Origin: Dehalococcoidia bacterium
GTDB lineage: Bacteria; Chloroflexota; Dehalococcoidia; Plut-88900
Direction: 5' to 3'
DNA: 64,000 nt
Assembly: GCA_965197645.1 (NCBI GenBank)
Contig: OZ240219.1
Location: forward strand, 2,144,001 to 2,208,000
Shown here: positions 1 through 64,000 of the stretch, piece by piece
Numbering within the stretch: the stretch's first letter is position 1
How the letters are laid out: every line of letters begins with the position of its first letter
Made by a program: the position numbers and the translations under genes
Notes under the pieces: model-generated
Databases searched by the model: none
The model's input: only the letters and a program-made list of their open reading frames with translations
What the model was told of the DNA's origin: nothing

Positions 1-2747
1 TGATTCACGATACCCAGGCCAACACTTCGACAGGCCTTGATGCCGCGGCCGATCACCTCTATCCGGTCGGCGGCATCTCGAGATGGGAGCTTCTCTTCTA
101 CGCTGTGCTCCTCACCGTCGCCGGTGTGATGCGCTTCTGGGACCTGGGCAGCCGGGCCATACACCACGACGAGAGCCTCCACGCCTTCTTCAGCATGGAC
201 CTGATCGGCGGGTTCAAGCACAATCCGCTGATGCACGGCCCCCTCCAGTTTTTTGGCATCAGCGCATTCACCAACGTATTCGGTTCCAGCGATGCTGCCG
301 TTCGAGCCCTGGCTGCTTCCCTGGGCACGATCTTGGTAGGCCTGCCCGTATTTCTTCGCAGCTACCTCGGCCGATGGGGCAGCATCATCGCCAGCCTGTT
401 CCTCGCCTTCTCCCCGACCTTGCTGTACTACAGCCGGTTCGCCCGCAACGACATCTACATAGCCGTTTGGACCCTGGGCCTGATCATCTGCGTGTGGGGC
501 TACCTGAGCAGCGGCAAGGCCAGGTACCTGTACGTAGGGGCCGCGGCCCTCAGCCTGAGCGTGGCCACCAAGGAGAACACCTACATCACCGTCATAATTC
601 TAGTCAGCTACCTGTTCATCCTGTGGCTCCGGCAGCCCTTCGCCGAACCCGAGGCGGCAGGCCAAAGTACAGGTGGAATATCCAGCGTTCCGCCGCGTCT
701 CCGGTCTTTCCTGTCTCGAACAGCCGAGTATCTGGCCTTCGCCCGCCGGCTTCTCATTCCGTCTGCTGTCCTCTTCACCATTGCCGCGGCCTGGGTCGCC
801 TCGTCCATCCTATGGTCGCTGGACATTTACGGCATGATCGGCAGGGTGGACTTTACCTTCAGCGTGATCTCGCTGCTCGTTGCCGTAGGCGCCTATTTCG
901 TAATAATTGCCTGGGCGCCCGTCCTCCGAGGTCCCGTCTCGTCACTTGCCGATAAACTAGCGGCCCTAGCTCTTGGAAAACCCGAAGCAGGCCGTTTTCG
1001 GAGGCTCCTTCAAGGGCCGTCCGTCAGTCGCTTGTCCCGGCCGGGCGCCCTCTGGCTCCTCATCCTCCTGCTCATGCTGCCCCTGACCGCTGCAGGCCTG
1101 GGACTGGTGCAGGAGTCTTTGGACCTGACCCTGGCCAACCCCAACGCTCTCGGGGGTGCGCCTGAGGGCCACAAACCCGGCTTCCCCGATGGTGTGCCGG
1201 TGGGAAACATCAGTCTCGCCGTGGCCATTGGGCTGGTCATTCATCTGCTGGTCATTGCCGTTGCCGTCGGGCTGAAGTGGCATTGGAAGCGGTTCCTGGT
1301 CAGCAGTCTAATTTTCTGGGGGATATTCGTCTTCTTCTTCACCACCATATTCACCAACCTCGGCCAGGGGCTTGGAAGCGGTTTATGGCAGTCTCTCGGC
1401 TACTGGATCGCGCAGCAGGAAGTCGAGCGCGGAGCTCAGCCCTGGTACTACTACGGCCTGCTGACCCCCGCCTACGAGTTTCTGCCCCTCGTCATCGTCC
1501 TGGGCGGCGCAGGCTGGTATCTCTTTTCGCAGTGGACCTCCAATATGTACCGCTTCTGGCTGGTCCACGCAGTCCTAGTCTCTCTGTTCTTCTTGCTCCT
1601 TCTCTCCACCTTCTGGATGCCCGATTCCAATGGCCATCAGCTGGTGCTTGGACTCCTGTTCCTCGGCTTCTCCGTCACGATTTTGGCCCTGTACCTCTTC
1701 GCTGACCGTTCCTTCCTGCACAGCCGTGTCTTCATCGCCGACGTAGCCATGCTGCTGCTTTACATGCTCAACTGGGTCATCCCCAGGGTCCTCGAGCTAC
1801 GAGACCTCCCCGTGTTCAGCCACCTCTGGGACGCCCGCTCCCCGCTGATAGTCATCATCCTGATGGTGTCCATCGCTTTGATCACGTACAAGACCGTGTC
1901 CAAGGAGGGGAAGTTCACCTGCTTCCTGGTCTACTGGCTCGCCCTTACCCTCGTCCTGTACGGCTTTGCCGGCGAGAAGATGCCCTGGCTTATGGTCCAC
2001 ACCGCTCTCCCTCTCGCCATTCTGGCAGCCAAGATCCTGGGCACCCTGTTGAAGCGAATCGACCTTCGACGGACCAGCTTGAACCCTCGATGGTTGATGG
2101 GCCTGGCCGGGGTCCTACTGATAGGGATGCTGACCTTCCATACGGTTCGGGTGTCCGTTGAGGCCAGCTATGGCATAGGCCGGGAGGGCAAGGGCGATAT
2201 TCCCATCGAGATGCTGGTCTACACCCAAACCTCGCCCGACATCAAGGCCGCCCTCGCCCGCATAGATGATTTGGCGGCGAGCGGTGACAAGGGCGAATTG
2301 CTGCCCATCCTCGTTGATCGCACCAACGGGTTCGGGTACCCCTGGCGCTGGTACCTGCGAGACTACAAGACGGTGCAGTGGCTCTGCCTGGAAAACAATC
2401 CCAACGACAATGACTGCAACCCCATGTCCGAGACCCCCACCGCCGACGTCCTAATCGTGCACCATCGCAATCGTGATGCATCCATACAGTTTCTAACCGA
2501 GTTCGATGACGGGCAGCGGATAAGACACCGGGCCTGGTTCCCCGAGTTCGAGACGTACAAGGAGGGATTCGGCGCAATGTCTCTGCACCGGTTCTTCAGC
2601 AGCCTGGCCAGCGCCGATAGCTGGAGGCAGTGGTGGAACTACTTCGCCTTCCGGGAGCTGGATGACGACAAACCCACAGGCTCCGAGGACTCGGTCCTTT
2701 TCTTCCGCCTCGAGAGCGGCGCCCCCGCCGAAAGTCGTCGGGACTAG
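1..2747 (+). CDS. TIGR03663/Agl23-like GT-C (PMT-type) membrane glycosyltransferase; start probably at or just before the window edge
   Basis: Motifs RFWDLG..HHDESLH, HNPLMHGP, YYSRFARNDIY, TKE, EKMPW, PWRWYLR and many TM helices. The frame is open from position 3, upstream of the listed start at 105. Confidence 0.8.
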   Translation, partial: IHDTQANTSTGLDAAADHLYPVGGISRWELLFYAVLLTVAGVMRFWDLGSRAIHHDESLHAFFSMDLIGGFKHNPLMHGPLQFFGISAFTNVFGSSDAAVRALAASLGTILVGLPVFLRSYLGRWGSIIASLFLAFSPTLLYYSRFARNDIYIAVWTLGLIICVWGYLSSGKARYLYVGAAALSLSVATKENTYITVIILVSYLFILWLRQPFAEPEAAGQSTGGISSVPPRLRSFLSRTAEYLAFARRLLIPSAVLFTIAAAWVASSILWSLDIYGMIGRVDFTFSVISLLVAVGAYFVIIAWAPVLRGPVSSLADKLAALALGKPEAGRFRRLLQGPSVSRLSRPGALWLLILLLMLPLTAAGLGLVQESLDLTLANPNALGGAPEGHKPGFPDGVPVGNISLAVAIGLVIHLLVIAVAVGLKWHWKRFLVSSLIFWGIFVFFFTTIFTNLGQGLGSGLWQSLGYWIAQQEVERGAQPWYYYGLLTPAYEFLPLVIVLGGAGWYLFSQWTSNMYRFWLVHAVLVSLFFLLLLSTFWMPDSNGHQLVLGLLFLGFSVTILALYLFADRSFLHSRVFIADVAMLLLYMLNWVIPRVLELRDLPVFSHLWDARSPLIVIILMVSIALITYKTVSKEGKFTCFLVYWLALTLVLYGFAGEKMPWLMVHTALPLAILAAKILGTLLKRIDLRRTSLNPRWLMGLAGVLLIGMLTFHTVRVSVEASYGIGREGKGDIPIEMLVYTQTSPDIKAALARIDDLAASGDKGELLPILVDRTNGFGYPWRWYLRDYKTVQWLCLENNPNDNDCNPMSETPTADVLIVHHRNRDASIQFLTEFDDGQRIRHRAWFPEFETYKEGFGAMSLHRFFSSLASADSWRQWWNYFAFRELDDDKPTGSEDSVLFFRLESGAPAESRRD

Positions 2748-2898
2748 TCGGCCCTCCCATCTGCTCTTCCGTTTGCCCCTCTCCACCCACCCAACCTATA
2801 ATTGGTGCGTTACTATCTTCACAGAGCCTGCCGGCACGCCGCCTGCAAGCAAGGAACTCCCGATAGGTAAGCCGACCCCCAGCAGGTAAACTAATCTA

Positions 2899-3972
2899 TT
2901 GTTAAGCTCTAAGCGATTTTGGTTGGGCCTCCTAGTAAGCGGCCTCTTTCTCGCCCTTTTCCTCTACGGCATCGACTATCCTCGGACCGGCGAGGCGCTG
3001 CAGGGCGCCAACTACATCTATGTCCTACCGGCCATCGCAGTCTACTTCGGTTCCCTCTTCTTTCGTACATACCGGTGGCAGTTCCTGCTCCGGCACCTGC
3101 GGCCCCTTTCCATGGCCCGCCTCTATCCGGTGGTCGTGATCGGGTACATGGCCAACAACGTTTTGCCCGTGCGGCTGGGCGAGGTCGCCAGGTCCTACTA
3201 CCTGAGCAAGCAGGAGAACGTCAGCGCCACCTCTACCCTCGCCACCGTGGGCGTCGAGAGGGTCTTCGACGGGCTGACCCTCATGTTCTTCGTGCTGGTG
3301 GTCTGGCCCTTCCTGCCGCTGGGCGATTTCTTCAAGGATGATGCGGGCGCTATCGAGCTGGTAAGGACCATCGGCGGCGCAGTGGTAATGGTAATGTTCG
3401 TGGTAGCCATTGTGTTGTTCGTAGCCGTGACAACCTACCCGACTTTGGGGCGCAGGTTGACCACCCTGCTACTGGTCTTCGTTCCCGGTCGCTTCAAGGA
3501 CACCGTCCGCATGCTCTGCGAGCAGTTCATCCGTGGCCTGGAGTCCCTGAACAGCCCGGGTAGGCTGTTTATCATCTTCGTCCTGTCCATTCCAATCTGG
3601 ATGATGGAATCGGTGATGTACTACCTGATCACCTTGTCCTTCGACCTGGACGCTTCCTTCGCCCTCATCATGCTCACCACTGCCACCTCAAATCTGATCG
3701 GCGCCATTCCCAACACCTCGGGCGGGATAGGAACCTTCGAGTGGGCGACCAAGGTCACCCTGGTCTCATTCGGCATTCAGACCGAGCCAGCGGTGGCCTA
3801 CGCCGCCGCCCTTCACGTAGTCCTGTGGCTGCCGGTTGTCATTGCAGGGCTGGTCTACCTTTGGACCCATCACGGCTCTCTCGTAGAGATACTCAGGCAG
3901 CGACCCGTAGCCGAGCTGGCCGACGGCCCCGCCGTCCAGGCTGCTTCGCTGAAGGGAGATAGCGAAAAGTGA
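2899..3972 (+). CDS. Lysylphosphatidylglycerol synthase TM domain / UPF0104 putative flippase
   Basis: RW..LL, GYMANNVLPVRLGEVAR, ERVFDG, P.TSGGIGTFE motifs. Confidence 0.85.
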   Translation: MLSSKRFWLGLLVSGLFLALFLYGIDYPRTGEALQGANYIYVLPAIAVYFGSLFFRTYRWQFLLRHLRPLSMARLYPVVVIGYMANNVLPVRLGEVARSYYLSKQENVSATSTLATVGVERVFDGLTLMFFVLVVWPFLPLGDFFKDDAGAIELVRTIGGAVVMVMFVVAIVLFVAVTTYPTLGRRLTTLLLVFVPGRFKDTVRMLCEQFIRGLESLNSPGRLFIIFVLSIPIWMMESVMYYLITLSFDLDASFALIMLTTATSNLIGAIPNTSGGIGTFEWATKVTLVSFGIQTEPAVAYAAALHVVLWLPVVIAGLVYLWTHHGSLVEILRQRPVAELADGPAVQAASLKGDSEK

Positions 3973-5297
3973 ACATCGGTGTGATAGGCGCCGGGGCGGC
4001 AGGTCTCGCCGCGGCCTATGACCTGGCTAAGAAGGGCCACAAACCGGTCGTATACGAGGCCAGCCCCTACGTTGGCGGTCAGGCCGCAACCTTCGACGTG
4101 GGCGGCGGCCGGCTGGAGAAGGGCTACCACCACCTCTTCACCAGCGACACCCATATGACCTCCCTCATCGAGGAGATAGGCCTGGGGCACAAGCTCAACT
4201 GGATCGAATCGAAGGTCGGCTTCTACCACGGCGGCAAGCTCTACGACTTCGTTTCGCCAGTGGACCTGCTGAAGTTCTCTCCCATCAGCATGGTCGATAG
4301 GGTCAGGCTGGGCTTCATCAGCCTGCTGCTCCAGCGGACGAAGAACTGGCGCAAGTTCGAAGGGGTCACGGCCTCCCAGTGGATCAAGAAATGGGCGGGC
4401 AAACGTAACTACGACGTGGTGTGGGGCCCGCTGCTGCGGGGCAAATTCGGTGACAGCGCCGATGAGGTGGGCATGGCCTGGTTCTGGGGCAAGATATACC
4501 TTCGGTTCGCCTCCCGGGGCAAGGGCATGCAGAAGGAGAAGCTGGGATATCCCATGGGAAGCTTCGGTGAGGTATTCGAGGTCCTCGCCGACAAGATAAG
4601 GGGCATGGGCGGCGAGGTCCATCTCTCCACACCCGTCACCGAGATCAAGGTGGAAGACGGCAGGGCCGTCGGGGTGGAGATGAAGAGGAAGAACGGCGAT
4701 GCCGTCTTCCGAGACTTCGACCTGATCATCTCCACCACCCCTTCCTATGTCTTCCCACGCCTTGTGCCCAGCCTACCCGACGAATACGTCCGGCAACTGA
4801 CCCAGACCAAGTATCACGCCGCCATCCTGGTGGTGCTGGTGTTGAAACATCCCCTTTCTCACATCTACTGGCTCAACCTCTCGGATAACGAGATTCCCTT
4901 CCTGGCCGTGATCGAGCAGACCAATTTCGTCGATAAGTCCCTATACGGTGGGAAGCACGTCGCCTATCTCTCCAACTACCTGGGCAAAGAGAACCCCATG
5001 TACAGCATGTCCCAGGAGGAGCTGCTGGAGGAGTACGTACCCCATCTCCAGAAGATCAACCCTGCCTTCGAGCGGGACTGGATCGAGGAGTACTCCTACC
5101 ATCGGGAAGAGGCTGCCCAGCCCATTATCACCACCAACTACTCGGCCAAGATCCCCGATATGCGCACCCCCATCAAGGAGCTCTACCTGGCCAACACCAC
5201 CCAGATCTATCCCGAGGACCGGGGCACCAACTACAGCGTCCGTTTGGGGGAACGGGTCAGCAGGATGGTCATCGAGGACCATCCAGATCGGCTCTAG
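3969..5297 (+). CDS. FAD-dependent oxidoreductase, protoporphyrinogen oxidase/amine oxidase-like
   Basis: N-terminal GAGAAGL Rossmann motif, GGQA, YHHLF, C-terminal QIYPEDRGTNYS; overlaps the previous stop (GTGA). Confidence 0.8.
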   Translation: MNIGVIGAGAAGLAAAYDLAKKGHKPVVYEASPYVGGQAATFDVGGGRLEKGYHHLFTSDTHMTSLIEEIGLGHKLNWIESKVGFYHGGKLYDFVSPVDLLKFSPISMVDRVRLGFISLLLQRTKNWRKFEGVTASQWIKKWAGKRNYDVVWGPLLRGKFGDSADEVGMAWFWGKIYLRFASRGKGMQKEKLGYPMGSFGEVFEVLADKIRGMGGEVHLSTPVTEIKVEDGRAVGVEMKRKNGDAVFRDFDLIISTTPSYVFPRLVPSLPDEYVRQLTQTKYHAAILVVLVLKHPLSHIYWLNLSDNEIPFLAVIEQTNFVDKSLYGGKHVAYLSNYLGKENPMYSMSQEELLEEYVPHLQKINPAFERDWIEEYSYHREEAAQPIITTNYSAKIPDMRTPIKELYLANTTQIYPEDRGTNYSVRLGERVSRMVIEDHPDRL

Positions 5298-5321
5298 TCA
5301 GCGGCAGAAGAGCGGCCGTGC

Positions 5322-6794
5322 TCAGGTCGCCTTGGTCGCTGGTAGTGGCACGGGCGCCGCACTCTTGTAGAAATAGGCGAACACCGCTCCTCCCAGCAGG
5401 ACGAATACCACCGTCAAGGCAGCGAACTCGAACCCGTGGACGTACGCGGCCTGGGATTCGGCCGCGGGTAGGAGTTCGACGGCCGCAGGCAGGACCATAG
5501 ATAGCGCTACTGCGGAGGCCGTCGCCCCAAAGGCGTGTCCCAGCTCCCTGGTGGTTTCCAGCATTCCTGAGGATACGCCCCGATGCTCCAGCGGCAACGC
5601 GCTCATAATCGCGGCGTTGTTGACAGGGTTGAACACGGACGTCCCGAACGATATGGGTATCATCATCAGGGGCAACGCCCAGAAGGGGACCTGCCCGGCC
5701 AGCAGTCCGAAAACTAGAAATCCGCACGCAATGGTCGACATCGCTCCCGGCCGCAGCAGCTTTGGCCCGTACTTATCGTACATCCACCCCGCCCCCAACG
5801 GCAGCAGCAGTCCCAGCGTTTGGTTCGGGACCAGGACCACCATGACCATGAGGGGCGCTTTGCCGAATCCCTCCTCCACCAGGATGGGCATCAGGGTCAT
5901 CGTGGCAAGCATCGAGAAGTGAAAGGCTACGTTGGCGGTCAGTCCCAGCGAAAAATACTTCTCCCGAAAGTGCCTCAGGTCTATCAGCGGGTGTTTGACC
6001 CTCCACTCCACCAGGACAAAGGCTGCCAGCAGGACCAGGAACAGCCCGTGCATCGGCAGGTGATAGGAGAGAGCATCGGAGCTGGTGAAGGACTCCTCTC
6101 CCCCGTGCATATGGACTCCCGAGAGCACCAGCGTGGACACCGTGGCAACCAGCAGAATGCTCCCGATGATATCGATCCCGCCCAGCCGTTCGTGCTTCAC
6201 CCTGACCTCGTGCAGCACCATAGGCAGGGTGACCAGAATCGCTATCACGCCGATGGGCACGAAGGACAGAAATGCTATCTTCCAGGTGGCGAACTGCAGC
6301 GATAGGCCGAAGGACGCCAGCCCGAACAGTGTTCCAAACCGAGACCCGATGATCGGCACGGCGAAGGCCCGGCCCCGCTCTCCCACGGGGAAGGTGGCAA
6401 CCAGGATGGCGTTGGAGTTGGCCGTGATCAGCGCCGCGCCGAAACCGCCCAGCGCTCGGAAGATGACCAGGTCCATGAGGCTTCGCGAGAAAACGCTGAG
6501 GAGCGCCGCCAGTGTTGCGGCCACCACTCCCAGGAAGAAGAGACGTATGTGGCCGAACTCGTCGCCCATGCGGGCCGCCAGCAATACGGTGCTCCCCAGC
6601 GTGAGGAGGTAAACGATCACGATCCACGCCGCCTCGTCGACATCGACGTTGAAGTCATCAGCCAGCGTGGGCAGTGAAAGGGCGACGGGCAGGCTGGACA
6701 TCTGCACCAGCAGGTACCCGCTGGAGACGCCCATCAATACCTCTCGCCTCTGGGATGACGATACTAGCGGTCGGAGGGCATCGGGAAGTCTCAT
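5322..6794 (-). CDS. MFS transporter, DHA2-like (about 14 TM)
   Basis: ARMGDEFGH motif A, FRALGGFG, FPVGERGRA, PLIDLRHF. Confidence 0.85.
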   Translation of the reverse strand: MRLPDALRPLVSSSQRREVLMGVSSGYLLVQMSSLPVALSLPTLADDFNVDVDEAAWIVIVYLLTLGSTVLLAARMGDEFGHIRLFFLGVVAATLAALLSVFSRSLMDLVIFRALGGFGAALITANSNAILVATFPVGERGRAFAVPIIGSRFGTLFGLASFGLSLQFATWKIAFLSFVPIGVIAILVTLPMVLHEVRVKHERLGGIDIIGSILLVATVSTLVLSGVHMHGGEESFTSSDALSYHLPMHGLFLVLLAAFVLVEWRVKHPLIDLRHFREKYFSLGLTANVAFHFSMLATMTLMPILVEEGFGKAPLMVMVVLVPNQTLGLLLPLGAGWMYDKYGPKLLRPGAMSTIACGFLVFGLLAGQVPFWALPLMMIPISFGTSVFNPVNNAAIMSALPLEHRGVSSGMLETTRELGHAFGATASAVALSMVLPAAVELLPAAESQAAYVHGFEFAALTVVFVLLGGAVFAYFYKSAAPVPLPATKAT

Positions 6795-6903
6795 GGGAGC
6801 TCTGGAGAAACGGCGCTGCTAACCTTCAAAGCGGCTTGCACCAATATAGCACCTCCTACCCGGCTGTCCAATCGGCCTCTGCCGTTTTGTCCCTTCGCCC
6901 CGC

Positions 6904-6932
6904 TTGAACTGCCGCCTAATCTGGGGCATAAT
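6904..6932 (+). promoter_or_regulatory. sigma70-type promoter of the nuoEF/FDH-like operon
   Basis: TTGAAC-N17-CATAAT. Confidence 0.5.
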
Positions 6933-6944
6933 ACGGCCAGCGGT

Positions 6945-6962
6945 TAGTTAGAAAAATCACGA
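6945..6962. promoter_or_regulatory. Rex-like operator candidate
   Basis: TAGTTAG-AAAA-ATCACGA; 9/14 match to TTGTGAA-N4-TTCACAA, just downstream of the promoter. Confidence 0.35.
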
Positions 6963-6986
6963 CCATTCCCAGCCCCTCCAGATTGG

Positions 6987-7457
6987 GTGGCCTCTTTGAT
7001 CGACAAAATCCGGCTAGCGCTCCAGCGACAGGATGAGGAAGAGGTGACCGTCCTCTCCTCCCTTATCGAGGTGCAGAACGAGATCGGTTACCTGCCGGAA
7101 GAGGCCATCGCCATGGTTGCCGAGTTCACCGGGGCCTCCACCAATGACGTATTCGGCGTCGCCACCTTCTACACCCACTTCCGCTTCGAGCCTCCCGGCG
7201 CCCACACCCTGGAAGTCTGCTGGGGCCCCTCCTGCCACCTGCTGGGCGCACCCGAGATAATCCAGACCGTCCAGCGGGAGTTGGAGTTGGACGAAGAGGG
7301 AACCACATCCGATTCTCAGTTCACCTGGAAGCGCAGCTCCTGCGCCGCAGCCTGCGCTCATGCCCCGGTCCTCATTCTGGATGAAAAGGTGTACGGCCGC
7401 CTCACCCCGGAGAGCACGAAGGAGCTATTGACCAACTCCAAGAACGGCGCCGGATAG
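6987..7457 (+). CDS. NuoE/HydC-like [2Fe-2S] subunit
   Basis: GVATFY, CWGPSC...CAAAC..AP thioredoxin-like 2Fe-2S motif. Confidence 0.9.
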   Translation: MASLIDKIRLALQRQDEEEVTVLSSLIEVQNEIGYLPEEAIAMVAEFTGASTNDVFGVATFYTHFRFEPPGAHTLEVCWGPSCHLLGAPEIIQTVQRELELDEEGTTSDSQFTWKRSSCAAACAHAPVLILDEKVYGRLTPESTKELLTNSKNGAG

Positions 7458-7508
7458 ATGACCTACGTCAGTGCTGACTAAACTCCAGGCACGAGTTGCC
7501 CAAAGGCT

Positions 7509-9224
7509 ATGACAAACACATTCGCAGAGCTGCAAGAGAAGGCCCAGACCGGCTGGGACGCCATACTGAAGGCCGATACCACCCAGATCTTCGTCGGTAC
7601 CGCCACCTGTGGCCGTGCCGCCGGCGGACTACAGGTAATCGATGCCCTCCGTCAGGCCCTGTCGGACAGTAGCCTCAATGCCGAGATCTACGAGGTCGGG
7701 TGCAACGGACTCTGCTTCGCAGAGGTTCTGGTAGACATAATCAAAGCGGGTCGTCCGAGGATTTCCTATCGCAACGTCACACCGGACATCGCCCGGCAGC
7801 TGATAGAAGACTACCTGGTCAATGACAATCCCCGTACCGACCTCGCCATGTCCGTCATCGGGGAAGGTTCCGTGGACAGCGTGCCCACCTTCTCAGACCT
7901 GCCCGAGATGAAGTCCCAGGTGCGGGTGGCCATGCGCAACTGCGGACTCATCTCCCCCTTCGACATCGATCATTACCTGGCCAATGGCGGCTACGCCGGC
8001 CTCCACCGCTGCCTCACCGAGCTGACCCCCGAAGAGGTGCTGGAGGAGCTGAAAAAGTCGGGCCTGCGGGGCAGAGGAGGCGCCGCATTCCCCACCTCCC
8101 TGAAGTGGAGCTTCATCGCCAACGCTCCGGGCCCCGTCAAGTACCATCTCTGCAACGCCGAGGAGGGCGACCCGGGCGCCTACAACGACAAGACCCTGCT
8201 GGAAAGCGACCCCCTCACCGTCATCGAAGGGATGACCATTGGGGGATACGCTACCGCTGCCAGCAAGGGCTATATCTTCATCCGTTGCCTCCACTTCGAC
8301 GTGATCAAGCGGGTCCAGTCCGCCCTCGATCAGGCTCGAGAGTACGGCCTGCTCGGTGGTAACATCCTCGGCACTGATTTTAGCTTCGATATCGTCATCT
8401 CTCAGACAGGAGAGTCCTACGTCTCCGGGGAGGAGACAGCCCTCATGGAGTCCATAGAGGGCAAACGCGCCATGCCCCGCTACCGCCCGCCCTTCCCGGC
8501 GCAGGTGGGCCTGTGGGGTAAGCCCAGCAACATCAACAACGTAAAGACCTACGCCTACGTTCCCGAGATTCTGGCCAAGGGCGGAGACTGGTACGCAGGC
8601 ATCGGCACCGAGAAGAGCAAGGGCACAGCCCTCGTTTGCCTGACCGGCAACATCGAGAAACCTCAGCTGGTCGAGGTGCCCTTTGGCCTGACCCTGCGAC
8701 AGGTCATCGACGACATTGCCGGCGGCGTAAGCCCGGGCAAGGAGATCAAGCTTCTGCAGACCGGCGGCCCGCTGGGAGGCTTCCTGGGGGCATCCAAGCT
8801 GGACGTAGCCCTGGACTTCGATGAGATGGCCGCCGCCGGCGCCATCCTCGGTTCCGGGGGCATAATCGTCGGCGATGAGAGCTCTTGCGCCGTCGAGATG
8901 GCTAAAGTACTCGCCGATTTCAACAACGAGGAGTCCTGCGGCAAATGCTTCCCCTGCCGCCTGGGCGCCAAGCACATCCTGGAGGCCCTGGAAAGGATGA
9001 CCCGGGGCGAGGCCAACGACGGTGATGTCGAGAAGCTGCTAGGCCTCAGTGGAACGCTTCTCACCTCGTTGTGCGGGCATGGCCAGCTATCGGTCAACCC
9101 CATCAGGTCGGCGGTCAACTTTTTCAAAGAGGAGCTGGATGCCCATATTCTTGACAAACGGTGTCCCGCCGGCCGTTGCCGGGACCTGGTAGGCCAGGGG
9201 AGCCCTCCCGCAAGTGCAGCGTGA
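7509..9224 (+). CDS. NuoF/HydB-like FMN/NADH-binding subunit with N-terminal thioredoxin-like 2Fe-2S domain
   Basis: GLRGRGG, CNAEEGDPGA, YVSGEETAL, ESCGKCFPCR..LCGHG; no C-terminal 2x[4Fe-4S] domain. Confidence 0.9.
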   Translation: MTNTFAELQEKAQTGWDAILKADTTQIFVGTATCGRAAGGLQVIDALRQALSDSSLNAEIYEVGCNGLCFAEVLVDIIKAGRPRISYRNVTPDIARQLIEDYLVNDNPRTDLAMSVIGEGSVDSVPTFSDLPEMKSQVRVAMRNCGLISPFDIDHYLANGGYAGLHRCLTELTPEEVLEELKKSGLRGRGGAAFPTSLKWSFIANAPGPVKYHLCNAEEGDPGAYNDKTLLESDPLTVIEGMTIGGYATAASKGYIFIRCLHFDVIKRVQSALDQAREYGLLGGNILGTDFSFDIVISQTGESYVSGEETALMESIEGKRAMPRYRPPFPAQVGLWGKPSNINNVKTYAYVPEILAKGGDWYAGIGTEKSKGTALVCLTGNIEKPQLVEVPFGLTLRQVIDDIAGGVSPGKEIKLLQTGGPLGGFLGASKLDVALDFDEMAAAGAILGSGGIIVGDESSCAVEMAKVLADFNNEESCGKCFPCRLGAKHILEALERMTRGEANDGDVEKLLGLSGTLLTSLCGHGQLSVNPIRSAVNFFKEELDAHILDKRCPAGRCRDLVGQGSPPASAA

Positions 9225-9286
9225 GGAATTCGCGGTAGCGCTCCGGTACGTACGGCAGCTAAGCAGGGACTAGAACTGAGGACTTC

Positions 9287-11929
9287 GTGGCAGAAGAGAT
9301 TACACTAACCGTAGACGACCGGACAATCAGCGCCCAGAAGGGTCAGACGGTTATCGAGGCGGCCAGGGCGGCGGGCATCTACATCCCCTATCTGTGCTGG
9401 CACCCCACCCTCAAGGCCTTCGGCGCCTGCCGCATGTGCGTCGTCGAGGTCGAAGGCGCACGGGGCACCCCGGCCTCCTGCACCACCGACGCCGCCGACG
9501 GCATGGTGGTCAAGACCAACACCGGGATGATCAACGACATACGCCACGACATCATGGACATGGTCCTCTCCGAGCATCCCCACGGCTGCCTCACCTGCCC
9601 ACGCATCGATCACTGCGGTCCCACTGACATCTGCCTTCGTCACGCTAACGTCGTCGACCGGTGCGTTCTCTGCCCGCAGAACGAGCGTTGTGAGCTCCAG
9701 GACGTGGTCTACCACCTTCAGATGAAGGACTCGGACCTGCCTTACTCCTACCGGCACGTCCCACTCATCACCGAGAACCCTTTTATCGATCACGATATGA
9801 ACCTCTGCATCGTCTGCGGCCGGTGTGTCCGGGCCTGCAACGAGATTGAAGGAGTCGACGCTATCACCTTCATCGAGAGGGGCGACCGGACCCTCATCGG
9901 TACCTCCCTGGGAGGCACTCTCTCCGACTCCGGCTGCACCTTCTGCGGCGTTTGCGTGGATGTTTGCCCCGTTGGCGCCATCACGGAGAAGGACCACAAG
10001 TGGACCGGCGCCCCTGAGCGCTCCGTCACTACCGTTTGCTCCCAGTGCAGCGTCGGCTGTCAGTTGGAGCTGCTGGTAAAGGGCGAAAAAGTGGTCCGCT
10101 CCATCGCCGACATTGATGGGCCCGTCAACCGGGGCCAAAGCTGTGCCAAAGGCAAGTTCGGCTATCTGTTCGTCAACTCCGATCAGCGTCTAACCACTCC
10201 CCTGGTCCGGCGCGACGGGCAGCTCGTCGAGGCCTCCTGGGACGAGGCGCTGGACCTCCTCGCCGAAAAGCTGCCCCAGTACAAGGGGGAGACCTTCGGG
10301 GCCCTGGCCGCTACAACCTCCACCAACGAGGAGAACTATCTCTTCCAGAAGTTCGTCAAGTGGACTATGGACTCGCCCAACCTGGACCACGTCGACAGGT
10401 CAACCGAGTCGGCCAGCATCGAACCGTTGCGCGAGATGTTGGGCGTCCCGGCCATGACCAACAGTTTCACCGAAATGGTCGACGCCAGGTGCCTGCTGGT
10501 CGTCGGTAGCGACATGACCTCCGACCATCCCGTTGCCGCCCTGCAGATCAAGGAAGCGGTCCGCCGTGGCGCCAGCCTCATCGTCGTGGACCCCGTCGAG
10601 ACGGAGCTGGCCCAGCTTGCCACCTCCTGGCTCCGGCCCAGCCCTGGCACCGAGGCGGCTCTGCTCGCCGGAATGATCAAGCACATCATCGACGAAGACC
10701 TCCTGAACAGCGACTTCGTATCCCAGAACTGTGAGGGACTGGACGATCTCAAGTCCTCGCTCAGCGGCTTCTCCCTCGATGAAATCGAGAAAACCACGGG
10801 GGTCTCTACCGACAAGATAACGGATGCTGCCAAGAACTACTCCGACCAAGACCCAGCCGCCATCTTCTACGCTACGACCCACCTGTCCCCCGGCACCGGA
10901 CCCGACGTGGCCAAGGCCTTGGTCAACCTCGCCCTGTTGACCGGCAATCTTGGCAAGCCCGCCTCTGGTGTGAATCCCCTGCGCTCCGATAGCAACAGCC
11001 AGGGCACCGTCGACGTTGGTTGCGTCACCGGTGCTTCAGGCTTGGGCTACTCGCAGATGATGGAGGCCGCTCGAAATGGTCGGGTTAAGGCGATGTATAT
11101 CGTCGGAGACAGCCAGTGTACGGAGTCTCCCATAGACCTCGAAGCCCTCGATAACCTGGAGTTCCTGGTTGTCCAGGACATGTTCCTCACCGAGGCCGCC
11201 AGCCGGGCTCATGTCGTCCTGCCCTCCGCCTCGGCCTCCGAGAAAGACGGGACCTTCACTAACGCCGAGCGGCGAGTCCAACGGGTGAACAGGGCCGTCG
11301 ATCCGCCAGGCGAAGCCCGTTCCGGCCTGCACATCATATGCGACATTGCGGTGCGCCTGGGCGCCATGAGCTACGCCAACCTCGATCCGGCCCAGGTCAT
11401 AGAAGAGATCGCCAACCAGACGCCCTCCTACGCCGGCGTCCGTCACGATCGATTGGGACTGGCAGGTCTTCAAGTCCCCTGCCCATCCATCGACCATCCG
11501 GGTACTCCCATTCTTCACTCCGATGGCATCGCCAGGGGCAAGGGTCTTCTGTCGCCGGTGACCCACACGCCGTCAACCGCCGCTGCCGACTCCGAATACC
11601 CGCTAACTATCATCACGTCGATGATGCGGGAGATCAAGGGCGTGATCGAGCTCAACGGCGAGATAGTAGCAACCCTGCACCCAGAGGACGCCGCGCCTCT
11701 GGGTCTGACGGACGAAGACCAGGTTGAGATCATCACCGCCAGCGGCGCCGTCAGGGCCAAGCCCCGGGTCAGCCCAGACTCCGCCAAGGGGACGGTGTTC
11801 CTCCTCTACCCCCACACCGAGACGCTGGTCCAAACCCTATACAACACTCCCGCCGGCCCTACGTGGGACCCTGCCTCCCTAAACTTCACCGGGGCCAAAG
11901 CCGTCAAACTCTCTCCGGTTCCTGCCTAG
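9287..11929 (+). CDS. NuoG/formate dehydrogenase alpha-like Fe-S protein, molybdopterin-oxidoreductase fold, catalytic ligand absent
   Basis: GACRMC 2Fe-2S, HxxxCxxC, CIVCGRC, CTFCGVC, CSQCSVGC..C, EKDGTFTNAERRVQ. Confidence 0.85.
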   Translation: MAEEITLTVDDRTISAQKGQTVIEAARAAGIYIPYLCWHPTLKAFGACRMCVVEVEGARGTPASCTTDAADGMVVKTNTGMINDIRHDIMDMVLSEHPHGCLTCPRIDHCGPTDICLRHANVVDRCVLCPQNERCELQDVVYHLQMKDSDLPYSYRHVPLITENPFIDHDMNLCIVCGRCVRACNEIEGVDAITFIERGDRTLIGTSLGGTLSDSGCTFCGVCVDVCPVGAITEKDHKWTGAPERSVTTVCSQCSVGCQLELLVKGEKVVRSIADIDGPVNRGQSCAKGKFGYLFVNSDQRLTTPLVRRDGQLVEASWDEALDLLAEKLPQYKGETFGALAATTSTNEENYLFQKFVKWTMDSPNLDHVDRSTESASIEPLREMLGVPAMTNSFTEMVDARCLLVVGSDMTSDHPVAALQIKEAVRRGASLIVVDPVETELAQLATSWLRPSPGTEAALLAGMIKHIIDEDLLNSDFVSQNCEGLDDLKSSLSGFSLDEIEKTTGVSTDKITDAAKNYSDQDPAAIFYATTHLSPGTGPDVAKALVNLALLTGNLGKPASGVNPLRSDSNSQGTVDVGCVTGASGLGYSQMMEAARNGRVKAMYIVGDSQCTESPIDLEALDNLEFLVVQDMFLTEAASRAHVVLPSASASEKDGTFTNAERRVQRVNRAVDPPGEARSGLHIICDIAVRLGAMSYANLDPAQVIEEIANQTPSYAGVRHDRLGLAGLQVPCPSIDHPGTPILHSDGIARGKGLLSPVTHTPSTAAADSEYPLTIITSMMREIKGVIELNGEIVATLHPEDAAPLGLTDEDQVEIITASGAVRAKPRVSPDSAKGTVFLLYPHTETLVQTLYNTPAGPTWDPASLNFTGAKAVKLSPVPA

Positions 11930-11942
11930 CTTACTTTCGACC

Positions 11943-12060
11943 ATCCCCCTAACCCCCTTCCTGCCAGGAAGGGGGTAACAGATAGTTTCCGAGGGACACC
12001 CCTTCGGCTGGCTCAGGGCAGACTCCCGGCCTCCGGCAGGCAGTCCCAGAAATACACCTT
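11943..12060. repeat. Intergenic palindromic REP/MITE-like repeat (family C)
   Basis: CCCCCTTCCTGCCAGGAAGGGGG hairpin plus GAGGGACACCCCTTCGGCTGGCTCAGGGCAG; similar to 52735-53015, 62330-62378 and 62684-62780. Confidence 0.7.
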
Positions 12061-12202
12061 CGCCTGTCTGCATACCCCATATGTCTTCAGCCTGCTTTGG
12101 ATGTACTAGACATAAGAGGCAGCAATGTCGATGAAAAGCAGTGGGGGCCGTCCTTCCCGGGAAGGACGGCCCCCAATCGATTACCCATGAACGAAGGTAA
12201 GG

Positions 12203-13384
12203 CTAGTATGCGCTCCGCTTCGTAATGGGGATCTTCACGTATGGCTGGTTCTTCGACGGGTCGATCGGCCGGCGCTCGATGAACGCCATCCGCCGTTCCT
12301 TGCACTCCTCTTCCGCATTGTAGTTGGGTATGTGCCTCTCCACGGGACCCTGATCGGGGAAGATGAAGTCGTCGTGCTCATTGTAAGAGATCTTCTGCAT
12401 CTGCAGAATCACCGGGCTCACGTTCTTGATGAGGCCGATCCACCGGTCAACCTCGTCCCATAGCTCATCCGGCTCGACGACCTTGTTCACCAGCCCCATC
12501 TGGAACGCCTCTTCGGCCGTATACTGCTGGCACACCATCCATATCTCCCGTGCCCGCTTCTGTCCCACCCGGGCCGCCAGCATCGCTACGCCGTGCCCCG
12601 CAGCCGGGCTTCCTACTCTCGGCCCCGTCTGCCCGAACCGAGACTTGGTCGTCGCTATGGTGTAATCCGCGGTGTAGCCCAGGATGTTTCCAGAGCCGAT
12701 GGCGTAGCCGTCCACCGCGGCGATCACCGGCTGAGGCATCTGCCGCATCACGTCCTCGTATCCAATTTCCGCTGTGCCCGCGTACTCCCCCACCTCCGCG
12801 TCCGGGTCGTAGCTCTGGTCGTTCCCGGTGCAGAAACCGTTGGGCCCCGCGCCGTGGACCACCAGCACGCGGATCGAGCTGTCCTGGGAGCAGTCCCACA
12901 TAGCGTGGGCCATCTGGTCCATGGTGATGCCCCGCTTGGCGTTGTAGGTCTCCGGCCGGTTGATCAACAGCCAGGCCACACCGTCGTCCTTTTCGTAGAC
13001 AATATCCGAGTAGTTGTTGGAATCGAACACCGATGCCTTGTAGCCGCTGAACTTCTGATCGATCATGTCCACGGCGCCGTGGGCCACCTGGATCAGCTCC
13101 GCCGTGGAGTAGTCTCCCTGGACCGGGCCGCTGATGTTGTCGCTGCCCAGTTCAGCATCGATGCCACCCCGAGCCGCCAGCCACCGTGCGTAGCCCCTGG
13201 TGAAGTCGTGCACCGCGGCGCAGGCTCCGTGGGAAAAATCGATCCGCTGGCCCGTGGATGAGTTGTCCACCGTGAGGTTGAAGCCTGCTCGCCCTCCTCC
13301 CGAAGGCGTCTTGAGGCCCAGGTTTAACCGGACGCCCGCCGGTTCGTAGTTGATTCCCGTCTCGAACTGAATTTCGCCTGACAT
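12203..13384 (-). CDS. Crotonase-family enoyl-CoA hydratase/hydrolase, MenB/BadI-like, with an extra N-terminal domain
   Basis: INRPETYNA, FCTGNDQ, AAVDGYAIG, FGQTGPRVGS, GQKRAREIW; RBS GGGAGGAG before the ATG at 13384. Confidence 0.8.
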   Translation of the reverse strand: MSGEIQFETGINYEPAGVRLNLGLKTPSGGGRAGFNLTVDNSSTGQRIDFSHGACAAVHDFTRGYARWLAARGGIDAELGSDNISGPVQGDYSTAELIQVAHGAVDMIDQKFSGYKASVFDSNNYSDIVYEKDDGVAWLLINRPETYNAKRGITMDQMAHAMWDCSQDSSIRVLVVHGAGPNGFCTGNDQSYDPDAEVGEYAGTAEIGYEDVMRQMPQPVIAAVDGYAIGSGNILGYTADYTIATTKSRFGQTGPRVGSPAAGHGVAMLAARVGQKRAREIWMVCQQYTAEEAFQMGLVNKVVEPDELWDEVDRWIGLIKNVSPVILQMQKISYNEHDDFIFPDQGPVERHIPNYNAEEECKERRMAFIERRPIDPSKNQPYVKIPITKRSAY

Positions 13385-13540
13385 TGCTCTCCTCCCTAAC
13401 CGTTTAGAGTTGGACCTTGGCAGGCTCGAAACCGTTGCCGAGACCGCCTGATTCGCACTGGATGATACCACGATGCAGATGTGGAAGATAAGCCGATTCG
13501 CCGGTTATAATCATCCCAACTCTCCCGATAGAGGCGTCAC

Positions 13541-14638
13541 ATGGAACGACCCATCTTTAAACCAGTCGGCACCCCGTCTGTACAGCTCGACACACCGGCC
13601 CTCGTGGTCGACCTTGATCTTCTCGACCGGAATATCGGCACAGTCCATTCCTTTTTCGCCGGTCGGGAAGCCAAGCTTCGACCCCACGTCGAGGCCCACC
13701 GATGCCCAACCATCGCCCACCGGCAGCTGGCCGCCGAAGGCACTGCAGGCGGCATTACTGTCAACACGATAGGTCAGGCCGAGCACTTCGCCGGTGCAGG
13801 CTTCCCGGATATCTTCATTGCCAGCCCGGTGGTCACCGGCGCAAAGATCCAACGACTCTGTTCTCTGGCGAATCGTTGCCGGGTCACCGTCGCTGCTGAC
13901 AACCCTCAGAACGTCAACGATCTCTCCGAGGCCGCTTCCCGGGCCGGCGCTACCCTCGACGTACTGGTCGACGTCAACACCCGACTCGATCGTGGCGGCG
14001 TAGAGCCCGGCCAACCCTCCGTTGACCTGGCGTCCTTGGCATCCAAAGCCGAAGGTCTCCACTTCTCGGGACTGACCACCTACGAAGGCACTATCTTCGA
14101 TGATGTGGCCACCGAGACCCGCAAGGCCCTTCAACCTCTCCTTGATACCCGGGAGACGGTGGAAAGGGCCGGACTCGACGTAGAAGTGGTGAGTGCCGGT
14201 GGCACCCACAACTATGAGGTGGTAGGAGACATGTCCGGCATCACCCAGGTCCCCGCCGGCTCCTACGCCCTGCTGGACCAGCGATACCGCTCCTTCCTTC
14301 CCCAGCTTCAGCCCGCCGCCAGGGTGCTGGCCACCGTCACCAGCCGGCCGGAGCCCACCGTCGTTATCACCGATACCGGTCAGAAAGCCATCGGCGCCGA
14401 CGGCGGCGAGCCGGTGGTCGAAGGTCTCCCCGGCGCCACGATAGCCGGCCTCAGCGCTGAGCACGGAAACCTCACCCTAGGCAGCCCCAGCTCCTCCGAG
14501 CCGGACCTGGGTGACAAGCTGTGGTTCGTACCCTGGGATATCGGGACCTGTGCCAACCTCTACGACTACATCCACGTCGTCCGCAATGATAGGCTGGAGG
14601 CCGTCTGGCAAGTCTCCGCCCGCGGCCTCTACATCTAA
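13541..14638 (+). CDS. DSD1/D-threonine aldolase-like fold-type III protein lacking the Schiff-base Lys
   Basis: LDTPALVVDLD, RPHVEAH, SAGGT, AGSY, SAEHG, NLYD. Confidence 0.8.
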   Translation: MERPIFKPVGTPSVQLDTPALVVDLDLLDRNIGTVHSFFAGREAKLRPHVEAHRCPTIAHRQLAAEGTAGGITVNTIGQAEHFAGAGFPDIFIASPVVTGAKIQRLCSLANRCRVTVAADNPQNVNDLSEAASRAGATLDVLVDVNTRLDRGGVEPGQPSVDLASLASKAEGLHFSGLTTYEGTIFDDVATETRKALQPLLDTRETVERAGLDVEVVSAGGTHNYEVVGDMSGITQVPAGSYALLDQRYRSFLPQLQPAARVLATVTSRPEPTVVITDTGQKAIGADGGEPVVEGLPGATIAGLSAEHGNLTLGSPSSSEPDLGDKLWFVPWDIGTCANLYDYIHVVRNDRLEAVWQVSARGLYI

Positions 14639-14781
14639 GAAACCGATTTCGGGGAGGGGAGTCAGCGGATGCAATCCGGAGTGGGGAATTGACCTGGGGT
14701 GGGCTGGTGTGGAAACCAAACCAAGGAACCAAACCCGAACGGCAGTGAAAGCCCTTTGCGCCATCGGGCTCCTCCGGTAAA

Positions 14782-17376
14782 ATGGTTGGCAAGGAGGCCC
14801 TCGTGGGCGCTGCACCTATCCGACGACAGTACCTCAGCATAAAACAGCAGTACCCTGACGTCATCGTCTTCTTCCGCCTCGGCGATTTCTACGAGACCTT
14901 CGACGAAGACGCCCACATCGTCTCCCGAGAGCTCAGCATCACCCTCACCTCCAGGGAGATGGGCCGCGGAAAGCGCTACCCCATGGCCGGCATCCCCCAT
15001 CACGCCCTGGACAACTACCTGGCCAAGCTGATCGACCGGGGTTACAAGGTAGCGATCTGCGAGCAGGTCGGAGAGGCTGCCTTGTCCAGGGGGCTGGTTG
15101 ATCGTGAGGTGGTCCGGGTCGTTACCCCTGGCACCGTAGTTGAGCCCGACCTCCTCGATAAGAAAGCCAACAACTACCTGGTCTCGGTCGTCGAAGACGG
15201 CGGCGAAGCCGGTATCGCCCACGCCGATATCAGTACCGGCGAGTTCAACGTCGCCCAGCTTTCCTCCACCGACGTGGCCTCAGAGTTGGGCCGGCTTCGA
15301 CCCTCTGAGCTTCTCCTGCCCCAAGGCGCCAAGGCCTCTACATCCTGGCCTTCAGCCCTTGTTACCAACCTGGAGGGCGCCATGTCCAACCGGCAGGACG
15401 CTCGTCGGACGTTGATGGACCACTTCGGCGTCCAGACCTTAGACGCCTTCGGCTGCGGGGGACTGCCCCTGGCCATACAGGCGGCCGCCGGTATCGTAGA
15501 TTACCTACGAGCCACCCAGAAGGGCGCCCTGGGGCTCCTCAACCGCCTCTCCACCTACTCTCCCGGCTCCTATATGGCGTTGGATGCCCAGACCCGACGT
15601 AACCTGGAGCTTTTTCGAAACGCCATGACCGGCGAAATCGAAGGCTCCCTCCTCTCGGTTATCGATCTGACTCGCACTCCTCTGGGGGGCCGGCTGCTGC
15701 GGCAGTGGTTGGGCCAGCCTCTCTTGGATCTCGAAGCTCTGACCCGCCGGCAGGATGCCGTCGAGGACTTTCATACCGATGCTCTCATGCGAGGCAAAGT
15801 CATCAAGCTGGTGGGACAGGTGGCCGACCTGGAGCGGCTGACCATCCGGATAGTCCGCGCAGTCGCCAACCCCAAGGAAGTGGTCACCCTCAAGCGAAGC
15901 CTGGAGCTTGTGCCCCAGGTGGTAGAAGCCATCCGGTCCGGGCCGCGCAAAGCGACCTGGCTCACCGAAGATGTCCCCGACTGCGCAGACGTCACCGCCC
16001 TTATTTCCAGGGCTCTAGTCGACGAACCCCTCACCTCTCTGGGCGAAGGTGGAGTGGTACGGCCCGGCTTCAACCCCGAGCTGGATCAGGTGCGGGAGGC
16101 CTCGACCAACGCCCGGGAGTTCATAGCCGGCCTGGAAAAGGAAGAAAAGAGGAAGACCGGCATCAAGTCGTTGCGAGTTGGCTACAACAAGGTCTTCGGA
16201 TACTACATCGAGGTCAGCAAGTCCCACGTCAACCAGGTACCCGAGGACTATCTTCGCAAGCAGACCCTGGTCAACGGCGAGCGTTACGTCACGCCCCAGC
16301 TCAAAGAATACGAGTCCCTCATCCTCAACGCCCAGGAGAGGATGGAGGGGCTGGAGACCTCCATATTCCGGCAGGTATGCAGTCAGATTGGCGATGCATC
16401 GGAGCGGATACTCAAGGTGGCCTCGGTCGCGGCCCACGTCGACCTTCTCTCCTCCCTGGCGGAGGCGGCGGCTCGATTCGATTACACCAGGCCGACCCTG
16501 ACCGACACCGACGAGCTTGCCATCCTCAACGGTCGCCATCCGGTCGTAGAGCGGGTCGTGGGTGAGGGCAGCTTCGTCGCCAACGATACCCACCTCTCCT
16601 CGAGCGACCAGCAGATCATGGTGCTGACCGGGCCCAACATGTCGGGCAAGTCGACCTATCTCCGCCAGGTGGCACTGATCGTTCTGCTGGCCCAGATCGG
16701 CAGTTTCGTTCCAGCCGATTCGGCCCGCATCGGCCTGGTGGACAGGATATTCACCCGCGTGGGCCTCCAGGATGATCTCTCCACGGGCCGCTCCACGTTC
16801 ATGGTGGAAATGGTCGAGACCGCCGGCATCCTCAACAACACCACGCCGCGATCCCTGGTGATCCTTGATGAGATCGGCCGGGGCACCAGCACCTACGATG
16901 GCATGTCAATAGCCCAGGCGGTGGTGGAGTACATCCACAACGATCCCCGCGTCTTGAGCAGGACCCTCTTCGCCACCCACTACCATGAGCTGGTAGAGCT
17001 AGCCAACGTGCTGCCGAGGATCGTCAACTACAACGTAGCCGTGGCCGAAGAGGAGGGTAAGGTGATATTCCTCCACAAGGTGGCGCCCGGCGGCGCCGAC
17101 AAGAGCTACGGCATACACGTGGCCCAGCTTGCCGGCCTGCCGCGACCCGTCATCAATCGCGCCCGCGAGGTCCTGGAGGAGCTGGAGATGGGCAACCACC
17201 ATAACAACACCTCTCCCAGGGTCAAAGCGCAGCCCGTGGAGCAGCTGCCCCTCTTTCAGCGCCGCCCGGAACTCCTCGATGAGCTGTTGGGCCTGGATAT
17301 CCCCTCCATGACCCCCCTGGAGGCTATCAACCATCTCTACCAGCTCCAGCAGAAGGCTCAGGAAAATAGCGGTTGA
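14782..17376 (+). CDS. mutS: DNA mismatch repair protein MutS
   Basis: FRLGDFYETF, TGPNMSGKST, STFMVEM, DEIGRGTST, FATHYHEL. Confidence 0.98.
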   Translation: MVGKEALVGAAPIRRQYLSIKQQYPDVIVFFRLGDFYETFDEDAHIVSRELSITLTSREMGRGKRYPMAGIPHHALDNYLAKLIDRGYKVAICEQVGEAALSRGLVDREVVRVVTPGTVVEPDLLDKKANNYLVSVVEDGGEAGIAHADISTGEFNVAQLSSTDVASELGRLRPSELLLPQGAKASTSWPSALVTNLEGAMSNRQDARRTLMDHFGVQTLDAFGCGGLPLAIQAAAGIVDYLRATQKGALGLLNRLSTYSPGSYMALDAQTRRNLELFRNAMTGEIEGSLLSVIDLTRTPLGGRLLRQWLGQPLLDLEALTRRQDAVEDFHTDALMRGKVIKLVGQVADLERLTIRIVRAVANPKEVVTLKRSLELVPQVVEAIRSGPRKATWLTEDVPDCADVTALISRALVDEPLTSLGEGGVVRPGFNPELDQVREASTNAREFIAGLEKEEKRKTGIKSLRVGYNKVFGYYIEVSKSHVNQVPEDYLRKQTLVNGERYVTPQLKEYESLILNAQERMEGLETSIFRQVCSQIGDASERILKVASVAAHVDLLSSLAEAAARFDYTRPTLTDTDELAILNGRHPVVERVVGEGSFVANDTHLSSSDQQIMVLTGPNMSGKSTYLRQVALIVLLAQIGSFVPADSARIGLVDRIFTRVGLQDDLSTGRSTFMVEMVETAGILNNTTPRSLVILDEIGRGTSTYDGMSIAQAVVEYIHNDPRVLSRTLFATHYHELVELANVLPRIVNYNVAVAEEEGKVIFLHKVAPGGADKSYGIHVAQLAGLPRPVINRAREVLEELEMGNHHNNTSPRVKAQPVEQLPLFQRRPELLDELLGLDIPSMTPLEAINHLYQLQQKAQENSG

Positions 17377-19109
17377 CCATCCAAGTCCTGGCAAGTGACC
17401 TGGCCGCCAAGATCGCCGCCGGCGAGGTGATCGAGCGGCCAGCCTCTGTGGTCAAGGAGCTGGCGGAAAACTCCCTGGACGCCGGCGCCACGCAGATATC
17501 CATCGAGGTGGAGCGGGGCGGCCTTGACCTGATAAGGGTGACCGATAACGGCCGGGGCATCCCCCGCGACGAGGTTGAGACTGCCTTCCTACGCCACGCC
17601 ACCAGCAAGCTCTCCTCCGCCGAGGAGCTGGACCGCATCCACACCCTGGGCTTCCGCGGTGAGGCCCTGCCCAGCATCGCCTCCGTCTCCCTGGTCGAGA
17701 TAGTCACCAGGGTCGAGGAGGAGAGAGCAGGTACCCGGCTTGAGCTTCGCTATGGCCGGGTAAGCAAGCAGGAATCCGCCGGCCGTCCTGCTGGCACCAC
17801 GGTATCGGTGAGGGACCTCTTCCAGAACGTGCCCGCCCGGCTCAAGTTCATAAAGTCGCCCACCACGGAGAACGGACGCATCAGCGGCCTGGTATCCAGA
17901 TTCAGCCTCGCCTATCCAGAGGTCCGTTTCAACCTGGCCATCGAGGGCCGCCAGACCCTGTCCTCCACCGGCGACGGCGACCCGCAAGTGGCCCTCTCCA
18001 GGGTATACGGAGCCGAGACCGCCGAGGCGATGATCAAGATCCATCGCTCCGATGACGGCGTTGGCGAGGTTACCGGGTTCGTCGGGCCGCCGAGCGTCAG
18101 CAGGGCCCAGCGCCGATACATCACCCTCTTCGTCAACCGACGCTGGGTGCAGGACCGGCGGCTCAACTACGCCATCGAGGAGGCCTACCAGGGCCTGCTC
18201 ATGGTCGGCCGCTATCCCATAGCCGTGCTCAACCTCTCCATCCCCGCCGGGGACATTGACGTCAACGTGCACCCGGCCAAGAGCGAGGTGAGGTTCCGCA
18301 ACGAACGAGAGGTCTTTACCCTGGTGCAGCGGGCCGTCCGGGAAGCGCTGGTAGAGACCAGCCCGGTGCCGACCCTTGGCCATTCGACGGTCGTCCCGGT
18401 CGCAACCCCGACGGGAGCGGCAGACCCAACCCCAAGTCCCCGCCCCCTCGGCTCCGATCTCCTGGGCTGGGCAAGGGGCCCTCGTCAGGTCCAGTCCGAG
18501 GAGACGCCTTCATCGCCGCCCCTGCCCCCATCCAAAGTCCTGCCTATTTTGAGGGTGGTAGGACAGGTAAGCGATACATACATAGTGACTGAAGGCCCCG
18601 ACGGCATGTATCTCGTAGATCAGCACGCCGCCCACGAACGGGTGCTCTTCGAACGAGTGCAGCGCGAGCGAAACGACCGTGCCGTCCACGCCCAGGGCCT
18701 GCTCGAGCCTTCGACGGTGGAGCTAACCCCCTCCCAGGATGGGGCCCTCGCGCCCCGGGCGGACCTGCTCAAAGACTTCGGTTTCAATCTCGAACCCTTC
18801 GGCCAGCGCAGCTACATCCTCCGCGCCGTGCCGGCCAGCCTGGCAGACAAGGGGCCCGACCGCGCCTTCCTGGACATCGTCGATTCACTGCTGGATGGGA
18901 GCGAGAAAGATAGCTGGGAGGTCCGTATCGCCAGCTCCATCGCCTGTCACAGCGCCGTCCGGGCCGGCGACACCCTGGAGCGAGAGGAGATGGACCAGCT
19001 CGTTCACATGCTGGAGGGGGCGGCCAACCCCCACACCTGCCCCCACGGCAGACCGACTATGATCCATCTCAGCTCCGACTCGCTGGAGAAGGGGTTCGGC
19101 AGGCGCTAG
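17373..19109 (+). CDS. mutL: DNA mismatch repair endonuclease MutL
   Basis: IAAGEVIERPASVVKEL, GFRGEAL, DVNVHPAK, DQHAAHER, ACH, CPHGRP. Confidence 0.98.
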   Translation: MTIQVLASDLAAKIAAGEVIERPASVVKELAENSLDAGATQISIEVERGGLDLIRVTDNGRGIPRDEVETAFLRHATSKLSSAEELDRIHTLGFRGEALPSIASVSLVEIVTRVEEERAGTRLELRYGRVSKQESAGRPAGTTVSVRDLFQNVPARLKFIKSPTTENGRISGLVSRFSLAYPEVRFNLAIEGRQTLSSTGDGDPQVALSRVYGAETAEAMIKIHRSDDGVGEVTGFVGPPSVSRAQRRYITLFVNRRWVQDRRLNYAIEEAYQGLLMVGRYPIAVLNLSIPAGDIDVNVHPAKSEVRFRNEREVFTLVQRAVREALVETSPVPTLGHSTVVPVATPTGAADPTPSPRPLGSDLLGWARGPRQVQSEETPSSPPLPPSKVLPILRVVGQVSDTYIVTEGPDGMYLVDQHAAHERVLFERVQRERNDRAVHAQGLLEPSTVELTPSQDGALAPRADLLKDFGFNLEPFGQRSYILRAVPASLADKGPDRAFLDIVDSLLDGSEKDSWEVRIASSIACHSAVRAGDTLEREEMDQLVHMLEGAANPHTCPHGRPTMIHLSSDSLEKGFGRR

Positions 19110-20563
19110 AGGCTGTTTCGCCGGGCGTTGTGCTCTATCACCCGGACCACGGCACGAGCGGCCCTCTCCATGGTGGGAAACACGGGCAGGCCTGCCCTCC
19201 ACGCCTTTTGGCGAACCTCCATCGTAGTCTTCCACCGCCAGTCCTCGGGTGAATCGCCTGAGCGGATTACCATTGTCAACGGTTTCAGGGAACTATCCCT
19301 GATCGCGATCATACCTTCAATAGTCTTGTAGACCTGATTGACGTTGGCCTCCTGCTCGAATATGAACTCAAAATCGGGGTCCAGCATTACTACGTCGAAC
19401 GCTTTGTGGCGGGACATCAGCCCGGCCGCGTCGGCGAGCACAGTCACACCGGCTAGGGCTGATCCATCGATGGGATTGCTGGCCATGAAACCGGTATCCG
19501 GAAGCAGCCTGTGTATCTCTTCCCGGATGTCCCTCGGCAAGGGAGGCACCTCCAGCCCGTTGGCCTCGCATGCGTCTGCGCTATGAACGCTGTTGCCGCC
19601 TCCACCGCAGACCACAGCTGCCCTCCGACCCTCCGGCGCCGACATGTATCGGAAGGCCACCATCATGTCGGCCATATCGTCCAGATTGTCCACTCGTATC
19701 GCGTTCGTCTGGTGGATAGCCGTATCCCAGACCTGGTTGGTCCCTGCCAGCGAGGCCGTATGCGAGGCCACCGCCCGCGTGCCCGCCCTGGTGCTGCCTC
19801 CCTTTAGGACCAGCACCGGCTTGGCCTCGGCGGCTTCACGGAGCGCCTTGAAGAACCGCTTTCCGTCTTTCACTCCCTCTATGTAGCAGGCTATGACGCT
19901 GGTCTCAGGATCGTGGGTCAGGTACTCCAGGAAATCGCTTTCGTCCAGGTCGGCCGCGTTTCCATAGCTGATTACCTTGCTGAAGAATATCCCCCGCAGC
20001 GATGCTCGATACACCAGCTCGACTGCGTTGGCGCCGCTCTGGGTAACGAAGGCCACCGGCCCCTGCTCCCTGGGAAAGTTGAGCCGGAACGTCACCCCCT
20101 GCCCCGGTACGTAAACCCCCATGCAGTTGGGGCCTATAATCCTGAGACCTCCGGCTCGGGCCTCCTCGGCCAGCCCACGCTGTTGGCTTGCGCCCTCCTC
20201 CGTGCCCGTGTCCGCCATCCTTCCCGTGAACAGGTGCAGCGCCTTCACCCCTTTTCGAATGGCGTCCTTCACCAGCTGGGGCACCAGCGCTGCCGGCACC
20301 GCCGAGATCACGTAATCGAGGGGGTCCGGCACCTCGTTGATGGAAGGGTAGCACCTCAGCCCGGCTACCTTCTCGACCCTGGGGTTGACGGGGTAGACCG
20401 GCCCACCGAACCCCAGCTTCTTCAGCGCCTGAACGAAAACGTATCCCTGCTTACCGGGATTGGTAGAGGCCCCCACCACCGCAATGGACCGGGGGTTGAA
20501 GATGGCTTCGAGGTCCTGGCGAGGTTGGATGGAGGAAGGGGAATGGCTGCTCATCGGCATCAT
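19106..20563 (-). CDS. Acyl-CoA synthetase (NDP-forming) alpha-like CoA-binding protein
   Basis: PRSIAVVGAS, IIGPNCMG, SYGNAADL, ASHTASL phospho-His; no ATP-grasp domain. Confidence 0.85.
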   Translation of the reverse strand: MMPMSSHSPSSIQPRQDLEAIFNPRSIAVVGASTNPGKQGYVFVQALKKLGFGGPVYPVNPRVEKVAGLRCYPSINEVPDPLDYVISAVPAALVPQLVKDAIRKGVKALHLFTGRMADTGTEEGASQQRGLAEEARAGGLRIIGPNCMGVYVPGQGVTFRLNFPREQGPVAFVTQSGANAVELVYRASLRGIFFSKVISYGNAADLDESDFLEYLTHDPETSVIACYIEGVKDGKRFFKALREAAEAKPVLVLKGGSTRAGTRAVASHTASLAGTNQVWDTAIHQTNAIRVDNLDDMADMMVAFRYMSAPEGRRAAVVCGGGGNSVHSADACEANGLEVPPLPRDIREEIHRLLPDTGFMASNPIDGSALAGVTVLADAAGLMSRHKAFDVVMLDPDFEFIFEQEANVNQVYKTIEGMIAIRDSSLKPLTMVIRSGDSPEDWRWKTTMEVRQKAWRAGLPVFPTMERAARAVVRVIEHNARRNSL

Positions 20564-20694
20564 ATTATATGCGGCCTCATAGCCGGTCAAGGAATATCGT
20601 GAACAGCGGAACGGGGGCTTGAGGGATGTTCGCCCCGTTGCAGCACGCGTCACGTTCCTTGAAGCGGGCCGGGCCCACTGCTAAGCTCTACTTT

Positions 20695-21999
20695 ATGGAA
20701 CGAGAAGCCGATGTAGTGATAATCGGGGCCGGCATCTCCGGCTGTGCCACCGCCTACAATCTCGCCCGGCGAGGCCTCAAAGTCGTCGTGCTGGAGAAGG
20801 ATGACATCGCCTTCGAGGCCTCCGGCAAGAGCATGGCCGCCGTAGGTGTGCTGGGCAAACACCACCCGGATGAGTACCGGCTGGCCCAGGCCGCTTTGGA
20901 GGTATGGCCCACCCTCGGCGATGAGCTGAACTCCGATATCGAGTACATACCCGGCGGAAGGTTGGCCATCGCCGAGACCCGCAAGGACCTACCCCTCTTT
21001 CAGGACATGATAGAGGCCGCCGAAGAGTCCGGCGTGAAGATAGAGTGGCTGGAACCCCGTCAAGCCCGGAAACGGTATCCCTACCTGGAGGGACCGCTGA
21101 CGATGGCCGCCTTCTCTCCCCAGGAAGGTCACGTCAACCCGCCTAAAACGGTGCATGCCTTCGCTCGAGCCGCCCAGGAGTACGGCGCCAAGTTCCACAC
21201 CGGCTGCCTCGTCAAGGAGGTCGGAGTGGCAGGTGGAAGCGTCAGGTACGTCGGTACGTCCATGGGAGAGATCAAGACCGGCGCCGTGATCAACGTCGCA
21301 GGGGTCTGGGCCAACCGGCTCCTGGACGACCTGGGCGTCCACGTACCCATCAAGATTATCCGCCTTCCCCAGGGCGAGACCCAGCCCCTGCCCAGGCTCT
21401 TCGACTTCTTCATGCGAGGGCCCACCTACTCCGCCAGGCAGACCGCCTCCGGAACGTTGAGAATCAGCGGGGGATATCGGCGGCTGGAGGTCTTCCACGA
21501 TCTGTCCCTGGATGACCTTCGGGACCTGAAGGTATGGCTTCCCAGGCTGGCCCAGCAGTGGAGCAACGTCGCCCTACGCGTCGATATCAACGTCCTGAAA
21601 CGAGAGTTCCTGAGTCTGGTGAACAGCAGGGTGATGGGAAGGGAGAGGGACGTAGCGCCCGTAGGCGTCGAGCCGAGAAAGTCGCCCGGCAACCTCAGAA
21701 AGAAGCTGCGACGCCTCTCCTCGTTGATACCTCAACTCGAAGGCTTGAAGCTTCAACGACACTGGACCGGATACGTCGACCTTACGCCGGACCTGCTGCC
21801 CGTCATAGGTCCCGTCGACCAGGTGAAAGGCCTATACGTGGCGATGGGATTCAGCGGTCACGGCTTCGTCCTGGGTCCGGTAACCGGCAGGATCATGGCC
21901 GATCTTGTCACCGGCCAGGCCTCGCCCTTCCCGATCCACGCCTTCCGCCCCGGTCGTTTCGTGGAAGAAAAGGTGAAGATGCCCAAGCGGTTGATGTAG
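20695..21999 (+). CDS. FAD-dependent oxidoreductase, DAO/sarcosine oxidase beta family
   Basis: IIGAGISG, DLTPDLLPVIG, GFSGHGF..GP. Confidence 0.85.
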   Translation: MEREADVVIIGAGISGCATAYNLARRGLKVVVLEKDDIAFEASGKSMAAVGVLGKHHPDEYRLAQAALEVWPTLGDELNSDIEYIPGGRLAIAETRKDLPLFQDMIEAAEESGVKIEWLEPRQARKRYPYLEGPLTMAAFSPQEGHVNPPKTVHAFARAAQEYGAKFHTGCLVKEVGVAGGSVRYVGTSMGEIKTGAVINVAGVWANRLLDDLGVHVPIKIIRLPQGETQPLPRLFDFFMRGPTYSARQTASGTLRISGGYRRLEVFHDLSLDDLRDLKVWLPRLAQQWSNVALRVDINVLKREFLSLVNSRVMGRERDVAPVGVEPRKSPGNLRKKLRRLSSLIPQLEGLKLQRHWTGYVDLTPDLLPVIGPVDQVKGLYVAMGFSGHGFVLGPVTGRIMADLVTGQASPFPIHAFRPGRFVEEKVKMPKRLM

Positions 22000-22007
22000 C
22001 GCTCCGG

Positions 22008-23132
22008 CTACTCGGCGGGCGGATAGTGGGCATCGGGCACCACCACCACCTTGCCGAACTGTCGGCGGTCGGCCAGGTACTCCACCGCCTCCCTGGTCCG
22101 GGAGAGGGGGAACGTCCTATCGACCACCGCCTTGAGGTTGCCCTGGTCTATGTGCCTCACACAGTCGATCATCTCTTGCTTGCTCCCCATTACCGATCCC
22201 ATTACCGAGGTCTCTTTCATCAGCATCCGGGCCACGTTGACCCTCGCCCAGTTGCTCAGCGTGCAGCCGCAGTTGACCAGGCGGCCACCGGGCGCCAGAG
22301 CCTCGACACTCTGCTCCATCAGGTCGCCGGCCAGGCTGTCTATCACTATATCGACCCCGTGTCCTCCGGTGAGCTTCATGGTCTCCTCATAGAGGGAGTC
22401 GCTCGTGTAGTTGATGGTGTCTTGAGCCCCCAGCTCCCTCGCCTTTTCCAGCTTGGGGTCCGAGCCAGCGCTGGCCAGCACCCGCGCCCCGAACAACCTG
22501 GCGATCTGGATGGCCGCTATTCCCACTCCACTGCCCGCTGCGTTCACCAGCACCACGTCTCCGGGCTTGACCTTCGCTCGGGCTACCAGCATGTGCCACG
22601 TGGTAATGAATACTATGGGCAACGACGCCGCATCCACCAGGGAGATCGAGTCTGGCAGAGGGATCACCGTCCACTCCGGCGCCAGCACGAACTCCTGCAG
22701 CCCGCCGTCCATCGATCCGCCGAATCCTCCCTTGGACTGGCACAGGTTGTCACGGCCGGTCAGGCACAGATCGCAGTTGAGGCACGAGGTTGACGGGTGC
22801 AGCACAACCCGGTCCCCCGGTCCGGCCGCGGTTACACCCTCTCCGACGCTCTTCACCACGCCCGCGATATCCGCTCCCGGCGTTCGAGGCTCAGACCGCC
22901 GATGGTTGGGAGGCGACTTCACCGCCCACACATCCAGGTGGTTCAGCCCGCATCCATACACCTCCACGACCACCTCGCCGTGGCCCGGCGTGGGCTCGGG
23001 TACATCGTTATACTCCAGACGTTCCAGGCTGAGCCCTTCATGGATCTGTATCTCCTCCTCCCACTGCGAGTGGTCCTCGATTTGGTAGTGGGAAAAGTAG
23101 TCGCCGCTTGTGGTTAGCTGGACAGCCTTCAT
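22008..23132 (-). CDS. MDR-family zinc-binding dehydrogenase/quinone oxidoreductase
   Basis: GLNHLD, CLNCDLC..C structural Zn site, AAGSGVG, FGKVVV. Confidence 0.85.
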   Translation of the reverse strand: MKAVQLTTSGDYFSHYQIEDHSQWEEEIQIHEGLSLERLEYNDVPEPTPGHGEVVVEVYGCGLNHLDVWAVKSPPNHRRSEPRTPGADIAGVVKSVGEGVTAAGPGDRVVLHPSTSCLNCDLCLTGRDNLCQSKGGFGGSMDGGLQEFVLAPEWTVIPLPDSISLVDAASLPIVFITTWHMLVARAKVKPGDVVLVNAAGSGVGIAAIQIARLFGARVLASAGSDPKLEKARELGAQDTINYTSDSLYEETMKLTGGHGVDIVIDSLAGDLMEQSVEALAPGGRLVNCGCTLSNWARVNVARMLMKETSVMGSVMGSKQEMIDCVRHIDQGNLKAVVDRTFPLSRTREAVEYLADRRQFGKVVVVPDAHYPPAE

Positions 23133-23219
23133 TACCTCTCCATTTCGTGTGAATGTGCCGTGGACGCAATGGGATAGAGTCTACCAGACCAGGATGAAGC
23201 TAGACGAGCGGCGATGCAG

Positions 23220-23681
23220 CTACTCTTGCTCGACCTGTGGAACGTACTGGCGGGACTCCCGGGTTATGATGCTGCTGGCCTGGAACAGCCCGTCCGCCTG
23301 CAGGCTCCCTTCGATCACAAGCTCCACCGAAGGAACACCGAACTGCCCCGGCGGTACGCCCTGAAACGATACCCGCAGAGGCTCTACGGTCGGGTCACCC
23401 TGGTCCAGGATGTCGAACGTGACCGTCCTGTCCTCGCCGTACTCCAACGATTGGGTGACGATGGTGCCTCGCACCTGGATATCCTTACCGATGAGGGTAT
23501 CGGCCCTCTCATGCACCTCGTAGACCTCCAGGAAGAACTGGCCCGTGTTCACCGTGACCACGTAGATGATAGCCGTGAACGCCACCGCCAGCACAACCGC
23601 TCCGGCTATCAGCTTTCGCTTGGGGGTGAGCCAGGGATTGTACTCCTCTAGGTTGGTCTCCGCCTGCGGTTCGCTTGCCAA
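23220..23681 (-). CDS. ccmE: Cytochrome c maturation heme chaperone CcmE, variant motif
   Basis: N-terminal TM and OB-fold pattern (VRGTIV, GVPP..F, VIEG, FQAS) at the end of ccmABCD; ExxxY in place of H/CxxxY. Confidence 0.75.
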   Translation of the reverse strand: MASEPQAETNLEEYNPWLTPKRKLIAGAVVLAVAFTAIIYVVTVNTGQFFLEVYEVHERADTLIGKDIQVRGTIVTQSLEYGEDRTVTFDILDQGDPTVEPLRVSFQGVPPGQFGVPSVELVIEGSLQADGLFQASSIITRESRQYVPQVEQE

Positions 23682-23683
23682 GA

Positions 23684-23833
23684 CTACTCTCCCGGATCGC
23701 CTTCTCGCCGGCGCTTCAACTCGTTGACCTCTTGCCTCGTCCTCAGCACCTTCCTATACAGCCACAGGGCCAACCCCATGAACACGCCCCAGCTTGCGGC
23801 AAAGGCTCCGAACAGAAATCCAAAGTTATCCAT
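23684..23833 (-). CDS. ccmD: CcmD-like small membrane protein (49 aa)
   Basis: MDNFGFLFGAFAASW...: one TM helix plus basic tail, between ccmC and ccmE. Confidence 0.7.
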   Translation of the reverse strand: MDNFGFLFGAFAASWGVFMGLALWLYRKVLRTRQEVNELKRRREGDPGE

Positions 23834-23835
23834 AT

Positions 23836-24546
23836 CTACGAGTCCAACAGCTCCTCGATGGCATCTTCGTTCTCTCTCATCATCACCCTTACGACCATCA
23901 GGAAGGCGAACAGCAGGGTGAATACTGCGACGCTGAACCACAGGGCGAACCACATGTCCGAGTCCATATAGGCGTCATCGCCGCCGGCGATGATCGGCTC
24001 CACGTGAACCGTCTTCCAGAGCCGGACTGATAGGTAGTTGATGGGCACCACGGCGAAGCCCAAGATTCCAACCGCCGCCCTGAGCCGGGAGGCCTTTCCT
24101 TGGCTGACGGCGTAGGCCCCTACCATCAGGTATCCCACGTAGATCAACCACAGCAGGGCGGTGGTCGTCAATCGGGCGTCCCACACCCACCACACGCCGA
24201 AGATTGGCTTGGCCCACACTATCCCGGTGATCAGGCACACTGACGTAAACACCACCCCCAACTCCGCGGCGGAGTAGGCGTAGTTGTCCCACCGCCGCCC
24301 CCTGGTCTTGAGGTGGACTATGCTGAACAGAAGCACCAGGAAGAATGCCAGATACCCGATCCAAGCCGATGCGACGTGGAAGTAGAAGATCCGCTGCACA
24401 GGCCCCTGTATCGCCTCGGTGGGCACCCACAGGAAGATAAGGTAGAGGTCCACCAGGACGGCGGCTGCGGTCAGTACGAACAGGCCGTCCAGCCACGAGA
24501 CCTTTCCCAGAACACCTCCGCGCGGACCTGTGCTTATGCTGTCCAA
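23836..24546 (-). CDS. ccmC: Heme exporter CcmC
   Basis: RIFYFHV, WAKPIFGVWWVWDARLT WWD motif, C-terminal His. Confidence 0.93.
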   Translation of the reverse strand: MDSISTGPRGGVLGKVSWLDGLFVLTAAAVLVDLYLIFLWVPTEAIQGPVQRIFYFHVASAWIGYLAFFLVLLFSIVHLKTRGRRWDNYAYSAAELGVVFTSVCLITGIVWAKPIFGVWWVWDARLTTTALLWLIYVGYLMVGAYAVSQGKASRLRAAVGILGFAVVPINYLSVRLWKTVHVEPIIAGGDDAYMDSDMWFALWFSVAVFTLLFAFLMVVRVMMRENEDAIEELLDS

Positions 24547-24555
24547 CTTTATCCG

Positions 24556-25227
24556 TTACTCCTCGAGTACATGTTCGAACGTCAGGAATCCCAGGACCAG
24601 GAACACAGCGTCGAACCCTGCCAGCACCCATATCCAGGGCTGAATCTCAGCCCACGGCTCGCCGTTGAACGCCATGTTGGTCGACTCTACGGCTCCGATT
24701 ACGGCCGGCGCCACCAAGGGTATCAGCAGTATCGGTAGCATCACTTCCTGGAGCCGGGTGTTCATCGACAGCACCGAAAGGATGGTGCCTACAGTGGCTA
24801 TCCCCAGGGTGGCCAGCGGGATGATGACCAGCAGCTGAAGCGGCAACACCGAAAGGTTGAAGACTATCGTGAAGATCGGTATCGAGATGACTTCCACCAG
24901 CAGAATGAACAGGAAGCTGCTGGCCAGCTTCGATAGAAAGATGACGTCCCGGCCGTAGGGGGAAAGCATCAAGCCGTCCAGGCAACCGTTCTCCTGCTCG
25001 GTGTTGATGACCCGTTGGAAGCTGAGCATACCGGCAAATAGGAAGGTGAACCAGAGCACCCCCGGCGTCATTATCTCGGTCTCGACGGTACCCGGCTTGA
25101 AGGCGAAGTTGAAAGCGAAGACCATCAGGAGCACGAAGAAGCTGACGGAGACGATGATCTCCTTGCCCCGCACCTCGACCAGCATGTCCTTCCAGACTAT
25201 GCCGCCTATGGCTCGCCAGTAGGACAT
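24556..25227 (-). CDS. ccmB: Heme exporter permease CcmB
   Basis: KDMLVE.R, PGVLW, E.ENG.LDGL.LSP, LPILLIP. Confidence 0.9.
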   Translation of the reverse strand: MSYWRAIGGIVWKDMLVEVRGKEIIVSVSFFVLLMVFAFNFAFKPGTVETEIMTPGVLWFTFLFAGMLSFQRVINTEQENGCLDGLMLSPYGRDVIFLSKLASSFLFILLVEVISIPIFTIVFNLSVLPLQLLVIIPLATLGIATVGTILSVLSMNTRLQEVMLPILLIPLVAPAVIGAVESTNMAFNGEPWAEIQPWIWVLAGFDAVFLVLGFLTFEHVLEE

Positions 25228-25230
25228 GCC

Positions 25231-25947
25231 TTACGCCGCCACCAGTCTCTGGTACATACTCTCCAGCTCCGACCGGCCGATCGAGTCCCTGCGCAGGTCC
25301 ATGACAGTCTTCCCACCCTTCAGACCGATGATCCGCTGGGCCATGTTCAACCCATGTTCGAAGTTGTGGGTCGACATGACCACCGTGCGGCCGTTCCGCA
25401 GGACGACCTGCAGCAGACCTTCCACGGCCTCCGGGTCCAGCCCCGAGTCGGGCTCGTCGAGCAGTAGTAGCGATGGACTGTGGAGCAGGGACCTGAGCAG
25501 CGAGACCCTCTTACGCTGGCCGTGAGAGAGGGCAGCCACGCGGGTGTCCATCAAATCGGTGATGCCTAGCTCCCCGGCCAGCTCCCCGATTCGCTCCTCC
25601 CAGTTCGATACCTGAAACATCTTGGCGTAGAAATGAAGGTTTTCGCGAGCGGTCAGCCGGTTGTATAGAAGCGATTCGTGCAGCAACACTCCCACCCGTC
25701 TCCTGACGCTGGCCCCGCCGGAGGATACGTCGGTGCCCAACAGCTTGAGGGAGCCGTCCGTGGGCTTTATCAGGGTCGAGAGGAGCTTGATCAGAGTCGT
25801 CTTTCCAGAACCGTTGGGCCCGATGAGGACCACCTTTTCGCCGGGTGCGATCCGCAGGTCCACCCCCGATACGGCCTTGACCTTACCGTATTTCCGGGTA
25901 AGGTTTCGGGTCTCTACTACGGGCGGCTCTTGCGATGACATAACCAT
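25231..25947 (-). CDS. ccmA: Heme ABC exporter ATPase CcmA
   Basis: GPNGSGKTT, LSHGQRKR, LLLDEP; directly upstream of ccmB. Confidence 0.88.
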   Translation of the reverse strand: MVMSSQEPPVVETRNLTRKYGKVKAVSGVDLRIAPGEKVVLIGPNGSGKTTLIKLLSTLIKPTDGSLKLLGTDVSSGGASVRRRVGVLLHESLLYNRLTARENLHFYAKMFQVSNWEERIGELAGELGITDLMDTRVAALSHGQRKRVSLLRSLLHSPSLLLLDEPDSGLDPEAVEGLLQVVLRNGRTVVMSTHNFEHGLNMAQRIIGLKGGKTVMDLRRDSIGRSELESMYQRLVAA

Positions 25948-25988
25948 TGCTGCCTGAGACCTAATCTTATTCTAATTGGAATATCCAT

Positions 25989-26006
25989 TCAAGAAAAATT
26001 GCACAA
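25989..26006. promoter_or_regulatory. Rex-like operator candidate upstream of ccmA
   Basis: Minus strand TTGTGCA-ATTT-TTCTTGA; 10/14 match to the Rex consensus in an AT-rich gap. Confidence 0.35.
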
Positions 26007-26024
26007 ACCAGCCGGCGAGGGTAG

Positions 26025-26546
26025 TTAACGGCCGATGTCCTTCTGGAAGGACACGTTCAACAGGTTGCTCAACAATATGACCGCCAGTCCTCCATACACG
26101 ATCATGCTGGGCGATATCAGCGGCCGGGTCAATCGATGCAGCAATGACCGGTCCGCCGCTCCGTCCTGCGGCTGATTGGTCGCGCTTTCCAGCACCCTTT
26201 TCCGGTAGGTGGCGGTCCCGATGCCGAACAGCCAGAAGGCCATCGCTATCTTCACTGCCAGGGTGACGATGTAGGTCACCGACGTCGAAGGCTCGGTGAG
26301 GTTGTCGAAGGTGAGGATCACCCCGGACACCAGAAGGGCCACCATGCTCAGGTGCACCCACTCCCGAAAGTGGAGCGCGATCAGCCTGTTGATGCCTCTA
26401 TCGTTCAGCGCCTCCTTCTTGCCGGCGTCCCTGAGGGCGGGTCTCAGCACCAGCAGGTAGAAAACGCTTCCCCCTATCCACAGCACCGCCGCGGATACGT
26501 GGATCCACAGAACGGCGACCCTCAGGATATCGAATACGTCCCACAA
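26025..26546 (-). CDS. CopD/DUF4149-like four-TM membrane protein
   Basis: WIHV.AAVLWIGG..F...VLRPA, LLVSG, LAVKI. Confidence 0.65.
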   Translation of the reverse strand: MWDVFDILRVAVLWIHVSAAVLWIGGSVFYLLVLRPALRDAGKKEALNDRGINRLIALHFREWVHLSMVALLVSGVILTFDNLTEPSTSVTYIVTLAVKIAMAFWLFGIGTATYRKRVLESATNQPQDGAADRSLLHRLTRPLISPSMIVYGGLAVILLSNLLNVSFQKDIGR

Positions 26547-26572
26547 GCCGGTATCCTAACTTCCCACGCCGT

Positions 26573-27790
26573 TCATACCCCACGGGCCTCCTTGAGGGCG
26601 GTCCTCAGCAGAGATCGCTTCAGTTCGTCGCGCAGGCTACTGTAGTCGGGTTCGGAGATCTCGCCTTTTTGGAAGCGCAGGTCCAGCGATGCGATCGCTT
26701 CAAGCGACCTTCTTTGATTGGGCTGCCGCCACAGGTTTCTCGCCACGTCCTCGGGCGTCATCGATTCCGGTACCCGCCGTCTCAGCCTCCAGGCGTAGAC
26801 CAGCAGTGCCAGGAGAAACACCCCCGTTACAGCGGGAATGATCAGAGAGAGCACCCATCGAGCCGCGATGGCGTCCCACACCCTGTCCAGCCATGGCGCC
26901 TGGGGCAGATCTGTAAAAGCCACGGTCACCCGCTCGCCGCGCTGGATATCGATGGACCGGAACGTTCGGAAGGTGCTCTCTCCGACGGCCACCGGAGCGT
27001 CTTCCTCCAGGTCCGAACCCACCACCGTCCCCATGTCACCTCTCATCAGGACCCGCAACGCCTCGGCGCCGAAGGGGAACAGGGGCTCGTAGACCAGGCT
27101 GTCCTCTTCGTAGGGCACGGTGTATAGGATCACCAGGGCGTGAATGCCCGGAGGGACGGGCGCCGTAATCCCCACCCCCAGATCGATGGGTATCACCTGT
27201 CCGCCCAGAAGACTGCTTTGCACCACCAGGTCTTCGTATCCGAAGGGAAGTGAGAAGCGGAGGAAGGACATAGCGGACATCCCGTTCTGTCCAAAGGATG
27301 GGATGAAGGTGTGACTGCTGGAGTTTCTTACCCGGATCACCTGCCTGACCAGCAGCTCGCCGTACTCTTCATCGCTCCGGGAGACCATTACGGTGTCATC
27401 AATCACCGAAAGGACGTCGGGGTCGCCGGCGGTCTCGTACACCAGTAGCTCGACGGTTGCCGTCTCGTCCGGCGGTACTTGGATCTGATAGAAGACCTCC
27501 TGGTACTGGGTGGTAAGCAGGTAGCTGAGATTATCGCCCCGGGGCAGATCGGAAAAGCTGAAGACGCCGCCTTCTTCCGTTGCAGTCGTCAGCTCCTGGA
27601 CAGCGGTATCTCCGCTGAAAATCGTAAGCAGCACGCGCAGGTCGGCAGGTGCCGCTTCGCCGGTAGTGCCGTTGACTATCCGTCCATCCAGTTCAATAGG
27701 AGATTGGGCCGCTGCCGGATCGGGCGATAGGAGGGCGGGTAGGCCGGCCACCAGTAGAAAGAGCAGCACAAGCGGCAACAGTATACGCAT
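26573..27790 (-). CDS. Hypothetical membrane-anchored extracytoplasmic protein in the ccm cluster (beta-sandwich, carboxypeptidase-regulatory-like N-terminus)
   Basis: Signal peptide, GRIVNGT..G.FSFSDLP, C-terminal TM, IASLD.RF.KGEISE.DY tail; ATG overlaps the upstream TGA. Confidence 0.65.
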   Translation of the reverse strand: MRILLPLVLLFLLVAGLPALLSPDPAAAQSPIELDGRIVNGTTGEAAPADLRVLLTIFSGDTAVQELTTATEEGGVFSFSDLPRGDNLSYLLTTQYQEVFYQIQVPPDETATVELLVYETAGDPDVLSVIDDTVMVSRSDEEYGELLVRQVIRVRNSSSHTFIPSFGQNGMSAMSFLRFSLPFGYEDLVVQSSLLGGQVIPIDLGVGITAPVPPGIHALVILYTVPYEEDSLVYEPLFPFGAEALRVLMRGDMGTVVGSDLEEDAPVAVGESTFRTFRSIDIQRGERVTVAFTDLPQAPWLDRVWDAIAARWVLSLIIPAVTGVFLLALLVYAWRLRRRVPESMTPEDVARNLWRQPNQRRSLEAIASLDLRFQKGEISEPDYSSLRDELKRSLLRTALKEARGV

Positions 27791-28254
27791 CAGTGCTCGG
27801 CCCCCTGTGTCGCCGCTTGAGAGGGCTGGGCCAATGACGCGCCACACACCGAGCAATCGCTCTGGGACGATGGCGCCGCGTTCCCGCACTCCGGACAGGT
27901 GACGGTCTCGCCGCTCGTTTCCAGCGAGCTGACCAGGTCCGATACCTGCCGCTCCAAAGCTTGGTCCAGGGCTTTCAGCCTGTGCTCCCAGCGTCTCTGC
28001 ACCAGCATCTTTTCGGCTGCGCGCCGCCGCAGGTTCTGAGAGACTGCCTCGTACTCTCCCTGGGATACGTTCCCCATCTGCAGACCCTCCTTAAGGGTCA
28101 GCAACTCTCTGTAGATCCCCTGGCGTTGTTGGGTCAACCCTTCGATCATATCGATGGGACTCACCACCTGCTTGGTGTGGCGGGAGCGCAAGATAGGGAT
28201 GGATAGAACAGCTGCACAGAGGAAGGCGAGCAGAATCCCGATGGCGATAACCAT
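27790..28254 (-). CDS. CcmI-N-like membrane protein with C-terminal zinc ribbon
   Basis: N-terminal TM, IYREL..L....GNVS..EY coiled segment, CPECG...CSVCG. Confidence 0.6.
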   Translation of the reverse strand: MVIAIGILLAFLCAAVLSIPILRSRHTKQVVSPIDMIEGLTQQRQGIYRELLTLKEGLQMGNVSQGEYEAVSQNLRRRAAEKMLVQRRWEHRLKALDQALERQVSDLVSSLETSGETVTCPECGNAAPSSQSDCSVCGASLAQPSQAATQGAEH

Positions 28255-28268
28255 GCCAATGGCTTCAG

Positions 28269-30275
28269 CTAGTCCGTTGCCGGGAAGGGGCCGGCACCGA
28301 ATGCCGGGACCGGGGACTCCCTGATCGTCACGGTCTGTCTTCGAACCGGCCATAGAGCTACGATAGTACCCAGAATCATCACAGGCCCTGCTATCCACAT
28401 CCACATCACCAGGGGAGTTACCATGATCCTGAACCCGGCCGATCCGTCCTCGAAGAACCGGTTGGGGATAATGTACAGGTCTTCTACAGGCGTGGAGTGA
28501 ATCCCTGCTCGGGCTGGCGCGATGCTGAATCTCGGGTAGAAGGACTGCACCGGCTCCAGGGTCGCTATCCTGTCGCCGTCTCTGTAGACGTTCAACGTAG
28601 CCGCCGACTCGGTGTGATCAGATAGCTGGGCGTGCCGGGCATCGACGTACTCGATCTCGTATCCCTCCACCGTTACCCGCTCCCCGAGCGAAAGGATCAC
28701 GTCTCGCTGGGTCCCATAGAAGTACGTCCCGACTACGGCCAGGGCTATCAGCACCACCGATAGATGTACTACGTATCCCCCATACCTTGGGGGGTTGGCC
28801 GCGATCAACCTGCCGAAGGCCAGCGGATAGGACTCTCCCTTCCGATGCCGGGCCCTGGTGCCCCGCAGCCACTCCCGACCCGCACCCACGGCGACTATGG
28901 TCGCCAGACCGAAGGCCAACAGCGGGAACGGACTGGTTACACCTAGAATCAGCAGCAGCACCGCCACGCCGGCCGCGAGGGCAAGAGGAAGAAGGATAGA
29001 CCTCCTGAGCTGACTGATAGAGGCGTGGCGCCACGGCAGCAGGGGCCCGATTCCCATCATGAAGACCAGGGCCAGGAATATCGGGCCGTTCACCTGGTTA
29101 TAGAAGGGCTCGCCCACGGTGATAGTTACGTCCGTGACCAGCTCTGAGAGGATCGGAAATATCTGGCCCCATATGATGACGAAGGCCATCCCCAGGAAAA
29201 GCACATTGTTCACCAGGAAGGCGGCCTCTCTCGACAGCTTCGATTCCAGGCTCTGGGCGTTCCGCAGGCGGCCCATGCGATGGAACAACACCCCGAAGGC
29301 GAATAGCACCGATACGGCCATGAATCCGAGAAACACCCACCCGAGTATCGATTGAGCGAAGGAGTGAACCGAAGGTGTCGGTCCCCCTCGATTTATGAAC
29401 ATGCCCAGCAGGGCGCAGGTGAAGGCCAGATTGATCAACACTATGTTCCATACCCGAAACATCCCCCTCCTCTTCTGCACCATTACCGAGTGGATGAACG
29501 CCGTCATCACCAGCCAGGGCATGAAACCGGCGTTCTCCACTGGGTCCCAGGCCCAGAATCCGCCCCAACCCAGGATGGTGTAGGCCCACCAGCCTCCCAG
29601 CAGCAGCCCGGTGCCCAGTATCCCCCACGCCACCAGGGACCAGGAGCGGGCCGTATCGACCCAGTCGTCACCTGTTCGTCCCGCCATCAGGTGGCCCATG
29701 GCAAAGGCGAAGGGCACGGTTACGGTGATCAGCCCGGTCATCAGGAGCGGTGGGTGAACGAACATGCCAGGGTGCGTCAGCAACGGATTGATCCCACGGC
29801 CATCCACCGGCGTCACGGAGGTGGTCTCGAAGGGATTGGCCAGGAAGCACAGCACGAACAGGAAGAAGCCCAGCACGGTCATAAGCACGGCGTTGGTGTA
29901 GGCAAGGCTGGTCCTCGAGAGCTTTGGCGCCAGGGCAACGGATACCGCGGCCGCAATGGAGAGCACGGCGGCGAGGAACAGTATCGACCCATCGTTGCCG
30001 GCGTAGAAAGCCACCCACGCGTAGGCCTTCGCCATGGCCAGGCTGCTGTTCTCGGCGACGTAGCGTACCTGGAAATCCCTGGAGACGAATGCGCTCACCA
30101 GGCTCATGACGGATATCAGCAGGATGAGGGGGGTCAAATAGTTGGCGTACCTTGCGCTGGTCATCAGCTCCGGCATACCCTTGCGAACGCCTATGAACGA
30201 GGCCCCCACCGAGTAAACGGCCAGGACCAGCCCGATCAGCAGAGACAGTGTGCCCAACTCAGACACCGGCCTCAC
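28269..30275 (-). CDS. ccmF: Cytochrome c heme lyase CcmF
   Basis: GINPLL.HPGMFVHPP, WGGFWAWDPVEN, HSVMVQ, SVHSFA. Confidence 0.95.
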   Translation of the reverse strand: MRPVSELGTLSLLIGLVLAVYSVGASFIGVRKGMPELMTSARYANYLTPLILLISVMSLVSAFVSRDFQVRYVAENSSLAMAKAYAWVAFYAGNDGSILFLAAVLSIAAAVSVALAPKLSRTSLAYTNAVLMTVLGFFLFVLCFLANPFETTSVTPVDGRGINPLLTHPGMFVHPPLLMTGLITVTVPFAFAMGHLMAGRTGDDWVDTARSWSLVAWGILGTGLLLGGWWAYTILGWGGFWAWDPVENAGFMPWLVMTAFIHSVMVQKRRGMFRVWNIVLINLAFTCALLGMFINRGGPTPSVHSFAQSILGWVFLGFMAVSVLFAFGVLFHRMGRLRNAQSLESKLSREAAFLVNNVLFLGMAFVIIWGQIFPILSELVTDVTITVGEPFYNQVNGPIFLALVFMMGIGPLLPWRHASISQLRRSILLPLALAAGVAVLLLILGVTSPFPLLAFGLATIVAVGAGREWLRGTRARHRKGESYPLAFGRLIAANPPRYGGYVVHLSVVLIALAVVGTYFYGTQRDVILSLGERVTVEGYEIEYVDARHAQLSDHTESAATLNVYRDGDRIATLEPVQSFYPRFSIAPARAGIHSTPVEDLYIIPNRFFEDGSAGFRIMVTPLVMWMWIAGPVMILGTIVALWPVRRQTVTIRESPVPAFGAGPFPATD

Positions 30276-30837
30276 CCTTCATGCCGGCCTTCCCGTCCTT
30301 TCCGGCAATGGACGCCTCGAAAGCCTGGAACTCGGCGTCTATCTCATCCAGGTAAGGGTCTATCTCCTCGGTGGGAACGCCCGCTGCTTCCGGTTTCCCG
30401 CGTTTCGGCGCCAGGTGACTGGTGGCGGCCCAGAACAGCACGGCGCCTCCGACGAGGGCAACGGGGGGGACCACCCATACCAGCAGGTTGAACCCCTCGG
30501 CCGGCGGCTCGGCTAGGACGCTTCTCCCGTACTTATCGACGAAATAGTCAAGGATCTGCTGTTCGGTTTCGCCGGCATCGAGTTTCGACCGGACAAGGCG
30601 CCTCATCTGGAGGGCTATCTCGGCCTGTGACTGATCGATGGTCTCCGCCGGGCAGACGGGACACATAAGCTGGCTGTCCAGGCTCTGGGACCGTTCCTCG
30701 AGGGTTGGCGAGTCGGCAGCGCAGCCCAGTACGATGAGCAGGACGCAAATGGGAATCAGGACTATCGCTGCTTTGGAAGCTCGCCGTGAACCGCTGGGCC
30801 CTTCCACCGCTCCCCTTCTTCCCGGGTAAGGGGCCAT
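30259..30837 (-). CDS. ccmH: Cytochrome c biogenesis protein CcmH
   Basis: LMCPVC..ETIDQS, YFVDKYG.SVLAEPP..GFNLLVW. Confidence 0.9.
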   Translation of the reverse strand: MAPYPGRRGAVEGPSGSRRASKAAIVLIPICVLLIVLGCAADSPTLEERSQSLDSQLMCPVCPAETIDQSQAEIALQMRRLVRSKLDAGETEQQILDYFVDKYGRSVLAEPPAEGFNLLVWVVPPVALVGGAVLFWAATSHLAPKRGKPEAAGVPTEEIDPYLDEIDAEFQAFEASIAGKDGKAGMKGEAGV

Positions 30838-30842
30838 GTAAG

Positions 30843-31451
30843 CTACTGGTTGGCCTGGTCTGACAGATAGCGCAGATAGTGGATAACCGTCCAGCGCTCC
30901 TCTTGGGTCAAGAGATTACGCCAAGCCGGCATGTTGCCGAGGCCGTCGGAGATGAACCAGAATGCCAGGCTATCGGTTGGGGAGAGGGCTATGGAGCCTG
31001 CCTCGGCGAAGTTGGCGGGAGTCTTCACCTCCAACGAGGCGAAGGTGTCCGAGACGTAGCTCTGTCCGCTGCCATCGAGGCCGTGACACATGGCGCAGTT
31101 GTTCACGAAGATCTTCTTACCGGCCTCCAGGGTCTCGGCATTGTTGGGGACCGGGTTGGAGAGAACCAGCGCCTCGGTCTGGGTTGCCGGTTCGCGGGGG
31201 CTCAGCGGAAGGGAGACATCCGTCAGCTCCTGTCCCTTCTCGGCGCCTATGGTGAAGGGGGCGGATCCCTCGGCGGGGCCCAGCCTCGGCGGTTCCTGGG
31301 ACTTGTAGGACTGGTGGTAGTGCATCTCGGTGAACACGTCCACCGGATACGCTCCCGTGGAGCACGCCATCGCCACGAGGGCAATGGCCGAGACGGCCAG
31401 AAGCAACAGGGCCCGCCTTTTCAAGACTCTATTTCTAATGATGGCAGACAT
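30843..31451 (-). CDS. actE: Monoheme cytochrome c lipoprotein, ACIII ActE-like
   Basis: Lipobox AMAC, EMHYHQSYKSQE, CAMCH, distal Met in GNMP. Confidence 0.8.
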   Translation of the reverse strand: MSAIIRNRVLKRRALLLLAVSAIALVAMACSTGAYPVDVFTEMHYHQSYKSQEPPRLGPAEGSAPFTIGAEKGQELTDVSLPLSPREPATQTEALVLSNPVPNNAETLEAGKKIFVNNCAMCHGLDGSGQSYVSDTFASLEVKTPANFAEAGSIALSPTDSLAFWFISDGLGNMPAWRNLLTQEERWTVIHYLRYLSDQANQ

Positions 31452-31457
31452 CTATGC

Positions 31458-31985
31458 TCAGTCCGGTTCCCCCTCCTTGATCTCTTCGGCCCCCGCCTGC
31501 CGCAACGCCTCTTCGGCTGCTCCGGCTTTATCCTCGGTGGTAGTTACAACTATCCCTATGTAGCCTTCCGTTATCCGTTCGTCATACAGGCCCACACCTG
31601 CCCTGGGCAGCCTGGATTCGAAAATAATCCCCAGCACCGTGAAGATTATCGCCCCCAGCATGGTGCCTTCGTAGGTGATGATGGCCATGGGGGGAATGGC
31701 TAAGACGGGCTTTCCGCCGGTTACCAGCGGATAGGAGACCTGGGTGGCTGTGGTTAGCAGAATGGCGACGGTAAAGCCGATGACGGCCCCTATGAAGGGG
31801 AAGACGTAAAGTCGGTGCTTGGATGGCTTCTCTCCAAAGGCCCCTTCGGGATAGGGTGTCCCCGAGAGTATCTCGAACTCTTTGTCATCGAAATCGCGAT
31901 CCTGTAGCCCCTCGACGGCGTTGGCAGCGTCGTCCGCCGTGGCGAAGAGGCCCAGTAGAATGCGTTTCGGTATAAAGGTGGTCAT
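31458..31985 (-). CDS. actD: ACIII subunit ActD (DUF3341)
   Basis: TPYP, YPLVTGGKP, ITYE.TML, two TM helices. Confidence 0.85.
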   Translation of the reverse strand: MTTFIPKRILLGLFATADDAANAVEGLQDRDFDDKEFEILSGTPYPEGAFGEKPSKHRLYVFPFIGAVIGFTVAILLTTATQVSYPLVTGGKPVLAIPPMAIITYEGTMLGAIIFTVLGIIFESRLPRAGVGLYDERITEGYIGIVVTTTEDKAGAAEEALRQAGAEEIKEGEPD

Positions 31986-31995
31986 GGGTCTAACC

Positions 31996-33372
31996 TCATT
32001 CTTCCCTCACGATACCCTGTACCGTTCTTCGGCCAATTCTCTTTTCGGCCCTTAAGACCTTTCCTTCCTTCTGATCGAATATCGGTATGAGTGGGAACAC
32101 CTTCGAAAACAGCAGCACCATCATCGTCACGAATGCGAAGGAGCCTATCACCAGCAGTATTTCGATTATGCTGGGCCTGTAGGTGCCCCAGGAGAAGGTG
32201 AACTCCTGTTTCCGGGCCAACCCCGGCACGATGATCAGCAGCCGCTCCAGCCACATCCCCACGTTGACCAGGACCGAGGTTATCAACATCATCCAGATGT
32301 TTCTCCGCACGCTGCGGAATAGCCACATAGGCACGGGTATGAAGAAGGCCGTGATTGCGAACACAATGAACAGGAAGTTCCATGGCCATTCGAAGAAGAG
32401 CAGGTTTCTGTAGGCTAGCTCTGCGCTCTCCATACTGTAGATGCTGAACAGGACTTCCAACAGGAAGAAGAAGAACCAGGTGGTGCCTACAATCACCAGC
32501 AGCTTGCCGAGAGCGTCGAAGTGCTCCGGGCGTATATAGTTTTCCCACTTGAAGCACCAGCGCAGCAGCACCATCATCGTGACCACCGCCGACACACCCG
32601 AGTGGACCGCTCCGATAACGAAGTAGGGGGCGAAGATGGTGGAGTGCCAGCTTGACACAGCCATCGCCATGCCGAAGTCCCATGACACTATGCTGTGCAC
32701 CGAGACGAAGACGGGCAGTATCAGCGCCGATAGCAGTATTCCAGCTATGGCCTGGAACCTCCACTGTCGAGGCGTTCCCCTCCAGCCCAGCGATAGCACA
32801 CCGAATATCTCCTTCTTAATGCCCGTGCTCCGGTCCCGTATCACTGCGAAGTCCGGGACCAGGGCTATGAATACGAACAGCGATGCTCCGGTCAGGTAGG
32901 TGAAGATGGCGCTGGGGTCCCATATCAGGGGGGACCTTACGTTGGGCCATATACCCCGGGCGAAGTCGTAGGGGAAAACCCAGTAGAAGATTCGCCACGG
33001 CCTTCCGGTGTGCATCAGGGGGAAGAGAGCGGCAGTCATCAGCGAAAAGACCGTAAGCACCTCTGCTGCCCTGGTGACCGGTCTTCGCCACTCAGCCTGG
33101 CTCAACCGCAGGATCGATGAGATCATCACCCCGGCGTGGCTGATGCCGACCCAGAAAACGAAGTTGGTTATGAAGAACCCCCACATGACTGGTCGGTTCA
33201 GACCGGTCACGCCGATGCCTTGGTTGACCATGTAGCCGAATGCGCCTCCGGCGGTCGCAACCATCAAAGCACACATGAGTACGACGACAAACCACCACCT
33301 GGGGTGCTTTTCAGTGCCAACCAGAAGCTCATCGTTCATCTGAGCGTCGGTTAGCTGTACTCGTTCTTGCAT
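31996..33372 (-). CDS. actC: ACIII quinol-binding NrfD-family subunit ActC
   Basis: WGFFITNFVFWVGISHAG, RAAEVLT, HTGRPW, RSPLIWD, SVHSIVSWDF, WHSTIFAPYFV.GA. Confidence 0.9.
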   Translation of the reverse strand: MQERVQLTDAQMNDELLVGTEKHPRWWFVVVLMCALMVATAGGAFGYMVNQGIGVTGLNRPVMWGFFITNFVFWVGISHAGVMISSILRLSQAEWRRPVTRAAEVLTVFSLMTAALFPLMHTGRPWRIFYWVFPYDFARGIWPNVRSPLIWDPSAIFTYLTGASLFVFIALVPDFAVIRDRSTGIKKEIFGVLSLGWRGTPRQWRFQAIAGILLSALILPVFVSVHSIVSWDFGMAMAVSSWHSTIFAPYFVIGAVHSGVSAVVTMMVLLRWCFKWENYIRPEHFDALGKLLVIVGTTWFFFFLLEVLFSIYSMESAELAYRNLLFFEWPWNFLFIVFAITAFFIPVPMWLFRSVRRNIWMMLITSVLVNVGMWLERLLIIVPGLARKQEFTFSWGTYRPSIIEILLVIGSFAFVTMMVLLFSKVFPLIPIFDQKEGKVLRAEKRIGRRTVQGIVREE

Positions 33373-33404
33373 TCAGTATCTCCGGTATCGCTTAGCGGCT
33401 ACTG

Positions 33405-34820
33405 TCACTCAGGCTTTGCCAGTACCAGGTATTTCTTGCGCAGGACGGTCCTCACCGTGGTCAGGAGGTGCCCCTCCTTGACCTCCCACATCGAGAGGAC
33501 CGGGATTATCTTGCTGACCACCAGGAACACGAAGAAGGGTATGGCGAGGCCGCCGATAATGATGAGGTAGTCTGGGCCTTCGGGCCAGTTGGTCTGGAAG
33601 TAGTGAGGCACATCGAATCCCGTCGTCGGCCGTACTTCTCCAAAGGTGTGGTGGCTGGCTATCTCCGCATCGGTGAAGGAGAAGGTGGCCACGTACAGGC
33701 GGATCTTGTCGAAGAAAGCTCCTACGAGAATCACCGCCGATGCTATGGCCGGTCCCTTGACGCTCCGGCGTACCGAGTTCCACATCAGGATCAGGAAGGG
33801 AACGGCAAAGCTGAGGAAGATTCCCAGGTAGAAGGCCACCCTGTAGGGACCGATCATCAGCAGCTGGAGTATGTTCTGCTCTTCCGGCTTACGGCCGTAC
33901 CAGAAGGTGACGAACCCTGCGAACCAGAAGTAGAACCACAGCAGGGTGAGAGCGATAAGTATCTTGCTCAGCGCCCAGAACTGCTCCATGAAGATATATT
34001 TATCGTAGCCGCCCAGGTATCGGACCAGAATGAGGGTCACCAGCACCGTGGCGATACCGGTCTGAAGCCCGGTCAAGGCCTGGAAGGCTGGGAATATGGC
34101 GTCCAGCCAGCCGGGCACCAGGCTCATACCGAACTCGGAAGAGACCACGAAATGGGCGTAAATCAGCAACAGGAAGTAGAGTCCGCCCAGCATACCCTGG
34201 CCCGCTTTCAACACGGGCCACTGGTGGGGCGTGCCCTTCCATCCGGTTGACATAAGTCGTGCTATGCGGCCCCTGATGCCCGTGGTCTTCTTCGACATCG
34301 TGGCCATATCGGGAATGGAGGAGACCCACAGCAACGCCAGTCCACACAATACCAGGAATCCCATTGCCAGCAGGTCCAGGAGCTTGGGAGCTCCCCACGG
34401 CCATTCGAACCAGATGGTCCGCCGGCCCTCGAGGGGTGGCAGGGTCCATAGCAGCGGAATGAACATCAGGAAGTTGACCACGCCCACAGCAGCGAACAAC
34501 TCCGATATCCTGGCCAGGGGACGGCGCCAGTGGGTCTTGGCCATCCTCATTGTGATGGATACCAGCAGGGCGCTCTGGGTGGTGGTGAACAGGAAGACGT
34601 AGATAGCGGCGTAGTAGCCCCAGTTGGTCCTGTCCCCGAAGCCGTCCAGGGCTTTGATGATAAAGCCGACGACTCCCAGGGCCACCAGGATGCCAAAGAT
34701 CCCAACCGCCGTCCTGTAGGCAGAGCCTACAGAGAGGGTGCGGCTGATGACATCCTCGTTGACCTCCCCGTCGGTGGGAGGGGTTTCGAGGTATTGGGAC
34801 TCGTGCTCCTCGCTAGCCAT
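33405..34820 (-). CDS. Second NrfD-family subunit, ActF-like paralog lacking the ActC motifs
   Basis: WRRPLARISE, SSEFGMSLVPGW, WFYFWF; no GISHAG or HTGRP. Confidence 0.75.
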   Translation of the reverse strand: MASEEHESQYLETPPTDGEVNEDVISRTLSVGSAYRTAVGIFGILVALGVVGFIIKALDGFGDRTNWGYYAAIYVFLFTTTQSALLVSITMRMAKTHWRRPLARISELFAAVGVVNFLMFIPLLWTLPPLEGRRTIWFEWPWGAPKLLDLLAMGFLVLCGLALLWVSSIPDMATMSKKTTGIRGRIARLMSTGWKGTPHQWPVLKAGQGMLGGLYFLLLIYAHFVVSSEFGMSLVPGWLDAIFPAFQALTGLQTGIATVLVTLILVRYLGGYDKYIFMEQFWALSKILIALTLLWFYFWFAGFVTFWYGRKPEEQNILQLLMIGPYRVAFYLGIFLSFAVPFLILMWNSVRRSVKGPAIASAVILVGAFFDKIRLYVATFSFTDAEIASHHTFGEVRPTTGFDVPHYFQTNWPEGPDYLIIIGGLAIPFFVFLVVSKIIPVLSMWEVKEGHLLTTVRTVLRKKYLVLAKPE

Positions 34821-35523
34821 GCGCCTCGACTTTCTTCAGATATACCACGTTGGGTTCCGTGCCCAGCTTCTCGAGCAGCTTGTAGTGCCGATCATCCTTG
34901 GCCAGTTTGGCCACTTTGCTCTTCTTATCGTTGATATCCCCGAAGACCAGAGCGTCGGTGGGGCAGGTCTGGACACAGGCGGGCTGAAGCTCGCCGTCCT
35001 CCAGGTCCCGGCCGTCCTTCTCTATCTCCTGCTCCTTCCGCCTGATCCTCTGCACGCAGAAGGTGCATTTCTCCATGATTCCCCGGGTTCGGACAGTGAC
35101 GTCCGGGTTCAACTGGTTCTCCAGCGAGTCGGGCCACTCGGGCTCCCAGAAATTGAAGAAGCGGACGTTGTACGGATCGTTGTTGGCGCAGTAACGGGTA
35201 CCCACGCAGCGGTTGTAGACCTGTACGTTAAGCCCCTCGTTGTTGTGGTAGGTGGCGTAGACGGGGCAGACCGGTTCGCACGGGGCATTATCGCACTGCT
35301 GACACATGATCGGCAGGAACCTCGCCTTGACGTTGGGGAACTCGCCCTCCCAGTAGCGTTCAATCCGTATCCACTCTATGGCCCGCCGCTGGTGGAAGTG
35401 GTCTTCGTCGTTGATCGGGATGTTGTTCTCCGCTTGGCATGCCACTACGCAGGCCTGGCAGCCGGTACAGCGGTCGTTGTCCACCACCATCGTCCATTTG
35501 CGATTATCTTCCTGCTTGGACAA
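34813..35523 (-). CDS. ACIII ActB2/QrcC-like Fe-S subunit
   Basis: CTGCQACVVAC.AENN, CQQCDNAPCEPVCP, YNRCVGTRYC, RGIMEKCTFC. Confidence 0.9.
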   Translation of the reverse strand: MSKQEDNRKWTMVVDNDRCTGCQACVVACQAENNIPINDEDHFHQRRAIEWIRIERYWEGEFPNVKARFLPIMCQQCDNAPCEPVCPVYATYHNNEGLNVQVYNRCVGTRYCANNDPYNVRFFNFWEPEWPDSLENQLNPDVTVRTRGIMEKCTFCVQRIRRKEQEIEKDGRDLEDGELQPACVQTCPTDALVFGDINDKKSKVAKLAKDDRHYKLLEKLGTEPNVVYLKKVEAHG

Positions 35524-35534
35524 ATCAGTCCTCC

Positions 35535-37787
35535 TCAGTGGCTCTCGCCTGACCCGCCGTTACTCTCTTGGATTTGTATCAGATCGGTTTCCGGCGCCGG
35601 CAGGGCGACCACCGTACCCTCGAACTTGGGCAGGGTTCTCTCTTTGCTCGTCTTCGTTACCCGGACCTTGGTCGCATTCCAGGCCAGTGTCCCCGTGTGT
35701 ACGTCTACGAAGGGGGCGAGAATGGATATTGGGTTGGTGCCCCTATTCTCGGCGTAGCGGCCCATGCCTTGGTGTCCCTGTCCCACCGGCATGCTGACGG
35801 TACCCGGGGGGCTCCCCGGGTTCACGTAGGCCGGCGCCTCCAACGAGCCGTGTAAAGAGCGGATTTCTACTATATCGTTGGTCTTGACGGACAGCCGTTC
35901 CGCGTCGGCCATGCTGAGGTCCACCCACGTATCCCATACCACGGTGGTAATCGGGTCTGGGGTGGCCTGCAGCCAGGGCAGGCTGGCACCGCGACCGTCA
36001 GTCAATGCCAAGCTCTGGTAAAGGACCAGGTTGAACTCCTTATCTCCGGGGGCGCTCTCGAACGCCGGGCTTATCGCCTTCTGGGGCAGCTCGGCGAGAT
36101 TGACCTCTTTGCTCGGCTTGGAGTCCAGATCGTACCAGACGCCCCTCCGAAGCAACCCAAGCCAGAAGGTCTCGAAGTCTCCGGACTGGACAGAGCCTCT
36201 ATTCAACGCCTGGAGCTCCCTGGCTCCCTCTCGCAACGCATCCTTGAACGTGTTCCAGGGCAGCGCCGATGCCGCCCGCCCGCCCAGCTGCTTTGCAACC
36301 GCTATCAACTCGTCCCCAAAGGCGCTGGTGTTATAGAACTGCTTCACAGCCGGCTGTTGGTAGCTGACTGTTTCGTAGCCGGGGCCCGGTTCGGGGACGT
36401 CGTCGCCCCAGGACTCCAGGTAGGTGTGGTCCGGCATTATCAGGTCTGCCTGGGCCGTGGTCTCATCCATGAAACTGGAGAAGCTGGCGATGAATTCTAC
36501 GTTGGAAAGCGCATCCGGAAGCCCGACTTTGGCGGGTAGTCCGTAGACCGGGTTTGCTCCCCGGACCATCATCAGCTTGATATTGCCGTCCCTCATCCCG
36601 TCGACGATCCCCTGCCAGTCTTTGAACGTCGTGGGCGGTGGTTTGTCCATTCCAGACAACGGAGGCTCGGGATTGAAGTACATCCCACCCTTCTTGCCTA
36701 CGCTTCCAACCAGGGTGTTCAGGGCGTAAATCGCCATCAGGTTGAAGGTGCCGTTGGTATGGGCCGCCGCCGAGTTGCCGCCGATGGCGAGGCTGGGTTG
36801 GTTATGGGCGAAATCGCGGGCCAAACTCACGATCTTGGACGAACTGACGCCGATCTCATCGGCTACGGTGTTAGGATCGAAGGCCTGCAGCCGCTCGACC
36901 CCTTCGCCTTTGGTCATTGCACTTGCAGCCGCCGAATCGCCCAGTCCTTCATCCACGATGACGTGAGCCATGCTCAGTGCCAGGAGTCCCTCCATGCCGG
37001 GATTTACGTACACCCACTCGTCAGCGTTGGCCGCCGTCATGGAGAACCGGCTGTCCACCGCTACTATGGACGGGTCACCGTCCTTACCCTGCTGCATGGC
37101 GCCGTAGCCCCTGTTGTAGCGCACCGTAGAGAGCCAGGTCTCCAGCATGTCCGCTCCGAAGGACAGAAGGTATCTGGTGTTTTCCAGATCGAACTCGGGC
37201 AGGCGTTCCTCGTTGTAAAGCTCCTTCATCGCCCCCCGGAGGTTGGTGGTCCGCTCCATAGTCTCGTAGGCAGCGTATCGAGAGCCCACGCCGTCGGCGA
37301 ACCGTCTGGCTACTTTGGCCAGCTGACCCCGTAACGGCTCGGTGACCAGGAGCATCTGGCCTCGGGCGAACCGTCCTATCTGAGCGGCCAGATCCCGTCG
37401 GGCCTGGTCCCACGAGATATCTTCGTATTCGCCCGAACCCCTGGCTCCAACGAGGCGCTTCGGCCCGTTTATCCGGTCGGGATGATACAGCGCCTGAAGT
37501 CCGGCATGGCCTCGCACGCAGAGCTTGCCGCGGCTTATGGGATGGTTGGGGTTGCCCTCGATCTTCTTGGCCCGGCCCTCCATGACGCGGGTTACGATGC
37601 CGCATCCGGCAGGGCACTGGCCGCAGGTGCTGGCGTACCAATTGTCGGTGCCGCTGACCAAGTCTTCGGGCAACTCGACCGGGCTCTGTACCAGTATCTC
37701 CCTGTCCGCGAAGCCGCACGCCTTGAAGATCACCGCCCCGAGGGAGGAGATTCCGGCCAACTTTAGAAACTGTCGTCGCGAAGGCAC
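35535..37787 (-). CDS. Tat-exported molybdopterin-oxidoreductase-fold subunit, ActB1/QrcB-like
   Basis: SRRQFLK Tat signal with lipobox-like Cys, CGQCPAGC..LC, KIEGNPNHP, HTYLESWGD, PWLQ.TPDPIT..WD. Confidence 0.85.
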   Translation of the reverse strand: MPSRRQFLKLAGISSLGAVIFKACGFADREILVQSPVELPEDLVSGTDNWYASTCGQCPAGCGIVTRVMEGRAKKIEGNPNHPISRGKLCVRGHAGLQALYHPDRINGPKRLVGARGSGEYEDISWDQARRDLAAQIGRFARGQMLLVTEPLRGQLAKVARRFADGVGSRYAAYETMERTTNLRGAMKELYNEERLPEFDLENTRYLLSFGADMLETWLSTVRYNRGYGAMQQGKDGDPSIVAVDSRFSMTAANADEWVYVNPGMEGLLALSMAHVIVDEGLGDSAAASAMTKGEGVERLQAFDPNTVADEIGVSSSKIVSLARDFAHNQPSLAIGGNSAAAHTNGTFNLMAIYALNTLVGSVGKKGGMYFNPEPPLSGMDKPPPTTFKDWQGIVDGMRDGNIKLMMVRGANPVYGLPAKVGLPDALSNVEFIASFSSFMDETTAQADLIMPDHTYLESWGDDVPEPGPGYETVSYQQPAVKQFYNTSAFGDELIAVAKQLGGRAASALPWNTFKDALREGARELQALNRGSVQSGDFETFWLGLLRRGVWYDLDSKPSKEVNLAELPQKAISPAFESAPGDKEFNLVLYQSLALTDGRGASLPWLQATPDPITTVVWDTWVDLSMADAERLSVKTNDIVEIRSLHGSLEAPAYVNPGSPPGTVSMPVGQGHQGMGRYAENRGTNPISILAPFVDVHTGTLAWNATKVRVTKTSKERTLPKFEGTVVALPAPETDLIQIQESNGGSGESH

Positions 37788-37823
37788 TCTATTTTCCCGT
37801 TACAACTAGTCCGTAGCTAAACG

Positions 37824-37854
37824 CTCGACATAACTGATGTTTTCTCGACATAAC
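37824..37854. repeat. Perfect 11-bp direct repeat CTCGACATAAC x2
   Basis: Copies at 37824-37834 and 37844-37854 in the actA/actB1 gap. Confidence 0.75.
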
Positions 37855-37862
37855 AATCATGA

Positions 37863-38423
37863 TTAGTAGTGGCAGACCACGCAGTCCGTAGGTGCATTGT
37901 TGGCCCTATGACAGTCCACGCAGTCGCCCATCTTGAGGTCTCTAACCTGCTCTACCACGGCCATCCCTCCCACGTCGCCATGACACTCGGAACACGGGAT
38001 TCCGGCCGTAATGTGGGGCTGGTGTGTAAATTGCACGTGATCGGGAAGCCTGTGCACCCGCTTCCAGTCCACCGGAGTCCCGGTATCGAAGAAGTTGCGC
38101 AGCTTGGCCAACTCGGGGCTCTCCGCCCTTATGAAATCGCCGTCCCCCAGGTCCTTGTGGCAGAACAGGCACTGCTCCAGGGCGGGTATGGAAGCTGCTT
38201 CCTGGTCCTCGACGGTACGGTGGCAGAAGGTGCACTCTATCCCTACTGTTTCCACGTGGGTAGCGTGGGAGAAGGCTATAGGCTGCGTGGGACCTTCCCC
38301 CATACCGAACACCTGGAATGGCGTGGTGAACACCGCTCTAACGAAGAATACGGCGGCTAGAACGAGGACTACAGTAACACAAAGGCCAAAGAGGGGAGCG
38401 GTTATTTTGACGATTGTCGGCAT
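37863..38423 (-). CDS. actA: Pentaheme cytochrome c, ACIII ActA/QrcA-like
   Basis: N-terminal TM, PTQPIAFSH..H, five CxxCH motifs, W.RVHRLPDHV.F.H. Confidence 0.9.
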   Translation of the reverse strand: MPTIVKITAPLFGLCVTVVLVLAAVFFVRAVFTTPFQVFGMGEGPTQPIAFSHATHVETVGIECTFCHRTVEDQEAASIPALEQCLFCHKDLGDGDFIRAESPELAKLRNFFDTGTPVDWKRVHRLPDHVQFTHQPHITAGIPCSECHGDVGGMAVVEQVRDLKMGDCVDCHRANNAPTDCVVCHY

Positions 38424-38497
38424 CTGCTACTGATGAGTTGAGATCTGGATGCTATCCGACTCCTGCAAGCTCATCCCACATGGACCTGGTCTCTCGC

Positions 38498-38791
38498 CTA
38501 TAACCACCATCTGGAATAGATGTCTCCCCAGGAGCCGTGAGCGTTGAGACCGATGTAGATAAGGAAGGACGCGATACCGGCGAGGGCTGCCAGCGCCACC
38601 ATATAGAACAGCGGCCGTGCCTTGTTGAAATCTTCCGGAATGTGGCCCGAGGCCACCAGGGAGGGAATCAGGGCGTGGGCTATCAACATGTTCAGGGCGA
38701 AGAGGATGGCTAAGCCGGGTACGAACAGCAATCCGAAAAGGAAGTCCCCAATGTCCGACCAGTTTCCTCTGGTAATGAAATCAGGGTCCAC
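38498..38791 (-). CDS. Small two-TM hypothetical protein leading the ACIII operon
   Basis: 97 aa, two hydrophobic helices, RBS AGAGG before the GTG start. Confidence 0.65.
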   Translation of the reverse strand: MDPDFITRGNWSDIGDFLFGLLFVPGLAILFALNMLIAHALIPSLVASGHIPEDFNKARPLFYMVALAALAGIASFLIYIGLNAHGSWGDIYSRWWL

Positions 38792-38822
38792 TATTTGCCT
38801 CTTTTTGTAGCTGGCGCCAAGA

Positions 38823-38840
38823 TTGTGAAGAGATTATCAT
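38823..38840. promoter_or_regulatory. Rex-like operator candidate upstream of the ACIII operon
   Basis: Minus strand ATGATAA-TCTC-TTCACAA; 11/14 match with one perfect half-site. Confidence 0.45.
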
Positions 38841-39022
38841 ATGAAAAATGCCATTGCAAGGGTTTTTAGAGCCAAGTCCACTCACTAATTTAAATCCCCA
38901 TGGCATGACCCGGCGAGTAGGGCAGGGGAGAGGGTGAGCGACTTGCAATCTAACTACCCCGGAGATAGTATGAGCGCCGAACTCGGCTGTATACAGGTAG
39001 ACCCGGGAGATTTGAGCAGACC

Positions 39023-39247
39023 ATGAGCGATGACTGGAACAGACGCAGCTTCCTGAAAAAACTGGGATTCGGGCTGGGGGGACTGCTGGCCTTCGGCGGC
39101 CTGGCCGGATGGCTTCAATCCGGGTCCAAGAGCGGCCCTTCATTCCTGTTCAGACGCAAGTCCGCAACGACGGGGCCCCTTAGCGAGGACTCCATATTCT
39201 ACCCTCGAGACCCTGAAATCCGAGCCAAAATGAAGGATTCGGTCTAG
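39023..39247 (+). CDS. Small twin-arginine signal protein (74 aa)
   Basis: NRRSFLK plus hydrophobic stretch; RBS-like GGGAG upstream. Confidence 0.65.
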   Translation: MSDDWNRRSFLKKLGFGLGGLLAFGGLAGWLQSGSKSGPSFLFRRKSATTGPLSEDSIFYPRDPEIRAKMKDSV

Positions 39248-39285
39248 AGCTTCCGGACTGAGCTCTGTCCCGATCCAGACAAAGA

Positions 39286-39318
39286 CAAAGAGCCCGATGG
39301 CGGTTCGGGCTCTTTGTA
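39286..39318. terminator. Bidirectional intrinsic terminator-like hairpin
   Basis: ACAAAGAGCCCGA...TCGGGCTCTTTGT between convergent genes. Confidence 0.7.
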
Positions 39319-39373
39319 GAGAGGGGAAGAGGAGGGGAGAGAGAGGGGATTGGGATGTTATGAAGGGTGGTTG

Positions 39374-40123
39374 TCAGTGGGCAGGCTGCTTTTTCACTTG
39401 GGGCAACCTGAAGCTGAGTTGACGGCCTGAGGACTTCCTCGAGGTCAGACTCTCAACTATATCGTTACGAATCTCCCGGTACAGTCGCGGCGCTCGGCGC
39501 TTAAACTCCTCTATACGCTCCCTCAAGATGAGGGAGGCCTGCCGTGCGGCTCGGACCTTGAGCTGGTTCCTGACCCAGATGGTCTTCGTATCCGGGCCCA
39601 TACCCATTCGAGCCAGCAACCCGCCCAGACCCGTCTTCGGCCATTCCTGCCTGAAGATGTATCCATAGGCCTTCGCTTCCCGCTGGCCTATGCTGCTGAC
39701 CAGCGTCCACGGGTTGCTGGAGTGTTTCTCTACGAACTTACCGATTACCTCCTGCACCTGGGCGTGGGCATTGGAAACACACTCGAAGAGATCCACCGCC
39801 AGTCCGGCCCCGAGCACCTGAGGCACTTTCTTGGTTATCCATATGCCTCCGTTGTCCAGGTCCTGCCGGGTAGGGGCAGCGGGATTCATCTCGATGTATC
39901 CTCGGCTCTGCAGTTCAACCAGGCTGGCGAGAAGAATCGTAACGGTCCGGCTTTCCTCGCTCGACGGGGAGTCGTTTCCGATGATGTACAGTAGGAGGGC
40001 CGGATGTTCGTACGCCAAGCGGCGCAACGCGCCCTTGTTGAACGTGGCATTAGATGGATTGTGGTTCCGCACCTGCAACTGATCTTGCTCCTTGTTCCTT
40101 TTGGTTGCCGTAGCTACCTTCAT
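39374..40123 (-). CDS. Hypothetical basic protein downstream of the ftsZ paralog (weak GPP34/DUF2207-like helix LASLVELQSRGYIE)
   Basis: ORF with RBS GGGAGGAG before the ATG at 40123. Confidence 0.6.
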   Translation of the reverse strand: MKVATATKRNKEQDQLQVRNHNPSNATFNKGALRRLAYEHPALLLYIIGNDSPSSEESRTVTILLASLVELQSRGYIEMNPAAPTRQDLDNGGIWITKKVPQVLGAGLAVDLFECVSNAHAQVQEVIGKFVEKHSSNPWTLVSSIGQREAKAYGYIFRQEWPKTGLGGLLARMGMGPDTKTIWVRNQLKVRAARQASLILRERIEEFKRRAPRLYREIRNDIVESLTSRKSSGRQLSFRLPQVKKQPAH

Positions 40124-40420
40124 GACTTGCTCCTCCCAAAGTCTCCGTCCGAATTTCCCGGCGTGGGCCCCTGGATTGCCACCTCCTATAGGCCCGCTCC
40201 CGATGTAGGTCCTCAAGTGCTTATCGGGTAACACCGGTGTTTCACCCGGATCTGTGCATCTGGTTCTTGTCCCTCAACCAGGGGCCTGTTGGCCCTGGAA
40301 CAGGCCCTTCGGCCCCTGGTCTATCAACCACCTCCTGGTGAATTTCCTCGATCTTTCTATCGGCTGATGAATTTGGCTGGGCTTGTCGAGAGCCCCGTGA
40401 CTAGCCTGTACGTTGCTCGT

Positions 40421-41533
40421 CTACAGGTCAAAAGCATCGGGATCGAAGCTCTGTTGTTTCCTGGACAGGGCTGAAGGGGCCCTCACCCTGAACTGGACAC
40501 CGGGCATGAACTGGGACATCTTGCCCTTGATGTTGCTGAGAACGCCATCGTTTTGAAGGCCCGTAGCGATCATCGTAAGCTTCACCATGTCGCCCAGCTC
40601 GTTGTCGATCGACATTCCGAAGAATATCGTGGCGTCCTTTCGAACGGTTTTATTTATCAGGTCACCTGCTGCGTTGACGCCACCCAGGGTTAGGTCTTCT
40701 CCTCCTTTTACCGAAAACAGGACTCCTCGGGCACCCTTGATCGACAAGTTGAGTAGGGGGTTGGTTATCGCCTGGCGGGCAGCCTCGAGAGCTCCCATGT
40801 TGCCCCGGCCTACGCCCATGGCCATCAGTGCTCCGCCCGGGTAGGCCATAATCGTCTTGACGTCTGCGAAATCTACGTTGATCTCGCCGGGGACGTTAAC
40901 CAGCTCGGAGACGCTCATGATCCCCTGGGTTACCACTTCGTCTGCGGTGCGGAACGCCTCGGACATGCCGGCTTCGTGGTCCACAAAGTGGAGGAGCCGG
41001 TCATTGTGTATCACTATCAGATTGTCTACGTGGTTTCGGAAGCGGGCCACGCCGGCTATGGCCTGGCTCAGCCGCCGATCGCCTTCAAAGCTGAAAGGCG
41101 TAGTAACGACACCCACCACCAAGGCTCCCATGCTCCTGGTTATCTCGGCTACTGCGGGAGCGGCGCCGGTCCCGGTGCCGCCGCCCATGCCGGCGGTAAT
41201 GAACACCAGCTCGGCGTCCTTCAGAGCCTTTCTCAACAAGGTCGAGGACTCCTCTGCAGCCCTGGCGCCGACTCGGGAATCCCCGCCGGCGCCCCATCCA
41301 TGGGTCAGGTTCTCACCTATCTGCAGTACGGTGGCGCCGTGGCTCACCGACTCCAACGACTTGATGTCGGTGTTCACAACGACGAACTCGACGCCCGGTA
41401 CATCGTGGGAGAGCATTCGGCGGACACAGTTGCACCCGCCACCGCCAACCCCTATTACCTTAATCCTCGCGGGCGCTCGCTCTACGGCGAGCTTGGAAAT
41501 CGCTTTGCTTTGTAACAACTGCTCTACTACCAA
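40421..41533 (-). CDS. ftsZ: FtsZ paralog outside a dcw cluster
   Basis: IKVIGVGGGG.N, NTD, AGMGGGTGTGAAP, PFSFEG, INVDFADV; no DIPxFL tail. Confidence 0.9.
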   Translation of the reverse strand: MVVEQLLQSKAISKLAVERAPARIKVIGVGGGGCNCVRRMLSHDVPGVEFVVVNTDIKSLESVSHGATVLQIGENLTHGWGAGGDSRVGARAAEESSTLLRKALKDAELVFITAGMGGGTGTGAAPAVAEITRSMGALVVGVVTTPFSFEGDRRLSQAIAGVARFRNHVDNLIVIHNDRLLHFVDHEAGMSEAFRTADEVVTQGIMSVSELVNVPGEINVDFADVKTIMAYPGGALMAMGVGRGNMGALEAARQAITNPLLNLSIKGARGVLFSVKGGEDLTLGGVNAAGDLINKTVRKDATIFFGMSIDNELGDMVKLTMIATGLQNDGVLSNIKGKMSQFMPGVQFRVRAPSALSRKQQSFDPDAFDL

Positions 41534-41583
41534 TTTCCACTCCTTCCTTCTGTGATGTTTTCCCTAGTGCCCACTAACCTAAC

Positions 41584-41740
41584 GGACAATCGCAGATGGG
41601 TCGTGGACAATGGGCCTCCACTGAAAACTGGGACATTGAGCCGTAATTCAGCCAATACCACAAATCCTTTGCCGTAAGAAATACGGATATGTCCATAAAC
41701 ATCCTTAACAATAGGCTACAAGCGTGATATAATGGACATG
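41584..41740. promoter_or_regulatory. Divergent control region with GGACAW repeats, a CCGTA-N5-TACGG palindrome and an extended -10
   Basis: GGACAAT at 41584 and 41605, GGACATT at 41631, ATGTCC at 41689, GGACATG at 41734; CCGTAAGAAATACGG 41672-41686; TGATATAAT 41725-41733. Confidence 0.55.
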
Positions 41741-41751
41741 GACTCACCGTT

Positions 41752-42483
41752 ATGATGAGTGGTGAAGCTACAAGGGACTTACTACCCCCCTACCCTCCCT
41801 ACTCCGCGTGGCGCCAGCTGCTGCAGGAGCTGCGGTCGGATGTCCCGGCCCGGATAGACCAGAGCTATCTCAGGCTGCACAAATACAACCAGTCCACCGT
41901 GTCCATGTTGCAGAACGCCCTCCGATTTTTGCAGTTGATCGATCAACAGGACGCGCCGACTCCGGAGCTACGATCATTGGTCAAGTCCGAGGGTGAGGAG
42001 TACCAGACCCAATTGCGCCAACTGCTCGGGCAGAGCTACGGGCCGCTGATCTCCGGAATCGATCTCTCTAACATCACCCCGGACCTGCTGCGGGAGCAGT
42101 TCCAGGCGCTGGGGGCCAGGGGCGATGTTGCGCGTAAGTGCGGCTCCTTCTTCGTAGCCCTGGCCAAAGACGCCGGGCTGCGTATCTCGCCTCACCTCCG
42201 ACTCCGCCAGCGCCAGCCCGGCGGACAGACAACTTCTCAACGTCCATCCAAGCCCAAGCGCTCCGCCCCAAATCAGCCCCAGCGCCAGGCCCCGAAGCCG
42301 GTTGCGGAACCTGTAGCGTCCAACAAGGCGCCGGACAACTCCGCCATCAGCCTTATCCTGGACAAGTTTCCTGCCTTTGACCCCAACTGGGACCAGGAGA
42401 CGGTAGAAAGGTGGCGGGACAGCATGGAAGCGCTTCTCAAGACCGCCCTGGGCAAAGGGAACGCTCCGCAGCCGAGCAGCTAG
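41752..42483 (+). CDS. DUF5343-like protein, putative DNA-binding
   Basis: PPY...W..LL..L...PARIDQSY, LRFLQLID, KC.SFF.ALAKDAG, K/R/P-rich linker, LDKFPAFDPNW C-terminal domain. Confidence 0.65.
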   Translation: MMSGEATRDLLPPYPPYSAWRQLLQELRSDVPARIDQSYLRLHKYNQSTVSMLQNALRFLQLIDQQDAPTPELRSLVKSEGEEYQTQLRQLLGQSYGPLISGIDLSNITPDLLREQFQALGARGDVARKCGSFFVALAKDAGLRISPHLRLRQRQPGGQTTSQRPSKPKRSAPNQPQRQAPKPVAEPVASNKAPDNSAISLILDKFPAFDPNWDQETVERWRDSMEALLKTALGKGNAPQPSS

Positions 42484-42539
42484 CGTTCGCCGGCCGGTTG
42501 CAGGGATATGCTAGTATCCCAGCGTAGGATCGCAGCGTT

Positions 42540-43130
42540 ATGGTCAAACCTCCGATAGGGATAGACCTGGATGGGGTAATATGCCGCCCTCCGTTGGGTC
42601 TTAACCTAAGCATATACAGGGGACCCTATGTCGGCCGCAAGAAACGAAGTCTCTATCCTAAGTTCGGCGAGAATCCCCTCGTCTCCTTGGTCTTGACATT
42701 GAAATACATGGGCCGCCGGCCGATGTATGATGCCCGCTCCGGCCTGCAGGCCATTCGGGAGCACAGAGACCTGTTCCTCGTCACCAGCCGAAACAGCCTG
42801 GTCCATGATCAGGTGGTGGCATGGCTCTCCCACAACGATCTTCTCCCGCTCTTTTCCGCCATCCACACCAACGACTCCGGGCTCCCTTCGCCCGAGTTTA
42901 AAGAGCGGAAGGTGCGTGAGCTGGGCATATCGGAGTTCGTCGACGACGATGGTCGTGTCGCCGACTATCTCGCCCGGCGAGGCCTTGCTCGAATCTACCT
43001 GAGAGACTGGCCCCGGAACCACGGCTACCGGTACGCGGACAATGTGACGCGAGTCCCTTCCCTACTCCGGGTGGCAACCCTCCTGGCCGAGCGGGATGGC
43101 GAAATGCCGCCGGGTGCACCGGCGGCATGA
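42540..43130 (+). CDS. HAD-superfamily phosphatase, 5'(3')-nucleotidase-like
   Basis: IDLDGVI, VTSR, K, FVDD motifs. Confidence 0.75.
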   Translation: MVKPPIGIDLDGVICRPPLGLNLSIYRGPYVGRKKRSLYPKFGENPLVSLVLTLKYMGRRPMYDARSGLQAIREHRDLFLVTSRNSLVHDQVVAWLSHNDLLPLFSAIHTNDSGLPSPEFKERKVRELGISEFVDDDGRVADYLARRGLARIYLRDWPRNHGYRYADNVTRVPSLLRVATLLAERDGEMPPGAPAA

Positions 43131-43146
43131 AAGATGCCCCTGATAT

Positions 43147-43175
43147 TTGACGGGCATATTTTGTTACCTTACACT
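43147..43175 (+). promoter_or_regulatory. sigma70-type promoter of the lipid operon
   Basis: TTGACG-N17-TACACT. Confidence 0.55.
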
Positions 43176-43222
43176 CAGTGCAGGATTCCTCATCTCACTG
43201 AATACCGATATCGAGTCGCCGA

Positions 43223-43966
43223 ATGAAGGCAGTTCTACTGGCAGGGGGGCGGGGAACACGGTTGCGCCCCCTCACCGATGACATCCCGAAGTCGATGGTG
43301 CCCGTGTGCAATAAGCCGATCCTGCAATGGCAGCTGGAGTGGTTGAAGGCACAGGGTGTCAGCGAGTTCGTCCTATCTCTGGGCCACCTGCCCGATAGGG
43401 TCCGCGATCACTTTGGCGATGGCGGAGACTTCGGCGTGTCGATCCAGTATGCTGTGGAAGACGAGCCGTTAGGCACCGCCGGCGGGCTGCGAAGGGCACT
43501 GGAAGTAGCCCGGATCGATGGCCCCTTCTTCGCAACCAACGGAGATGTGCTCACCAATCTGAACCCCGGCCGATTGGAGGCCCAGCGTCGGGCCTTGAAG
43601 GCGGTGGGCGGGATCAGCCTCGTGGCCCTGACCTCGCCCTATGGGATCGTCGAGATGGGTGGAAACGGTCTGGTCCGGTCCTTCCGTGAGAAACCCACCC
43701 TGCCCGACTACTGGCTCAGCGCGGGGGTCTACAGCTTCGGCCCCGAGATACTATCCTACCTCCCTGTTAGGGGAAGCCTGGAGCACGAGGTGTTCCCTCT
43801 GCTGTCCAGGCGTAATCTTCTGGCGGCATACAAGTTCGATAGCTGCCTGTGGCGCTCCATCGATGGACACAAGGACCTGGAGGAAGCGTCAGAGCATATG
43901 GCGAGCATGGCCGATCCGACATTGAGCGCTACGCCCCAATCCCTCAGTCCTCAGCCCACTCCGTGA
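43223..43966 (+). CDS. Sugar-phosphate nucleotidyltransferase family protein
   Basis: LAGGRGTRLRPLT..PKSM, EPLGTAG, NGD, FREKP. Confidence 0.88.
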   Translation: MKAVLLAGGRGTRLRPLTDDIPKSMVPVCNKPILQWQLEWLKAQGVSEFVLSLGHLPDRVRDHFGDGGDFGVSIQYAVEDEPLGTAGGLRRALEVARIDGPFFATNGDVLTNLNPGRLEAQRRALKAVGGISLVALTSPYGIVEMGGNGLVRSFREKPTLPDYWLSAGVYSFGPEILSYLPVRGSLEHEVFPLLSRRNLLAAYKFDSCLWRSIDGHKDLEEASEHMASMADPTLSATPQSLSPQPTP

Positions 43967-43987
43967 GTACACCTATCTACGCAGCCC

Positions 43988-46291
43988 ATGGGAAAGCTTA
44001 GCGAATTCTACTCGGGCAAGACGCTATTCCTCACGGGAGGAACGGGCCTGGTCGGCAAGGTACTGGTGGAGGCGATGCTCCGCCAGCTCTCCGATATCGA
44101 GAAGATATACGTTCTAATACGCCCCAAGCCCCGCCCGGGCGGCGTCACCGTCACTAGCGAAGACCGGCTTCGGCAGGAGGTCCAGGGCTCAGCCGCCTTC
44201 GACCTGCCGCGATCAGAACAGAGAGAGACTCTCTCCGATCTCTTCCAAGCCAAGGTCAAGGCGGTGGAGGGCGACCTCGCGTTGGAGAAGATGGGCCTCG
44301 ATGACGATACCTACCGGACGCTGCAGCGAGAGGTCAATATCCTGATCAACTGCGCTGCTATCGTCTCCTTCGATGCCGCCATAGATAACGCCCTGGCCCT
44401 GAATGCCCTGGGCCCCAGACGGCTCCTGGAGTTCGCCAGAGGGTGTGAGGACGTCGGCGTGGTCCAGGTCTCCACCTGTTATGTGAATGCGGCCCGCACC
44501 GGGTCCATCTATGAAGAGCCCTTAGACCCTCGATGGACCGTCGGCCAGGCTGGCGGCGTCGATAAGAGACCTTACGAGGTCGACGAGGAGATTGCCGCCA
44601 TTGCCAAACGCGCCCGGGAGATTAGAGAGGCCTCGGGAGAACCCAAAACAAAAGCCGATACCGAACTGATTGACGGCAAGGTCTCCGAGTTCGGCATGAA
44701 GTGGGCCCAGGCCCGCGGCTGGCACGATGTATACACCTTCACCAAGGCCATGGGCGAGCAGATATTCGGCAAGGATTTGGGCACGACCCGGGGTGCGATC
44801 ATCCGACCCGCCATCATCGAAAGCGTGTGGCGTTCCCCCCTACCCGGCTGGCTGAACGGGTATCGAATGCTGGACCCTCTCATCGTAGCCTACGGCCGCG
44901 GCCGTTTGATCGATTTCCCCGGCAACGGATCGAGCATACTCGACATAATACCTGTTGATTTAGTCGTAAACTCCATTCTGGCCATAGCTCGCGAGGTATA
45001 TCAGGGCCGGTCCAAACCGGTCTATCAGATAGCGTCCGGAATGGAGAATCCGTTGACCCTCCAGGGGTTTGCCGACCTGGTGGACGAGTACTTCCAGGAG
45101 AACCCCTTCGAGAGCCAGACGAACGGTCAGGGACGCGGCAGGGAGCTTAAGAAGCCCACCTTTCCCAATACTCAGACCTTCCTTCGCAGGTTGAAGCGCC
45201 GGTACTACCTTCCTGCTAAGGTGGCCAAAGCCCTGGTGACACCCCTATCCTTTACACACTGGGGCCGGGCCAAGAAGGTGGATCTCCGTACCAAGCTCTC
45301 CGCTCTGGAGCGTCTTCATCAATACGGGCGGCTCTACGGTCCCTACGCCGAGAGCAACTGCGAGTTTCAGACCGTTAACACCAGGGAGGCCTGGCGAGCC
45401 CTCGATGCCGAGGACCGGGAGAGCTTCAACTTCGACATCTCCCAGCTTGACTGGCCCACCTACATCAAACGGGTACACGTGCCCGGGGTGAAGAAATATC
45501 TACTGGGCATGACTGATGAGCCACCGAACGAAGCGGAATTGGAAGCGGCCCTGGAGGCGCACGGCCCAGCTTCGCCACTGCCCCAATCGTTGATGGGCAA
45601 CCTGCCCACCTTCGAGGAGCTGGAGCCGTGGCTGAGGCCAAATATAGTCAGGAGCACCATCAGGAAGATGGGTTCGGCCGTGGTGTTTATCGGGTTCAAT
45701 CTCTGGGTTCGCCACCATTCCAAAGGGTTGGAGAACGTGCCGGACAAGGGGCCCTTCATAGTCGCTTCCAACCACTCCAGCCATCTGGACGCTCCGGCCA
45801 TTCTCTTCGCCCTATCAAAGCGCCCCTTTGAGATCCATCCGACGGCGGCCAAGGACTACTTCTTTGGGGACAAGCTCAAAGCGATTCTGGTCCGCAGCGT
45901 GTTCCGAGCAATCCCCTTCGAAAGGCGCGGCCCGGCAACCGATGGTCTTCACCTACCCCTTGGCATACTGAAAATGGGACGCCCCATGGTCTTCTTCCCC
46001 GAAGGCGGCAGAAGTAAGTCCGGCAAGATCCTGACCTTCAAGAACGGGATAGGTATGCTTGGCCTTATGTCAGGCGCTCCCGTGGTACCCGCTCGAATCT
46101 CTGGATCGTACCAGTCCATGCCTAAAGGCAGCCGTTTCCCCAAACGAGGCCGGGTGACGGTCCGGTTCGGGCCCCCGATTCTCACCGAGCCCTACAGGGC
46201 GCGTATCGATGCCACCAGCATCGCCGAGGTCTGCCGAGAGCTTTCCAGCGACGTGCAGAAGGCCGTCGAGGCGCTGAATGGCAAACGATAG
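43988..46291 (+). CDS. Fatty acyl-CoA reductase (male-sterility type) fused to a PlsC-type acyltransferase
   Basis: TGGTGLVGKV, VSTCYV, YTFTKAMGE, IIRPAII, DIIPVDLV, FNFD...DW..Y; then NHSSHLD, FPEGGRS, FKNG. Confidence 0.9.
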   Translation: MGKLSEFYSGKTLFLTGGTGLVGKVLVEAMLRQLSDIEKIYVLIRPKPRPGGVTVTSEDRLRQEVQGSAAFDLPRSEQRETLSDLFQAKVKAVEGDLALEKMGLDDDTYRTLQREVNILINCAAIVSFDAAIDNALALNALGPRRLLEFARGCEDVGVVQVSTCYVNAARTGSIYEEPLDPRWTVGQAGGVDKRPYEVDEEIAAIAKRAREIREASGEPKTKADTELIDGKVSEFGMKWAQARGWHDVYTFTKAMGEQIFGKDLGTTRGAIIRPAIIESVWRSPLPGWLNGYRMLDPLIVAYGRGRLIDFPGNGSSILDIIPVDLVVNSILAIAREVYQGRSKPVYQIASGMENPLTLQGFADLVDEYFQENPFESQTNGQGRGRELKKPTFPNTQTFLRRLKRRYYLPAKVAKALVTPLSFTHWGRAKKVDLRTKLSALERLHQYGRLYGPYAESNCEFQTVNTREAWRALDAEDRESFNFDISQLDWPTYIKRVHVPGVKKYLLGMTDEPPNEAELEAALEAHGPASPLPQSLMGNLPTFEELEPWLRPNIVRSTIRKMGSAVVFIGFNLWVRHHSKGLENVPDKGPFIVASNHSSHLDAPAILFALSKRPFEIHPTAAKDYFFGDKLKAILVRSVFRAIPFERRGPATDGLHLPLGILKMGRPMVFFPEGGRSKSGKILTFKNGIGMLGLMSGAPVVPARISGSYQSMPKGSRFPKRGRVTVRFGPPILTEPYRARIDATSIAEVCRELSSDVQKAVEALNGKR

Positions 46292-47012
46292 CGCCGGAGC
46301 AAACGTAGGCGCCTTCTTCGACGTCGATGGGACTATCGCCAACTCCAACCTCATCCACCCCTACGCTGACTTCCGTCTGAGCAACGCCGGCCCCATCGGT
46401 AAGATGGCATGGCTCGCCCGAATCGCCTCCAGTCTGCCCTACTACGCTGTCCTGGATACCCTCAACAGGGCCTGGTTCAACCGGGCGTTCATTCGCAGCT
46501 ACAAGGGAGTGCACGTGGAACGGCTCTACTCATGGGCCCGGTCTCGAGGCCGGGAGTTCTGGTCGAGCCGCCTGTATCCCGCTGCCGTGACCCGGATTCA
46601 GTTTCACCAGGAGCAGGGCCACAAGATCGTGCTGGTGACCGGAGGGTTGAAGCCTGTCGTCGAGCCGCTGGCCCAAATGCTGAATGCCGATGGTCTTGGC
46701 GCCGTGGTGCCGGAGACTGTGGGCTCCCGTTTGACGGGCGAGACCGTCGGAGGCGTACTCTCCGGAGCAGCCAAGGCGAAGACCGCCGTCCGGATGGCTG
46801 ACGAGCTCGGCATAGACCTGAACAGCAGCTATGCCTACGCCGACAGCTACGCCGACGTTGAGTTCCTCCAGTGCGCCGCTCATCCGATAGCGGTCAATCC
46901 GGACCGCCGGTTACGCAGAGTCGTCCGAGCCAGGGGGTGGGAATCTCACCGGTGGGCCAAGGCCAGGGCCTCCGAACTATCGCTCTCCACCACCTCGATG
47001 AAAAGGCGGTAG
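46278..47012 (+). CDS. HAD-IB family phosphatase
   Basis: AFFDVDGT, LVTG, K, YAYADSYAD, AVNPD. Confidence 0.88.
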   Translation: MANDSAGANVGAFFDVDGTIANSNLIHPYADFRLSNAGPIGKMAWLARIASSLPYYAVLDTLNRAWFNRAFIRSYKGVHVERLYSWARSRGREFWSSRLYPAAVTRIQFHQEQGHKIVLVTGGLKPVVEPLAQMLNADGLGAVVPETVGSRLTGETVGGVLSGAAKAKTAVRMADELGIDLNSSYAYADSYADVEFLQCAAHPIAVNPDRRLRRVVRARGWESHRWAKARASELSLSTTSMKRR

Positions 47013-47037
47013 ACTTTCAGCAATCCGGTGATCGACG

Positions 47038-48276
47038 ATGAAAGCCCTCCTCTTCAAGAAGAGCATCCCCAGATATCTATGGACTCGTGTACTGACCTCG
47101 GGATCGTCCAGGTTGGCTACAGCGCCGGGTTCCTGCCTGTCCCTGCAGGACGTTCCGGCCCCCCGTTTGCCCAACTCCTCCTGGGTACGGGTGAGGCCTC
47201 TCCTCAGCGGTATATGCGGCTCTGATCTATCGGTGATCAGGTGCCAGGGAAGCGCCTTTCTTTCCGGCATGACCTCTTTCCCGTTCATCCCGGGGCACGA
47301 GGTGTACGGGGAGGTGATCGAGACGGGACCGGAGGTGAAGACCGTCGGCCTCGAAGATCGGGTCGTGGTGGAGCCTGCCCTCGGCTGTGAAGTCCGAGGT
47401 TTCCCGGATCTCTGTACGGCATGTCGGGACGGCAGGCATGCCAACTGCCTGCGGGTTACTCAAGGAGACATTGCAGAAGGCCTGCAAACAGGTTTTTGTC
47501 GCAGTGTCGGCGGTGGCTGGGGAGACCAGCTGGTCGCCCACCAAAGCCAGCTTCACAAAACTGCACCGGACCTGCCGGCCGAGGCCGCCGTGCTGGTGGA
47601 GCCCTTCAGCTGCGCCGTACACGCGGTGTTGCGATCTGGCGTTGGCCAAAACGACCGTGTGTTGGTAGTGGGTTGCGGCCCCATCGGGCTCCTCACCGTC
47701 GCTGCGTTGCGGAGCCTGGTGGCCAACTGCGAGATCGTCGTCGTTGCTAAACATCCGCATCAGCGGGCGCTGGCACAATCTCTCGGAGCCGACCACATCG
47801 TCTCAGAGGGGCAGAAGGGCTACGAAAGGCTGGCCAGCCTAACCGAGGCGCAGATCAGGAAGACGGCCCTGGGCAAACCAGCCGTTCTAGGTGGTTTCTC
47901 CCACGTTTTCGAGTGTGTCGGTTCGCCGGGGGCGCTGGAAGACGCCGTGCGGTGGGCATCGGACAACGGAACCGTGATGATGCAGGGAATGCCCTCCGGG
48001 GCAGGGGCCGATCTGGTACCCTTGTGGTACAAGCAGGTCAGCCTAGTCGGGAGCTACGCCTACGGATTGGAAGACGTGAAGGGCGGACCGGTCAAGACCT
48101 TCCAGCTGGCGTTGGACCTGATGAGAAAGGACGGGCTGGCCGAAAGGCTGGCCCAACTGGTGCGGCACAAGTACCCGTTGAGCCGCTACAAAGAGGCCAT
48201 CTATACGGCTATGCACGCCGGACGGTTGGGCAGTGTGAAGACCGTCTTCGATGTCACCGACGGCGCTCTAAACTAG
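47038..48276 (+). CDS. Zn-dependent alcohol/polyol dehydrogenase
   Basis: SGICGSD, PGHE, four-Cys structural Zn site, GCGPIG. Confidence 0.88.
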   Translation: MKALLFKKSIPRYLWTRVLTSGSSRLATAPGSCLSLQDVPAPRLPNSSWVRVRPLLSGICGSDLSVIRCQGSAFLSGMTSFPFIPGHEVYGEVIETGPEVKTVGLEDRVVVEPALGCEVRGFPDLCTACRDGRHANCLRVTQGDIAEGLQTGFCRSVGGGWGDQLVAHQSQLHKTAPDLPAEAAVLVEPFSCAVHAVLRSGVGQNDRVLVVGCGPIGLLTVAALRSLVANCEIVVVAKHPHQRALAQSLGADHIVSEGQKGYERLASLTEAQIRKTALGKPAVLGGFSHVFECVGSPGALEDAVRWASDNGTVMMQGMPSGAGADLVPLWYKQVSLVGSYAYGLEDVKGGPVKTFQLALDLMRKDGLAERLAQLVRHKYPLSRYKEAIYTAMHAGRLGSVKTVFDVTDGALN

Positions 48277-48288
48277 ACGAGGACAAAC

Positions 48289-49899
48289 ATGGCGAAAACC
48301 CCTACCCAAGCCCTTGAACTGGACAAGGAGAAGCTTGTCACCCGAGTGGAGAAGTCAGGCGAGCGGTATCTGTTCTTCTACGGCGAGGGGTTTCGGTACG
48401 AGAAGCTGCCGGTGGGAACGCGAGTCGTCTACCCGCCTCCACCCCTCCCCCCCATCGAAGACGTGGACGCGGCCATCGAGCAGGCACTGGAGAACCCACT
48501 GGACGCCGATCCGCTCTCGGCCCAGCTCCGAGCCGGGATGAAGCTGACCATCGCCTTCGACGACATCTCCCTGCCCCTGCCCCCGATGCGTTCGCCCGAC
48601 ATCCGGAAGAGGGTCATCGAGAAGGTGGTCGCCAAAGCGACAGAGCGCGGCGTCGAGGACATCCACCTCATCGCGGCCCTGGGTCTTCATCGCTCCATGA
48701 CCCCCGGCGAGCTGAAGGGAATCTTGGGTCGAAAGCTGTTCAACCAGTTTCACCCGGACAGGCTGTACAACTTCGATGCCGAGGACAAGGAGAACCTCAT
48801 AGTCCTGGGAAAGACCTCCCGCGGGCAGGAGGTGGAGATATCCCGAAGGGTGGGCGAGTCGGACCTGCTGGTGTACGTCAACATCAACCTGGTCTCCATG
48901 GATGGGGGCGAGAAATCGATCAACACGGGGCTGGTCAGCTATCGCAGCATCCGCCATCATCACAACGTCGATACGCTGATGCACTCCGAGTCCTACATGG
49001 ACCCGACGAGGTCAGCCCTCCACGACGCCTGCCAGGGCATGCAGACCGTAGTCGACGAGAACCTCAAGGTGTTCAAGATCGAGACCGCCATCAACACCAA
49101 CGCCTTCCCATCGGTCCTGAGGCACCTCCAGATGCAGGAGTCCGAGTGGAAGATATGGGACAGAGCGACATTCCATGCCAACCGGTTGTCCCTGGACCGC
49201 ATGCCCTTCCAGCTCCGCTGGAACATATTCCAGAAGATGAAGTCTCCCTACGGGATGACCGACATCGCCGCCGGCGCCACTGCCCCGGTGCACGATCAGA
49301 TACTGAGCAGCGTATACCGGCAGCAGGCTGTACCCGTATCCGGTCAGGCCGACGTGATGGTGTTAGGGATGCCGTACCTCAGTCCCTACAACGTCAACTC
49401 CTATTTGAACCCGATACTGGTCCACGTTCTTGGAGTGGGGTACGTCTTCAATCTGTATCGCGGGAAGCCGTTGGTCCGTCGAGGCGGGGTGATGATATTC
49501 ACCCATCCCCTCGAAGAACGGTTCAACGAGACCCACCATCCGTCATACGTGGACTTCTATAACAACGTGCTGACCGAGACACGGGACGCCGCCGAGATCG
49601 AGTCCCGGTTCGAGGAGGAGTTCGCTCACAACCAGCGATACATAGACCTGTACCGAAACTCCTACGCCTACCACGGCGTCCATCCCTTCTACATGTGGTA
49701 CTGGGCCTGCTACGGCCAGGATTATCTGGGCAGGATCATCGTGGTGGGCGCAAAGGACAAGGCAGTGGCCGACAGGCTGGGATACGAGACCGCCCCCAAC
49801 ATGGAGATGGCCCTCGCCATGGCCCAGGATACCGTAGGCAACAACCCCGAAATATCCATGTACCACTTCCCGCCCATATTCCTGTGCGACGTAGACTAG
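48289..49899 (+). CDS. LarA/DUF2088 (lactate racemase domain)-like protein
   Basis: ALENP....PL, IAFDDISLP, ALGLHRSMT, GGEKS. Confidence 0.75.
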   Translation: MAKTPTQALELDKEKLVTRVEKSGERYLFFYGEGFRYEKLPVGTRVVYPPPPLPPIEDVDAAIEQALENPLDADPLSAQLRAGMKLTIAFDDISLPLPPMRSPDIRKRVIEKVVAKATERGVEDIHLIAALGLHRSMTPGELKGILGRKLFNQFHPDRLYNFDAEDKENLIVLGKTSRGQEVEISRRVGESDLLVYVNINLVSMDGGEKSINTGLVSYRSIRHHHNVDTLMHSESYMDPTRSALHDACQGMQTVVDENLKVFKIETAINTNAFPSVLRHLQMQESEWKIWDRATFHANRLSLDRMPFQLRWNIFQKMKSPYGMTDIAAGATAPVHDQILSSVYRQQAVPVSGQADVMVLGMPYLSPYNVNSYLNPILVHVLGVGYVFNLYRGKPLVRRGGVMIFTHPLEERFNETHHPSYVDFYNNVLTETRDAAEIESRFEEEFAHNQRYIDLYRNSYAYHGVHPFYMWYWACYGQDYLGRIIVVGAKDKAVADRLGYETAPNMEMALAMAQDTVGNNPEISMYHFPPIFLCDVD

Positions 49900-49902
49900 A
49901 CA

Positions 49903-50811
49903 ATGGATATAGGTCAGCGTTGGACGGTGATCGCCAACCCCGTATCGGGAAAGGGTAAGGGGCGAAAGCTGGGCGGCCGGGTTGCTAGGCTGCTGGCCCG
50001 TTCCGGCGTAGAGTCCAACCTCCTCTGGACCAGCGGCCCCGGAGATGCGGAACGGCTGGCCGGCGAGTCGATATCCAAGGGAGTTGACGGCATAGTTGCC
50101 TGTGGCGGCGACGGCACTCTTCACGAGGTGGTCAACGGCGTGTACGGCTCTTCCGAGCACCCCGAAACCGTGCCCATCGCCGTGGCTCCCGCCGGCCGGT
50201 GCAACGATTTCCGCCGCACCCTGAATCTGCCTAAAGAGCCGATGGAGACCGTAGGAAGTATCGTGGATGGCTCCATCAAGCGGGTAGACCTTGGACGGAT
50301 CGAGGGCCGCTACTTCACCACGGTGGCAACCCTGGGCTTCGATAGCGCCGTGAGCCGGTACGTAGCCAGCGGCAGACATCCCTTCTTTCTCACCGGCGCC
50401 CCAGCCTACGTGTACGCAGTCCTCGCTCAGCTGATCAGCTACCACGATGTCCCGGTCAGATTGAAGGGGGACTCTCTGGACTTCGAAGGCGCCGTCTTCC
50501 TCGCTGCCACGGGCAACACCCCCGTCTATGGCGGCGCCATGAAGATAGCCCCCAGCGCCGTGGCGGACGATGGCTTCTTGGACCTGTGCCTCGTCAGGTC
50601 CGTCAATCGCTGGGAGGTGCTGAAGATGCTGCCTCGGATATTCAATGGGGGCCACGTCCACCATCCGGCGGTATCAATGCACCGGCTAACCCGATTGGCC
50701 ATCGAATCGGACGAGAGCCTTCCCGTCTGGGCGGACGGTGAGCCGATGGCGCAGACGCCGACAACCATAGAGGTGGTGCCCGAGGGTCTCTCTATAGTGG
50801 CGCCGGGGTAG
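49903..50811 (+). CDS. Diacylglycerol/lipid kinase family protein (YegS/DgkB)
   Basis: NPVSGKG, GGDGTLHEVVNG, PAG..NDF, GFDS, YGG, DDG, ADGE. Confidence 0.9.
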   Translation: MDIGQRWTVIANPVSGKGKGRKLGGRVARLLARSGVESNLLWTSGPGDAERLAGESISKGVDGIVACGGDGTLHEVVNGVYGSSEHPETVPIAVAPAGRCNDFRRTLNLPKEPMETVGSIVDGSIKRVDLGRIEGRYFTTVATLGFDSAVSRYVASGRHPFFLTGAPAYVYAVLAQLISYHDVPVRLKGDSLDFEGAVFLAATGNTPVYGGAMKIAPSAVADDGFLDLCLVRSVNRWEVLKMLPRIFNGGHVHHPAVSMHRLTRLAIESDESLPVWADGEPMAQTPTTIEVVPEGLSIVAPG

Positions 50812-50833
50812 CCCGGCCTCTCCACGACGCGAA

Positions 50834-50872
50834 AAGAGGCGCCCCGATTTGACCGGAGCGCCTCTTCTCTTT
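50834..50872 (+). terminator. Intrinsic terminator of the lipid operon
   Basis: AAGAGGCGC...GCGCCTCTT hairpin followed by CTCTTT. Confidence 0.7.
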
Positions 50873-51015
50873 CAGCCTGTCCTATAAAGACGGATGTTTT
50901 TCTCCCAGCCGCCCGCCCTCAGACGGTTTTGTAGCCGGGGGCACATCCCCCAAGCCCCCTGCCAGAGGGAAGTTTCCCTCTGGACTCCCTCTATTCGAGG
51001 TTCTCAGGCAGGCTT
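50873..51015. mobile_element. Degenerate MITE copy (family A)
   Basis: Colinear with 52778-52920 (CCGCCCGCCCTC, GGGGGCACATCCCCC, CCAGAGGGAAGTTTCCCTCTGG); eroded terminal repeats. Confidence 0.7.
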
Positions 51016-51032
51016 GTCGGCCCTCTGGGGAA

Positions 51033-52205
51033 TCAGTTCATGTGGTATTCCCGCAGCATGTTGGCGCCGAGGATCTTGGTCTGGTCCTCCTCCGAAAGCT
51101 CGCTGATGTTCTTCTTCAGCGAACCCAGCGGGTCGCCATGTCCCTCGGGGTGGGGGTAATCGGAGCCCCAGCCCAGCTTGTGGGCCCCTACCAACTGGGC
51201 CATGGAGGTGAAGGTGGGCTCGTCGGCCTCACCGGTTATCCAGCACTGACGCTCGAAGTACTCGCTCGGCATCATCTTCATCTTGGTGTTGGTGACGTAA
51301 CCGGTCTTGTAGAACTCCCGCCGGTCAATCTTCTCGTCCATCAGGTACAGCCAGTGGGCGATCCACCCACAGCCCGTCTCAACCACACCCAGGCTCAGAT
51401 TGGGGAATCGATCGAAGACCGCTCCCTGGAAGAAGCTGGTGAAGGCCAGCTGGCAGTCCCCGTTGAAGTAGACGTTGAAAAACCAGGGGTTGACCGTCCA
51501 GCTCGATGGGTAGAGCTCGTGGCCGACGTGCTTCGGAGTGCTGCTCACGTGTATCCCTATCGGCAGCCCGATCTCTTCGCACTCGGCCCAGAAGGGATCG
51601 TAGTACTCCTCGCCATAGGGGATGCCGTTGGTGGGGTTGGGGAACAGATATACGCCCTTTACGCCCCGCTCGGCGGCTCGGCGCACTTCCTTCACGGCCA
51701 GGTTAACATCCATCAGCGATATCGACGCCGTGGCGATGAGCCGGTCCGGATAGGGCTTGCAGAAATCTGTGATCCAGTCGTTGTAGACGCTGGTGTGGGC
51801 GGCCGCCAGCTCGGCGTCACCGCACTCGGATTGCCAGTTCAGTCCCAGCGAGGGGTAGAGGACAGAGACATCGATACCGTGCTCATCGTTCCATGCGACA
51901 CGGGCGTGGGGATCGGTGCCACCCGGAATCTGGCTGATCTCCCAGTCCAGGGTGCCGGGAACGAAGCCATCCTTCGTCCGTCGGGAGATCTCATCGTCCA
52001 ACCCGCCCAGGCCTCCGAGGAGCCCACCATTGAGACAGGCGGACTTCTTGCCGTCTATCTCCAGGTACTCCAGCTGGTCCTCGCCCCTGGAGATGCGCAT
52101 TGCCCTATCCCGGTACTTCGGATCCAGGTTGTCCAGCCACAGACGCCCCGGCTCCAGGATGTGGCCATCCGCGTCGACTATTTTGCTGCCATTGGTCCCC
52201 GCCAT
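51033..52205 (-). CDS. Amidohydrolase_2 family protein
   Basis: DADGHILEP, YNDW, YDPFW, IH, ETG.GW, WGSDYPH. Confidence 0.88.
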   Translation of the reverse strand: MAGTNGSKIVDADGHILEPGRLWLDNLDPKYRDRAMRISRGEDQLEYLEIDGKKSACLNGGLLGGLGGLDDEISRRTKDGFVPGTLDWEISQIPGGTDPHARVAWNDEHGIDVSVLYPSLGLNWQSECGDAELAAAHTSVYNDWITDFCKPYPDRLIATASISLMDVNLAVKEVRRAAERGVKGVYLFPNPTNGIPYGEEYYDPFWAECEEIGLPIGIHVSSTPKHVGHELYPSSWTVNPWFFNVYFNGDCQLAFTSFFQGAVFDRFPNLSLGVVETGCGWIAHWLYLMDEKIDRREFYKTGYVTNTKMKMMPSEYFERQCWITGEADEPTFTSMAQLVGAHKLGWGSDYPHPEGHGDPLGSLKKNISELSEEDQTKILGANMLREYHMN

Positions 52206-52301
52206 AGTGCACTCCTTCCAAACTCGCAACACCCGAGTAGCAGTTGGTTGACTCGATTATAGTTAAAGGACTGGTGCAGGTCAAAACCTGGGCAACGGGC
52301 T

Positions 52302-52691
52302 CTAGCTGCTCGGGAACTCCACCCTGACCAGGGGAGCCCTGGAGAGCCAGTTGTCCAGGTCATCGCCATACCCAAGTCTTGCCGTGATCTCGCCCAGGAT
52401 GCGCCGGCGCTCGCCCTCCTCGAAAATCGGACTCGCCTTCGCCGGGATGTCGGCGGTGGCGTTGTGCTTCAGGTGAAAGGTGAACTCCGGGTTGGCGATC
52501 ATGTTGGCCAACCATCCCCGGGAGCCCGGCGTTCCGGTGATGTAGATTTCATCTTCCAGGTTGTGGAACCATATCTCCACCCTCCGCGGCGTTCCCGATC
52601 TTCTGCCCGTGGTGGTTATATCTATGGTGCGGTCCCATTCGGTGGCGTCTTTGGTCAGCGCCTCTTTGATGTCGTCCTGCATGTTAGTCAC
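52302..52691 (-). CDS. Deazaflavin (F420)-dependent nitroreductase family protein
   Basis: ITTTGRRSG.PR..EIWF, R.WLANM.ANP. Confidence 0.8.
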   Translation of the reverse strand: MTNMQDDIKEALTKDATEWDRTIDITTTGRRSGTPRRVEIWFHNLEDEIYITGTPGSRGWLANMIANPEFTFHLKHNATADIPAKASPIFEEGERRRILGEITARLGYGDDLDNWLSRAPLVRVEFPSS

Positions 52692-52734
52692 TCCAGTGCC
52701 CTCATCCTAGCAGCGTGCTGATAAACACTGTCAA

Positions 52735-53015
52735 TCATTACCCCACCCTCCTTCCTGACCTGGAAAAATAGAGAACAGAGCTTGTCTCAAAAGTACGGAC
52801 GTCTTAGTCCCAACCGCCCGCCCTCGGAAGGTTTTGTAGCTGGGGGAACATCCCCCAGGCCCCCTGCCAGAGGGAAGTTTCCCTCTGGACTCTCTCAAAG
52901 CAGGGTTCTGAGACAGGCTCAACAAAGATAATTTCTGAGGGAGGCCCTTTCAGCGGGCTCAGGGCAGGCTCTCAGACTCCTGACAAAGGGGTGAAGCCCC
53001 TCTGCACACCCCAGA
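52735..53015. repeat. Family C repeat interrupted by a family A MITE
   Basis: Flanks rejoin to match the reverse complement of 62684-62780 and resemble 11943-12060. Confidence 0.7.
52778..52920. mobile_element. 143-bp MITE with 15-bp terminal inverted repeats and a 4-bp target-site duplication
   Basis: GAGCTTGTCTCAAAA...TTCTGAGACAGGCTC (13/15 inverted match); AACA at 52774-52777 and 52921-52924. Confidence 0.85.
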
Positions 53016-53031
53016 TTTTATCGGCGTGATG

Positions 53032-53451
53032 TTACCAACGCTGGCCGTAAGCGTGGTCCGGTTTTATCAGGACTATCGCTCTGCGGTCCTCTTTCATAAC
53101 CCGGTCGTACTCCTCCCAGTCCGGGTGCTCCCCTCCGCCGCACGCTCGGTACGCATCCCTGAGCTCCAGTCGAAGCTTCTCGTGGTCCGTGTTGTCCCAA
53201 TCGGTAACCTCCACCCTGCCTTCTATCACGGCCCACTCGCCCCAGTTCCCGCTCACGACTATCACCGTGCAGCGGGGGTCTCTCGCCAGGTTCTTGAGCT
53301 TGGCCGAGCTGCCAATCAGGACTGTCACCACTCCCTCTTTGTAGGCGCCCGCATTGACCACGCTCGTCTGGGCGGCCCCGTTTCTTCGAAACGTGGTTAT
53401 CACTGCATTGTTGTGTTCCTCGAAAAAGGATCTCCAGTCCTCGAAACTCAT
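53032..53451 (-). CDS. PPOX-class F420-dependent oxidoreductase
   Basis: TFRRNGAAQ.S.V, AKLKNLARDPR, GEHPDWEEY..VM..DRR. Confidence 0.85.
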   Translation of the reverse strand: MSFEDWRSFFEEHNNAVITTFRRNGAAQTSVVNAGAYKEGVVTVLIGSSAKLKNLARDPRCTVIVVSGNWGEWAVIEGRVEVTDWDNTDHEKLRLELRDAYRACGGGEHPDWEEYDRVMKEDRRAIVLIKPDHAYGQRW

Positions 53452-53577
53452 CTATTCCTCCTTTGAGTGAGACTAGCAGGGTGTTGATAAATTCTACTTG
53501 TCTCCCATTGCTCTCGTCCGGCTGCCCCTGGCAGTACAACTTGCCGGTTACCGTATCTTCTATTGTACTATGACGGT

Positions 53578-54651
53578 ATGAGACCAACGAGTCTGTTCCC
53601 AACCACAGTCGTCGGCTCGATGCCCCGGCCGTTGTACATCCAGGACCTGGTAAATGATAGAGTCGCCGGACGGTTGTCCTTCGCCGAGTTCCAGCGGCTG
53701 ATGGACCGGGCCATCCCCGTTGTTGTTCAGATGCAAGAGCAGGCCGGGATAGAGATTGTGTCCGACGGCGAGTGGAGGAGGGTCTCCTACTCCGATGTCA
53801 TCGCCGACATCTGCGACGGCTTTCAATACATGACCAAAGAGGTCCAGGGTGAGATACAGAGGGTCCCGGTGGTGGTGGGAGAGCTGAAACCTATCAGACC
53901 CGGACGGTTCGCCGAGGAGGCCCGGTTCCTCAAGACAGTGACCGATAGCAGGATTAAAATTGCTATGCCGTCGCCCTTCCTGCTGGGAGAGCGGCTGTGG
54001 GACCCGGACTACTCTTCCCATGCCTACCCCACGAGAAAGGACTTTACCGAGGCGCTGCTCCCCATTCTCCGGCAGGAGCTTGTACATCTTCGGGACGAAG
54101 ACACCGACATCGCCCAGTTCGACGACACCCAGTTCTGCCTCTTCGTCGATGCTGAGAACCGTGCCCGCTATGCCGACCCCGTCGCAGAGATGGACTACTG
54201 CGTCGATATGCTCAACCGCATCGTGGAGGGCATCAAGGGCATCACCCTCGCCGTACACCTGTGTCGCCGCTACAAAGGGAGATCCGGCTGGTTCGGGGAG
54301 GGCGGCTACGATGCCATACTCCCCGCATTGAGCAAGCTGGACGTGGACCTTCTTCTGATGGAGTTCGCCATGCCCATGTCAGGGGGCATGGATGTGCTCG
54401 AGAAACTGCCCGAGAGGATGAGTCTCGGCATCGGTTGCATCGATGTCCGCAACCCGGACACGGAGACCCCTGGCCAGGTAGTCGAAAGGATACAGTCGGC
54501 CCTTAGCTTCGTAGCCCCGGAAAGGGTGTACATGCAGCCCGATTGCGGTTTCGCTCCCGGCAGCGACATGGACATCTCTCTGGATGAGGCTTACGGCAAG
54601 CTGGCAAGCATGGGTGAGGCGGCGCGCATGCTTCGCCACAACCACGCTTAG
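53578..54651 (+). CDS. Cobalamin-independent methionine synthase II family protein (C-terminal domain only)
   Basis: TTVVGSMPRP, SDGEWRR, HLC, MEFA, PDCGF Zn ligands. Confidence 0.85.
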   Translation: MRPTSLFPTTVVGSMPRPLYIQDLVNDRVAGRLSFAEFQRLMDRAIPVVVQMQEQAGIEIVSDGEWRRVSYSDVIADICDGFQYMTKEVQGEIQRVPVVVGELKPIRPGRFAEEARFLKTVTDSRIKIAMPSPFLLGERLWDPDYSSHAYPTRKDFTEALLPILRQELVHLRDEDTDIAQFDDTQFCLFVDAENRARYADPVAEMDYCVDMLNRIVEGIKGITLAVHLCRRYKGRSGWFGEGGYDAILPALSKLDVDLLLMEFAMPMSGGMDVLEKLPERMSLGIGCIDVRNPDTETPGQVVERIQSALSFVAPERVYMQPDCGFAPGSDMDISLDEAYGKLASMGEAARMLRHNHA

Positions 54652-54733
54652 CCTCGATTTGCCCCGGAAGTCCCGACCAAGTATCCTGTGCGGCGGATTG
54701 ATACCCTCAGAAAGATCAACCAGGAGGCGAACT

Positions 54734-55129
54734 ATGGAGACAAGAAACGTAATGCCGTGGACCTGGTCGGAAGCCGCCGGGTTTGTTCAGGCGAAAGAGA
54801 TATCTGGCGTGGAGAAGGTCCTTATCTGTTCCGGCCAGACCTCGGTGGATGCCGATGGCAACGCGATGCACGCGGGAGACATGGCCGCCCAGATCGCCCA
54901 GGCCCTGGACAACCTGAAGACGGTGCTGGACGATGCTGGGTTCAGTATGACGGACATCGTGCGGCTGAATTACTACGTCACCGATCTTGACCTGTTCCTG
55001 GAGTCGGAAGAAAAGGGTGCGAAACTCCTTGTCGACGAGGGAGTTCAACCAACCAGCACCTTGCTGGGTGTAACGGCCCTCTTCCTTCCAGAGCTGATGG
55101 TGGAGATCGAAGTCACCGCTATGAAGTAG
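54734..55129 (+). CDS. RidA/YjgF family protein
   Basis: SGQTS, DIVRLNYYVTD, STLLGVTAL..PELMVEIE; RBS AGGAGG. Confidence 0.85.
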   Translation: METRNVMPWTWSEAAGFVQAKEISGVEKVLICSGQTSVDADGNAMHAGDMAAQIAQALDNLKTVLDDAGFSMTDIVRLNYYVTDLDLFLESEEKGAKLLVDEGVQPTSTLLGVTALFLPELMVEIEVTAMK

Positions 55130-55159
55130 ACTCGACATAACGTACCTCAGGAGGCAGCT

Positions 55160-55678
55160 ATGGACGCCCGAGATCTGACCGAGAGCGCCTTGAACGAGCT
55201 GGACGGGGACCTGACGGACAGCCTGAACGGCCTTGCCACAACGGAACTTGCCTGGCAGCCCAGCAATGAGGCCAACTCCATACTGTTCAACTTCTGGCAT
55301 CTCATCCGAGCCGAAGATCTTTGGGTGAACGTTCTGGCTCAAGACAAGGCCAGCGTCTTCGAGAAGGCCGGCTGGGCCGAGAAGTGGGGCCTTCCAGTGG
55401 GAGATACGGGCTACGGCTATACCGCCGAGAAGCTTGCGTCCTTTCCCCAAATCCCCATCGATGAGCTCCGGGCGTACTACGCTGAGGTAAGAAGGGTAAG
55501 CCTTGCTTACCTCGGGACCCTCAACCCTTCGGACCTCGATCAGCCGCTTAGGGTGGAGCGTCCCGGGCGCGAGGGGCTCAATGTGGGGGGCATGTTCGCC
55601 CACGTCCTTTGCGAGTTGGGCCAGCACGTCGGCCACATCCGATACCTGCGAGGCCTGCAGCGGGGCATGAACAAATAG
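55160..55678 (+). CDS. DinB family protein
   Basis: NSI...WHL...ED, H....GQHVGHI.YLRG. Confidence 0.85.
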   Translation: MDARDLTESALNELDGDLTDSLNGLATTELAWQPSNEANSILFNFWHLIRAEDLWVNVLAQDKASVFEKAGWAEKWGLPVGDTGYGYTAEKLASFPQIPIDELRAYYAEVRRVSLAYLGTLNPSDLDQPLRVERPGREGLNVGGMFAHVLCELGQHVGHIRYLRGLQRGMNK

Positions 55679-55754
55679 GGGGTGCGGTCCAGCATTACCG
55701 TTCCTCTCCCGTATGAATGCCGGGACTGGAGTTCGTCTCGAGAGGACTGACGTT

Positions 55755-56010
55755 CCCCTCAGGACTAACTCCCCCTCGCCCGCAACCACCACGACCGAAG
55801 GACTGAATCCATACCCTCGTCATCGCAAGGCCCGACAAAGTCGGGGCGTGGTAATCTACGGTCAGGCTTCCTTCCAAATGCACGGCACCTGGGTTGATGG
55901 AAAGGCGCCCCACCCCAAGTGGCTCTGCCCTCCCACCCGCCCTGGGACGTTATTATATCTGGGGGCACATCCCCCAGGCCCGCTGCCAGAGGGAAGCCCT
56001 CTGGACTCCC
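55755..56010. repeat. Composite intergenic repeat (family B modules plus family A core)
   Basis: Colinear with 62445-62646 (TGAATCCATACC, GTCATCGC..CCCGAC..GTCGGGGCGTGG.AATCT, GGGGGCACATCCCCCAGGCCC). Confidence 0.75.
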
Positions 56011-56115
56011 AGGATTGGATCCGCCGGCACCCCGCCCTTGGACTGAGAAACAACCCACCACGGGAGAAAGTGCGCCCCGGAGCCCTTACCGACCGGAGAA
56101 TTCCGTGGCGAAAGC

Positions 56116-57867
56116 TTAGGTCTGGGAGAGACGCCGCCTGAAATAGATGGTGATAACCAGCAGGACGGTTACCGCGAACAGGACCAGGGCGGAGACGGCG
56201 GACATCATCGGCGCGAACTCGGCTACTATGCCGTCCCACATGTTGACCGGAAGGGTCCGGAAGGTGGGGTCCCTCACCCAACTGGCTATGATCGCCTCGT
56301 TGAACGAGACCAGAAAAGCGAACAGTCCGGCCACTATCATTCCGGGATAGACCTGGGGCAGCAGGACCCTGACCCAGGTCTTCCAGCGGCTTGCTCCCAG
56401 ACTCATAGCCGCCTGTTCGTGGACGGCGTCAGCACTCCGTAGGGTTGCGTTCAGGATGATCACCACGAACGGTAGCGCCAGCAACGAGTGGGGGATCACC
56501 AGCCCTATCATCGTACCTATCAACCAATAAACGTTGTTGAAGTAGAAGAGCCACAGAGCCAGGCCGGTCATGGTAGTGGGTATTATCAGGGGGGTTAGTA
56601 CCAGGCCGCTGAGAATTCCCTTGCCGGGGAAGCTGCCCCGCACCAGGCCATAGGACACCAGGGCGCCCAGGGGCACCGCCACCACCACCACGATGGCGGC
56701 AACCTCCAGGCTCGTAATCGTAGCCTGTATCCAGTCCACGCCGCTCTCTCCGCTGGTGAAGTAGTTCTTGATCCACCTGAAGCTGAAATCTGTAGGCGGG
56801 AAATAGATGAACTGCTTATCGTTGAATCCCAGGGGTATGACAATGAGGCTGGGCAGTATCAGGTAGAAAGATATGAGGGATACCATGACGGAAAGGGTGA
56901 TGCGTCTCCGTCCATCCACGGCATCCCAGTTTGCTCGCATGTGCATCAGTGCGTCGCCGGCGCGATACATGGCGCCGAAACCTATGAACCGGGCGAAGAT
57001 GAGGTAGAGGAGCAGGATAACCCCCAGTAGTATCATCGCTCTTGCCGCGCCCACTGAGCTGCCGGAACCAATGAAGGAGGCCATGCCCCTATCGTTTACA
57101 GTGCCCAGCACCACCGGGGCCACCGTGTGTCCCGCGCTGAGGATGAGGACCAGCATCGCTCCGGCAAAGACACCCGGCATGCTCATGGGCAGGAACACCT
57201 TCCGGAAGGCCTGGAAGGGGCTGGCGCCGAGGCTCTGGGCCATTCTGGGCAGATTTGGCGGAATTCCCCTCATGACCGCGTACATCGGCAGGATCATGAA
57301 GGGCAGAAAGATGTGAACCATCCCCACGCTGACCGATGTCTGATTGAACAGCAGCTCCCACGGCTCGTCGGATATCTGTAGGGTCTGGATCGCATCGTTG
57401 ACCGGTCCTCGCCGTCCCAGGATCACCCGCCATGAGTAGGTCTGGGCAATCAAACTGGTAATGAAGGGAATGAGCACCGCCACCAGCACCACCCCTCGTG
57501 CCCTGCCCCAGCTTGTTGCCAGGAAGTAGGCCACAGGATAGCCGAGAAGGATGCAGGCGAGCGTGGTCGTAGCGCAGAGCTCGACGGTGGTCTGCCATAT
57601 CTTCCAGTAGTCAACTCCTCGGAAGTTGATGTCCAGCGCTTCTCTATAGGCCTCGAGTCCGAAATCGCCCCTGAAGTAGAAGCTGCTCTTCAGCGTGTCG
57701 AACATTGGGACGATGAAGAAGGCTATCAAGAGAGCCGCGGCAGGCAGCACCAGAAGGAGGTAGTATCCCTCCTGCTTGGCCCTGATTATCAACAACCTTC
57801 TCTGGCCCGGCTCCCTTGCGCCGGACAGGCTGGAGATGGCTCGTTGGGCTGTGGCAACGCCTAGCAT
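56116..57867 (-). CDS. Fused double ABC permease, PotB/PotC-like
   Basis: Two EAA-like loops (AQSLGAS, EQAAMSLGAS), FLPFMILPMY, SFNE. Confidence 0.85.
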   Translation of the reverse strand: MLGVATAQRAISSLSGAREPGQRRLLIIRAKQEGYYLLLVLPAAALLIAFFIVPMFDTLKSSFYFRGDFGLEAYREALDINFRGVDYWKIWQTTVELCATTTLACILLGYPVAYFLATSWGRARGVVLVAVLIPFITSLIAQTYSWRVILGRRGPVNDAIQTLQISDEPWELLFNQTSVSVGMVHIFLPFMILPMYAVMRGIPPNLPRMAQSLGASPFQAFRKVFLPMSMPGVFAGAMLVLILSAGHTVAPVVLGTVNDRGMASFIGSGSSVGAARAMILLGVILLLYLIFARFIGFGAMYRAGDALMHMRANWDAVDGRRRITLSVMVSLISFYLILPSLIVIPLGFNDKQFIYFPPTDFSFRWIKNYFTSGESGVDWIQATITSLEVAAIVVVVAVPLGALVSYGLVRGSFPGKGILSGLVLTPLIIPTTMTGLALWLFYFNNVYWLIGTMIGLVIPHSLLALPFVVIILNATLRSADAVHEQAAMSLGASRWKTWVRVLLPQVYPGMIVAGLFAFLVSFNEAIIASWVRDPTFRTLPVNMWDGIVAEFAPMMSAVSALVLFAVTVLLVITIYFRRRLSQT

Positions 57868-58017
57868 GTGTCTAAACGTATAAGGTGGTCTTGCTCAGTA
57901 AAGCGGGCTTCGAGGGGAAAAAGTGAGGCACCGAAAAGCTATAGTATCATAGCATTGTGATTTTTGGTACTTTAGGCGTCCGGCCAGTTATAATTGACAC
58001 ATTAACTCAACACCAAA

Positions 58018-58899
58018 ATGGAGTGCTGTATGCCCGATGAACGGAGGCTGCGCCTTCTGGCGGTAACGGCCCACCCTGACGACGAGACCTTCGGATGTGG
58101 AGGTGTTCTGGCGAAGTACGCCGGCGAGGGAGTCACTGTCTCCGTGGTCTGCGCCACGCGCGGCGAAGCGGGACAGATCAGCGATCCTTCTCTGGCCACC
58201 CAAGAAAACCTGGGAGAGGTCAGGGAGAAGGAGCTACAGCGGGCCTGTCAGGCGCTGGGCGTTCGCAATCTAGAGGTACTGGGTTACAGGGACTCCGGCA
58301 TGGAGGGCACCGAGTCCAACCATGATCCCCGGTCTTTGCTCCAGGCCGAGCGGACCGGGTTGATCGGCAAGATTGTGGCGGCCGTTCGCAAAGAAAAGCC
58401 CCAAGTGGTCATCACCTTCGATCCCTCGGGCGGCTACGGGCATCCGGACCACATCACCATCCACGAGGCCACCTTGAAAGCCTTCTTCTTGGCGTCCGAC
58501 GCCGAGCAGTACGCGGCCCAGCTTACCAACGGTTTGAGTCCCTTCGCACCTCGGAAGCTCTACTACTTCGTGTTTGCTAGAAGTAGCGCCATCGCTTTTC
58601 GCCAGGCCTTGGAGGAGGCGGGCGCAGCCAACGATATCATCGAGAGGGAAGAGTCAATGGGCGTGCCGGACGAAGAGATATCCACGATGCTCGACGTCAG
58701 GCAGTACTCGGATATCCAGGAACGGGCCGCTCGAGCCCATCAGACCCAGATGAGAGAGGACGATGCCTTCGACTGGATGCCGGAAGAGGTCAAAGACCGC
58801 TTCCTGTCAACCGAGTATCTGGTCAGGGCCGTTCCACCCTTTGTCGCTGGTGACGACCCTGTTGAAACGGACCTGTTCGACGGGATATCCGGCCCGTAA
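58018..58899 (+). CDS. PIG-L family deacetylase, MshB/Mca-like
   Basis: AHPDDE, TRGEAG, YRDSGM.G, GGYGHPDH, AHQTQ. Confidence 0.88.
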   Translation: MECCMPDERRLRLLAVTAHPDDETFGCGGVLAKYAGEGVTVSVVCATRGEAGQISDPSLATQENLGEVREKELQRACQALGVRNLEVLGYRDSGMEGTESNHDPRSLLQAERTGLIGKIVAAVRKEKPQVVITFDPSGGYGHPDHITIHEATLKAFFLASDAEQYAAQLTNGLSPFAPRKLYYFVFARSSAIAFRQALEEAGAANDIIEREESMGVPDEEISTMLDVRQYSDIQERAARAHQTQMREDDAFDWMPEEVKDRFLSTEYLVRAVPPFVAGDDPVETDLFDGISGP

Positions 58900-59010
58900 A
58901 AGCCCTCAGTTAAGCGCCCCAAATTCCCGAAAAATTGGCCGTATAGACATTGACACTCCGTGCCTGTAAACAGGTATCATGAATGCAAAGTTCCATTACG
59001 GAGGTAGTAG

Positions 59011-59154
59011 ATGCAGGGTTACTGCGTGAAGTGCAGAGCTTCTAAAGAGATTAGCGGTGCAAAACAGATCACGATGAAAAATGGTCGTCCGGCCACCCAG
59101 GGCACCTGCCCGGATTGTGGCACCAAGATGTTCCGTATCGGCAAGGCGGCGTAA
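59011..59154 (+). CDS. DUF5679-like 47-aa zinc-finger microprotein (absent from the ORF track)
   Basis: MQGYCVKCRASKEISGAKQITMKNGRPATQGTCPDCGTKMFRIGKAA; RBS GGAGGT. Confidence 0.85.
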   Translation: MQGYCVKCRASKEISGAKQITMKNGRPATQGTCPDCGTKMFRIGKAA

Positions 59155-59295
59155 GCAAAACCTGTCCACAAACAACCCGGTAATAACAACGGAGCCGGCT
59201 CTCCATTTCAAGGGAGAGGCCGATACTCAGTTCAAGGCTCTGGTAAAGTGGAATAGACGGCTCTGTTTTTCGGAGATAGTCTCCACGGCAGTCAA

Positions 59296-59337
59296 AATCA
59301 CCCTCGAAACAGTCTGTTCGGGGGTGATTCTCTTTTC
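59296..59337 (+). terminator. Intrinsic terminator
   Basis: AATCACCC...GGGTGATT hairpin followed by CTCTTTT. Confidence 0.65.
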
Positions 59338-59434
59338 ATGCCGGCGGATTAGCACTGCGGCGGACCTGCCTCAGAAACTCGTTTGAGGGAGTACGGAGGT
59401 CGTGTAACAGGGCCGGGACCAGAGTCACGTATAA

Positions 59435-59809
59435 GTGGATAGACAACGGTTCGAAGTGCTGGTGTCCAAGGCATTTGCGGGCCTGGATGAGGAGTTCCGG
59501 TCCAGGCTGGACAACGTCGTCATAGGCGTACAGGACTGGCCTACCCAGGACCAGCTGGAAACCGTAGATCTTCGGGATCGTTGGGACCTACTCGGGCTGT
59601 ACGAGGGCATTCCGCTCACCGACCGGGGCGTCAGCTACAACCTGGTCCTTCCGGATCGCATTACAATATTTCAGAGGCCGGTCGAAGCGGTATGCGCCAG
59701 CGACGAGGAGATAGAGGAAGAGGTGAGGTCCGTCCTCCGTCACGAGATCGCCCATCATTTCGGCATCGATGACGACCGGCTGGACGAGCTGGAGGCAGCA
59801 GACTACTGA
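59435..59809 (+). CDS. Zincin-like metallopeptidase (Zincin_1)
   Basis: LLGLYEGIPLT.R, PDRITIF, HEIAHHFGIDD. Confidence 0.88.
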   Translation: MDRQRFEVLVSKAFAGLDEEFRSRLDNVVIGVQDWPTQDQLETVDLRDRWDLLGLYEGIPLTDRGVSYNLVLPDRITIFQRPVEAVCASDEEIEEEVRSVLRHEIAHHFGIDDDRLDELEAADY

Positions 59810-59827
59810 TCCTGGAGGAACCCCTGG

Positions 59828-61267
59828 ATGTCAAATCAAAATGAGATCGCCTTCATGGACGCCACTGCTCAGGCGGAGCTGGTGCGTCGAAAAGAGATCA
59901 AGCCCATCGAGCTGGTTGACAACGCCATCGAGCGGATCGAACGGCTCAACCCGACACTCAACGCTGTGGTCACCCCGATGTACGATGAGGCGCGGGCCAT
60001 CGCCACCGGCCAGTTGCCGCACGGCCCCTTCACCGGCGTTCCCTTCCTGCTAAAGGACCTGGGGGCCTTCTGCGCCGATGTACAGCTGACCATGGGATCG
60101 GCCTTCATGAAGGACTTCGTTCCCGACCATGACACAGAGCTGGTAAAGCGCTACAGGCGGTCCGGCCTGATCATCCTCGGTAAGACCAACACCCCGGAGT
60201 ATGGCCTTTACGGTACCACCGAACCCCATCTTTTCGGCCCCAGCCGCAATCCCTGGAACACTGACCGGAGCACCAGTGGCTCCAGCGGAGGTACTGCAGC
60301 GGCGGTGGCTTCGGGAATGGTGCCTATGGCCCACGGCAACGATGGCGGCGGCTCCATCCGCGGACCAGCCTCCTTTTGCGGACTCTACGGGCTCAAACCC
60401 ACCCGTGCCAGAAATCCCTTTGGCCCGGACTTCGGCGACCTGGTCGGGGGCCTTCCCAGTGAGCACGTCCTGACTCGGTCGGTGCGGGACAGCGCTGCTG
60501 CCTTGGACGCCACCTCCGGGCCCGATGTCGGGGACCCCTACTGGGCTCCACCACCGGAGGGGCTCTTCCTGGACGAGCTCGGGAAAGATCCAGGAAGACT
60601 GCGTGTGGCCTTGACCGCCCAGGTACCCGGTGGAACGCCGGTACACGACGACTGCGTCGCCGCTGCCAGGGAAGCCGCCGAGCTGTGTCAGCGGCTGGGA
60701 CATGAGGTGGAAGAGGCGATTCCAACCATCACAGAGCCCGCCGATCGGATCAAAGAGGCATACGATCTGCTGTGGCCTGTCTTCGCATCATGGATGATAA
60801 ACAGTGCCGCCAGGGCCAGCGGCAGAACACCCACAGAGGACCAGTTCGAACCGACGACCTGGGAGCTGTATCGCCGGGGCGAGGAGGTCAATGCGGCCCA
60901 GTTTCTGATGGCCAACGAGACCTTCCAGCGGCTGGCCAGGGACATCGCCCGGTTCCACCTGGACTACGATGTGTGGCTCACGCCCGCCGATGCAAATCCG
61001 CCTTTCCTTATCGACTCTCCCCAGCCGTCGGCGGACGATACGCCGGGGGACACCGCGCTCGCTGTCGCTCTGTCCACTTTCACCCAGCTCCACAACATAA
61101 CCGGACAGCCGGCCGCCTCTATCCCGCTCCACTGGAACGCCGAGGGTATCCCAATCGGGGTACAGGTCGCCACGCCCTTCGGGGACGAAGCCACCATGTT
61201 CCGTTTGTCGGCCCAGATGGAGGAGGCGCTGCCGTGGGCTCATCGGCGTCCGCCGGTTTCGGCTTAG
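59828..61267 (+). CDS. Amidase signature family protein
   Basis: [29 protein letters not shown]. Confidence 0.92.
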
Positions 61268-61376
61268 CCATGCGGCGCCTACCTCCGCCTTGTCACCAGC
61301 GCCGGCCGTTTCCTCGTTGCTGTTGACGCGCACGGAATAATATGAGCAGGACCTTAATAACCGAGGAGGAGCTAGA

Positions 61377-62246
61377 ATGCAATACGGAGTAGTTTTCCCG
61401 CAGACTGAAATAGGCTCAGACCCGGGACCCGTGAAAGAGTTCGCCCAGGCCGCCGAACGCTTGGGCTACGATAGCTTGATGATCTACGACCACGTTGTGG
61501 GCGGCGATCCTGCCACCAGGCCCGGTTGGGACGGCTTCTATCAGCTGCAGCACCTGTTCCACGAACCATTCGTCCTGATGGGCTACCTGGCCGGAGCTAC
61601 CGAGAGGATCCAGTTCGTCACCGGAATCATCATCCTGCCCCAGCGTCAGACTGCACTGGTGGCGAAACAGGCGGCGGAGGTCGACGTGTTGAGCGGCGGC
61701 CGGCTGGTGTTGGGGATCGGCGTGGGCTGGAACGATATCGAGTTCGAGGCCCTGGGTGAGAACTTCAAGGACCGGGGACGCCGCTCCGAGGAGCAGATGG
61801 AAGTGCTCAGGACTCTTTGGACCAGCGAGTCGGTGGATTTCACCGGCAAGTGGCACCGCATCGATAATGCCGGGCTTAACCCCCTTCCCGTCCAACGCCC
61901 CATTCCCATGTGGATAGGTGGAGACATCGATGTGGTGCTCAAGAGGATCGGCCGTCTCGGCGATGGCTGGATACCCCTGGGCCTACCGGACCAGTCCAAA
62001 GGCGCCGTGGAAAAGCTGCGGAGCTACACCCGGGACGCCGGGCGGGATCCGGCCGACATCGCCGTGGCTGCGGTGGCCCATCTGGAGACCAGCAGCTTCA
62101 GTGAAGTCATCGATGAGGCCAAGGCCTGGAAGGAGCTGGGCGCCACCCACTTCTACGTCGATACCATGCGGGCCGGCCTGGACACCCCACAGCAGCACAT
62201 CGAGACCATCACCGAGTTCAAGAAGGCCCTCGAGGAGGTGGGCTAG
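61377..62246 (+). CDS. LLM-class F420-dependent oxidoreductase
   Basis: YDHVVG, FHEP, ILPQRQT.LVAKQAAEVD.LSGGR..LGIGVGWN. Confidence 0.9.
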   Translation: MQYGVVFPQTEIGSDPGPVKEFAQAAERLGYDSLMIYDHVVGGDPATRPGWDGFYQLQHLFHEPFVLMGYLAGATERIQFVTGIIILPQRQTALVAKQAAEVDVLSGGRLVLGIGVGWNDIEFEALGENFKDRGRRSEEQMEVLRTLWTSESVDFTGKWHRIDNAGLNPLPVQRPIPMWIGGDIDVVLKRIGRLGDGWIPLGLPDQSKGAVEKLRSYTRDAGRDPADIAVAAVAHLETSSFSEVIDEAKAWKELGATHFYVDTMRAGLDTPQQHIETITEFKKALEEVG

Positions 62247-62827
62247 AGGCAGGGCGAGGCCCTGCACCCATAACATGAAGGAAGAGATCCCGAAGCGCGT
62301 CTTTGCCGGGCCTGCCTGACGGCAAGGCAGGAGCCTGAAAGCCTGCTCTGAGCCCACCGAAGGGGTGTCCCTCGGACACCACTTGTCCTCCCATTCCGGC
62401 CGGCGGATGGTCGAAACAGACCAGATTGCTTCGCTTCCTCCGACCCCCTCAGAACTGACTCTCCCTCGCTTGCAACGACGGCCAAGGCTAGATTGAATCC
62501 ATACCTTCGTCATTGCGAGCCCCGACGAGGTCGGGGCGTGGCAATCTGGCGAGGTGTGGAACCCCTCCCCAGGTGGTTGTTCCCTCCCGCCCACCCTGGG
62601 GGGTTATGTGTCTTGGGGGAACATCCCCCAGGCCCCCTGCCAGAGGCAGGGCGAGGCCCTGCACCCACAACATGAGGGAAGAGAGCGAAGCCCCTTTGAC
62701 GGGAGTCTGAGAGCCTGCCCTGAGCCCGCCGAAGGGGTATCCCTCGGAAATTCTCTTGTTTTCTGTCTCCTTGCCAGGGGGAAGTTCCCATCTGGATTTC
62801 CCCAAAGCGGGGTTCCGAGACAGGCTC
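62245..62827. repeat. Mosaic of family A, B and C repeat modules, including a 43-bp direct repeat
   Basis: 62245-62287 vs 62642-62684 differ at 2 positions; two inverted family C cores; family A right end TTCCGAGACAGGCTC abuts the next stop codon. Confidence 0.8.
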
Positions 62828-64000
62828 ACGCGCTGGTCTTGACGGCGTCTCGAAGCACCTCTACCAGGTGCCTCGCCCTGCGGCCTGTGCCGTGCTCTAT
62901 CTGCTGGCGGCACGAAATGCCGGTCACAGCTACCTCCCACTCCGCTCCCTTGCCCCGCACTGCGGGGAACAACCTGTCCTCACCTATAGCCATCGATAAA
63001 TCGTAGTGCTCCTTCTCATAGCCGAAGGCGCCGGCCATTCCGCAGCACCCCGCATTGACCAGCTCGACCGAGTGGCCCGGCGGCATCGAGAGGGCCTTGA
63101 TAGAGGCCCCCGTACCCAGTAGCGCTTTCTGGTGACAGTGGCCGTGGAACAGGACCGATCTGGAATCGCCGCTAAACGTCAGGCCCAAGTTACCCTGCTC
63201 CTGGCACCTCACCAGGAACTCATCGATGAGAAGCGATTGTTCCGCCACCACCTTCGATTTTTCGTTCCGAAGCAGGTCGGGATACTCGTCCCGAAGGGTC
63301 AGGAGGCAGCTGGGCTCGCACCCGATGATGAGCGTTCCCTGGGATGCCCAGGGATACAGGCGGTCGACGTTGCGTTCGGCCTGGTTCTTTGCCCTGGCAA
63401 GCATCCCCTTCGAGATCATCGGCCGCCCGCAGCAGCCGGCGTTGGCCAGGACCACCCTGTACCCGGCCTGCTCCAGCAGCTCCACCGCGGCGATGCCCAC
63501 CTCAGGGGTGTTGAAGTTCATGAAAGTGTCGTTGAAGAGAACCACTTCACCCTTTGCGCCATCGCCCAGGGGCCGATGCGACCTGAACCACGCCGGAAAG
63601 GTCTGCTTGGCGAAGCTCGGCAACGGCCGGTCTTTGTGCACCCGGAGTAGCGAGTGCAGCAACCCTCGAGCGCCAGGCGCCTTGCTCAGCCAGTTCGATA
63701 TGGGGCTGAGGGCACACCCCAGCCGATTCAGCCGGTTGATGTTGGCGAACAGCCGGGAACGCAAGGGTATCCCGTGGGCTGAGTTGTAATTGTCCAGGAA
63801 CTCGTACTTCAGCTTGGCCATGTCCACCAGCGAAGGGCACTCGCCCTTGCAGCCTTTGCACTCGAGGCACAGGTCCAGAGCGTCGTGGAGTCGTCGGCTG
63901 GCCAGCCCGTCCTTGGACATGGTCCCGGAGAGGACGGCTCTGAGCAGGTTGGCTCGACCCCGCGTCGAGTGCTCCTCCTCCTTTGTGACCTGGTAGGAGG
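62826..64000 (-). CDS. FAD-linked oxidase/Fe-S (GlcD-GlpC-like) protein, C-terminal part, truncated by the window
   Basis: STRGRAN, CLECKGCKGECP, CCGRP, EPSC, HGHCHQ, GCCGMAG.FG, SCRQQI. Confidence 0.88.
   Translation of the reverse strand, partial: SYQVTKEEEHSTRGRANLLRAVLSGTMSKDGLASRRLHDALDLCLECKGCKGECPSLVDMAKLKYEFLDNYNSAHGIPLRSRLFANINRLNRLGCALSPISNWLSKAPGARGLLHSLLRVHKDRPLPSFAKQTFPAWFRSHRPLGDGAKGEVVLFNDTFMNFNTPEVGIAAVELLEQAGYRVVLANAGCCGRPMISKGMLARAKNQAERNVDRLYPWASQGTLIIGCEPSCLLTLRDEYPDLLRNEKSKVVAEQSLLIDEFLVRCQEQGNLGLTFSGDSRSVLFHGHCHQKALLGTGASIKALSMPPGHSVELVNAGCCGMAGAFGYEKEHYDLSMAIGEDRLFPAVRGKGAEWEVAVTGISCRQQIEHGTGRRARHLVEVLRDAVKTSA

Follow-up and report, generated by a model that had tools for sequence, protein, structure and literature searches.

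Two routes to bacterial ether lipids have been described in Myxococcus xanthus. According to published work on this organism, its elbA-E operon encodes the HAD protein ElbB, the multidomain protein ElbD and ElbE of the NAD-epimerase family; elbD is required for most ether lipids (the AGPS route being minor), and a decrease in alkyl/alkenyl ether lipids upon mutation is documented only for elbD and, in part, for elbB and elbE. MXAN_1674-1676 are given as the canonical ether-lipid set, a trio of FARAT (fatty acyl reductase-acyltransferase fusion, MXAN_1675), AGPS (the usual ether-forming enzyme) and a reductase. As M. xanthus has both routes, one cassette does not strictly exclude the other. On the basis of gene order, COG context and the number of elbD (presumably MXAN_1528), we equate MXAN_1529 provisionally with the ElbC protein of that operon. 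In the classification of LarA homologues (LarAH) by Desguin 2020, MXAN_1529 belongs to group 15, with COG0560, COG1022 and COG0451 as neighbours; COG0560 accompanies groups 14, 15 and 16 at 88-100%, and these groups share a reductase/HAD/acyltransferase context (Table S1 therein).

Organization of the Dehalococcoidia locus

The locus lies in a 64-kb stretch of DNA (the window) of a 3.2-Mb single-contig genome (94% complete), whose relatives are labelled as Dehalococcoidia MAGs, in agreement with the original prediction of a Chloroflexota host. Six consecutive open reading frames on the + strand (43223 to 50811), with intergenic spacings of 21, -14 (overlap), 25, 12 and 3 bases in this order, bear out the proposed tightly packed gene set, including the domains named for it (Pfam/NCBIfam):

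42540..43130, + strand: 196-aa protein, possible accessory phosphatase (HAD-like DxDG, T/S and DD motifs in the translation)
43147..43175, + strand: promoter-like site (TTGACG, 17 nt, TACACT; 9/12 matches)
43223..43966, + strand: sugar/alcohol-phosphate nucleotidylyltransferase, accessory (PF00483 NTP_transferase, E 4.6e-37)
43988..46291, + strand: FARAT, fatty acyl reductase plus PlsC/GNPAT-type acyltransferase, 767 aa (Pfam domains, motifs, tree)
46278..47012, + strand: HAD-IB phosphatase, ElbB-like (TIGR01490, 115.5 bits, cut-off 98.3; DVDGT motif)
47038..48276, + strand: Zn-dependent medium-chain dehydrogenase, polyol/ketose-reductase-like (ADH_N and ADH_zinc_N)
48289..49899, + strand: ElbC-type LarA homologue (groups 14/15/16), presumably dependent on the nickel-pincer (NPN) cofactor (NF052592, 818.3 bits, cut-off 740)
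49903..50811, + strand: YegS/DgkB-type lipid kinase (TIGR00147, 162.7 bits, cut-off 118.65; DAGK_cat and YegS_C; GGDG motif)
50877..50893, + strand: terminator-like hairpin (weak, 5-bp stem) with a T run behind it
51033-52232, convergent with the operon: amidohydrolase gene, next gene downstream

The promoter and terminator formerly ascribed to the operon are not established, since both candidate sites are weak and were judged not above chance against shuffled sequence (promoter-like sites in the region: 2 observed versus 2.8 +/- 1.7; terminator-like sites: 11 versus 5.7 +/- 2.5). For the 196-aa protein, no Pfam match was obtained at E <= 0.5; its language-model neighbours were FCP1-homology/NT5C-like HAD clusters (scores 0.93-0.97, a lead only), and in 9/30 Chloroflexota loci the gene immediately preceding the fusion encodes such a HAD-like protein.

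The five-gene set from fusion to kinase was syntenic in all ten further genomes compared from this family and was also present, with varying gene order, in other Chloroflexota; by virtue of this synteny and recurrence, the gene set is far above chance. The HAD-IB gene, overlapping the fusion gene by 14 nt in the window, adjoins it in 30/30 Chloroflexota loci. The nucleotidyltransferase gene, which precedes the fusion gene at a distance of 21 nt, is an accessory gene and no conserved member. Its product scored below every NCBIfam equivalog cut-off; of the 11 family genomes, only the window's and G002 have the gene (hence 1/10 relatives), as does 1/30 Chloroflexota loci. In consequence, the nucleotide-activated head group step of the original prediction is weak.

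Exchange of the genes accompanying FARAT

Domain composition, motifs and tree position identify the 767-aa protein as a FARAT of bacterial type. The Pfam domains NAD_binding_4 (15-330), Sterile (437-506) and Acyltransferase (578-705) are located on one chain; the translation contains GGTGxxG and YTFTK in the reductase half and NHxSHxD and FPEGGR in the acyltransferase half, motifs that, like the catalytic motifs of the other operon proteins, we take as hallmarks of their families. In a quick maximum-likelihood tree search (SH-aLRT support only), 17/17 Chloroflexota FARAT rows, the window's included, and 10 AGPS-linked FARATs fell into one 30-row clade (SH-aLRT 99); the actinobacterial reductases were placed outside, in a clade of their own (support 100). 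Reductase and GNPAT-like acyltransferase on one chain, as well as the common clade, are thus features shared with the FARAT/AGPS pathway (MXAN_1675/1676/1674, Tetrahymena FARAT, peroxisomal FAR, GNPAT and AGPS). The formerly noted likeness to ElbD holds for the combination of reductase and acyltransferase on one chain, but the closest counterpart is FARAT (MXAN_1675, Tetrahymena) and not ElbD: the fusion yielded no AMP-binding or PP-binding match in Pfam and so lacks, as had been stated, the adenylation and carrier domains of the four-domain ElbD architecture, whereas it possesses a Sterile domain.

The 30 Chloroflexota FARAT loci contained HAD (30), LarAH (26) and ADH (25) and neither AGPS nor SDR (0 each); in contrast, the 50 other FARAT loci contained AGPS (26) and SDR (22), with HAD in 1 and LarAH in 0. 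In Verrucomicrobiota, Deinococcota, Planctomycetota, Hydrogenedentota and Wenzhouxiangella, FARAT is immediately followed by a FAD-oxidase protein of 613-657 aa; these FARAT-linked proteins share 61-70% identity with one another, and the one searched matched guinea-pig AGPS (4bby) over nearly its full length (E 1.7e-139). A short-chain reductase stands after AGPS in the AGPS-type loci. In Chloroflexota, AGPS and the short-chain reductase are replaced around one FARAT clade; in the window's locus no orthologue of the SDR (acyl/alkyl-DHAP reductase) was found, and HAD, LarAH and the Zn-dehydrogenase of the MDR type are in place of the two genes. As the exchange tracks phylum lines, it may go back to a single past event, or to a small number of them, and not to numerous independent exchanges.

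The absence of AGPS from the operon, already recognized in the original prediction, extends to the whole genome: no orthologue was found in the 3.2 Mb (the best match to five AGPS queries was 27-29% identical and restricted to the FAD core), nor in the 30 Chloroflexota loci, nor, at the 61-70% level, in 151 genomes of the class, in which three matches at E <= 1e-60 were 32-35% identical. At the genome level, LarAH exceeded the cut-off in 3/4 Chloroflexota genomes with no LarAH gene at their FARAT locus, also in the genome of L034, whose FARAT locus already held one, and in 0/5 AGPS-type genomes.

At least 586 genomic matches to LarAH were obtained, and the gene context was counted for the 80 best of them: FAR, HAD, LarAH and PlsC occurred together in 72 of these 80 loci (FAR in 73, PlsC in 78, HAD in 77), the Zn-dehydrogenase in 63, AGPS in none and DAGK in 5, three of them Chloroflexota; the loci belong to several phyla and span three gene orders and fusion patterns. 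The kinase, rare here, is a frequent neighbour in both AGPS-type and Chloroflexota FARAT clusters (22/30 Chloroflexota loci and 20/50 loci of other phyla). That FAR and acyltransferase suffice for the formation of alcohols and esters, and that the genome search revealed no enzyme of proven ether-forming chemistry, would suit a locus in which fatty alcohols are esterified (wax esters, other neutral or acylated lipids) without any ether, with LarAH, dehydrogenase and phosphatase tailoring the head group or a hydroxylated chain. This is unlikely: in five further phyla the same FARAT clade stands next to a genuine AGPS, the HAD-IB/LarAH linkage in these 72 of the best 80 loci and the elb operon point to glycerol-phosphate chemistry, and PlsC-type acyltransferases are, to our knowledge, not among the known wax synthases. 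The counts for FAR, PlsC and HAD in several phyla, orders and fusion patterns, together with a nucleotidyltransferase that is almost never present, likewise render it very improbable that two unrelated modules stand side by side, one for carbohydrates or sugar acids (nucleotidyltransferase, dehydrogenase, LarAH, kinase, phosphatase) and one for lipids (FARAT), even if a function in carbohydrate metabolism is suspected for the closest solved LarA homologues (9q2u, 9q3j), the dehydrogenase is similar to polyol dehydrogenases and a Phytophthora "LarAH15" epimerises gluconate (2024 paper; its number may not equal group 15 of 2020).

Like the elb operon, the window's locus combines a HAD-IB phosphatase, a LarAH14/15/16 protein and a reductase-acyltransferase chain, with no need for AGPS; HAD and LarA homologue are the probable counterparts of ElbB and ElbC, which had previously been missed. 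Unlike elb, it contains a Zn-dehydrogenase where elb has ElbA/ElbE-type NAD-epimerase proteins, and additionally includes a nucleotidyltransferase and a kinase of the YegS type. The actinobacterial operons (Frankia, Kribbella, Nocardioides, Acidimicrobiales; FAR-HAD/Zn-ADH/LarAH group 14/PlsC) share the same five functions (LarAH 49-59%, dehydrogenase 36-46% identical to those of the window), but their reductases form the separate clade and are fused to HAD instead of the acyltransferase, and the kinase is seldom found with them.

The LarA homologue and its presumed cofactor

The ElbC-type protein is assigned to the same family (NF052592) as MXAN_1529 and is the only Lar_N protein detected in the genome-wide search (PF09861, E 1.6e-39); the cofactor genes are present in the genome (LarB 286.4 bits, cut-off 175; LarC 437.3, cut-off 22.1; LarE 338, cut-off 150). 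In the alignment of 102 LarAH sequences, 130/536 columns were >= 98% identical, and D91/D92, K209 and H225, which correspond to the cofactor residues D72, K184 and H200 via HMMER alignment to 9q2u and the group-14 row of the Desguin 2020 table, were >= 98% conserved. H134 is conserved at the place of the first catalytic histidine (His108 in L. plantarum LarA), a further likeness to the LarA superfamily; the second one (His174) is absent, the loop reading VNINL with invariant N198 and N200. The protein also differs from LarA in being ~110 residues longer and in its context of lipid genes instead of hydroxy-acid metabolism. We know of no precedent for the NPN cofactor in ether-bond chemistry.

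LarA enzymes invert C2-hydroxyl centres via hydride transfer, and LarAH might act on a lipid backbone as an epimerase or isomerase of its C2 hydroxyl, leading to an unusual backbone (1,2-diol, G1P-type) with no ether. Such a role would agree with groups 14 and 15, in which His174 is missing, other residues stand in for the carboxylate-binding Arg75 and Lys298 (signature rows) and a hydride shift to an adjacent atom has been proposed (Desguin 2020). A single-His enzyme is, however, poorly suited to two-way inversion, and the exchange of AGPS and reductase around one FARAT clade as well as the M. xanthus elbD ether-lipid phenotype would be left unexplained; we regard this role as improbable. Its variants comprise inversion of the glycerol stereocentre and isomerisation of a hydroxy-aldehyde or ketone. 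Against an ether-lipid cassette speaks that a Frankia LarAH14 loaded with the cofactor was inactive, but the substrates tried were 2-hydroxy acids only.

Candidate pathway and implications

With a probability of roughly 0.65, the locus represents the Dehalococcoidia form of an AGPS-independent, elb-type bacterial ether-lipid cassette; as judged from sequence comparison, ether-linked membrane lipids, formed without AGPS, are the most likely products of the conserved gene set. The originally predicted ether-lipid-type pathway is to this extent supported by the comparative evidence (FARAT/AGPS clade, LarAH context), though it remains a candidate pathway. The FAR half of FARAT would convert acyl-CoA/ACP to the fatty alcohol (or aldehyde) and the acyltransferase half would acylate a triose- or glycerol-phosphate; the LarA homologue, with NPN as transient hydride carrier, would take over the task of AGPS and deliver 1-O-alkyl-DHAP or 1-O-alkyl-glycerol-3-phosphate. 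The Zn-dehydrogenase, a candidate alkyl-DHAP reductase, would reduce the C2 ketone. Its translation keeps the Cys/His/Glu zinc ligands and four structural cysteines; among solved structures, threonine 3-dehydrogenase, NADP(H) ketose reductase and the sorbitol/xylitol dehydrogenases come closest to it. HAD-IB phosphatase and kinase, the latter assigned to YegS/DgkB by both domains and the TIGR00147 score, would interconvert alkyl(acyl)glycerol and its phosphate, and the nucleotidyltransferase would be a lineage-specific add-on. The role of the HAD-IB phosphatase, however, fits no simple pathway scheme, which counts against the ether-lipid cassette.

That the ElbC-type LarA homologue itself is the ether-bond-forming enzyme of aerobic bacteria without AGPS is a tentative suggestion, which we consider possible rather than probable. 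Working by a nickel-pincer "borrowed hydride" mechanism as an alkyl-DHAP (or alkyl-G3P) synthase, it would take a hydride off C2 of a glycerol-/triose-phosphate hemiacetal and return it onto the neighbouring carbon; fatty alcohol and glyceraldehyde-3-phosphate, or fatty aldehyde and glycerol-3-phosphate, would thus be converted to 1-O-alkyl-DHAP with release of water, the reaction being redox-neutral overall. If LarAH indeed forms the ether bond, this would constitute a new reaction class for the NPN cofactor, and ether-lipid synthesis would have arisen a second time by convergence.

Operon structure and conservation in the Chloroflexota host

Six co-directional open reading frames extend from 43223 to 50811 and are separated by gaps of 21, −14, 25, 12 and 3 bases (ORF calling in the window); each of the domain assignments made in the original prediction was borne out by Pfam and NCBIfam, and the translations carried intact catalytic motifs:

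43223-43966, plus strand: nucleotidyltransferase (PF00483), first ORF
43988-46291, plus strand: 767-aa fusion of a fatty acyl reductase (FAR) and a PlsC/GNPAT-type acyltransferase, termed FARAT (NAD_binding_4, Sterile and Acyltransferase domains), second ORF
46278-47012, plus strand: HAD-IB hydrolase (HAD; TIGR01490, above cut-off), third ORF
47038-48276, plus strand: Zn-dependent medium-chain dehydrogenase (ADH; Pfam/NCBIfam), fourth ORF
48289-49899, plus strand: Lar_N protein, a LarA homologue (LarAH; NF052592 "LarAH14/15/16", 818 bits at a cut-off of 740), fifth ORF
49903-50811, plus strand: YegS/DgkB-type kinase (TIGR00147, above cut-off), sixth ORF

The further proposal that the operon has its own promoter and terminator was not sustained: a promoter-like site at 43147 and a terminator-like hairpin at 50877 are present but weak, without enrichment compared with shuffled sequences. 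The gene on the 3' side lies in convergent orientation. Contigs from a metatranscriptome-labelled run of a sponge metagenome matched 43366-43556 (3 differences), 50365-50615 (0) and 50619-50801 (2); these matches fall within the first and the last gene and leave the rest of the operon uncovered, DNA carry-over is possible, and they do not demonstrate transcription. On the 5' side, 41752-42483 (plus strand) encodes a 243-aa protein with a weak DUF5343 match (E 0.0017) that is located beside ftsZ in 9 of the 10 same-family genomes fetched; the region's top-scoring promoter-like site (41705-41733; 11/12 matches, extended TG) precedes this gene. On the other side, a plus-strand ORF of 406 aa (51042-52262) overlaps a second long ORF on the minus strand (51033-52232); the former is probably a shadow ORF, because a protein family (Amidohydro_2) was assigned to the minus-strand ORF only.

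The genome is a single contig of 3.21 Mb (94% complete). Its close relatives among public genomes bear the title "MAG: Dehalococcoidia bacterium", or SAR202 in one case; the predicted Chloroflexota host was therefore right. Relatives of the locus were found with an alignment as query, while a genome-contig scan with the fusion protein alone gave no matches. The expected co-occurrence of the genes was indeed seen: the order FARAT-HAD-ADH-LarAH-kinase was kept in all ten other same-family genomes fetched, and the genes recurred in other Chloroflexota in alternative layouts (ADH-LarAH-kinase-FARAT-HAD, or LarAH-ADH divergent from FARAT-HAD). The gene set is a real, conserved operon. The nucleotidyltransferase was restricted to the window and one of the ten same-family genomes. 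At nine Chloroflexota loci, from eight species of the neighbouring genus with one entered twice, its place directly 5' of the fusion is taken by a 196-aa HAD-like protein, which may therefore provide the system with another phosphatase; in the window this protein is encoded at 42540-43130 (plus strand). It has no Pfam match, displays HAD-type DxDG, T/S and DD motifs, and has FCP1/NT5C-like language-model neighbours. Two genomes showed deviating FARAT genes: in G005 residues 1-213 and 216-766 were matched separately, as expected of a frameshift or a split gene, and in G002 the protein has 828 aa with insertions in the reductase and the linker.

Exchange of partners around one FARAT clade

The fusion is also present in Akkermansiaceae, Puniceicoccaceae, Trueperaceae, Phycisphaeraceae, Hydrogenedentota and Wenzhouxiangella. 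In the five of these lineages that were examined, the downstream neighbour is a 613-657-aa protein with FAD_binding_4 and FAD-oxidase_C domains; the five proteins share 61-70% identity, and the one searched matched guinea-pig alkyl-DHAP synthase (AGPS, the canonical ether-forming enzyme; 4bby) over almost its full length (E 1.7e-139). The ORF after AGPS encodes a short-chain reductase (SDR) in Puniceicoccaceae and Akkermansiaceae according to Pfam, and the Akkermansiaceae cluster contains a YegS-type kinase and a second PlsC further on. AGPS, FARAT and short-chain reductase form the canonical ether-lipid set, known in this order as MXAN_1676/1675/1674 of Myxococcus xanthus, and "FARAT" is known from Tetrahymena and many protists (PMC9131029, PMC13012113). 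In several Latescibacterota loci (L074, L077, L078, L080, L082-L088, L097), AGPS is preceded at a distance of 2-3.5 kb by a stand-alone FAR, and genes for a short-chain reductase and a YegS-type kinase come after it; the arrangement resembles an AGPS-type ether-lipid cluster without the fusion and is conserved in many MAGs of this group.

In a quick maximum-likelihood search with 68 reductase domains (SH-aLRT support), all 17 Chloroflexota rows, including the window, fell together with 10 AGPS-linked fusions into one 30-row clade (support 99), and the actinobacterial reductases formed a separate clade (support 100). The partners around this single FARAT clade vary by lineage. Among 30 Chloroflexota-titled loci, HAD was present in 30, LarAH in 26, ADH in 25 and the kinase in 22, and neither AGPS nor SDR in any; among 50 loci of other phyla, HAD occurred once, LarAH and ADH were absent, AGPS was present in 26 and an SDR orthologue (tblastn) in 22. 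The kinase is also found in AGPS-type clusters (20 of the 50 loci). AGPS stands alongside 10 of the 12 full-length fusions outside Chloroflexota; the other two are on contigs that end just past the fusion. Four Chloroflexota loci consist of FARAT-HAD alone; three of the four genomes have a LarAH above cut-off elsewhere, and the fourth is a 1.6-Mb MAG.

The comparison was also extended to whole genomes. None of five AGPS-type genomes searched contained a LarAH above cut-off, and the best match in the window's genome to five AGPS queries was 27-29% identical and confined to the FAD core. Across 151 genomes of the class, a search for AGPS orthologues at the 61-70% level was negative, and three genomes had matches of 32-35% identity. 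LarAH itself is patchy in this sample (above cut-off in 8 of 151 genomes, 7 of them from the window's own family). The exchange runs along phylum lines, and few events could account for the pattern; M. xanthus is described as having both routes. An anaerobic route of the PlsA/Ger type was rejected, as no HGD-D domain was present in the window's genome (one Pfam family searched).

Affiliation, cofactor and active site of the LarA homologue

NF052592 spans LarAH groups 14, 15 and 16 of Desguin et al. (2020), whose Table S1 gives as neighbours of group 14 COG0204 acyltransferase (88%), COG0560 HAD (88%), COG3320 thioester reductase (50%) and COG1063 Zn-dehydrogenase (88%, wrongly labelled in that table), of group 15 COG0451 (150%), COG0560 (100%) and COG1022 acyl-CoA synthetase (75%), and of group 16 COG0204 and COG0560 (100% each). 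Among the members of group 15 are MXAN_1529 of M. xanthus and proteins from Anaeromyxobacter (Desguin et al. 2020). The adjacent number, MXAN_1528, is annotated as a FadD-like ligase, which matches the description of ElbD. We take MXAN_1528 to be elbD; elbC, described as a gene of unknown function, flanks elbD, and ElbC is therefore read as the group-15 LarA homologue MXAN_1529 on the basis of gene position and annotation.

With an alignment of eight Chloroflexota LarAH proteins as query, at least 586 genomic stretches were matched. The best 80 of these belonged mainly to Acidimicrobiales, Kribbella, Nocardioides and Solirubrobacterales, with Gemmataceae and one Planctomycetota MAG in addition; they contained FAR (73), PlsC (78), HAD (77) and ADH (63), the four core genes FAR, HAD, LarAH and PlsC together in 72 and AGPS in none. 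Cultured carriers of the actinobacterial cassette include Kribbella steppae, K. orskensis and Nocardioides sp. PD653-B2. In Kribbella the reductase, likewise with a Sterile domain, is fused to HAD, whereas it is fused to the acyltransferase in the window. The Planctomycetota MAG (L161) has a separate FAR about 2 kb upstream of PlsC-HAD-ADH-LarAH-kinase, and two Gemmataceae loci (L124, L125) show HAD-ADH-LarAH with no FAR or PlsC within reach. Four Acidimicrobiia MAGs (L178, L181, L186, L199; Ca. Poriferisocius/Ca. Poriferisodalis, genus names that suggest sponge symbionts) possess FAR-HAD, LarAH and PlsC without Zn-dehydrogenase. In metagenome runs containing the window, conserved LarAH segments (48320-49885) reached 10-25 times the depth of the flanks, and several LarAH-bearing organisms therefore occur together in these samples.

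The window's genome encodes LarB, LarC and LarE, each above cut-off and dispersed, and the operon LarAH is its sole Lar_N protein; the cofactor pathway is thus most simply retained for this enzyme. Among 102 distinct LarAH sequences (49-74% identical to that of the window), 130 of 536 columns were at least 98% identical, including D91/D92, H134-R135, N198, N200, D205-G206-G207-K209, H225-N226 and a C-terminal His/Tyr/Trp cluster. Judged by an HMMER alignment with 9q2u and by the signature row of group 14, the conserved positions match the cofactor-binding Asp, the first catalytic His, the cofactor-linking Lys and the nickel-binding His; conservation does not extend to the second catalytic His or to the carboxylate-binding Arg75 and Lys298. 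His174 is stated to be absent from groups 14 and 15 (Gatreddi et al. 2025), and a Frankia LarAH14 loaded with cofactor is described as inactive on the 2-hydroxy acids tried. In consequence, the reaction is likely of neither the racemase nor the hydroxy-acid type. Hydride transfer to an adjacent atom was suggested for such enzymes (Desguin et al. 2020).

Proposed conversion and its implications

As one FARAT clade is common to both arrangements and its neighbours are exchanged, the simplest reading is that HAD and LarAH (with the Zn-dehydrogenase) do the same net conversion as AGPS and reductase, to 1-O-alkyl-glycerol-3-phosphate. LarAH could form the ether through a redox-neutral hydride shuttle, conceivably from fatty alcohol and glyceraldehyde-3-phosphate or DHAP, from fatty aldehyde and glycerol-3-phosphate, or from fatty alcohol and 1-acyl-G3P or 1-acyl-DHAP. 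In its similarity to ketose, sorbitol and threonine dehydrogenases, whose substrates have a secondary alcohol beside a primary one, the dehydrogenase would fit a role as alkyl-DHAP reductase; HAD and kinase might interconvert alkyl(acyl)glycerol and its phosphate. Reportedly, Sinninghe Damsté et al. (2023) presented a putative operon for 1-O-alkyl glycerol phosphate in work on Rubrobacter lipids. A long-chain 1,2-diol or 2-hydroxy-fatty-acid product, an idea prompted by Thermomicrobium lipids, was rejected, since the carboxylate-binding residues are missing from these LarAH groups and FARATs of this clade are linked to AGPS in other lineages. A role as gluconate 2-epimerase was not adopted on account of the lipid-gene context of the 2020 groups 14-16; the "LarAH15" described in 2024 comes from Phytophthora, has a GntE-like pocket and may be numbered differently from the 2020 groups.

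Monoalkyl glycerol ethers are abundant in sponges, and the microbes that produce them are unknown; in its main text and section 13 (part 1), the preprint concerned mentions Chloroflexota solely as carriers of ElbD and/or Ger homologues and does not describe the FARAT/LarAH cluster (preprint 10.64898/2026.06.23.733905). No paper combining "lactate racemase" and "ether lipid" was found in the literature searched. As judged from sequence, the Chloroflexota FARAT form is a new version of the elb-type ether-lipid system, which was already known, its chemistry unsolved.

How aerobic bacteria synthesize alkyl ether lipids without AGPS (the ElbD route) has been an open question since 2014; such lipids blur the archaeal/bacterial "lipid divide" and serve as environmental biomarkers. 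The locus represents a natural exchange experiment, in which one FARAT clade is combined either with AGPS and a reductase or with HAD, a nickel-pincer LarA homologue and a Zn-dehydrogenase; the LarA homologue is therefore a candidate for the missing step. The comparison lends a useful argument to the proposed role of the nickel-pincer enzyme, the compact five-gene set is suited to expression, and the range of the cassette now extends to Dehalococcoidia/SAR202-type Chloroflexota.
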